Virus record (IMG/VR): IMGVR_UViG_2711768166_000010
Source: a virus
Lineage: Duplodnaviria; Heunggongvirae; Uroviricota; Caudoviricetes
Direction: 5' to 3' (one strand)
DNA length: 4,492 bases
The notes beneath the pieces are model-generated. The model was given only the letters and a program-made list of their open reading frames with translations. It did not search any database and had not been told where the DNA came from. How positions within the stretch are numbered: the stretch's first letter is position 1; each line of letters begins with the position of its first letter. Both the position numbers and the translations under genes were made by a program. Positions 1 to 4,492 of this stretch are shown piece by piece.

Positions 1-612
1 GTGAGCGAAATTAATTACCAGGCACTACGTGAGGCGGCAGAACGTGCAACTCCAGCAATGGAACGCCTGTTAATGTTGCCAGTTGATGATGATCTGATAA
101 GCGAACAGGAACTTAAAGATAGCGGTGTTGATATTGATGCCCTCAACGCCTTCAAATTTCTGGCCGGACCAGAAACCGTGCTGGCGCTACTGGATGAGAG
201 CAACGCATTAGAGGAAACGCGTATCAACGATGTTTGTCGTATTGCAGAACTAACAAAACAACTGGAGTTGGCAAAATCAAAACTCAACGAGCAGCGTGAG
301 TATTACGAGGGCGTTATCTCGGATGGAAGTAAGCGCATTGCAGAACTGGAAGCACGGGAAATAAAACCAGCCAAAGGTGAAGTTCTGGTCGTTGTATCTG
401 GTTTTACTGGTTGCGGAAAAAGCGCCATCGCCGGGGAAATAGAAATCGCGATGAAGGCTATTGGTGTACCGGTTCAGTGGACTAATGGTGATGCAGAAAA
501 GCGCATGACCGGCGCTGACTGGCTGACAGCAATTGAGATGTACAAACCAACTGTGCGCATTGTGGAAGTTAATGTGCCACGCGTCGCTGGCGTTCGCATC
601 AAAGGAGAGTGA
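1..612 (+). CDS. Ead/Ea22-like prophage early protein; GTG start sits at the window edge, so the true start may lie upstream
   Basis: Uninterrupted 203-codon frame ending at TGA 610-612. N-terminal QALREAAERATP segment followed by a charged, coiled-coil-like stretch (ELTKQLELAKSKLNEQREYYEGVISDGSKRIAELEARE) resembles what I remember of Ea22-family proteins; this is recall, not a search result. The next gene starts 1 nt after the stop. Confidence 0.55.
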   Translation: MSEINYQALREAAERATPAMERLLMLPVDDDLISEQELKDSGVDIDALNAFKFLAGPETVLALLDESNALEETRINDVCRIAELTKQLELAKSKLNEQREYYEGVISDGSKRIAELEAREIKPAKGEVLVVVSGFTGCGKSAIAGEIEIAMKAIGVPVQWTNGDAEKRMTGADWLTAIEMYKPTVRIVEVNVPRVAGVRIKGE

Positions 613-616
613 CGTG
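595..616 (+). repeat. Copy 1 of a 22-nt gene-junction motif CGCAYYAAAGGAGAGTGAYGTG (stop, embedded Shine-Dalgarno, GTG start)
   Basis: Direct reading: cgcatcAAAGGAGAGTGAcGTG here versus cgcactAAAGGAGAGTGAtGTG at 1465-1486, 19 of 22 identical. In both, the upstream gene ends R-x-K-G-E-stop and the next gene starts at a GTG 1 nt after the TGA. Confidence 0.6.
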
Positions 617-973
617 GAAATAAAACCAGAAGATGAGTTAAGTAATATTGTTTTATTTCCGGTAAAAGAGGATGACCCACGTAATCAGGTTAATTTTCTT
701 TATGAGCCATCGGAAAGACCATACTGCCATCACGCTTCTGTCCGGGTTGACGAAAAAGAGCGTCAGGTCCGCTGCAAAATCTGTGGTGCAGTTGTGGAGC
801 CGTTTGACTGGATGCTCTCTGTGGCTAAAAGAGAAACCAGACTGGCAGATGATGTAAGGCTATTGCGCCAGGAGGAACAGGAAAGGCGAAAAAATATAGA
901 AAAGCTAATTCAGATTGAGCGTAACGCGAAAGCGCGGATACGCAGGGCAACAAAAGCCAGAACTGAATATTAA
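614..973 (+). CDS. Hypothetical protein with a zinc-ribbon-like C-H-H...C-x2-C cluster and a highly charged C-terminal helix
   Basis: GTG at 614 lies 4 nt downstream of AAAGGAGAG (601-609) and 1 nt after the upstream stop. Frame is open to TAA 971-973 (119 codons from the GTG). Sequence YCHHASVRVDEKERQVRCKICG supplies Cys/His ligands; the C-terminus is rich in R/K/E. The ORF track's ATG at 533 would need a 80-nt overlap with the upstream gene, so the GTG is preferred. Confidence 0.6.
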   Translation: MEIKPEDELSNIVLFPVKEDDPRNQVNFLYEPSERPYCHHASVRVDEKERQVRCKICGAVVEPFDWMLSVAKRETRLADDVRLLRQEEQERRKNIEKLIQIERNAKARIRRATKARTEY

Positions 974-1018
974 ATCAGCACTGTAAATAAAATTTAATCC
1001 TTAACCGGAGGTATATCT

Positions 1019-1231
1019 ATGTTAAATACACAGAAAACCATTAACGCGGAAAAATATAACGAGTGGGTAAAAAAATTCTCTGAGCAGATTTTTAAAATTA
1101 CTGGTGACGAGAATGTAGCAAAAAATGAATTAGAGCCGTGGACACCTGAAGGAACCGACCCAAATTATTGCTGGTGGGAGGTTGATCCGGTTGATGCTGC
1201 AAATGAAGCCATGAGTTACCACAACGATTAA
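1019..1231 (+). CDS. Small acidic hypothetical protein (70 aa, Trp-rich C-terminus)
   Basis: ATG at 1019 is preceded by GGAGG (1007-1011) at 7-nt spacing. About 14 Asp/Glu versus 6 Lys and no Arg. Stop TAA 1229-1231. Confidence 0.65.
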   Translation: MLNTQKTINAEKYNEWVKKFSEQIFKITGDENVAKNELEPWTPEGTDPNYCWWEVDPVDAANEAMSYHND

Positions 1232-1240
1232 TGTCGGGAT

Positions 1241-1258
1241 GCCGCCCGAAAGGGCGGT
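1241..1258 (+). other. GC-rich stem-loop with GAAA tetraloop directly after the 70-aa gene; no clear U-tract
   Basis: gCCGCCC-gaaa-GGGCGGt: 6 G:C pairs plus a closing G-U, GNRA-type loop. Followed by taataaaaatgg (A-rich, not T-rich), so it is not a canonical intrinsic terminator. Confidence 0.35.
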
Positions 1259-1293
1259 AATAAAAATGGCTGAACTAATCGGAGAACAAAACG

Positions 1294-1482
1294 ATGAAAA
1301 ACCGTAAAGCAAAAATTCTTTTGACCTGTAGAAATGCTCGCGGCATCCAGCAATGGTTAAAACTCAGTAACCGCAGAATGGGGCTGTTCACAAATACGGC
1401 TGATATTGTGATGTGTTCACTTAACAAGCCCAGCGCGGCGCAAAACCGCTGGAAAAACCACTTGCGCACTAAAGGAGAGTGA
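1294..1482 (+). CDS. Small strongly basic hypothetical protein (62 aa), likely nucleic-acid binding
   Basis: ATG at 1294 is preceded by GGAGA (1281-1285). Contains 7 Lys and 7 Arg versus 2 acidic residues. Ends KGE-TGA with the next gene's GTG 1 nt downstream. Confidence 0.55.
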   Translation: MKNRKAKILLTCRNARGIQQWLKLSNRRMGLFTNTADIVMCSLNKPSAAQNRWKNHLRTKGE

Positions 1483-1486
1483 TGTG
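1465..1486 (+). repeat. Copy 2 of the 22-nt gene-junction motif CGCAYYAAAGGAGAGTGAYGTG
   Basis: See copy 1 at 595-616; 19 of 22 identical, same stop/SD/GTG architecture. Confidence 0.6.
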
Positions 1487-1702
1487 CCAACATTATTCAG
1501 GAAAAATTATCCGCGAAGAAGCAGAACGATAGAATTTCTGTTTTTCATTGTGTTTATCGTGTTGCTGATACCGATATCCCCGTTAATCCTGGTCTGGGTA
1601 ATCGGAAAATTAGTTGAACCAGTTATTGAGTTATATACCGACGTGACATCGGAGCCATTCAACGCACTGCACAGTAAAATTAATCCATATAAGGAAAACT
1701 GA
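1484..1702 (+). CDS. Small single-pass membrane protein (72 aa): basic N-terminus, one hydrophobic helix, about 30-aa C-terminal tail
   Basis: GTG at 1484 lies 4 nt after AAAGGAGAG (1471-1479). Basic N-terminus (FRKNYPRRSRT) followed by an uninterrupted hydrophobic stretch FLFFIVFIVLLIPISPLILVWVIG. Stop TGA 1700-1702; the next ATG is at 1704. Confidence 0.55.
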   Translation: MPTLFRKNYPRRSRTIEFLFFIVFIVLLIPISPLILVWVIGKLVEPVIELYTDVTSEPFNALHSKINPYKEN

Positions 1703-1703
1703 A

Positions 1704-2324
1704 ATGGCTTTTACCGACAAAGAAATGATTAAAGAAATCAAAGAACGTATCAGCAGCCTGGACGTACGAGACAATATTGAGCGCCGGGCTTATGAAATAG
1801 CGTTAGCCTCGCTGGAAGCTGAACCGGTGGCATGGCAGGTCACAATCACAAAAGACGGTCAGGACTCAGCCTCTACTATTTACCGTGACTGTGCAGAGAA
1901 AGATACATGGGTTCGGATACATGAGACACTTGGTTCTGTCGTACACGTCACTCCGCTTTACATGGCACCGCCAGCGCCGGTAATACAGGCTGATGTCGCG
2001 CAGGCAATTGAAAATCTCAAGCAGAAGTTAGTGGAATGCAATCGCTATAACTACTGCGCAGATGCAGTTAAAGGCGTAGAGGATGCTTGCCGCGCCACCA
2101 TGCTTCACGGTGTCAAACCTGTAAGCCAGACTTACAAGTTGAACAAGCTGTTTGGCAACTCTCCGGTAACTCCGGATGGTTGGGTTATGGTTCCTAAACA
2201 GGTAACGCCGGAAATCAGCAACGCGATAAACGTTGTGGGTCAACGCTGTACATGCGGAAATTGCTCTCAGCGGTTGTGGGATTTATTACTCGACGCCACA
2301 CAGCAAGGGGTTAACCGTGGCTAA
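1704..2324 (+). CDS. Hypothetical protein (206 aa) with a Cys-rich C-terminal half, possibly metal-binding
   Basis: ATG at 1704 preceded by AAGGA (1691-1695). Long clean frame. Cys clusters C-x5-C-x10-C (ECNRYNYCADAVKGVEDAC) and C-x-C-x2-C (CTCGNC). Stop TAA 2322-2324 overlaps the start of the next gene. Confidence 0.7.
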   Translation: MAFTDKEMIKEIKERISSLDVRDNIERRAYEIALASLEAEPVAWQVTITKDGQDSASTIYRDCAEKDTWVRIHETLGSVVHVTPLYMAPPAPVIQADVAQAIENLKQKLVECNRYNYCADAVKGVEDACRATMLHGVKPVSQTYKLNKLFGNSPVTPDGWVMVPKQVTPEISNAINVVGQRCTCGNCSQRLWDLLLDATQQGVNRG

Positions 2325-2601
2325 CCTGCAACTTGCCGTCAAAGGTGAATACTTCGATGCCATGATTCGCGGAGAGAAAACGGAAGAGTATCGCCTTGTT
2401 AATGACTACTGGAAAAAGCGCCTCGTTAACCGTAAGCATGACCGCCTGATTATCACAAAGGGATATCCGAAGCGCGACGATTCCAGCCGCAGAATTGATG
2501 TTCCGTATGACGGATATGAAGTGAAGACAATCACACATCCGCACTTTGGCGATAAACCGGTAAAGGTATACGCGATAAAGGTGAATATCGACACTGAATA
2601 A
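2317..2601 (+). CDS. ASCH-domain (PUA-like beta-barrel) protein, about 95 aa
   Basis: GTG at 2317 preceded by AAGGGG (2305-2310) and overlapping the upstream stop by 8 nt (GTGGCTAA). Near the N-terminus, GEKTEEYR fits the ASCH signature G-x-K-x-x-E-x-R, preceded by the typical hydrophobic/aromatic lead-in AVKGEYFDAMIRG. Start choice is uncertain: in-frame ATGs at 2233 and 2356 are alternatives. Confidence 0.6.
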   Translation: MANLQLAVKGEYFDAMIRGEKTEEYRLVNDYWKKRLVNRKHDRLIITKGYPKRDDSSRRIDVPYDGYEVKTITHPHFGDKPVKVYAIKVNIDTE

Positions 2602-2603
2602 CA

Positions 2604-2630
2604 ATCCTCGCACTCGCGGGGATTTCTTTT
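2604..2630 (+). terminator. Rho-independent terminator 1 (8-bp GC-rich stem, ACTC loop, T-tract)
   Basis: ATCCTCGC-actc-GCGGGGAT (2604-2623; one G-U, rest Watson-Crick) followed by TTCTTTT (2624-2630), starting 3 nt after the ASCH gene stop. Confidence 0.6.
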
Positions 2631-2634
2631 ATCT

Positions 2635-2660
2635 GAACTCGCTACGGCGAGTTTTGTTTT
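2635..2660 (+). terminator. Rho-independent terminator 2 (7-8 bp stem, TACG loop, T-tract)
   Basis: (g)AACTCGC-tacg-GCGAGTT (2636-2653) followed by TTGTTTT (to 2660). Lies immediately upstream of the RBS GGAGA (2663-2667) of the next gene. Confidence 0.55.
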
Positions 2661-2673
2661 ATGGAGACAAGAA

Positions 2674-3018
2674 ATGTCAGATTTGGCTATGAAGGTTTTG
2701 AAATGGCAATCGACTGGCGATGTTGGCATCAGTAGCGCAACTCTTGCCTCAATCGCATGTGGACTGAAAAAGAATATCTATGGTCATCACTTCGGTGCTC
2801 CACATGACGCAGCCGATTTCCGACGATGCGTTGCGCTTGTCGAGCAGATTCCAGAAATCAGGGATTCATTCGACAAGGTTGCAAAGCGCGTTCCGGCATT
2901 CAAAGGAATCCTCAACGAATGGGATTCCCTCGTTGCTCTGTTGAAGTCTGAAATGAAGATACACGGAAACAAAGCACCAGAGACTTACAGGAGAATCAGC
3001 GAGTTACGAAAGGACTAA
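2674..3018 (+). CDS. Hypothetical protein (114 aa), isolated gene between the terminators and xis
   Basis: ATG at 2674 preceded by GGAGA (2663-2667) at 6-nt spacing. Clean 114-codon frame to TAA 3016-3018. No motif I can assign to a family. Confidence 0.7.
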   Translation: MSDLAMKVLKWQSTGDVGISSATLASIACGLKKNIYGHHFGAPHDAADFRRCVALVEQIPEIRDSFDKVAKRVPAFKGILNEWDSLVALLKSEMKIHGNKAPETYRRISELRKD

Positions 3019-3020
3019 CC

Positions 3021-3053
3021 ACAGTCTCACACTCGATGAGGACTGTTCATTTT
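3021..3053 (+). terminator. Weak terminator-like hairpin downstream of the 114-aa gene
   Basis: ACAGTC (3021-3026) pairs with GACTGT (3041-3046) across a long 14-nt loop, followed by TCATTTTT. The large loop and short stem make this low confidence. Confidence 0.25.
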
Positions 3054-3107
3054 TCAAGATATCCAGACCTACCGCAATAATACCAACTCAATAAATGGAG
3101 ATTCCAG

Positions 3108-3455
3108 GTGGAAGAAGAAATCTTCACTCGTGAAGAGGCAGCGTCGTATCTGAAGGTAGACAAAGGCACTATCACGCAGTGGATACGAAGTGGACGACTT
3201 CAGGCCGCAAAGATAAATCCAGATAAACCTAAAAGCCCATATCGCATTTGCAAGTCAGACTGCATTGCGGCGCTTAAGTCTGTGAGACACAATAGCGCGG
3301 TGAATGCGGTTGATGTGCAGGAGGTTAAAGCATGTCAATCAAACTACGCGGTGGCACGTGGCACTGCGATTTCGTCGCGCCAGATGGATCAAGAGTTAGA
3401 CGCTCTCTTGAAACATCGGACAAGAGGCAAGCGCAAGAACTTCACGATCGTCTGA
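3108..3455 (+). CDS. xis: Excisionase / AlpA-like helix-turn-helix DNA-binding protein (recombination directionality factor)
   Basis: GTG at 3108 preceded by GGAGA (3097-3101) at 6-nt spacing. N-terminal FTREEAASYLKVDKGTITQWIRSGRLQAAKI is a typical excisionase-type HTH. Sits immediately upstream of, and overlaps, the integrase gene. The 115-codon frame runs 124 nt into int, so the true C-terminus is uncertain. Confidence 0.7.
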   Translation: MEEEIFTREEAASYLKVDKGTITQWIRSGRLQAAKINPDKPKSPYRICKSDCIAALKSVRHNSAVNAVDVQEVKACQSNYAVARGTAISSRQMDQELDALLKHRTRGKRKNFTIV

Positions 3456-4492
3456 AAGCAGAAGCGTGGAGAGTAAAAAATCTCGGAGAATCACCGAAAA
3501 AGCTATTCAAGGAAGCCTGCATACGGTGGCTGCGTGAGAAATCGGATAAGAAGTCCATTGATGATGACAAGAGCATTATATCGTTCTGGATGTTGCACTT
3601 CAGAGAAACCATTCTCTCTGACATAACAACAGAAAAAATAATGGAGGCGGTAGACGGGATGGAAAACCGCCGCCATCGCCTGAACTGGGAAATGAGCCGG
3701 GACAGGTGTTTGCGGCTTGGCAAGCCAGTGCCGGAGTATAAACCAAAGCTGGCAAGCAAAGGAACGAAGACGCGGCATCTGGCAATACTTCGCGCTATTC
3801 TCAATATGGCTGTTGAATGGGGATGGATTGACAGGGCACCCAAAATATCAACACCACGCGTTAAGAATGGACGAATCAGATGGCTTACAGAGGAGGAATC
3901 GAAGCGCCTGTTTGCAGAAATTGCTCCTCATTTCTTCCCTGTGGTCATGTTTGCAATCACGACAGGCCTTCGCCGTTCCAACGTTACAGACCTTGAGTGG
4001 TCACAGGTCGATCTGGATAAGAAAATGGCATGGATGCACCCTGATGAAACAAAAGCTGGCAATGCGATCGGAGTTCCTCTTAACGAAACTGCATGCCAGA
4101 TATTAAGAAAACAGCAGGGTCTCCATAAGAGATGGGTATTTGTCCACACCAAACCTGCCTACCGAAGCGACGGAACAAAAACAGCAGCGGTAAGGAAGAT
4201 GAGAACCGACAGCAACAAGGCATGGAAGGGAGCGTTAAAGCGGGCAGGCATTAGCAACTTCCGCTTCCATGACCTGAGGCATACTTGGGCAAGCTGGCTG
4301 GTTCAGTCCGGTGTCTCTCTTCTCGCACTTAAAGAGATGGGAGGATGGGAAACTCTCGAAATGGTTCAAAGATATGCCCACCTTTCAGCCGGGCATCTCA
4401 CCGAGCACGCGAGCAAAATCGATGCGATTATAAGTCGCAATGGCACAAATACGGCACAAGAGGAGAACGTAGTTTACTTAAATGCGAGGTAA
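3332..4492 (+). CDS. int: Tyrosine site-specific integrase (phage integrase family) with N-terminal arm-type DNA-binding domain
   Basis: ATG at 3332 preceded by GGAGG (3320-3324). N-terminus MSIKLRGGTWHCDFVAPDGSRVRRSLETSDKRQAQELHDRLKAEAW matches the arm-binding domain pattern of lambdoid integrases. C-terminal catalytic motifs are present: TGLRRSN (Arg), HDLRHTWASW (His-x-x-Arg) and EMVQRYAHL (Tyr nucleophile). Stop TAA is at 4490-4492, the window end. Confidence 0.95.
   Translation: MSIKLRGGTWHCDFVAPDGSRVRRSLETSDKRQAQELHDRLKAEAWRVKNLGESPKKLFKEACIRWLREKSDKKSIDDDKSIISFWMLHFRETILSDITTEKIMEAVDGMENRRHRLNWEMSRDRCLRLGKPVPEYKPKLASKGTKTRHLAILRAILNMAVEWGWIDRAPKISTPRVKNGRIRWLTEEESKRLFAEIAPHFFPVVMFAITTGLRRSNVTDLEWSQVDLDKKMAWMHPDETKAGNAIGVPLNETACQILRKQQGLHKRWVFVHTKPAYRSDGTKTAAVRKMRTDSNKAWKGALKRAGISNFRFHDLRHTWASWLVQSGVSLLALKEMGGWETLEMVQRYAHLSAGHLTEHASKIDAIISRNGTNTAQEENVVYLNAR

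Follow-up and report, generated by a model that had tools for sequence, protein, structure and literature searches.

Genes and junctions of the window

The window, that is the whole stretch of DNA analysed here, is 4,492 nucleotides long and comes from a Caudoviricetes record of IMG/VR (IMGVR_UViG_2711768166_000010). It begins with ORF1 (positions 1 to 612; phrog_250), which codes for a composite Ead/Ea22-like protein with internal mosaic breakpoints at about 360 and at 579. Residues 2-117 of this protein match Pfam PF13935 (E-value = 1e-22). ORF1 is followed by a three-gene cassette (617 to 1464) comprising a small Zn-ribbon-like gene (614 to 973; phrog_1621) with 454 relatives in IMG/VR, orf70 (1019 to 1231) and orf62 (1294 to 1482; phrog_1380), the wide conservation of which is limited to its last 60 nt or so and the connector described below. 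Next come a DUF4014 gene (1484 to 1702; PF13198, E-value = 1e-22) and orf206. These genes and their junctions lie on the plus strand. A phage integrase (3332-4492) adjoins a tRNA-Thr gene and is accompanied by its excisionase, and the prophage encodes a RecT recombinase. The segment 585-1483 occurs as a single block, with 91.5% identity, in the P1-like phage vB_EcoM-Ro157c2YLVW.

Two of the gene boundaries carry the same sequence. The 22-nt repeat CGCAYYAAAGGAGAGTGAYGTG, reported in the earlier note at 595-616 and 1465-1486 with 19 of 22 identical positions, proved exact in coordinates and letters (CGCATCAAAGGAGAGTGACGTG for copy 1 and CGCACTAAAGGAGAGTGATGTG for copy 2), and a 12-nt core (AAAGGAGAGTGA) is identical without a break in both copies. 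In copy 1, AAA GGA GAG (601 to 609) provides the final three codons of ORF1 (K-G-E) and also the Shine-Dalgarno sequence AAGGAG (602-607), 6 nt ahead of the next start codon; the ORF1 stop TGA (610-612), a single spacer C and, at 614-616, the GTG with which the Zn-ribbon-like gene begins complete the unit (610 to 616). Copy 2 (1465 to 1486) has the same layout, with the orf62 tail R-T-K-G-E, the Shine-Dalgarno sequence AAGGAG at 1472-1477, TGA at 1480-1482 and, from 1484, the GTG that opens the DUF4014 gene. Both upstream proteins do end in R-x-K-G-E (...GVRIKGE* for the ORF 1-612 and ...HLRTKGE* for the ORF 1294-1482), the sequence serving as ribosome-binding site does lie within the upstream coding sequence, and the downstream GTG does follow the TGA after 1 nt, all as the earlier note had read them. 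The GTG starts at 614 and 1484 are annotated identically by RefSeq/PGAP in the source genome. ATG occupies their exact positions in relatives, which supports these start sites. The starts of the two connector copies are 870 nt apart. The claim that the flanking genes are otherwise unrelated is borne out by the 150-nt flanks of the two copies, with ungapped identities of 27% and 25%, and by a blastp comparison of the flanking genes, in which no similarity was found past the final 6 residues.

Comparison with relatives refines the extent of copy 1, the conserved part of which begins at 579 and not at 595. Its full extent is 579 to 616, composed of the conserved 3' tail of the ea22 family (GCTGGCGTTCGCATCAAAGGAGAGTGA) followed by C and GTG. 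This tail is shared by lambda ea22, HK022 and HK620 hkaG, and the hkaG-hkaF junction of HK620 bears the motif; by this comparison copy 1 represents the canonical way in which genes of the ea22 family end. An exact 14-mer, GGAAATAAAACCAG, is also repeated in this part of the window, at 357-370 and 616-629. It was considered as an extension of the connector and rejected, its first copy being always internal to Ea22-like ORFs in relatives.

The following boundary has a like architecture with another sequence. At this third junction (1690 to 1706; AAGGAAAACTGAAATG), the DUF4014 stop is followed after 1 nt by the ATG of orf206, and in relatives the same DUF4014 tail precedes at least 10 distinct right-hand genes. 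On its other side, the DUF4014 gene can in relatives follow a junction of hairpin type instead, and then starts with ATG. The connector is one among several connector types in the region.

Judged from the window alone, the match between the two copies is only marginally beyond chance. A post hoc search for the specific 22-mer gave two matches in 0 of 200 shuffles. When the best 22-mer pair anywhere in the window was scored without bias, 8 of the 200 dinucleotide-shuffled sequences reached 19/22 (about 0.04), so that the window by itself is no more than suggestive and the comparative data decide. With the functional positions (AAGGAG, TGA, GTG) fixed, 7 of the 10 other positions match (P about 0.0035). 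The related genomes make it clear that the repeat is genuine and is shared through common descent.

A network of junctions in related phages and genomes

We compared sites with the core AAAGGAGAG-TGA-N-ATG/GTG in IMG/VR loci and in complete E. coli genomes, and, for the retrieved loci, built a network from clusters of the 120-nt flanks on either side of each AAAGGAGAG site. Through 50 edges, 28 left and 15 right clusters are linked into a single connected network. The cluster numbers are minimum counts for the retrieved loci; many loci were retrieved via the motif itself or the adjoining genes, which introduces an ascertainment bias in the partner counts, and the IMG/VR prophage loci are phylogenetically redundant. 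From unrelated phages come singletons only. The earlier note had proposed searching related phages for the motif at gene boundaries. It is strongly concentrated there: ORFs of at least 40 codons are present on both sides at 114 of the 118 TGA-containing junctions of the main enterobacterial network. Nor is the similarity that of a generic Shine-Dalgarno sequence, since a 5' GCA, the K-G-E codons, the stop TGA, the spacer of 1 nt and the start codon are shared as well. AAA GGA GAG is the invariant core in every junction variant compared, and the junctions of the network take the forms TGATATG (57), TGATGTG (31) and TGACGTG (20).

Within lambda-like and P1-like phages, the connector joins dozens of unrelated small genes. 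The left-hand proteins, unrelated to each other, end in KGE* (…IRIKGE, …LRTKGE, …RSNKGE, …IGNKGE, …AASKGE, …LQGKGE) with identical synonymous codons and an identical stop. Convergence on a ribosome-binding site would not require such sharing of KGE codons and stop. The tail is carried by non-Ea22 proteins as well, namely orf62 and at least four further families.

All four combinations of the window partners exist, each built on the same core. Besides the two present in the window (Ea22-Zn and orf62-DUF4014), Ea22-DUF4014 was found in four loci (L044, L049, L051, L056) and orf62-Zn in one (L113), where the cassette order is permuted and orf70-orf62 is joined to the Zn-ribbon-like gene. At least 8 different genes come next to the orf62 3' end among relatives, at least 5 left genes unrelated to each other lead through the connector into the DUF4014 gene, and the same right-hand genes recur behind several different connector-bearing left genes. 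Compared with at least 8-10 right-hand contexts at connector junctions, the connectorless junction between the Zn-ribbon-like gene and orf70 has essentially two.

Homology breakpoints at the connector

Sequence identity between relatives falls from 95-100% to about 25%, the random level, exactly at the edges of the motif. Where the same left partner is joined to a different right partner, the left flank is at least 90% identical in 39 of 46 combinations; where the same right partner follows a different left partner, the right flank is at least 90% identical in 101 of 124. Counted from the first A of the core, sharing extends as far as +9 to +16, and its starting points lie for the most part between 0 and -21. 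At copy 1, homology to relatives with other Ea22 bodies begins at 579-585. At copy 2, homology of relatives ends at 1483/1486 or begins at 1465/1471.

Complete E. coli genomes confirm this independently. Junction 1 is present in 1,809 of 5,426 genomes, with a coverage of at least 80% in only 76, and most of the 2297 matches around it begin at 579-585 or end at 612. The orf62 tail is present in 566 of the 5,426 genomes, only 2 of which run on into this DUF4014 gene; its 671 matches start at 1423/1426 and, in those sampled, most end at 1483/1486. The suggestion that the motif is a linker marking mosaic breakpoints is supported: the joints coincide with it in both data sets, and both left and right partners reassort.

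Among the relatives examined, we found no near-identical relative of the prophage lacking the 870-bp cassette. The Ea22-DUF4014 loci (L044-L056) were considered as deletion derivatives and rejected: they are 84-95% identical near the joint and unrelated further out, and so provide no before/after pair for this genome.

A probable connector for cassette exchange

A conserved motif that lies at gene junctions, coincides with homology breakpoints and has its partners reassorted on both sides is best explained as a common connector for translational coupling, at which the exchange of exo-xis cassettes is marked and which probably mediates that exchange through short-homology recombination. We give this reading a probability of roughly two in three. 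The connector would be a shared gene-to-gene joint of the exo-xis accessory region (early-left, transcribed from pL) of E. coli lambdoid prophages. The last three codons of the upstream gene, AAA GGA GAG, form a strong Shine-Dalgarno sequence, followed by TGA, 1-3 spacer bases and the next ATG/GTG. From this geometry, the connector most likely provides tight, possibly coupled, initiation of the downstream gene, and we infer coupled translation across it.

Many unrelated gene pairs have the same 16-22 nt between them, lengthened to about 31-37 nt where the ea22 tail is included. This stretch is therefore the only homology that otherwise differing neighbourhoods can offer, and it is exactly here that the mosaic joints fall. 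Short-homology recombination in the connector between co-resident phages or prophages is the most likely mechanism, with crossovers probably initiated inside the motif. It may be catalysed by phage single-strand-annealing recombinases (RecT here) or by RecA, the second crossover taking place elsewhere. Cassettes would in this way be swapped, inserted or deleted, leaving reading frames and ribosome sites undisturbed. For enzymes of the Red-beta type about 23-27 bp of identity suffices, and the minimal efficient pairing segment is 23-27 bp for Red-beta and 31-34 bp for RecA (PMC3945230). The stretch shared between unrelated partners (9-22 nt) is below these reported values, so that the shortest versions would exchange inefficiently or by way of microhomology. 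With the ea22-tail version included (about 31-37 nt shared), the connector lengths span both sides of the published minima.

The standard alternative model is illegitimate recombination followed by selection (PMC3233612). Joints would form anywhere, only those at gene boundaries would survive, and the motif would be kept as a good ribosome-binding site, stop and start with no role in recombination. Selection by itself predicts what is seen at the scale of the region, where nearly all gene boundaries are breakpoints, including the motif-free ones of the window (1018, 1264-1278 and 1706-1724). The core held in common also falls short of the published pairing minima. However, random joints should vary in sequence and spacing with each new gene pair, whereas about 50 partner combinations share 13-16 nt with the same synonymous codons, TGA rather than TAA or TAG, a 1-nt spacer and KGE. 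Shine-Dalgarno convergence would not fix the codon choice, the TGA, the spacer or the KGE tail. We regard this explanation as unlikely.

Alternatively, the motif may be a passive relic. The 3' end of the ea22 family would have been copied long ago, once or a few times, onto orf62 and a few other genes and then inherited, with no continuing role in exchange. The canonical ea22 tail of copy 1 in lambda, HK022 and HK620 suits such an origin, as does the orf62 tail, which resembles it (T.CGCA..AAAGGAGAGTGAT). Other tails are present on some orf62 homologues, so that the connector tail is an acquired one. An ancient copying event nevertheless fits poorly with dozens of combinations in which one flank is 97-100% identical and the other unrelated, pointing to many recent exchanges, or with right-hand genes found behind several different connector-bearing left genes. 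We consider it improbable that the motif is a relic only.

A chance likeness of two strong ribosome-binding junctions, which the 8 of 200 shuffles noted above might have allowed, is hardly credible when both copies are in register with stop and start and match at 7 of 10 non-functional positions, and it is effectively refuted by the recurrence of the sequence at junctions of hundreds of related loci. The motif is just as unlikely to be a structured RNA or a site recognised by some dedicated site-specific machinery (integron-like or homing endonuclease), despite the superficially integron-like bracketing of cassettes by a short repeat: it forms no inverted repeat or hairpin, the two copies are predicted to fold differently, in neither case significantly (z of -0.9 and -1.5), and the sole nearby recombinase is a thrW-specific phage integrase with its excisionase. 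An Rfam search of the window gave no match, and a known RNA family was rejected on this ground together with the unlike folds. A promoter/terminator cassette was likewise rejected, no promoter-like or terminator-like site being found at the motif or near either junction; terminator-like hairpins occur in the window only at 2603-2654. We also considered a prfB-like programmed +1 frameshift at GAG-UGA-C, the Zn-ribbon-like gene being in the +1 frame, and rejected it because a slippery P-site codon is absent and the common junction variant lacks a stop altogether.

Significance

The modular theory of phage evolution with linkers was put forward by Susskind and Botstein in 1978, and linker recombination versus random illegitimate joining with selection has been debated ever since as the source of phage mosaicism. 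To our knowledge, few lambdoid linkers have been clearly documented at the level of sequence. Gene swaps between phages start and stop exactly at the connector, which makes it a concrete example of such linkers, and it fits the known boundary-sequence concept. It is short and precisely defined, has nucleotide-sharp breakpoints and occurs in E. coli genomes by the hundreds to thousands. With an element so short, abundant and widely reused, exchange mediated by linkers could conveniently be put to a direct experimental test. The connector also ties the accessory genes of lambdoid prophages to those of P1-like phage-plasmids, and it calls for caution in annotation, since wherever it occurs it dictates the protein tail and the GTG start.

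A wider proposal, which might equally turn out right or wrong, is that the connector and sister connectors such as AAGGAAAACTGAWATG form a standardised "plug" for several dozen exo-xis accessory families, permitting in-frame single-gene swaps by annealing recombinases among lambdoid, P22-like and P1-like phages on 16-30 bp of homology. If true, this would be a natural, testable case of the Susskind-Botstein linker hypothesis, and would account for the K-G-E ends of unrelated proteins, including all Ea22 variants.

Comparison with known systems

A full-text literature search for the 12-mer core found no phage paper. Integron attC sites combine an inverted-repeat hairpin with an integron integrase; the motif contains no inverted repeat and the integrase of the window is of phage type. 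The resemblance to translationally coupled gene pairs is closer. The Shine-Dalgarno sequence lies in the upstream ORF, with AAGGAG 6 nt before the start and the stop 1 nt before it, on the same strand and in the pL operon, and both sites have the geometry of coupled junctions (Shine-Dalgarno sequence 5-9 nt upstream, adjacent stop, no intervening promoter or terminator). Ordinary coupled junctions are, however, specific to one gene pair, whereas the connector is reused between dozens of unrelated pairs.

In T4-type phages, PeSL cassettes (promoter-early plus stem-loop) mediate modular shuffling (Arbiol et al. 2010, PMC2839356; PMC4122927). As with PeSL, repeated short expression signals bracket small variable ORFs of plastic regions and show where insertions, deletions and replacements end, and the expression signal doubles as recombination homology, a role that is proposed for the connector. 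PeSL is transcriptional and intergenic, with a promoter and a terminator-like hairpin, while the connector is translational and much shorter; neither a promoter-like site nor a significant or shared hairpin is found at the motif.

A "+GE" terminus of unknown significance has been noted in all Ea22 proteins (Dydecka et al. 2020, PMC7093339). This tripeptide is the protein-level view of the connector, the K/R-G-E end being kept despite divergent C-terminal domains, and a simple explanation is offered by the K-G-E codons being the Shine-Dalgarno sequence of the next gene. In contrast to that report, the constraint is put here at the DNA/mRNA level, and non-Ea22 proteins are included.

The closest parallel is with the boundary sequences of lambdoid phages. 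According to later accounts of Clark et al. (2001), seven boundary sequences were proposed for HK620 and its relatives, and were regarded as foci of homologous recombination assorting modules (PMC3233612, PMC3945230). Like these boundary or linker sequences, the connector is short and conserved, is located at gene boundaries between differing, non-homologous neighbours, and has breakpoints coinciding with it, with reassortment on both sides (28 left and 15 right clusters). Unlike them, it is a unit of coding tail, Shine-Dalgarno sequence, stop and start of 16-22 nt, what lies on either side of it is a single small gene and not a functional module, and P1-like phage-plasmids have it as well.

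Results

The window is 100% identical to positions 4254214-4258705 (minus strand) of E. coli strain E1 (NZ_CP104503.1), within a lambdoid or P22-like prophage whose insertion, in the annotated neighbourhood, adjoins a tRNA-Thr gene beside proA. It forms the distal part of the leftward early operon, with cIII, kil, a RecT recombinase and others lying 5' of it. Among 5,426 complete E. coli genomes, just one reaches 80% coverage of the window or more, whereas 4,466 match parts of it; the window is thus a unique mosaic of common pieces. Its genes are an Ead/Ea22-like ORF1 (1-612; CDS start at 58 in the PGAP annotation of the source genome), a Zn-ribbon-like gene (Zn; 614-973, GTG start), orf70 (1019-1231, with a hairpin after it), orf62 (1294-1482), a DUF4014 gene (1484-1702, GTG start), orf206 (1704-2324), then an ASCH gene and orf114, and excisionase and integrase (3332-4492). 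ORF1 is composite: residues 2-117 form an N-terminal Ea22 coiled-coil domain (Pfam), residues 110-203 match a separate PHROG (phrog_11761) and carry a Walker-A-like GFTGCGKS, and a conserved tail begins at position 579. The 72-aa DUF4014 protein matches phrog_1832, labelled 'released from the phage upon host infection'. This is the wording used for the gene 20 ejection proteins of P22 and HK620, and looks like a transferred annotation, ill-fitting for a small hydrophobic early-operon protein.

The earlier note had described a repeated junction, here called the connector (16-22 nt: K-G-E codons forming a Shine-Dalgarno (SD) sequence, TGA, a spacer, and ATG or GTG), at junction 1 between ORF1 and Zn (595-616) and at junction 2 between orf62 and DUF4014 (1465-1486). 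Its description proved accurate. The two 22-mers are identical at 19 of 22 positions, with an exact 12-nt core AAAGGAGAGTGA; both upstream ORFs terminate in R-x-K-G-E; and in both copies AAGGAG lies 6 nt ahead of a GTG that starts 1 nt past the TGA, the same starts being annotated by PGAP. Relatives have ATG at both GTG positions. The flanking genes are indeed unrelated, with ungapped DNA identities of 27% and 25% and the same outcome at the protein level. Statistics based on the window alone are weak: a post-hoc pattern test gave 0/200 shuffles, an unbiased search for the best pair of any 22-mers reached 19/22 in 8/200 shuffles, and 7 of the 10 positions other than SD, stop and start match (P about 0.0035). 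Relatives must therefore decide whether the repeat is real.

Two further repeats occur in the window. An inverted imperfect connector copy (CACGTCACTCCGCTTT; 1944-1959, minus strand, inside orf206), 88% complementary to 601-616, is probably due to chance. An exact 14-mer, GGAAATAAAACCAG, is found at 357-370 and 616-629 in the same reading frame, encoding R-E-I-K-P-A inside ORF1 and V-E-I-K-P-E at the Zn start. In relatives the copy at 357-370 always falls within Ea22-like ORFs; in the window it sits where ORF1 has an internal mosaic breakpoint, homology stopping at 360-363.

Related IMG/VR loci were chosen by neighbour genes and not by the motif, 80 each for DUF4014, Zn and orf62. Through the connector, DUF4014 is joined in these loci to at least five unrelated left partners: Ea22 tails (...GGCATTCGCATCAAAGGAGAGTGATGTGCC), orf62, and genes with the ends ...KILRSNKGE*, ...CQAVNIGNKGE* and ...AKAASKGE*. 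An alternative DUF4014 context without the connector has a hairpin upstream and an ATG start. Upstream of Zn there is always an ea22-type tail, GCTGG[C/T]ATTCGCATCAAAGGAGAG, preceded by many different bodies. More often the joint there is GAGGAGCATG, with the upstream ORF running on into an overlap; the window's form, GAGTGACGTG, is in the minority among the closest Zn homologues and frequent overall. The orf62 3' end (...TTGCGCACTAAAGGAGAGTGAT) is followed by at least eight different genes, and some orf62 homologues have other tails, such as AAATGGGAGTGATATG. Since most E. coli matches to orf62 start at 1423-1426, wide sharing is limited to its last ~60 nt and the connector; its 5' two-thirds make up a mosaic segment of their own. 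All four pairings of the window's partners were found, namely Ea22 with Zn, orf62 with DUF4014, Ea22 with DUF4014 (loci L044, L049, L051 and L056) and orf62 with Zn (locus L113, in the permuted order orf70-orf62-Zn).

An exact scan for AAAGGAGAGTGAYGTG returned at least 120 stretches. About half of those listed are enterobacterial prophage junctions; the remainder are singletons in unrelated phages, in a number that we estimate to be roughly the chance expectation for a collection of such size. We clustered the flanks, 120 nt to either side, of each AAAGGAGAG site in every fetched locus. The resulting network contained one large connected component, which links 28 left with 15 right clusters by 50 edges; these partner counts reflect a biased and redundant sampling of loci. 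Within this component, ORFs of at least 40 codons stand on both sides of 114 of the 118 unique TGA-bearing junctions. The joint takes the forms TGATATG (57), TGATGTG (31) and TGACGTG (20), with a few 2-3 nt spacers, and the left proteins are unrelated, yet every one ends in KGE*.

The check on related genomes proposed earlier places the motif at gene boundaries and homology breakpoints at the motif. Where two loci have the same left and different right sides, they often remain 97-100% identical across the connector, and identity falls to about 25% right after it; pairs with the same right and different left sides are the mirror image. Shared sequence ends at +9 to +16, and starts mostly at 0 to -21, from the first A of the core; relative to the window, breakpoints pile up at 579-585, 612-616, 1465-1471 and 1486-1490. 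Complete E. coli genomes independently give the same picture. A 211-nt query for junction 2 matches 566 of them, only 2 at 80% coverage or more, and the match ends at 1483 or 1486 in about 50 of 60 sampled rows. With a 221-nt query for junction 1, 1,809 genomes match (76 at 80% coverage or more), the sampled rows mostly starting at 579-585 and a few stopping exactly at 612. A caveat is that nearly every gene boundary in the region is a breakpoint. The Zn-to-orf70 junction, which lacks the connector, serves as a soft internal control: its right-hand contexts number essentially two, and those of connector junctions at least 8-10. Junction positions, partner reassortment and breakpoints all support the view that the repeat is a boundary linker.

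The lambda ea22 gene ends in GCTGGCATTCGCATCAAAGGAGAGTGAG with no gene directly downstream, the Ea22-like gene of HK022 ends in ...AAAGGAGAGTGATATG with an orf206-like gene next, and the hkaG/hkaF junction of HK620 reads ...AAAGGAGAGTGAGATG. As all three show the same tail, copy 1 is the canonical ea22 3' tail. Ea22 proteins all terminate in '+GE', a feature of unknown significance according to Dydecka et al. (PMC7093339). Our data point to a constraint acting at the nucleotide level, K-G-E being AAA GGA GAG, the SD of any next gene; the K-G-E tail is also present on non-Ea22 proteins. Block 585-1483, with Zn, orf70 and orf62, is present in the P1-like phage Punavirus vB_EcoM-Ro157c2YLVW (locus L002; MH160767.1, 77248-80732) with connector variants at both ends, and about one in two E. 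coli matches to junction 2 and the orf62 tail lies on a plasmid of roughly 90-100 kb. The same cassettes and connectors therefore circulate between lambdoid prophages and P1-like phage-plasmids.

The region holds several such elements, the connector among them; similar behaviour is seen for the DUF4014 tail AAGGAAAACTGAWATG and for the hairpin after orf70. This terminator-like hairpin, GCCGCCCGAAAGGGCGG (1240-1265, then TAA), is common to loci with differing left sequences, directly precedes DUF4014 with an ATG start in many loci (…GGGCGGTAAGAAATG), and appears to be another type of conserved boundary element. The DUF4014 3' end (1690-1706, AAGGAAAACTGAAATG) has the layout of the connector (SD-like tail, TGA, 1 nt, ATG); in relatives it is succeeded on the right by at least ten different genes, several of them belonging to families that come after AAAGGAGAGTGATATG elsewhere. 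PGAP splits orf206 (1704-2324) into a pseudogene fragment and a CDS. In relatives, shorter genes end in ...ACRAAMLHGKGE* plus the connector at the place where the window, especially at about 2084-2112, has ...ACRATMLHGVKPV...; this resemblance, at the protein level only, suggests that orf206 may be an in-frame fusion where a connector once stood.

Discussion

From these sequence comparisons we favour an explanation in two layers. The connector would be a translational junction, with its SD in the coding tail and the stop adjoining the start, possibly permitting termination-reinitiation; its reuse would in addition supply short homology for cassette exchange. Because the connector is common to otherwise unrelated neighbourhoods, the joint of a recombinant L1-c-R2, formed from L1-c-R1 and L2-c-R2 (left flank, connector, right flank), must lie within c or at its border. 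Each new gene must still have been joined to a connector for the first time through illegitimate or microhomology-based joining. As a caveat, the stretch in common spans 9-22 nt (about 31-37 nt for ea22 tails), which equals or falls short of the shortest segments reported to pair efficiently, 23-27 bp for Red-beta and 31-34 bp for RecA (PMC3945230).

The preference for two layers comes from the sameness of the joint. That about 50 partner combinations have the same synonymous codons, TGA, spacer length and imposed protein tail is not predicted by illegitimate joining at random followed by selection, nor by convergence on a ribosome site. An integron-like reading was not supported by sequence and fold checks of the connector, nor an RNA element by RNA-family and fold checks.

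Susskind and Botstein are reported to have proposed short conserved boundary sequences as places of homologous recombination, and Clark et al. 2001 are said to have done so for lambdoid phages with seven sequences, among which the ea22 tail may be. Such recombination has been set against an illegitimate-recombination model (PMC3233612, PMC3945230). The idea is not new; the connector adds to a known kind an example that is new or, at any rate, newly documented. It is a well-defined, widely reused boundary element that would account for the Ea22 '+GE' tail and provides a clean experimental handle on this old controversy. Although the connector has no promoter or hairpin, its closest mechanistic analogue is a promoter/hairpin element, the PeSL cassette of T4-type phages (PMC2839356).

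Follow-up and report, generated by a model that had tools for sequence, protein, structure and literature searches.

The window analysed here, a stretch of 4,492 nucleotides of phage DNA, is 100% identical to a segment of the E. coli E1 genome (NZ_CP104503) inside a prophage, a P22-like element integrated at thrW (tRNA-Thr) whose genes lie on a single strand in the order cI ... cIII, kil, recT ... ea22-like, small ORFs, ASCH, xis, int. Two small genes on the + strand of the window occupy the early-left region between ea22 and xis, the prophage setting that an earlier note, made from the sequence alone, had recognised. ORF1 (1294..1482) begins with ATG and encodes a 62-aa protein of PHROG 1380, and ORF2 (1484..1702) begins with GTG and encodes a 72-aa protein of the DUF4014 family (PHROG 1832) predicted to be a bitopic inner-membrane protein. 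The ORF1 stop codon (TGA, 1480-1482) is followed by a single base, T1483, and then by the GTG at 1484, in agreement with the gene limits and the 1-nt separation given in the earlier note, and the Shine-Dalgarno sequence of ORF2 (GGAG, 1474-1477) lies inside ORF1, 6 nt upstream of the GTG. RefSeq places CDSs at identical coordinates in NZ_CP104503, namely WP_045133282.1 (hypothetical) for ORF1 and WP_045133283.1 (DUF4014 family protein) for ORF2. The GTG start is supported by an ATG at the same position in other alleles and by conservation of the N-terminal residues as far as epsilon15 gp46. We rejected an alternative ATG at 1482 that overlaps the ORF1 stop, as it opens a frame of only 16 codons and is missing in alleles whose joint reads TGATATG. 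No promoter or terminator was found within or adjoining ORF1-ORF2, the nearest terminator-like sites lying at 2603-2654, and a promoter specific to the two genes, which would suggest expression in the lysogen, was rejected on that basis.

ORF2 matched Pfam PF13198 at 80.6 bits (cut-off 23.2; E 1.2e-22), with residues 2-72 aligned to positions 2-72 of the 72-position profile, and matched phrog_1832 over positions 1-72 of 72 (E 5.1e-39). At E <= 0.1 the Pfam search returned nothing beyond DUF4014 and a sub-threshold DUF7535, NCBIfam matches fell far under their cut-offs, and ORF2 belonged to none of the Kil and superinfection-exclusion families in Pfam and NCBIfam (lambda Kil, SieB, Imm etc.). 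In a 15-member alignment that includes epsilon15 gp46 and 933W L0067, ORF2 carries every DUF4014 invariant residue (P30, S32, P33, W38, G41, E45, E49, Y51, F59, L62, H63, K65, N67, P68, Y69 and E71) and shares the family length of about 72 aa. Identity is 71-75% to the Stx-phage and Bas106 proteins and 47% to epsilon15 gp46, and we found no essential difference between ORF2 and other DUF4014 members. Genomic position is likewise shared, since the genes for 933W L0067 (NP_049467) and epsilon15 gp46 (AAO06109) occupy the same niche between ea22-type genes and xis/int.

The earlier note had described ORF2 as a basic N-terminus followed by one hydrophobic helix, and closer analysis bears this description out. 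A basic head, predicted to be cytoplasmic (residues 1-17, nt 1484-1534, + strand), contains R6, K7, R11, R12 and R14 and leads into a proline-kinked transmembrane (TM) segment assigned from hydropathy (residues 18-41, nt 1535-1606, + strand), in which the 24 residues from F18 to G41 include no charged or strongly polar residue and the Kyte-Doolittle maximum over 19 residues reaches 3.08. The AF2 model places helices at residues 14-28 and 32-66, with the hydrophobic segment helical at a pLDDT of ~90. The remaining acidic and aromatic tail (residues 42-72, nt 1607-1699, + strand) is conserved and predicted to be periplasmic. Across 20 distinct DUF4014 proteins the N-terminal flank carries a net charge of +1 to +7 and the C-terminal flank -1 to -3, a charge asymmetry that, by the positive-inside rule together with hydropathy, predicts an N-in/C-out topology. 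Pooled pairwise dN/dS among 37 ORF2 alleles is 0.22, a value that ignores phylogenetic non-independence, and third codon positions vary most. By part, dN/dS is 0.27 in the head, 0.24 in the TM segment and 0.16 in the tail, making the C-terminal tail of ~30 residues the most constrained part of the protein. ORF2 is a real, selected protein-coding gene, a DUF4014 member with a single hydrophobic segment. Known small bitopic inner-membrane modulators include MgrB and SafA, which act on PhoQ, the Caulobacter proteins SidA and DidA, which act on the divisome, and T4 Sp. These proteins are close to ORF2 in size and in its inferred layout, where a short head in the cytoplasm is followed by a single TM helix and a short, conserved tail in the periplasm, but share no sequence similarity with it, and the likeness is an architectural analogy only.

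ORF1 has an unusually lopsided composition, with 7 Lys and 7 Arg against 1 Asp and 1 Glu (pI 11.65), just as the earlier note had counted (14 Lys/Arg versus 2 acidic residues). The protein matches phrog_1380 along its full length (positions 1-62 of 62; E 6e-26), and an exhaustive search returned 43 representatives of PHROG 1380, which is a narrow enterobacterial-phage orphan family. Its members, among them unannotated homologues in 933W and RCS47, share the 62-aa length and the three conserved motifs of ORF1, MKNRKAK (residues 1-7), SNRR (25-28) and SAAQNRWKNH (47-56), while a variable segment (residues 32-44) sets the allele group of the window apart from the common Stx-phage allele. Pooled pairwise dN/dS over 23 alleles is 0.33, again ignoring phylogenetic non-independence, and variation is greatest at third codon positions. 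A structured RNA or an antisense gene in place of ORF1 was rejected, with no Rfam match and an antisense frame that stays open in just 4 of 23 alleles. ORF1 is a real protein-coding gene under purifying selection. No match was found in Pfam (including per-member scans), NCBIfam or PADLOC, and profile searches of both the ORF1 and DUF4014 families against PDB chains returned chance matches alone (E 1.2 and 9.3). The AF2 model predicts an alpha-beta-beta-beta-alpha topology at moderate confidence (mean pLDDT 70.4, pTM 0.37); this topology raised the candidate of a HicA or dsRBD-like fold, which was rejected when neither sequence nor structural similarity was found. Composition and the conserved basic motifs make nucleic-acid binding by ORF1 plausible.

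What is conserved between the two genes is the joint itself. The sequence AAAGGAGAGTGATGTG (1471..1486, + strand) comprises the last three ORF1 codons (K-G-E), the stop, one spacer base and the ORF2 GTG, and the conserved element it represents, AAAGGAGAGTGAnNTG, combines KGE-stop, Shine-Dalgarno sequence and start. The window holds two exact copies of the joint where 0 are expected, the second of which (AAAGGAGAGTGACGTG; 601..616, + strand) links an Ead/Ea22-like gene (1-612, ending ...RIKGE) to the next gene (614-973). Spacing of 1 nt is not special to ORF1-ORF2, since it recurs at 612/614 and at 1702/1704; at the latter boundary the ORF2 stop (TGA, 1700-1702) and a single base precede the ATG of the next gene at 1704 within a different sequence (GAAAACTGAAATG; 1700..1706, + strand). 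Across sampled loci the joint connects DUF4014 to at least four unrelated upstream genes and ORF1 to at least five unrelated downstream genes, and is thus common to unrelated genes. The order in 933W is ORF1 homologue, joint, a 71-aa Cys-rich gene, joint, DUF4014, so that the arrangement in the window equals that of 933W without the third cassette, which the two joints enclose. Conserved linker or boundary sequences are a known feature of mosaic lambdoid genomes, belong to the modular-evolution idea of Susskind and Botstein, and have been discussed for HK620 and lambdoid phages. Like those boundaries, AAAGGAGAGTGAnNTG is a short sequence that borders otherwise unrelated genes at a site of cassette swaps; unlike them, it is also a complete translational coupling unit of three sense codons, stop, Shine-Dalgarno sequence and start, and therefore imposes a common C-terminal K-G-E on unrelated proteins. 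A further boundary lies upstream of ORF1, where a stem-loop at 1240..1259 (+ strand; UGCCGCCC-GAAA-GGGCGGUA; 8 bp, a GNRA loop and no U tract) starts 9 nt past the stop of the preceding gene (1019-1231). RNA folding of 1225-1300 gave -21.8 kcal/mol (z = -3.6), with 0 of 200 shuffles equally stable, and terminator prediction made no call at the hairpin. In 35 of 78 loci the same hairpin lies directly 5′ of the first codon of DUF4014 (junction GAAAGGGCGGTAAGAAATG or a close variant of it), and it marks a cassette boundary.

We then compared how often the two families occur side by side, using the best-scoring 80 loci per query in IMG/VR, a sample biased to E. coli prophages from which the adjacency fractions are to be read as estimates. 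In this sample raw adjacency was seen in 9 of 78 DUF4014 loci and 4 of 76 ORF1 loci; once dereplicated, the 39 DUF4014 contexts include 10 with ORF1 as the upstream neighbour and the 48 ORF1 contexts include 3 with DUF4014 as the downstream neighbour, and the partner is absent within 3 kb in 27 and 41 of these contexts, respectively. Adjacency is a minority state for both families. Of 5,426 complete E. coli genomes, 1,393 have at least one of the two genes and 106 have the two together; P1-like phage-plasmids and a lytic phage possess ORF1 but no DUF4014. Where the two genes are adjacent, ORF1 shares 60-95% nucleotide identity with the window and ORF2 a steady 82-86%, showing that their sequence histories are uncoupled. 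The earlier note had read ORF1 and ORF2 as a coupled pair, possibly a small regulator with a membrane effector; with adjacency of 10/39 and 3/48, both genes in only 106 of 1,393 genomes, uncoupled histories and a reused joint, that reading is not supported.

A functional two-gene module, in which a nucleic-acid-binding regulator or antitoxin is joined to a membrane effector or toxin and coupling sets their stoichiometry, is for these reasons highly improbable. The 1-nt stop-start spacing with a Shine-Dalgarno sequence inside ORF1 is what such a module would look like, and the neighbours recur together in a quarter of dereplicated DUF4014 contexts and in phage Bas106; yet the same spacing is found at other gene boundaries of the window, each gene is tied by the same joint to several unrelated genes, and in 933W a third gene sits between the ORF1 homologue and DUF4014. 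PADLOC at E <= 1 gave no match for either protein, nor did the toxin and antitoxin families of Pfam, and the two families showed no conserved co-occurrence and adjacency. A natural in-frame ORF1::DUF4014 fusion, P0079, is present on 17 contigs, but retains only half of the ORF1 sequence and of the TM segment and looks like a deletion product. The fusion and the adjacency in a quarter of DUF4014 contexts leave room for a loose functional association between the two genes. A different account of the same junction treats ORF1 as a non-functional protein, a conserved linker or leader ORF that delivers ribosomes to the next gene. Both ends of ORF1 are far more conserved than its middle, the C-terminal end shows the low synonymous divergence (pS 0.084) expected of a conserved DNA joint, another gene follows at 1 nt in 63 of 76 loci, and the alleles P0134 and P0136 read the middle in another frame before returning in frame. 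We nonetheless consider this account distinctly unlikely: the N-terminal decapeptide combines pS 0.225 with pN 0.000, dN/dS in the middle is 0.39, the 62-codon length is kept in 70 of 76 loci, the AF2 fold is compact at moderate confidence, and the SNRR core and SAAQNRWKNH are retained in distant PHROG 1380 members without the KGE joint. The distant motif retention and the decapeptide values in particular indicate that ORF1 is constrained as a protein and not just as a recombination linker.

Several functions proposed or conceivable for ORF2 can be weighed against the same data. The earlier note had raised Kil-like, division-inhibiting and superinfection-exclusion roles as possibilities for such small membrane proteins, and DUF4014 is the sole Pfam, NCBIfam or PADLOC family that ORF2 matches. 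Expression on induction of a host-killing, division-blocking or membrane-depolarising protein, Kil-like or similar to the small inner-membrane division inhibitors SidA and DidA, would suit a small bitopic membrane protein with a 24-residue hydrophobic helix encoded in the pL operon, the home of lambda Kil and similar host-takeover functions. We regard this as rather unlikely, given that ORF2 is unrelated in sequence to Kil and division-inhibitor families and that a separate annotated kil is already present in the same prophage; moreover, constraint is strongest in the tail outside the membrane and at particular residues of the TM segment (Pro, Ser, Trp and Gly), a pattern suggestive of specific recognition as opposed to generic membrane damage. 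That roughly a quarter of complete E. coli genomes have the gene intact says little for or against toxicity, since pL is repressed in lysogens. Database labels point elsewhere. An older release of epsilon15 gp46 bore the name 'acetyltransferase inhibitor protein' (NP_848254; note in g341c gene 23), and 'sugar acetyltransferase inhibitor' persists in some NCBI records. Such names imply a role in seroconversion through inhibition of an O-antigen acetyltransferase of the host or, more broadly, a change to the O-antigen in the manner of Gnarl proteins. A small N-in/C-out protein could plausibly bind an integral-membrane AT3 acyltransferase, and there are examples of small phage proteins with an effect on the O-antigen (Gnarl1-3, PMC12373910); together with epsilon15 gp22 (alpha-polymerase inhibitor) and gp28 (transacetylase repressor), Gnarl proteins form a set of small phage-encoded, in some cases membrane-embedded, proposed actors on O-antigen synthesis. 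Against this role, which we judge very unlikely, the current epsilon15 record lists gp46 as hypothetical and gives the transacetylase-repressor role to gp28, and the proposed epsilon15 inhibitors 'have not been investigated' according to a review (PMC9558356). Epsilon15 gp28 is not a DUF4014 member: it was considered as a relative (BLASTP E 0.015; hhalign probability 45%, confined to the TM segment) and rejected when 187 of 2,000 architecture-preserving, composition-matched shuffles scored at least as well as the real match, identifying the weak similarity as compositional. Neither gp22 (hhalign probability 0.16%) nor Mu E6/Gnarl2 (Mup07; 0.11%) shows detectable homology to DUF4014. In addition, DUF4014 is common in Stx and P22-like phages across many E. 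coli serotypes and sits here in an early lytic operon without its own promoter, unlike typical lysogenic-conversion genes. A second label, 'released from the phage upon host infection', is attached to DUF4014 in PHROG 1832 and RefSeq and is the single point in favour of a virion-borne ORF2, which is extremely improbable: whether the phage is lambdoid, P22-like or epsilon15-like, the gene is found among the early-left accessory genes by xis/int, far from the structural genes, and a protein of 72 aa whose TM segment is of the signal-anchor type is no obvious capsid passenger. Our literature search returned no source for that label, with no mention of DUF4014, of 'released from the phage ... upon host infection' or, in any relevant way, of L0067; papers on epsilon34, ZX5 and Kapi1 contain nothing on the DUF4014 gene, and exo-xis papers do not treat it. 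Both this label and 'acetyltransferase inhibitor' are without traceable evidence.

Together, these data make it likely that ORF1 and ORF2 are independent accessory cassettes that a P22-like prophage carries in its early-left (pL) operon, within the mosaic ea / exo-xis segment. Cassettes in this segment would be exchanged by recombination at the short shared joint AAAGGAGAGTGAnNTG, and ORF1 and ORF2 would be neighbours here only for that reason. Each exchange would leave the upstream gene with K-G-E and a stop, and supply the downstream gene with a Shine-Dalgarno sequence and a start one base on, so that any neighbouring cassettes end up translationally chained. For the proteins themselves no homologue of known function was found, and we therefore infer their modes of action from topology and conservation. 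ORF2 would be inserted N-in/C-out in the inner membrane, where its highly constrained periplasmic tail of ~30 residues and kinked TM helix may bind a specific envelope component, belonging to the host or to an incoming phage, soon after infection or induction; it would thus be a small protein that modulates a membrane protein, as opposed to a nonspecific membrane poison. ORF1 would be a separate small nucleic-acid-binding protein that acts through its three conserved motifs rich in Asn, Arg, Lys and Trp.

A bolder extension of the independent-cassette reading takes DUF4014 as an unrecognised class of early phage effectors, ORF1 as a new fold and the joint as a 'universal connector', and as a combination we find it doubtful. 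DUF4014 effectors, predicted to lie N-in/C-out with an invariant periplasmic tail (…LHxKINPYKE), could use that tail to bind a conserved enterobacterial envelope machine and switch it off, examples being an enzyme of O-antigen/ECA assembly or a route by which the DNA of competing phages enters. In the same reading the small nucleic-acid-binding fold of ORF1 would be new, and the KGE-stop/SD/start joint could let lambdoid, P22-like, epsilon15-like and P1-like phages swap ready-to-translate accessory cassettes.

ORF1 and ORF2 are members of already catalogued families and not a dedicated two-gene system, and the finding in itself matters little, concerning as it does a known variable accessory block in an ordinary mosaic region. 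Two misleading functional labels circulate for DUF4014. About a quarter of complete E. coli genomes, including those with medically important Stx phages, carry one or both genes, and this wide carriage makes ORF1 and ORF2 well-defined and cheap candidates for expression screening. Tightly 'coupled pairs' can arise by chance in the ea / exo-xis region, as the shared joint explains, and this calls for caution before operon-style coupling in phage accessory arrays is taken to mean that the genes function together.

We found that ORF1, a basic-protein gene at 1294..1482 (+ strand, ATG start, 62 aa), and ORF2, a membrane-protein gene at 1484..1702 (+ strand, GTG start, 72 aa), are genuine genes at the positions first read from the sequence, and RefSeq CDS annotation carries both with identical calls. 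As the earlier note had broadly described, ORF1 is strongly basic (14 Lys/Arg versus 2 Asp/Glu, pI 11.65), a single base separates its TGA stop (1480-1482) from the ORF2 start, and ORF2 opens with a basic N terminus (5 Arg/Lys among the first 14 residues) that leads into a hydrophobic segment, F18-G41. A GGAG lies 6 nt 5′ of the ORF2 start. Alleles drawn from 160 best-scoring IMG/VR loci and the window comprise 23 distinct 62-codon ORF1 and 37 distinct 72-codon ORF2 sequences, with pooled Nei-Gojobori dN/dS values of 0.33 and 0.22, respectively, and third codon positions the most variable in both sets. ORF1 is exactly 62 codons long in 70 of 76 loci. A 72-aa antisense ORF (1275..1493) that crosses ORF1 with third codon positions in common is open in just 4 of the 23 ORF1 alleles, and the ORF1-ORF2 region has no Rfam match.

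The earlier note had treated the two genes as a coupled pair, a reading not borne out by their distribution: adjacency is a minority arrangement, their histories are separate, and ORF1 occurs without the ORF2 family, Pfam DUF4014. Among best-scoring IMG/VR loci, ORF1 lies directly upstream in 9 of 78 usable DUF4014-centred loci and DUF4014 directly downstream in 4 of 76 ORF1-centred loci; with identical contexts collapsed, ORF1 precedes DUF4014 in 10/39 and DUF4014 follows ORF1 in 3/48, and the partner is missing within 3 kb in 27/39 and 41/48, respectively. Some part of the 409-bp pair is present in 1,393 of 5,426 complete E. coli genomes, with both genes in one place in only 106. Where the genes are adjacent, ORF1 is anywhere from 60 to 95% identical to its window counterpart and ORF2 holds steady at 82-86%, indicating that the two halves differ in history. 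ORF1 is found without DUF4014 in P1-like phage-plasmids and in one lytic phage. In two 76-aa homologues, P0079 (on 17 contigs) and P0077, ORF1 residues 1-32 are naturally fused in frame to DUF4014 residues 29-72, the deletion having taken the ORF1 C-terminal half, the junction, and the DUF4014 head with the first half of its transmembrane segment.

The tight spacing is explained by the junction itself, a 16-mer, AAAGGAGAGTGAnNTG, that encodes K-G-E, a stop, one spacer base and the next start, with an internal GGAG as Shine-Dalgarno sequence. Two copies of this joint occur in the window (601-616 and 1471-1486) versus none expected, and two in phage 933W (2770-2786 and 2988-3003 of extract L004, NC_000924). 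The joint places an identical C-terminal KGE on unrelated Ea22-like, ORF1-family and Cys-rich proteins. In sampled loci it connects four unrelated upstream genes, all ending in KGE (Cys-rich, ORF1 and two Ea22-like), to DUF4014, and ORF1 to five or more unrelated genes further downstream, including those for a 171-aa protein (36 loci), a Cys-rich protein (19) and DUF4014 (3). Since the joint links each gene to unrelated ones, the 1-nt coupling belongs to the cassette connector used in this region, not to ORF1 and ORF2 themselves, and the same stop-start spacing recurs in the window at 612/614 and 1702/1704. We conclude that the joint behaves as a cassette connector common to lambdoid, P22-like, Stx and P1-like phages. 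In 933W one joint copy lies between the ORF1 homologue and a downstream 71-aa Cys-rich gene, and the other between that gene and DUF4014. Recombination between two such joint copies would be expected to leave the window arrangement. The commonest downstream neighbour of ORF1, the 171-aa protein (locus L109 and 35 other IMG/VR loci; MALTHRELCQIAYKFLKRNGF…DAMGF…LIEAKCS…), carries a motif that resembles those of PD-(D/E)xK nucleases. In 933W, L0068 is annotated as 95 aa from a GTG at 2712 (2712-2999 of L004) and overlaps the ORF1 homologue in another frame; its true start is likely the ATG at 2784, placed by the joint, giving the 71-aa Cys-rich protein. A hairpin at 1240-1259, with a stable 8-bp stem, a GAAA loop and no U tract, lies 9 nt past the stop of gene 1019-1231. 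In 35 of 78 loci the same hairpin sits immediately before the DUF4014 start codon. It is a second kind of cassette boundary and may serve RNA processing, RNA stability or simply recombination.

ORF1 matches PHROG 1380 end to end; Pfam, NCBIfam and PADLOC gave no match. When 1.84 billion representatives were searched exhaustively with a profile, just 43 proteins were returned, nearly all of 25-112 aa. Distant relatives keep an N-terminal [KN]NRKA[KR], a central [RK]-x-SNR[RK] and SAAQNRWKNH near the C terminus, have lost the terminal LRTKGE, and family net charge ranges from +11 to +16. Its composition and motifs point to nucleic-acid binding as the leading candidate function. The AF2 model (mean pLDDT 70) forms a helix, three strands and a helix, a topology identical to that of HicA, which we excluded as a relative. 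The gene is often overlooked, and homologues are unannotated in 933W (L004, 2594-2782) and in P1-like phage RCS47 (L171, 3001-3186). In the 59-aa alleles P0134 and P0136, manual back-translation places the middle third apparently in another frame (…RRLAVGETQQPTDGVNETLRDDGLWF…) before a return to frame for the conserved KPSAAQNRWKNH motif, a change that would imply paired compensating frameshifts.

ORF2 is a full-length DUF4014 protein (80.6 bits versus a cut-off of 23.2) and a member of PHROG 1832, with 72-aa relatives in prophages and phages of E. coli, Shigella, E. albertii and Salmonella, including 933W L0067, VT2-Sakai, many other Stx phages, Bas106 and HK225; epsilon15 gp46 and g341c gene 23 share 47% identity with it. 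Across 185,579 species-representative genomes, DUF4014 occurs only in E. coli, Shigella and one contig labelled Xanthomonas pisi (L170, NZ_JPLE01000252.1, 427 bp); this contig holds a DUF4014 fragment with 73% identity to the E. coli phage protein and is probably enterobacterial DNA contaminating the assembly. F18-G41 comprises 24 residues without a charged or strongly polar residue (Kyte-Doolittle 19-residue maximum 3.08). Aligned family members share a basic head and then a hydrophobic segment in which P30, S32, P33, W38 and G41 are invariant; in the tail the invariant residues are E45, E49, Y51, F59, L62, H63, K65, N67, P68, Y69 and E71. In 20 distinct proteins the N-terminal flank carries a net charge of +1 to +7 and the 15 residues past the hydrophobic segment −1 to −3, an asymmetry that by the positive-inside rule predicts an N-in/C-out orientation. 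The AF2 model places helices at 14-28 and 32-66 with a kink at the Pro-x-Ser-Pro motif (pLDDT ~90 in the membrane part), and dN/dS marks the tail (0.16) as more constrained than the transmembrane segment (0.24) or head (0.27). In Bas106 (L005, PQ850599, 3001-3219) the gene is annotated from an internal ATG as 54 aa, which removes the conserved basic N-terminal head along with some of the transmembrane segment; the family alignment supports an upstream GTG start, giving 72 aa.

Two functions are attached to DUF4014 in databases. The PHROG 1832 description, repeated in some RefSeq records, is "released from the phage upon host infection"; a literature search found no source for this label, and a virion component is unlikely because four different phage types carry the gene within their early-left accessory block. 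The label "acetyltransferase inhibitor" originates in the first release of epsilon15 gp46, as quoted in the g341c record, and persists in some NCBI protein names. The current epsilon15 record lists gp46 as hypothetical and gives a "transacetylase repressor" role to gp28, and a 2022 review describes the proposed epsilon15 inhibitors as uninvestigated (PMC9558356). An hhalign comparison of gp28 and DUF4014 gives 45% probability over the head and transmembrane segment (BLASTP E 0.015). We rejected gp28 as a relative because this likeness is compositional: 187 of 2,000 architecture-preserving gp28 shuffles equal or exceed its score against the DUF4014 HMM, and gp28 is without the conserved tail. 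DUF4014 has no similarity to epsilon15 gp22 or to Mu E6 (Gnarl2 of PMC12373910).

All 4,492 bases of the window match the chromosome of E. coli strain E1 (NZ_CP104503) at 100% identity. There they make up the integrase end of a P22-like/lambdoid prophage that sits at a tRNA-Thr gene. Genes in the E1 record follow one another on a single strand: a cI-type repressor, cIII, kil, recT, several small genes, ead/Ea22-like, the small window ORFs, a gene with an ASCH domain, one for an HTH excisionase-like protein, and integrase. Within the early-left operon, this region corresponds to the part called 'ea' or 'exo-xis'. Neither promoter-like nor terminator-like sites adjoin ORF1-ORF2, placing both within a long early transcript. 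The first terminator-like hairpins 3′ of the genes, two in tandem with T-runs at 2603-2654 (+ strand), lie between the ASCH-domain gene, which they directly follow, and gene 2674-3018. No other such signal occurs on the + strand within 900-2700, and read-through would presumably need antitermination. Further along, an HTH_17 excisionase-like ORF (3108-3455, listed as 115 aa) overlaps the integrase ORF (3332-4492; RefSeq start 3338) by ~120 nt. The 206-aa ORF at 1704-2324 begins 1 nt past ORF2, and RefSeq divides it between a pseudogene fragment (1704-1826) and a CDS of 165 aa (1827-2324); its parts match different PHROGs (phrog_5117, residues 2-137; phrog_60, 2-205; phrog_14306, 87-137), suggesting a mosaic or fused cassette. 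The 119-aa product of 614-973 (phrog_1621) shows a zinc-ribbon match below threshold (TFIIB-type Zn_Ribbon_TF, E 1.7e-4, 21.5 bits versus a cut-off of 29) centred on CHH…C-x2-C and followed by a basic coiled-coil-like tail, and may be a small zinc-binding protein.

ORF1 and ORF2 are thus independent accessory genes, each under selection, that share a transcript and are linked in translation by a generic joint, and we are reasonably confident in this structural and evolutionary account as a whole. The ORF2 product would be expressed early and insert N-in/C-out in the inner membrane, where its tail and specifically shaped transmembrane helix may recognise a defined envelope partner on the periplasmic side; unranked candidate outcomes are that it excludes competing phages, remodels the envelope or interferes with division, and a Kil-like toxic role, as the earlier note proposed, is possible. 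The ORF1 product would be a small nucleic-acid-binding protein with its own separate role. Any specific target named for either protein would be very doubtful.

Conserved linkers at module boundaries of lambdoid phages are a long-established concept, both proteins belong to already catalogued, uncharacterised families, and the region is already known as variable; the finding is real but ordinary. Its main value is that it cautions against taking tight coupling for a sign of joint function, flags two DUF4014 database labels as unsupported, and points to two very widespread uncharacterised genes that are easily testable.

Follow-up and report, generated by a model that had tools for sequence, protein, structure and literature searches.

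The window, by which we mean the whole stretch of 4,492 nucleotides that was analyzed, was 100% identical to positions 4254214–4258705 (minus strand) of Escherichia coli E1 (NZ_CP104503.1) and represented the integrase-proximal end of a lambdoid prophage located beside tRNA-Thr (a thrW-type site). It contained ten ORFs on the same strand, the last two of which code for an excisionase and a tyrosine integrase. The gene order in E. coli E1 was cIII-kil-recT ... Ea22-like ... ASCH-114aa-xis-int-tRNA-Thr, with cIII, kil and the RecT gene situated upstream on the same strand. The gene of interest, here called the ASCH gene, lies after the recombination genes and before xis-int, on the strand of the pL operon, i.e., in the position of exo-xis (ea) genes, and phage 933W showed the same layout. 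The following features were identified in the window.

1–612, + strand: gene for an Ea22-like protein (Pfam Ead_Ea22 on residues 2–117)
614–973, + strand: ORF of 119 aa (PHROG 1621)
1704–2324, + strand: mosaic EaA/DUF551-like ORF of 206 aa with 7 Cys, apparently a neighbor of the ASCH gene rather than a dedicated partner
2305–2310, + strand: putative Shine-Dalgarno sequence AAGGGG, read from the sequence, 6 nt 5' of the GTG start and inside the 3' end of the upstream ORF
2317–2324, + strand: start/stop overlap GTGGCTAA of 8 nt, common to the 206-aa ORF and the ASCH ORF, indicative of translational coupling
2317–2601, + strand: gene for the predicted ASCH-fold protein of 94 aa (WP_045133284.1; PHROG 625; homologue of 933W L0064), based on the ORF and its translation
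2371–2394, + strand: ASCH octapeptide GEKTEEYR, residues 19–26 (G19-x-K21-x-x-E24-x-R26), at the start of the predicted strand beta2
2603–2624 and 2635–2654, + strand: two tandem hairpins resembling intrinsic terminators, right after the ASCH stop codon and each followed by a T-run
2674–3018, + strand: gene of 114 aa (PHROG 1229), part of the xis-int module; it follows ASCH in just 6 of 81 loci
3108–3455, + strand: excisionase gene (Pfam HTH_17)
3332–4492, + strand: tyrosine integrase gene (Pfam Phage_integrase), the prophage end at thrW

Several of the surrounding genes had features of their own. The Ea22-like protein carried a Walker-A-like segment (GFTGCGKS) in its C-terminus with weak APS_kinase and AAA_16 matches, and its gene starts at 58 in RefSeq and not at the first codon of the window. 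The 119-aa ORF contained a C-x-x-C...C-x-x-C pattern and a sub-threshold match to a TFIIB-type zinc ribbon (E 1.7e-4). The RefSeq integrase start (3338) is an ATC codon; judged from the sequence, the ATG located 6 nt earlier at 3332, with GGAGG 7 nt upstream, looks like a better start. The xis and int reading frames overlap by 124 nt.

The ASCH ORF extends from a GTG start codon at 2317 to a stop codon at 2599–2601, and the stop codon of the 206-aa ORF is the TAA at 2322–2324. The encoded protein is stand-alone, has a pI of 9.3 and contains the peptide AVKGEYFDAMIRGEKTEEYR. Its octapeptide fits the pattern G-x-K-x-x-[ETS]-x-R, a definition taken from a previous study (PMC9599836), and this was the sole occurrence of the pattern in the six-frame translation of the window. 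The ORF at 2317–2601, the 8-nt overlap and the G-x-K-x-x-E-x-R match given in a preliminary description of this DNA were all exact. A longer reading initiated at a TTG codon (2233–2601, 122 aa) was also considered; homologues located behind unrelated upstream genes have an ATG at the position of the GTG. When 81 loci (80 IMG/VR loci and the window) were compared, the start codon was found at the identical position in every one of them (ATG in 43 and GTG in 38), which ruled out the TTG reading. These loci contained 61 distinct alleles with zero internal stops and a mean pN/pS of 0.18; 2317–2601 is a genuine gene under purifying selection.

The gene was also widespread. In the public collection, the exact ASCH protein was encoded on 55 contigs, its cluster at 90% identity had 1,505 member sequences, and 751 related clusters were found in a 50%-identity library. 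Among 5,426 complete E. coli genomes, 1,675 had the gene, with up to five copies per genome. Besides, 332 phage records carried it, including virulent Jerseyvirus-type Salmonella phages, a Klebsiella jumbo phage (Eowyn) and Ralstonia phages. Matches were further observed at 106 places on plasmid records and on a 126-kb record labeled phage P1, and the distribution of the gene extended well beyond lambdoid prophages. Its occurrence in virulent phages suggests that the role of the protein is not tied to lysogeny, and a function linked to pL or to lysogeny control is thus not general. The closest named genes, L0064 of 933W and orf6 of Salmonella phage ST104 (both PHROG 625), are true orthologues with 86–87% identity and no substantive difference, and they occupy the same location, beside EaA-like or DUF4752 genes and xis-int. 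The exo-xis genes of lambda (orf60a, orf63, orf61, orf73, ea22 and ea8.5) lie in the same compartment and presumably share the same early pL expression (PMC8614690); Orf73/TraR-like and Ea22-like genes were direct neighbors of ASCH in many loci. No mention of an ASCH gene was found in the exo-xis literature retrieved.

We then asked how well the sequence supports the assignment to the ASCH domain, which the preliminary description had proposed from the octapeptide together with a Pfam search as a check. The Pfam ASCH model (PF04266) did match the window protein, but over residues 6–48 only and with 15.3 bits (E 0.033), short of the gathering cut-off of 21.2. Similarly sub-threshold matches to this model were obtained for 29 of 59 close and 24 of 75 distant relatives, the best E value among the 134 being 0.003. 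DUF3850 (PF12961) matched 10 of the 75 distant relatives weakly (best E 0.0017) and left the window protein itself unmatched. Sequence searches of the PDB that started from the protein alone or from two profiles yielded non-significant matches only, of which 3iuw, also the best structural match, had an E value of 0.47 in the motif region; we take 3iuw to be classified in DUF3850. NCBIfam gave no match for the ASCH protein or its neighbors, and PADLOC reported nothing relevant for the gene. PHROG 625, whose function label is unknown, was matched with an E value of 9e-49.

The predicted structure was more informative. An AlphaFold2 model built from 59 homologues showed a beta-alpha-beta arrangement followed by a barrel (best model: pLDDT 81.5, pTM 0.64); two of the five models were confident (pLDDT 81.5 and 81.0) and the others reached 52.7, 48.5 and 40.9. 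When this model was compared with the PDB using Foldseek, the top 16 matches were all ASCH-type chains (3iuw, 2z0t, 1xne, ZmASCH, YqfB, 1s04, 2dp9 and 1wk2), with TM scores of 0.39–0.61 and a probability of 0.99 for 3iuw. Two independent structure-comparison programs placed only ASCH structures at the top, and the matches in the BFVD library of viral structures were phage proteins annotated as ASCH or DUF3850. The barrel is what the preliminary description had expected of such a model.

Conservation pointed in the same direction. The octapeptide aligns in register with that of E. coli YqfB (G19, K21, R26), and the motif with Glu was conserved in 68 of 75 relatives that were 41–77% identical to the query. 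K21 was invariant in the family and G19, E24 and R26 were at least 90% conserved, and the other near-invariant residues (F13, W32, R35, Y50, H74 and F77) are aromatic or basic. The median pI of the family was 9.55, with values above 8 in 68 of 75 members. In addition, RefSeq and UniRef already name the protein as ASCH domain-containing. It could be argued that the octapeptide arose by chance in a protein that has no relation to ASCH, as the Pfam score is below threshold and the HMM searches against PDB sequences were non-significant. However, both structure-comparison programs rank ASCH structures alone at the top, the motif lies at its canonical position and is kept across the family, and even the sub-threshold matches cluster on ASCH and DUF3850, which makes coincidence highly improbable. 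The model therefore supports membership of the ASCH/PUA-like superfamily at the level of the fold, and the ASCH assignment of the preliminary description holds in this sense, with the Pfam model remaining sub-threshold. At the sequence level the protein forms a family of its own (PHROG 625) that is not captured by the Pfam model. Its identity to small stand-alone prokaryotic ASCH proteins (3iuw from E. faecalis, PH0355 of P. horikoshii, 2z0t, and PF0470 of P. furiosus, 1xne) was 15–23%, and in comparison with these small members the phage family has its own conserved signatures, namely W32, R35, G49-Y50-P51 and T-H-P-H-F-G.

Two characterized relatives suggest possible enzymatic activities. 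YqfB hydrolyses N4-acetylcytidine using K21, T24, R26 and E74 as catalytic residues (PMC9599836), and the phage protein might accordingly be an amidohydrolase of the YqfB/EOLA1 type, acting on N4-acylated cytidine or on another modified nucleoside or nucleotide. G19, K21 and R26 are in the YqfB register (PMC9599836), and the near-invariant His74 together with the THPHFG loop could supply an acid/base. However, of the YqfB catalytic set (Lys21, Thr24, Arg26 and Glu74) only K21 and R26 were recovered: the window protein and 68 of 75 relatives have Glu in place of the nucleophile Thr24, and there is no alignable equivalent of Glu74. Profile-profile comparison (hhalign) of the family with YqfB alone and with 77 YqfB orthologues aligned only the 17-residue motif region, with probabilities of 0.5–1.2%; the orthologues were collected from GTDB genomes and were 81–100% identical, so that this comparison addresses membership in the YqfB subfamily only. 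The setting also differs, as YqfB (9kyf, 9kyh) is a chromosomal housekeeping protein whereas the ASCH gene is a phage cassette. We regard an amidohydrolase of this type as unlikely, because Glu stands in place of the Thr nucleophile.

The second relative, ZmASCH from Zymomonas mobilis (5guq), has a similar barrel with a basic cleft and was among the structural matches of the phage protein. It is a nucleic-acid-binding protein with weak ssRNA-cleaving activity (PMC5615036). By analogy, the phage protein might be a weak Mg-dependent ssRNA nuclease that, early in infection, trims or degrades RNA of the host or the phage. In favor of this, the protein is basic and its motif Lys probably corresponds to the cleft residue Lys53 of ZmASCH (PMC5615036), but of Tyr47, Lys53 and Ser128 this is the only residue that could be equated, and by inference. 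Moreover, ZmASCH is larger (148 aa, with extra helices) and its own activity is weak, with a physiological role that is not understood. We give such a nuclease as little credence as the amidohydrolase. The protein may still have a catalytic role of some kind, as a nuclease or other hydrolase using His74/His76.

The preliminary description had further proposed that the ASCH protein and the 206-aa protein encoded upstream, which it called Cys-rich, may form a co-expressed, RNA-directed module of two components. We counted 7 Cys in the 206-aa protein, some of which form a C-x-C-x-x-C cluster (residues 182–187), although at 3.4% the Cys content makes the term a mild overstatement. The protein appears to be a patchwork of several PHROG families, with patchy or partial matches to PHROGs 5117, 60, 14306, 660 and 12449. 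No Pfam family was matched in a scan of this protein, DUF551 included; other NCBI records label the same protein as DUF551 domain-containing. RefSeq/PGAP divides the ORF into an N-terminal fragment annotated as pseudo (1704–1826) and a CDS that begins with the GTG at 1827.

Analysis of the 81 loci revealed at least 8 mutually unrelated clusters of genes that run into the start of ASCH, and nine clusters were found downstream. The upstream classes were as follows.

EaA/DUF551-like: 28 of 81 loci, including the window; a mosaic of 132–392 aa with the tail ...EVNRG
Family of unknown function, 86–134 aa: 24 of 81 loci
TraR/DksA-type zinc-finger protein (Orf73 in lambda): 16 of 81 loci
DUF4752: 9 of 81 loci
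Singletons: a Lar restriction-alleviation domain protein and three others

The overlap with the ASCH gene was the 8-nt GTGGCTAA for the EaA/DUF551-like and DUF4752 classes and a 1-nt TAATG or TGATG for the others; a 2-nt gap was the one exception. At all junction types other than that of the window, an equivalent GGAGG-like Shine-Dalgarno sequence was embedded. As the same kind of overlap accompanies every kind of upstream gene, it indicates generic operon coupling and is not evidence of partnership. The overlap is ordinary translational coupling in a tightly packed phage operon.

Some observations do favor a dedicated pair: besides the 8-nt overlap, the EaA/DUF551-like class is the commonest upstream and is also found upstream in 933W (L0065–L0064), and in-frame fusions of EaA-like or Ea22-like segments with ASCH exist among database proteins (P0121 and P0122). 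However, at least 50 of 81 loci have unrelated genes upstream with the same kind of overlap, the members of the EaA-like cluster have little in common beyond their tail, and the Cys-containing C-terminus of the window protein is found beside ASCH in only about 6 loci. The two genes also differ in distribution, the exact 206-aa sequence being present on 7 contigs versus 55 for the exact ASCH sequence, and the ASCH gene occurs in E. coli genomes and in virulent phages on the scale described above. With homology to other E. coli prophages breaking at the very junction of the two genes (see below), the genomic context largely refutes the proposed two-protein module, and we consider it very unlikely. 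The two fusions, and a third protein in which ASCH is joined to a weak, truncated RVT_1-like segment (P0209), may be real or may be artefacts of frameshift or assembly. Pfam scans of ten longer ASCH-containing proteins identified no informative fusion partner, with a weak truncated RVT_1 match and a weak SH3_18 match both below the cut-off.

Instead, the ASCH gene behaves as a unit by itself. Homology with other E. coli prophages starts at 2306–2318, and homology with phages mEp213 and mEp043, both of which are without ASCH, starts at 2597. Because these breakpoints coincide with both ends of the ORF, the gene appears to assort as a single-gene mosaic unit, and from these alignments we describe it as a free-standing cassette with recombination junctions at both ORF ends. 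The tandem hairpins behind its stop codon can be assigned to the downstream 114aa-xis-int module, since the match with mEp213 and mEp043 includes them even though ASCH is missing there. Reading through these hairpins presumably needs N antitermination.

We also examined distant relatives (42–54% identical to the query family members used), which formed 24 ASCH groups; their phages were diverse and often of high GC content. Neighbors in these loci were grouped by cross-locus clustering, and no conserved partner was found across the 24 groups. The commonest neighbor was a tyrosine integrase, located 0.3–1.9 kb downstream of ASCH in 9 of 24 groups, followed by SSB, which was upstream in 6 of 24. 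A DNA cytosine-5 methyltransferase was observed near ASCH in 3 of 24 groups, all in high-GC phages, for example about 300 nt downstream in locus L111 and upstream in locus L118; its proximity hints, though weakly, at a connection with DNA modification. In another locus (L064), the gene for a Lar restriction-alleviation domain protein was coupled directly upstream of ASCH. Separately, a 168-aa viral protein in BFVD annotated as Restriction alleviation protein (A0A8S5UN54) matched the ASCH model with a TMq of 0.73 and 25% identity, which suggests a Lar–ASCH fusion.

These neighbors are relevant to a further reading, in which the protein recognizes a modified DNA base (such as m6A or 5mC) and helps the phage against restriction-modification or other defence systems. 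Domains of the PUA superfamily (SRA, EVE, YTH and ASCH) have been described as modification sensors (PMC12191111, PMC11037411, PMC7641849), and the match to the restriction alleviation protein, the upstream Lar-domain gene and the C5-methyltransferases would all fit. However, the associations are few and come without a statistical test, PADLOC had no match, and no ASCH protein is known experimentally to read DNA methylation (PMC11037411). We consider this reading improbable, if somewhat less so than the enzymatic ones. Much the same may be said of a broader version, a counter-defence or host-takeover factor that senses, and perhaps removes, a modified base or nucleotide such as a methylated DNA base, an RNA mark of the ac4C type or an immune signal derived from a nucleotide: it is a minor possibility, which if true would explain why about one third of E. 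coli genomes carry the gene, why it occurs in temperate as well as virulent phages, and why it is occasionally paired or fused with Lar and found next to C5-methyltransferases.

Taken as a whole, the data are probably best explained by a protein that works alone, binds nucleic acid or a flipped base, and is expressed early from a mosaic cassette. It has been reported that ASCH and PUA-like domains bind RNA or DNA and flip bases (PMC5615036, PMC11037411, PMC7641849) and that expression of exo-xis genes falls in the very first phase of lytic development (PMC8614690). In characterized relatives, the octapeptide forms part of the wall of a positively charged cleft and of a pocket that takes up a nucleotide. 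By analogy with these proteins, and in view of its basic charge, the phage protein is most likely a nucleic-acid binder. The gene would be transcribed early in lytic growth, presumably on the N-antiterminated pL transcript. Ribosomes terminating on the upstream ORF would re-initiate at the embedded Shine-Dalgarno sequence and translate ASCH. The protein would then act by itself and hold single-stranded nucleic acid, or a flipped-out and possibly modified base, in a cleft formed by K21, E24 and R26; if the conserved residues cluster in the pocket, F13, W32, R35, Y50, H74 and F77 may also line it. In this way it may modulate some RNA or DNA transaction of the host or the phage during infection, and no complex with the 206-aa protein would be involved.

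The ASCH assignment is already public annotation, to which the sequence finding adds nothing, and the more interesting part of the preliminary description, the two-protein module, was not borne out. As a discovery, the locus is therefore of low interest. Literature searches on the ASCH domain in phages, in anti-defence and in the exo-xis region, and on L0064 and DUF3850, returned annotations and predictions only, with no functional study of the family, and papers that name phage ASCH genes repeat only an RNA-binding prediction made in 2006 (PMC11803447). There is nevertheless a modest upside, as the family is very abundant and uncharacterized in the literature searched: the gene is very common, occurring in E. 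coli genomes, virulent Salmonella phages and Shiga-toxin phages (933W among them). Identification of the ligand or substrate of this stand-alone phage ASCH domain would give a function to a large PHROG family labeled unknown, and it would also shed light on the exo-xis region, which is poorly understood and affects the choice between lysis and lysogeny in Stx phages.

Follow-up and report, generated by a model that had tools for sequence, protein, structure and literature searches.

What are two stable hairpins, each followed by a T-rich run, doing in the interior of a phage operon, immediately upstream of its last accessory gene and its excisionase and integrase genes? The question is raised by a stretch of 4,492 nucleotides of lambdoid prophage DNA, which we call the window; a prophage of E. 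coli strain E1 (NZ_CP104503), integrated beside tRNA-Thr near proA, matches it at 100% identity. A first-pass annotation had placed two successive hairpin and T-tract structures at 2604-2660, between an ASCH gene and the gene downstream of it, and had read them as tandem intrinsic terminators. Folding, a consensus scan and shuffled sequences agree that both structures are present. Below we ask what the pair would do where it stands, and which other explanations could account for it.

The hairpin pair and its surroundings

All of the genes in the window are on the plus strand, in the order Ead/Ea22-like gene, small ORFs, ASCH-like gene, 114-aa gene, helix-turn-helix (HTH) excisionase-like gene and tyrosine integrase gene. 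The features in and around the gap that holds the hairpins are the following.

2317 to 2601, plus strand: upstream gene of 94 aa, annotated in RefSeq as ASCH domain-containing; PHROG 625
2603 to 2624, plus strand: hairpin 1, a 9-bp stem (AATCCTCGC / GCGGGGATT) with the loop ACTC; identical to the lambda t3 hairpin
2625 to 2634, plus strand: T-rich tract 1 (TCTTTTATCT), doubling as the spacer between the two hairpins; the place of mosaic breakpoints and of a cassette insertion in related phages
2635 to 2654, plus strand: hairpin 2, an 8-bp stem (GAACTCGC / GCGAGTTT) with the loop TACG; lambda t4 differs by A2650G
2655 to 2662, plus strand: T-rich tract 2 (TGTTTTAT), from the consensus scan
2663 to 2666, plus strand: GGAG ribosome-binding site, the end of the conserved block, serving whichever gene is downstream
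2674 to 3018, plus strand: 114-aa gene of unknown function, PHROG 1229 (ORF and PHROG match)
3108 to 3455, plus strand: excisionase-like helix-turn-helix gene, Pfam HTH_17
3332 to 4492, plus strand: tyrosine integrase gene, Pfam Phage_integrase; tRNA-Thr (thrW) comes next in the source genome

The TAA stop codon of the ASCH-like gene occupies 2599-2601, one nucleotide before hairpin 1. Both hairpins are contained in the 72-nt gap from 2601 to 2674, between the stop codon and the ribosome-binding site, ahead of the start at 2674 and oriented with all of the genes. A Pfam search with the ASCH-like gene (2317..2601) returned no match at E<=0.01. Gene boundaries elsewhere in the window differ between annotations. 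The single 206-aa ORF at 1704-2324 is given in RefSeq as a partial pseudogene (1704-1826) followed by a 165-aa gene (1827-2324); the split suggests that a mosaic junction created a chimeric ORF. The xis-like ORF starts with GTG at 3108, and its last 120 nt or so (3332-3455) also belong to the integrase ORF, in another frame; RefSeq starts int at 3338, and mechanical ORF calls may miss the true xis stop or int start.

The stems are of the kind expected of intrinsic terminators (G+C-rich, roughly 5-14 bp, with a short loop and stable as RNA), at 9 bp with a loop of 4 nt in hairpin 1 and 8 bp with a loop of 4 nt in hairpin 2. Folding of the segment 2595-2665, which had been proposed as a check in the first-pass annotation, found both of them stable: hairpin 1 folds at -13.1 kcal/mol (z = -5.1) and hairpin 2 at -11.9 kcal/mol (z = -4.65), and the whole segment at -25.5 kcal/mol (z = -5.1), a stability reached by none of 200 shuffles. 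Pair probabilities in the stem cores of both hairpins are 0.99-1.0. Each stem is directly followed by a T-rich run, TCTTTTAT after hairpin 1 and TGTTTTAT after hairpin 2 (in the longer context, TGTTTTATGG), in which T makes up 6 of the first 8 bases, though both runs are interrupted (UCUUUUAU, UGUUUUAU).

Terminator prediction gave the same picture, with the consensus scan ranking the two hairpins as the top two terminator-like sites on the plus strand of the window and ARNold calling their lambda homologues. When we applied a stricter scan, with minima of 8 pairs, 4 G-C pairs and 5 T in 8 bases, hairpins 1 and 2 were the only sites in the window. Dinucleotide-preserving shuffles (n = 300) contained a mean of 0.27 such sites, with two or more in six of them, and a tandem pair on one strand within 60 nt appeared in 0 of 300. 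The stability of the folds and these shuffle scans together indicate that the tandem hairpins are real and not a product of chance. No Rfam family reached its threshold, even with permissive E-values; the scores were 20.8 bits for Leu_leader on the minus strand, against a gathering score of 50, and 17.5 for rsmX, against 56.

Two further hairpins in the window deserve mention in their own right. One, at 3021-3046 between the 114-aa gene and xis, pairs ACAGTC with GACTGT across a 14-nt loop and runs into a T-run, TCATTTTTC, that extends to 3055; with z = -0.67, it was discarded as a strong terminator. The other is a highly stable G+C-rich hairpin at 1240-1259 (TGCCGCCC-GAAA-GGGCGGTA; about -17 kcal/mol with its flanks, z = -2.9), situated in the gap between the ORFs at 1019-1231 and 1294-1482. 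Because the run that follows it is A-rich and not T-rich, it does not qualify as a canonical terminator, whichever strand is read.

A probable terminator pair within an N-type leftward operon

A terminator inside an operon raises the matter of how the genes beyond it are reached. It had been argued from the window that transcription from upstream would need antitermination to reach xis-int, and a search for nut-like sites further upstream had been suggested. In the source locus (L123), that search found a boxA, GCTCTTTAAC, and a boxB-like hairpin, CCCGC-CGAAAT-GCGGG, which together form a nutL-like site between a promoter and an N-like gene. The features listed here are in L123 coordinates.

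8107 to 8135: pL-like promoter, TTGACC-17-TAAATT, in the same orientation as the window genes
8330 to 8629: gene for an N-like protein, 99 aa and arginine-rich; PHROG 271 'anti-termination protein N-like', E = 5e-37
16603 to 16654: the hairpin element, on the same strand as the pL-like promoter and the N-like gene

The promoter, the nutL-like site and the N-like gene are about 8 kb upstream of the element, in the same orientation, and the need for antitermination is therefore a reasonable inference. The N-like gene is followed by cIII, kil and a RecT recombinase gene, and then by the accessory genes of the window; the N-like protein also matches Pfam N_peptide, below the curated cutoff. The element is thus downstream of a pL-like promoter and a nutL-like site in a phage that encodes an N-like protein, and it is this upstream context that leads us to place the terminator pair inside an N-type antiterminated leftward operon. 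The same operon carries further plus-strand terminator-like sites at 8943 and 9588 of L123, and the hairpin at 9588-9609 is a homologue of the lambda pL-operon hairpin that we take to be tL2a. As for promoters closer to the element, the part of the window upstream of it contains one weak sigma-70 site, against 5.5 expected by chance, and none that is convincing as a source of transcripts to be stopped; a search for a CII-box (TTGCN6TTGC) promoter near xis yielded nothing above chance.

How strong might the two terminators be? We scored them with a d-score of the d'Aubenton-Carafa form, computed with modern energy parameters and meaningful only for comparison, and obtained -9.7 for hairpin 1 and -11.6 for hairpin 2. 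On the same scale, the lambda hairpins that we presume to be tL3, tL2b and tL2a (names assigned to scanned hairpins by coordinates) score -14.7, -15.2 and +22, and the strong terminator in which the repressor gene of L123 ends scores +29. The two hairpins are thus near the presumed tL3 and tL2b and far below the presumed tL2a and the repressor-gene terminator. Because their U-tracts are interrupted and their d-scores are below zero, each hairpin may be only partly efficient. The scores suggest that each of the two hairpins probably stops only part of the polymerases, with the effects compounding in series.

Taken together, we consider it likely, with a probability of about 0.78, that the hairpins are two consecutive Rho-independent terminators of moderate individual strength, which a lambdoid prophage carries distally in its leftward early (pL) operon, directly before the last accessory gene and xis-int, and that they are the same element as the predicted lambda terminators t3 and t4. 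This reading joins the computed structure, stability, strand specificity and position of the hairpins to their homology with lambda and to the N-like gene and nutL-like site upstream.

How such a pair would terminate, be read through and insulate we infer as follows. RNA polymerase that the N-like antiterminator had not modified at nutL, whether it came from weak or spurious promoters in the accessory region or had leaked past earlier terminators, would transcribe hairpin 1 and its U-tract, where a fraction of it would be released, and the remainder would reach hairpin 2 about 32 nt later. In a lysogen, the pair would in this way shield the 114-aa gene and xis-int from unscheduled expression. 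Upon induction, N-modified polymerase from pL would read through both terminators. Since hairpin 1 starts one nucleotide after the stop codon, a terminating ribosome could mask it; speculating from transcription-translation coupling, a ribosome finishing the ASCH-like gene could occlude hairpin 1 and leave hairpin 2 as an unoccluded backup. We searched the literature for experimentally mapped 3' ends or read-through at this element, in whatever phage, and found none.

If the pair acts in this manner, the value of recognizing it is mainly one of annotation: the stretch ahead of xis-int is, in this prophage family, fenced off by predicted terminators. This would be relevant to how lysogens avoid stray expression of the excisionase and to the reading of transcriptomes of Stx and other lambdoid prophages.

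Cassette exchange and possible alternative roles of the hairpins

The hairpins are part of a conserved block of about 71 nt that extends from a stop codon (TAA or TGA) to the GGAG. The 91 nt around them are found in 316 phage records at 85-100% identity, among them Stx phages, 933W, HK and mEp phages, P22-like Salmonella phages and lambda derivatives. Of 5,426 complete E. coli genomes, 2,456 (~45%) contain the 71-nt core, some in as many as 6 copies. Because the same block is found in lambda and in nearly half of the complete E. coli genomes, the element is an ordinary one; it is also already known, being a copy of a lambda element that has been predicted as two terminators.

The surroundings of the block are far less constant. 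Across 50 homologous copies in viral contigs, at least 14 unrelated sequence families adjoin it upstream and about 6 downstream, and the BLAST breakpoints are concentrated at four places (the stop codon, the T-rich spacer at ~2625-2637, the hairpin 2 end and the position directly past the GGAG), so that the element coincides with a mosaic joint of gene-cassette exchange. In three viral contigs, an 860-nt cassette is inserted exactly between the T-tract of hairpin 1 and hairpin 2, at the following positions.

L068, 6414 to 7274
L088, 9659 to 10519 (minus strand)
L122, 11646 to 12506

The cassette encodes a 266-aa protein like queuine tRNA-ribosyltransferase (DpdA-type; PHROG 887, E = 1e-102), has a duplicated GGATTTCTTTTAT on its flanks and carries a terminator-like hairpin of its own. 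There are also phages with a single hairpin, either hairpin 1 alone or hairpin 2 alone, and in one viral contig hairpin 1 is joined directly to a homologue of the window's third hairpin, without hairpin 2 and the 114-aa gene. In three other viral contigs (L107, L037 and L020) hairpin 2 is kept and its T-tract is replaced, with GCGAG joined to CTTGAGAGGTTAAAACGATG; because of that replacement, hairpin 2 cannot be an intrinsic terminator in these contigs, and only hairpin 1 has a U-tract. Separately, homology of the window to phages HK97, mEpX2 and HK542 starts at ~2970, and there is therefore another mosaic boundary just upstream of xis.

Could the pair be mainly a relic of such exchange? Each hairpin would then be the 3' end of a separate cassette, the tandem would have arisen where a middle cassette was lost or never gained, and the pairing would have no selected function and would have spread by recombination among lambdoid phages. 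The variety of flanking families, the clustered breakpoints, the cassette with its duplicated GGATTTCTTTTAT and the single-hairpin phages all fit this account, as does the fact that in copies with shared flanks the block is ~93% identical, not above the flanks. On the other hand, the two-hairpin form is by far the commonest, with at least 80% of the block present in 130 of the 316 phage records and in 2,105 genomes, and where the stems do differ among copies, the few changes tend to be to wobble pairs, which leave the RNA helix intact. Such a history would, moreover, be compatible with both hairpins being working terminators. We judge it rather improbable that the pair is mainly a relic, even though the mosaic joint, the cassette and the single-hairpin phages imply that the tandem arrangement may result in part from cassette shuffling. 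A related idea, which we regard as unlikely and put forward tentatively, is that the 71-nt block serves lambdoid and P22-like phages as a favoured joint at which accessory-gene cassettes dock in their leftward accessory region, with GGATTTCTTTTAT in the spacer as a recurrent short-homology crossover point at which the DpdA-type cassette and others have been inserted or lost. If that were true, the tandem terminators would both mark and insulate the site of exchange.

A second alternative is a mainly post-transcriptional role, in which the hairpins, once an endonuclease had cut the long antiterminated pL transcript, would stop 3'-to-5' exonucleases and so give the RNA upstream and downstream of them different half-lives. 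Stable hairpins would indeed persist in the read-through RNA; intercistronic hairpins can stabilise upstream mRNA segments, and lambda int is under post-transcriptional control from a 3' structure, sib. A stabiliser has no need of U-tracts directly after both stems, however, whereas a terminator does, and stems of 8-9 bp are too short for RNase III. No processing data were found for the element. We hold this alternative to be very unlikely next to termination.

Another alternative is that the hairpins act as palindromes in DNA, be it by binding a protein, by forming a cruciform or by terminating transcription in both directions. Both are inverted repeats in DNA, though imperfect ones: hairpin 1 contains a U.G wobble (2608.2619) that is invariant in all copies, and the closing pair of hairpin 2 is G.U. 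The sole frequent stem polymorphism, A2650G in 8 of 20 distinct copies, turns U-A into U.G, and the copy in phage MG40 has an additional stem change from G-C to G.U. At the 2608.2619 wobble, the closing pair of hairpin 2 and the stem polymorphisms alike, pairing is possible only in plus-strand RNA. Because the wobble pairs turn into mismatches, the minus-strand hairpins are weaker (-9.7 and -9.0 kcal/mol), and neither is followed by a T-tract. The scan gave no minus-strand site here, unlike what would be expected of a bidirectional terminator, whose hairpin has an A-tract 5' and a T-tract 3' of it, and there are no converging minus-strand genes. The attachment site is also elsewhere, beyond int, where it adjoins the tRNA-Thr gene. 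These data make a role as RNA, on the coding strand, a better account than either a DNA palindrome or a bidirectional terminator, and we consider a DNA-level role highly improbable.

Covariation in the stems adds little to this comparison: among the 20 distinct copies, which are very alike, no pair has changed on both sides, and 96.8% of the cells are paired. Because the copies are too similar for compensatory covariation, the structure rests on thermodynamics. A scan of viral contigs with a degenerate pattern gave either near-identical homologues or unrelated hairpins.

Finally, the sequence ACTCGC, described in the first-pass annotation as an arm shared by both hairpins, does occur at 2612-2617 and 2637-2642, and GCGAGT at 2647-2652 is complementary to it. 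Only in hairpin 2 is it an arm, namely the 5' arm; in hairpin 1, it comprises the 4-nt loop (ACTC) and the first two bases of the 3' arm. The same annotation had suggested that either copy could pair with GCGAGT to give alternative folds, and such complementarity could in principle make a regulatory switch or attenuator, in which the 3' arm of hairpin 2 pairs with the loop region of hairpin 1 and toggles termination. The energies do not bear this out. An attenuator calls for a competing fold of comparable energy, whereas the helix between 2612-2617 and 2647-2652 has an ensemble probability of ~2e-8 and, when forced, gives -17.2 against -27.1 kcal/mol, or 9.9 kcal/mol worse. Both hairpins are present in every one of the 10,817 suboptimal structures that come within 6 kcal/mol of the optimum, and hairpin 1 is complete before GCGAGT is transcribed. 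The alternative helix would also destroy both terminators at once, which leaves no antiterminator logic, and the hairpin 1 loop varies among copies (ACTC, ATTC, GCTC, TCTC), so that the pairing between ACTCGC and GCGAGT is broken. With no Rfam family at threshold either, the alternative fold is effectively refuted on its computed energetics, and we give a switch almost no chance.

Relation to the predicted lambda terminators t3/t4 and to other terminators

The closest relatives of the hairpin pair are in lambda itself. In the lambda sequence (J02459), homologous hairpins are found at ~29,356-29,335 and ~29,324-29,305 on the leftward strand, between ea8.5 and orf55, the small orf upstream of xis. 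The two were predicted as terminators t3 and t4 by ARNold (Erpin, RNAmotif) (Bloch et al. 2014, PLoS One 9:e108233, Table 4, PMC4195576). Like the pair described here, t3 and t4 are predicted only; the GenBank record J02459 annotates no terminator at the element, and in the literature we found no named classical lambda terminator (tL4 or similar) at 29.3 kb. Identity to lambda-derived records is ~94% over 79 nt, and both hairpins, the spacer and the ribosome-binding site can be aligned. Hairpin 1 is identical and hairpin 2 has one change, U-A to U.G; the layout from stop codon to GGAG, the location one or two genes ahead of xis-int and the strand relative to pL are all shared. In contrast, the flanking genes are unrelated, being ASCH-like and PHROG 1229 here and ea8.5 and orf55 in lambda, and the integrase is of the SfX/thrW type and not the lambda type.

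Predicted terminators inside operons are also a recognised feature of P22-like and lambdoid genomes. Phage MG40 has the same element downstream of its ASCH gene, and its record annotates hairpin 2 as 'terminator'. For the P22-like phage L, in which terminators are predicted inside operons with a single known promoter, partial termination or the stopping of spurious, non-antiterminated transcription has been proposed, and its authors state that the roles of these intra-operon terminators are not known (Zaworski et al. 2020, G3 11:jkaa037). A different multicopy prophage element, the 66-nt sRNA HnrS, was ruled out as the identity of the block: HnrS is located among the late genes, with a promoter of its own.

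The characterised internal terminators of the lambda pL operon that N overrides, the tL2 cluster and tL3, offer a further parallel. They too are hairpins of the intrinsic type with U-tracts inside an N-antiterminated leftward operon, with similar hairpin energies and interrupted U-tracts; their sequences and positions are different. In its arrangement of two intrinsic terminators in series, the element also resembles rrnB T1-T2, and in tandem terminators of that kind, the series arrangement raises overall efficiency. There is, however, no sequence relationship to rrnB T1-T2, and here each member looks only moderately strong and is also found singly in related phages.

Follow-up and report, generated by a model that had tools for sequence, protein, structure and literature searches.

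The closest described counterparts of the locus studied here are found in the lambdoid phages 434 and HK022. The GenBank record of phage 434 (M60848; protein AAA67902) is annotated in the order t-L4, ORF55, ORF114, t'-I, xis, int, where tL4 is a GC-rich stem-loop followed by a U-run, and the complete record of HK022 names the corresponding gene HK022_32, with the note 'N15 early protein homolog'. ORF114 and the terminator upstream of it are therefore already known, having long been annotated in the GenBank records of both phages; a search of the literature on ORF114 and tL4 found nothing relevant.

Morons of lambdoid phages are extra genes, provided with their own promoter and terminator, that are inserted between genes adjacent in relatives. 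An earlier note on the present DNA had proposed such an origin for a 114-aa ORF located directly upstream of xis, which it described as insulated between terminator hairpins and as a candidate for lysogenic conversion, exclusion or defence. Our data show that ORF114 is a lambdoid accessory gene of an ordinary kind, already annotated before and only partly moron-like. Judging from its layout and its relatives, it is probably the most distal accessory gene carried as cargo by the leftward early (pL) operon of a lambdoid prophage, conserved but dispensable, adjoining xis-int, read through together with them and non-autonomous.

The prophage end and the terminators upstream of ORF114

The window, i.e. 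the whole stretch of 4,492 nt that was analysed, was identical to positions 4254214-4258705 (minus strand) of NZ_CP104503.1, from the poultry isolate E. coli strain E1. It corresponds to the att-proximal end of a lambdoid prophage, and the site is the tRNA-Thr gene adjoining proA (thrW). All genes lie on one strand; starting near the repressor, they include cIII, kil, recT, an ea22-like gene, an ASCH-like gene, ORF114, xis and, at the end, int. The first gene after the repressor displayed a weak match to an N peptide (PF25694, E = 8e-4, under the Pfam cut-off), and a boxA-like sequence (GCTCTTTAACA) as well as a boxB-like hairpin were present upstream of this N-like gene. Taken together, gene order and these N-like, boxA and boxB elements correspond to what is usual for a pL operon under N antitermination. 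The features considered below are as follows:

2603..2634, + strand: hp1, first predicted intrinsic terminator, with a 9-bp GC-rich stem (AATCCTCGC/GCGGGGATT) and the tail TCTTTTATCT (terminator scan, fold, alignment)
2635..2664, + strand: hp2, second predicted intrinsic terminator, with an 8-bp stem (GAACTCGC/GCGAGTTT), a UACG tetraloop and the tail TGTTTTATGG (scan, fold)
2655..2673, + strand: deletion junction and translation initiation region, TTTTGTTTTATGGAGACAAGAA, including GGAG at 2663-2666 (alignment, upstream variants in 80 IMG/VR loci)
2674..3018, + strand: ORF114, encoding a basic, all-alpha protein of 114 aa; ATG start; member of phrog_1229, with N15 gp42 as a distant relative
3020..3094, + strand: stub of a P22-type xis pseudogene, of which 3020-3075 represent codons 4-22 (HSLTLDEDCSFFKISRPTA) (translation, tblastn, DNA alignment)
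3108..3455, + strand: functional xis (HTH_17, phrog_2907; mEp213/SfX type), with the Shine-Dalgarno sequence GGAG at 3097-3100 and a GTG start at 3108
3332..4492, + strand: tyrosine integrase gene, overlapping xis by 124 nt

The 114-aa ORF at 2674-3018 proved to be real, starting with ATG behind the Shine-Dalgarno sequence GGAG at 2663-2666. Its product shared 97-100% amino acid identity with ORF114 of 434, gp32 of HK022, mEp213_026 and the copy of mEp043. Furthermore, the phrog_1229 profile covered residues 1-114 (E = 7e-52), the function label of this PHROG being 'unknown'. The previous statement that no recognisable family motif is present was thus right for Pfam, NCBIfam, PADLOC and PDB sequences, but not with regard to this full-length match. 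The gene had also been presented as the only one without translational coupling to a neighbour, which is wrong: ORF 1019-1231 has flanking gaps of 45 and 62 nt, and owing to the second of these gaps the ORF at 1294 is equally uncoupled from its upstream neighbour.

The 72-nt intergenic stretch upstream of ORF114 is filled by hp1 and hp2. The stem of hp1 spans 2603-2624 and begins 1 nt past the stop codon of the ASCH-like gene, that of hp2 spans 2635-2654, and both are of ordinary length (8-9 bp). Two terminator hairpins had been proposed at 2604-2660, and this was borne out, as both were called by the terminator scan and their joint fold (-27.1 kcal/mol, z = -4.7) was matched by none of 200 shuffles. 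The only Rfam match over the window was at noise level (Leu_leader, minus strand over the terminators, E = 0.6). In the records of 434 (M60848) and HK022 (X51962), hp1 aligned with the tL4 feature. On these grounds, hp1 and hp2 are convincing predicted intrinsic terminators, the first being homologous to the annotated tL4.

The order of hairpins and genes was compared with that of other phages. The hp1-hp2 pair is also present in lambda, and in lambda, 434, HK022 and mEp213 hp2 stands before ORF55, not before ORF114. The order in 434, HK022 and mEp213 is hp1, hp2, ORF55, a third hairpin (CCGCC-TGA-TGGCGG+T7) and ORF114; that in lambda is ea8.5, hp1, hp2, orf55, the third hairpin and xis, ORF114 being absent. 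Relative to 434, HK022 and mEp213, the window carries a clean deletion of ~195 bp which took ORF55 and the third hairpin (CCGCCTGATGGCGG+T7), and whose junction falls in the short repeat TTTTAT(T)GGAGA, present before both ORF55 and ORF114. The second terminator of the window therefore normally fronts ORF55. In the P22-like Salmonella phage SF3, hp2 was near-unchanged, although the ORF114 homologue is only 63% identical there. As for hp1, it was replaced in some relatives by non-homologous hairpins with the same position and the same T-tail. Other E. coli prophages likewise have unrelated hairpins with T-runs at the equivalent position, as do Cronobacter phage ENT47670 and Mannheimia phage 3927AP1.

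A remnant of a P22-type xis gene downstream of ORF114

The spacer of 89 nt between ORF114 and xis (GTG at 3108), as given in the earlier note, was confirmed, and comparison with P22-like phages showed how it was composed. P22 Xis is an HTH_17 excisionase of 116 aa, to which the functional Xis of the window is a full-length relative (42% identity), and it is codons 4-22 of the P22 xis gene that are matched by the stub. The translation of 3020-3094 reads HSLTLDEDCSFFKISRPTAIIPTQ and ends with a stop codon. In tblastn, the stub peptide MESHSLTLDEACSFLKISRPT matched residues 1-21 of P22 Xis with 95% identity, and further matches were found in SfV, SfII and many P22-like phages. Past 3075, the frame of the stub continues through unrelated sequence to a TAA at 3092-3094. 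Intact junctions read eaC-TAA-AC-ATG-xis in P22 and ORF114 homologue-TAA-CC-ATG-xis, then int, in SF3. A DNA alignment with P22, SF3, L082 and 434 revealed a deletion of 10 nt in the window, 434 and HK022, by which the ATG of xis is removed. The stub retains 19 homologous codons, ends after 24 codons and has neither a start codon nor a full-length HTH_17 frame; it is homologous to xis, but as a relic and not as a functional excisionase gene. The 89-nt spacer accordingly consists of the decapitated 5' end of an old xis gene and of the leader of its replacement.

This relic also accounts for the 'weak terminator-like hairpin' that had been placed at 3021-3053 and taken as the downstream boundary of the gene. 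A hairpin does exist at 3021-3046, followed by a T5 run at 3050-3054 within the stub, but it is no terminator. Its fold (-8.2 kcal/mol, z = -0.7) was equalled by 41 of the 200 shuffles, and it was left uncalled by the terminator scan of the window; neither scan nor fold yielded any terminator between ORF114 and xis. The hairpin consists of the codons S-L-T-L-D-E-A, which also lie inside the functional xis genes of P22 and SF3, so that it has been conserved by descent as coding sequence and not as a terminator. The case is a warning that remnants of coding sequences can be mistaken for regulatory hairpins.

Within the stub, the core CCTCACACTCGATGAGG followed by CCTGTTCATTTCTCAAGATATCCAGACCTACC was conserved in 80 IMG/VR loci containing ORF114, with variation on both flanks. 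Homology to other genomes stops at about 3050 or 3073, i.e. inside the stub, and the simplest reading of these breakpoints is an exchange of xis-int modules by recombination in the conserved 5' end of xis. In this respect, the relic points to a swapping of lambdoid integration modules within the first ~20 codons of xis. Two further elements located downstream of ORF114 in other phages could be assigned to xis leaders. The t'I hairpin (GCCGCATCAATGCGGC+T) of the 434 and HK022 records belongs to the leader of lambda-type xis and is absent from the window. Similarly, GGTTCGATTCC, found downstream of the gene in some relatives, was considered as a fragment of a tRNA gene or att site and rejected, being the leader of TorI-type xis.

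The slot before xis and the transcription of its cargo

It had been suggested that the slot upstream of xis be compared among related prophages, and this comparison did reveal different cargo between the same flanks. The slot is empty in lambda, where orf55 is joined directly to xis; it holds ORF55 and ORF114 in 434, HK022 and mEp213, ORF114 alone in the window and eaC in P22. ETEC1717 carries an unannotated ORF of 71 aa with a full-length match to phrog_15342, found in 69 E. coli genomes in all. In this case the slot is bounded by the T-run of the third hairpin and by the xis stub, and the same xis follows.

The distribution of ORF114 itself was broad. Megablast retrieved the segment from 321 phage records, among them those of 434, HK022, mEp043 and mEp213 and of Stx and Salmonella phages. 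Among 5,426 complete E. coli genomes, roughly 900 contained a near-identical copy. For the window's xis-int module, coverage of at least 80% was obtained in 120 complete E. coli genomes; ORF114 was contiguous with xis of this type in 74 genomes, and one further genome had undergone a large deletion of which only the 3' end of ORF114 remains. Over 81 loci with ORF114 (at least 98% amino acid identity), no fewer than 31 different contexts were counted upstream of the gene and no fewer than six xis/int modules downstream, in 52 combinations. The modules paired with it include those with lambda Xis, those of the TorI and mEp213 types, and a 63-aa HTH gene. The gene was exactly 345 nt long, with an intact frame, in 80 of 80 loci, where it was always directly followed by the xis/int block and directly preceded by a hairpin with a T-run. 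Invariant presence together with synteny with xis had been regarded as evidence against a moron: synteny with xis/int was found in every close relative examined, but presence was not invariant.

These observations are best described by an exchangeable cassette at a fixed slot. The cassette may have spread by homologous recombination at short conserved flanks. The left flank would be formed by the terminator together with the ribosome-binding site, the right one by the conserved first ~20 codons of xis.

The layout also suggests how such cargo may be expressed. Processive antitermination is able to bypass ordinary intrinsic terminators, as was shown for a Gram-positive plasmid system (PMC10325885). 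Transcription from pL would be made termination-resistant by an N/nut-type system, and ORF114 would be transcribed only then. This would make it a delayed-early gene, sharing its read-through RNA with xis and int. As long as the prophage is repressed, the pair of terminators may bar stray transcription from the whole ORF114-xis-int block.

An alternative is that ORF114 is a true moron, i.e. an autonomous unit transcribed in the repressed prophage and serving the lysogen in conversion, exclusion or defence. Several traits are in agreement with this view. Compared with lambda, ORF114 is extra DNA at an intergenic hairpin; its slot takes alternative cargo; it possesses a strong ribosome-binding site of its own; and many prophages that otherwise differ have a near-identical copy of it. 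In addition, Vibrio phage K67 has its homologue isolated among the tail genes and encoded on the strand opposite to theirs, a classic position for a moron. However, autonomy is not apparent. A scan of the window for sigma-70-like promoters, which was consensus-based and whose reach does not extend to non-canonical or activator-dependent promoters, returned none near 2600-2673; its only site (1139-1168) compares with 5.5 expected by chance. Moreover, the T-tail of hp2 runs into the Shine-Dalgarno sequence of ORF114, which leaves no space for a promoter between the terminators and the ATG. The resulting order is terminator, gene, xis, int instead of promoter, gene, terminator, and what had been read as the downstream boundary is the weak hairpin of the xis fossil. 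The ancestral distance between ORF114 and xis, as preserved in SF3, is 2 nt, which argues for co-transcription and against insulation. Base composition was not atypical either, the GC content of ORF114 being 0.470 (GC3 0.487) for a window mean of 0.467. Finally, no defence family was recognised: ORF114 was without a match in PADLOC-DB at E <= 1, and only scattered hits (E about 0.01-0.06) were obtained with 46 family members. Some homologues are also part of early arrays in phages where no integrase is close by. An insulated, autonomous layout is not supported, and a true moron is unlikely; what survives of that proposal is swappable cargo at a fixed slot.

The ORF114 protein family and its contexts

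A profile search against 1.84 billion representatives retrieved 2,793 proteins at E <= 1e-3, 621 of them at E <= 1e-10. Most of these family members are stand-alone proteins of 105-135 aa, and all are named 'hypothetical' in their source databases. An alignment of 46 sequences (30-77% identity) displayed eight invariant residues (W11, S20, P43, D45, D48, R51, C52 and W83) and the motif P-x-D-P-x-D-F/L-x-R-C. The AlphaFold2 model of ORF114 consists of seven helices (pLDDT 93, pTM 0.86). Searches of Pfam, NCBIfam, PADLOC and PDB sequences, with the single query or the profile, gave no hit indicative of a function, and no fold or sequence relative of known function was found.

The label 'lipoprotein', borne by one Stx-phage record, was rejected: the N-terminus is not signal-peptide-like, Cys29 of the apparent lipobox is replaced by Leu in many of the relatives, and a helix covers residues 19-28. 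Among 42 longer family members, no Pfam domain was found on the extensions except in P0171, a continuous ORF of 558 aa in which a complete CCA-adding enzyme is followed by a C-terminal ORF114 domain; as a single case, it is only a lead. Near-identical chimeras with Erf, Kil, Ea22 or PF04447 were set aside as probable deletion fusions in decaying prophages.

It could be argued that ORF114 is a neutral passenger that hitch-hikes between recombination linkers, and that its conserved flanks are what count. Flanking hairpins and xis stub are indeed conserved as much as ORF114 or more, and breakpoints cluster there. The constant 345-nt frame, the invariant residues and the confident model nevertheless imply purifying selection on the protein, in a family of ~2,800 cluster representatives whose members reach down to 30% identity. 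A mere passenger thus seems very improbable.

More distant homologues were found in a variety of contexts. In Cronobacter phage ENT47670 (58% identity), the terminator directly upstream has a UUCG loop and is unrelated to those of the window, and the homologue is followed by excisionase and integrase. Mannheimia phage 3927AP1 (33%) has a terminator with a 12-bp stem directly upstream and a weaker one downstream, then a small gene and the integrase. At the metagenomic prophage locus L116 (39%), the integrase is located two small genes downstream. No upstream terminator was present at the distant loci L114, L115 and L116, one of them in a Mu-like Vibrio prophage, and the idea that this terminator is a feature of the whole family was consequently rejected: the terminator gate characterises the enterobacterial/Pasteurellaceae lambdoid lineage, and adjacency to xis-int is a feature of the same lineage. 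Elsewhere, the homologue ends the early array of Salmonella phage Solent, which is apparently integrase-less; it has a Lar-like gene nearby in 60-kb Vibrio phages, also apparently integrase-less; and it lies beside orphan DNA methyltransferases in Pseudomonas megaplasmids. The common denominator of these contexts is an early accessory gene array. A wider genome scan for loci of the family gave three loci only.

The constant neighbourhood in the lambdoid lineage raises the question of whether ORF114 is an accessory of site-specific recombination, for example a modulator of the activity, stability or timing of Xis/Int. It stands directly before xis/int whatever the integrase type (at least six modules), the position is kept in SF3 (63%), ENT47670 (58%), L116 (39%) and the Mannheimia phage (33%), and in the lambdoid lineage a single terminator-gated block is common to ORF114 and xis-int. 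Such a role is nonetheless doubtful, since ORF114 is missing from lambda and P22 as well as from about half of the prophages that have this very xis-int module, and since the gene is paired with excisionases as unrelated as lambda Xis, TorI and the P22-type HTH_17 protein. Homologues also occur with no tyrosine integrase nearby (N15, the Mu-like prophage, Solent, a megaplasmid), and the same position would be expected of any cargo located distally in the pL operon.

Under the preferred reading of ORF114 as read-through cargo of the pL operon, its product may be a small helical protein that is produced in the early phase of infection or induction and that binds and modulates a factor of the host or of a defence system. 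This suggestion, which is tentative, is based on where relatives occur: in megaplasmids, and in the early accessory arrays of phages that are temperate, Mu-like, N15-like or apparently without an integrase. If a ranking has to be guessed, early binding of a host or defence target comes first, as a possibility short of probable, a role with Xis/Int comes second and is unlikely, and defence expressed by the prophage comes last as less likely again. That the family forms a new class of early effectors countering host defence or repair, with a possible link to tRNA 3' ends or nucleotidyltransferases, is a speculative extension to which we attach little probability. The interest of the locus resides mainly in the size of the family and its complete lack of annotation, the sequence feature itself mattering little; a large unannotated family with a confident helical model and no PDB match is a reasonable candidate for functional screening, Stx phages included.

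Compared with known systems, the copies of 434, HK022 and mEp213 are most similar to that of the window, having the same length, the same ribosome-binding site and the same place before xis-int and downstream of tL4. They differ by the presence of ORF55 and a hairpin between tL4 and ORF114, both missing from the window, and the xis-int module of the window is of the mEp213 type, not of the lambda type. With morons, ORF114 shares its presence or absence among otherwise collinear genomes, its location at a terminator-hairpin boundary and a slot that accepts alternative cargo; unlike them, it has no promoter or terminator of its own and no compositional anomaly. At a greater distance, the ORF114 domain is found in gp42 of the linear-plasmid prophage N15, within the early operon (hmmsearch E = 2e-18), and in the early region of a Mu-like prophage of Vibrio. 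These relatives differ from ORF114 in being longer or in having other neighbours, with xis-int not nearby and an identity of ~30%.

A remnant of xis and probable exchange of the integration module

Downstream of the 114-aa ORF (ORF114), two features involve xis:

Window 3020-3094: P22-type xis stub, a 5' part without start codon, immediately 5' of the functional xis
Window 3332-3455: overlap of xis and int, 124 nt, in different frames

The int start annotated in RefSeq lies at window 3338, six bases downstream of the start taken here. In 434, HK022, HK97 and many prophages the same P22-type stub likewise lies upstream of the xis gene, whether this is of the lambda type, the TorI type or another. 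The occurrence of one P22-type stub ahead of such differing xis types implies that integration modules have been swapped repeatedly, through recombination within the first ~20 codons of xis. P22 shows the same kind of overlap, its xis and int likewise being out of frame with each other.

The ORF114 slot and its upstream hairpins

The site between the upstream hairpin and xis can also host another gene:

L007:2265-2480 (E. coli ETEC1717, NZ_CP122876.1): 71-aa ORF, phrog_15342, in the ORF114 slot

A full-length match to phrog_15342 (E = 2e-51) was obtained for this ORF, which is without RefSeq annotation in ETEC1717. Among complete E. coli genomes, 69 have such a 71-aa phrog_15342 ORF in the slot.

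Two stretches that flank the second hairpin (hp2) are 83% complementary to each other: the U-rich tail of hp1, the first terminator hairpin (ATTTCTTTTATC, 2622-2633), and the Shine-Dalgarno/start region of ORF114 (GAGACAAGAAAT, 2664-2675). When the 434 sequence is folded, hp2 is enclosed by the corresponding pairing. Such pairing could block the ORF114 ribosome-binding site on read-through RNA.

Other genes and hairpins

Three further features were recorded, the last of them in strain E1 prophage DNA upstream of the window (L004):

Window 1236-1262: GC-rich hairpin GCCGCCC-GAAA-GGGCGG, in the 62-nt gap between ORF 1019-1231 and ORF 1294-1482
Window 1704-2324: 206-aa ORF, split in RefSeq into a partial pseudogene (1704-1826) and a separate CDS (1827-2324)
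L004:181-230: nutL-like element, boxA GCTCTTTAACA followed by hairpin TCCCGCCGAAATGCGGGA

The GC-rich hairpin was not called in the terminator scan of the window because it has no T-run. ORF 1019-1231 shows the same lack of coupling to adjacent genes as ORF114. Separate parts of the 206-aa ORF matched several different PHROGs (phrog_5117, phrog_60, phrog_14306 and others), which suggests a mosaic fusion gene. The nutL-like element precedes a 99-aa gene whose N-peptide match is weak.

ORF114 relatives in other contexts

Two homologues were found in distinct settings:

L006:37-1713 (metagenome contig from SRR30503383): P0171, CCA-adding enzyme with a C-terminal ORF114-family domain, one continuous ORF
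L111:2372-2830 (Vibrio phage K67): 152-aa homologue, alone on the opposite strand, between tape-measure and other tail genes

The enzyme part of P0171, a single instance of this fusion, is complete, with PolyA_pol head, RNA-binding and HD domains. A copy of ORF114 at 100% identity was observed in Shimwellia pseudoproteus, and another (97% identity) on a 3.3-kb contig (JAJXBQ010000292.1) of a MAG labelled Segatella copri, a label that is probably a binning error for enterobacterial prophage DNA. The Vibrio phage K67 homologue occupies a classic moron-like position, from which that of ORF114 in the window differs.
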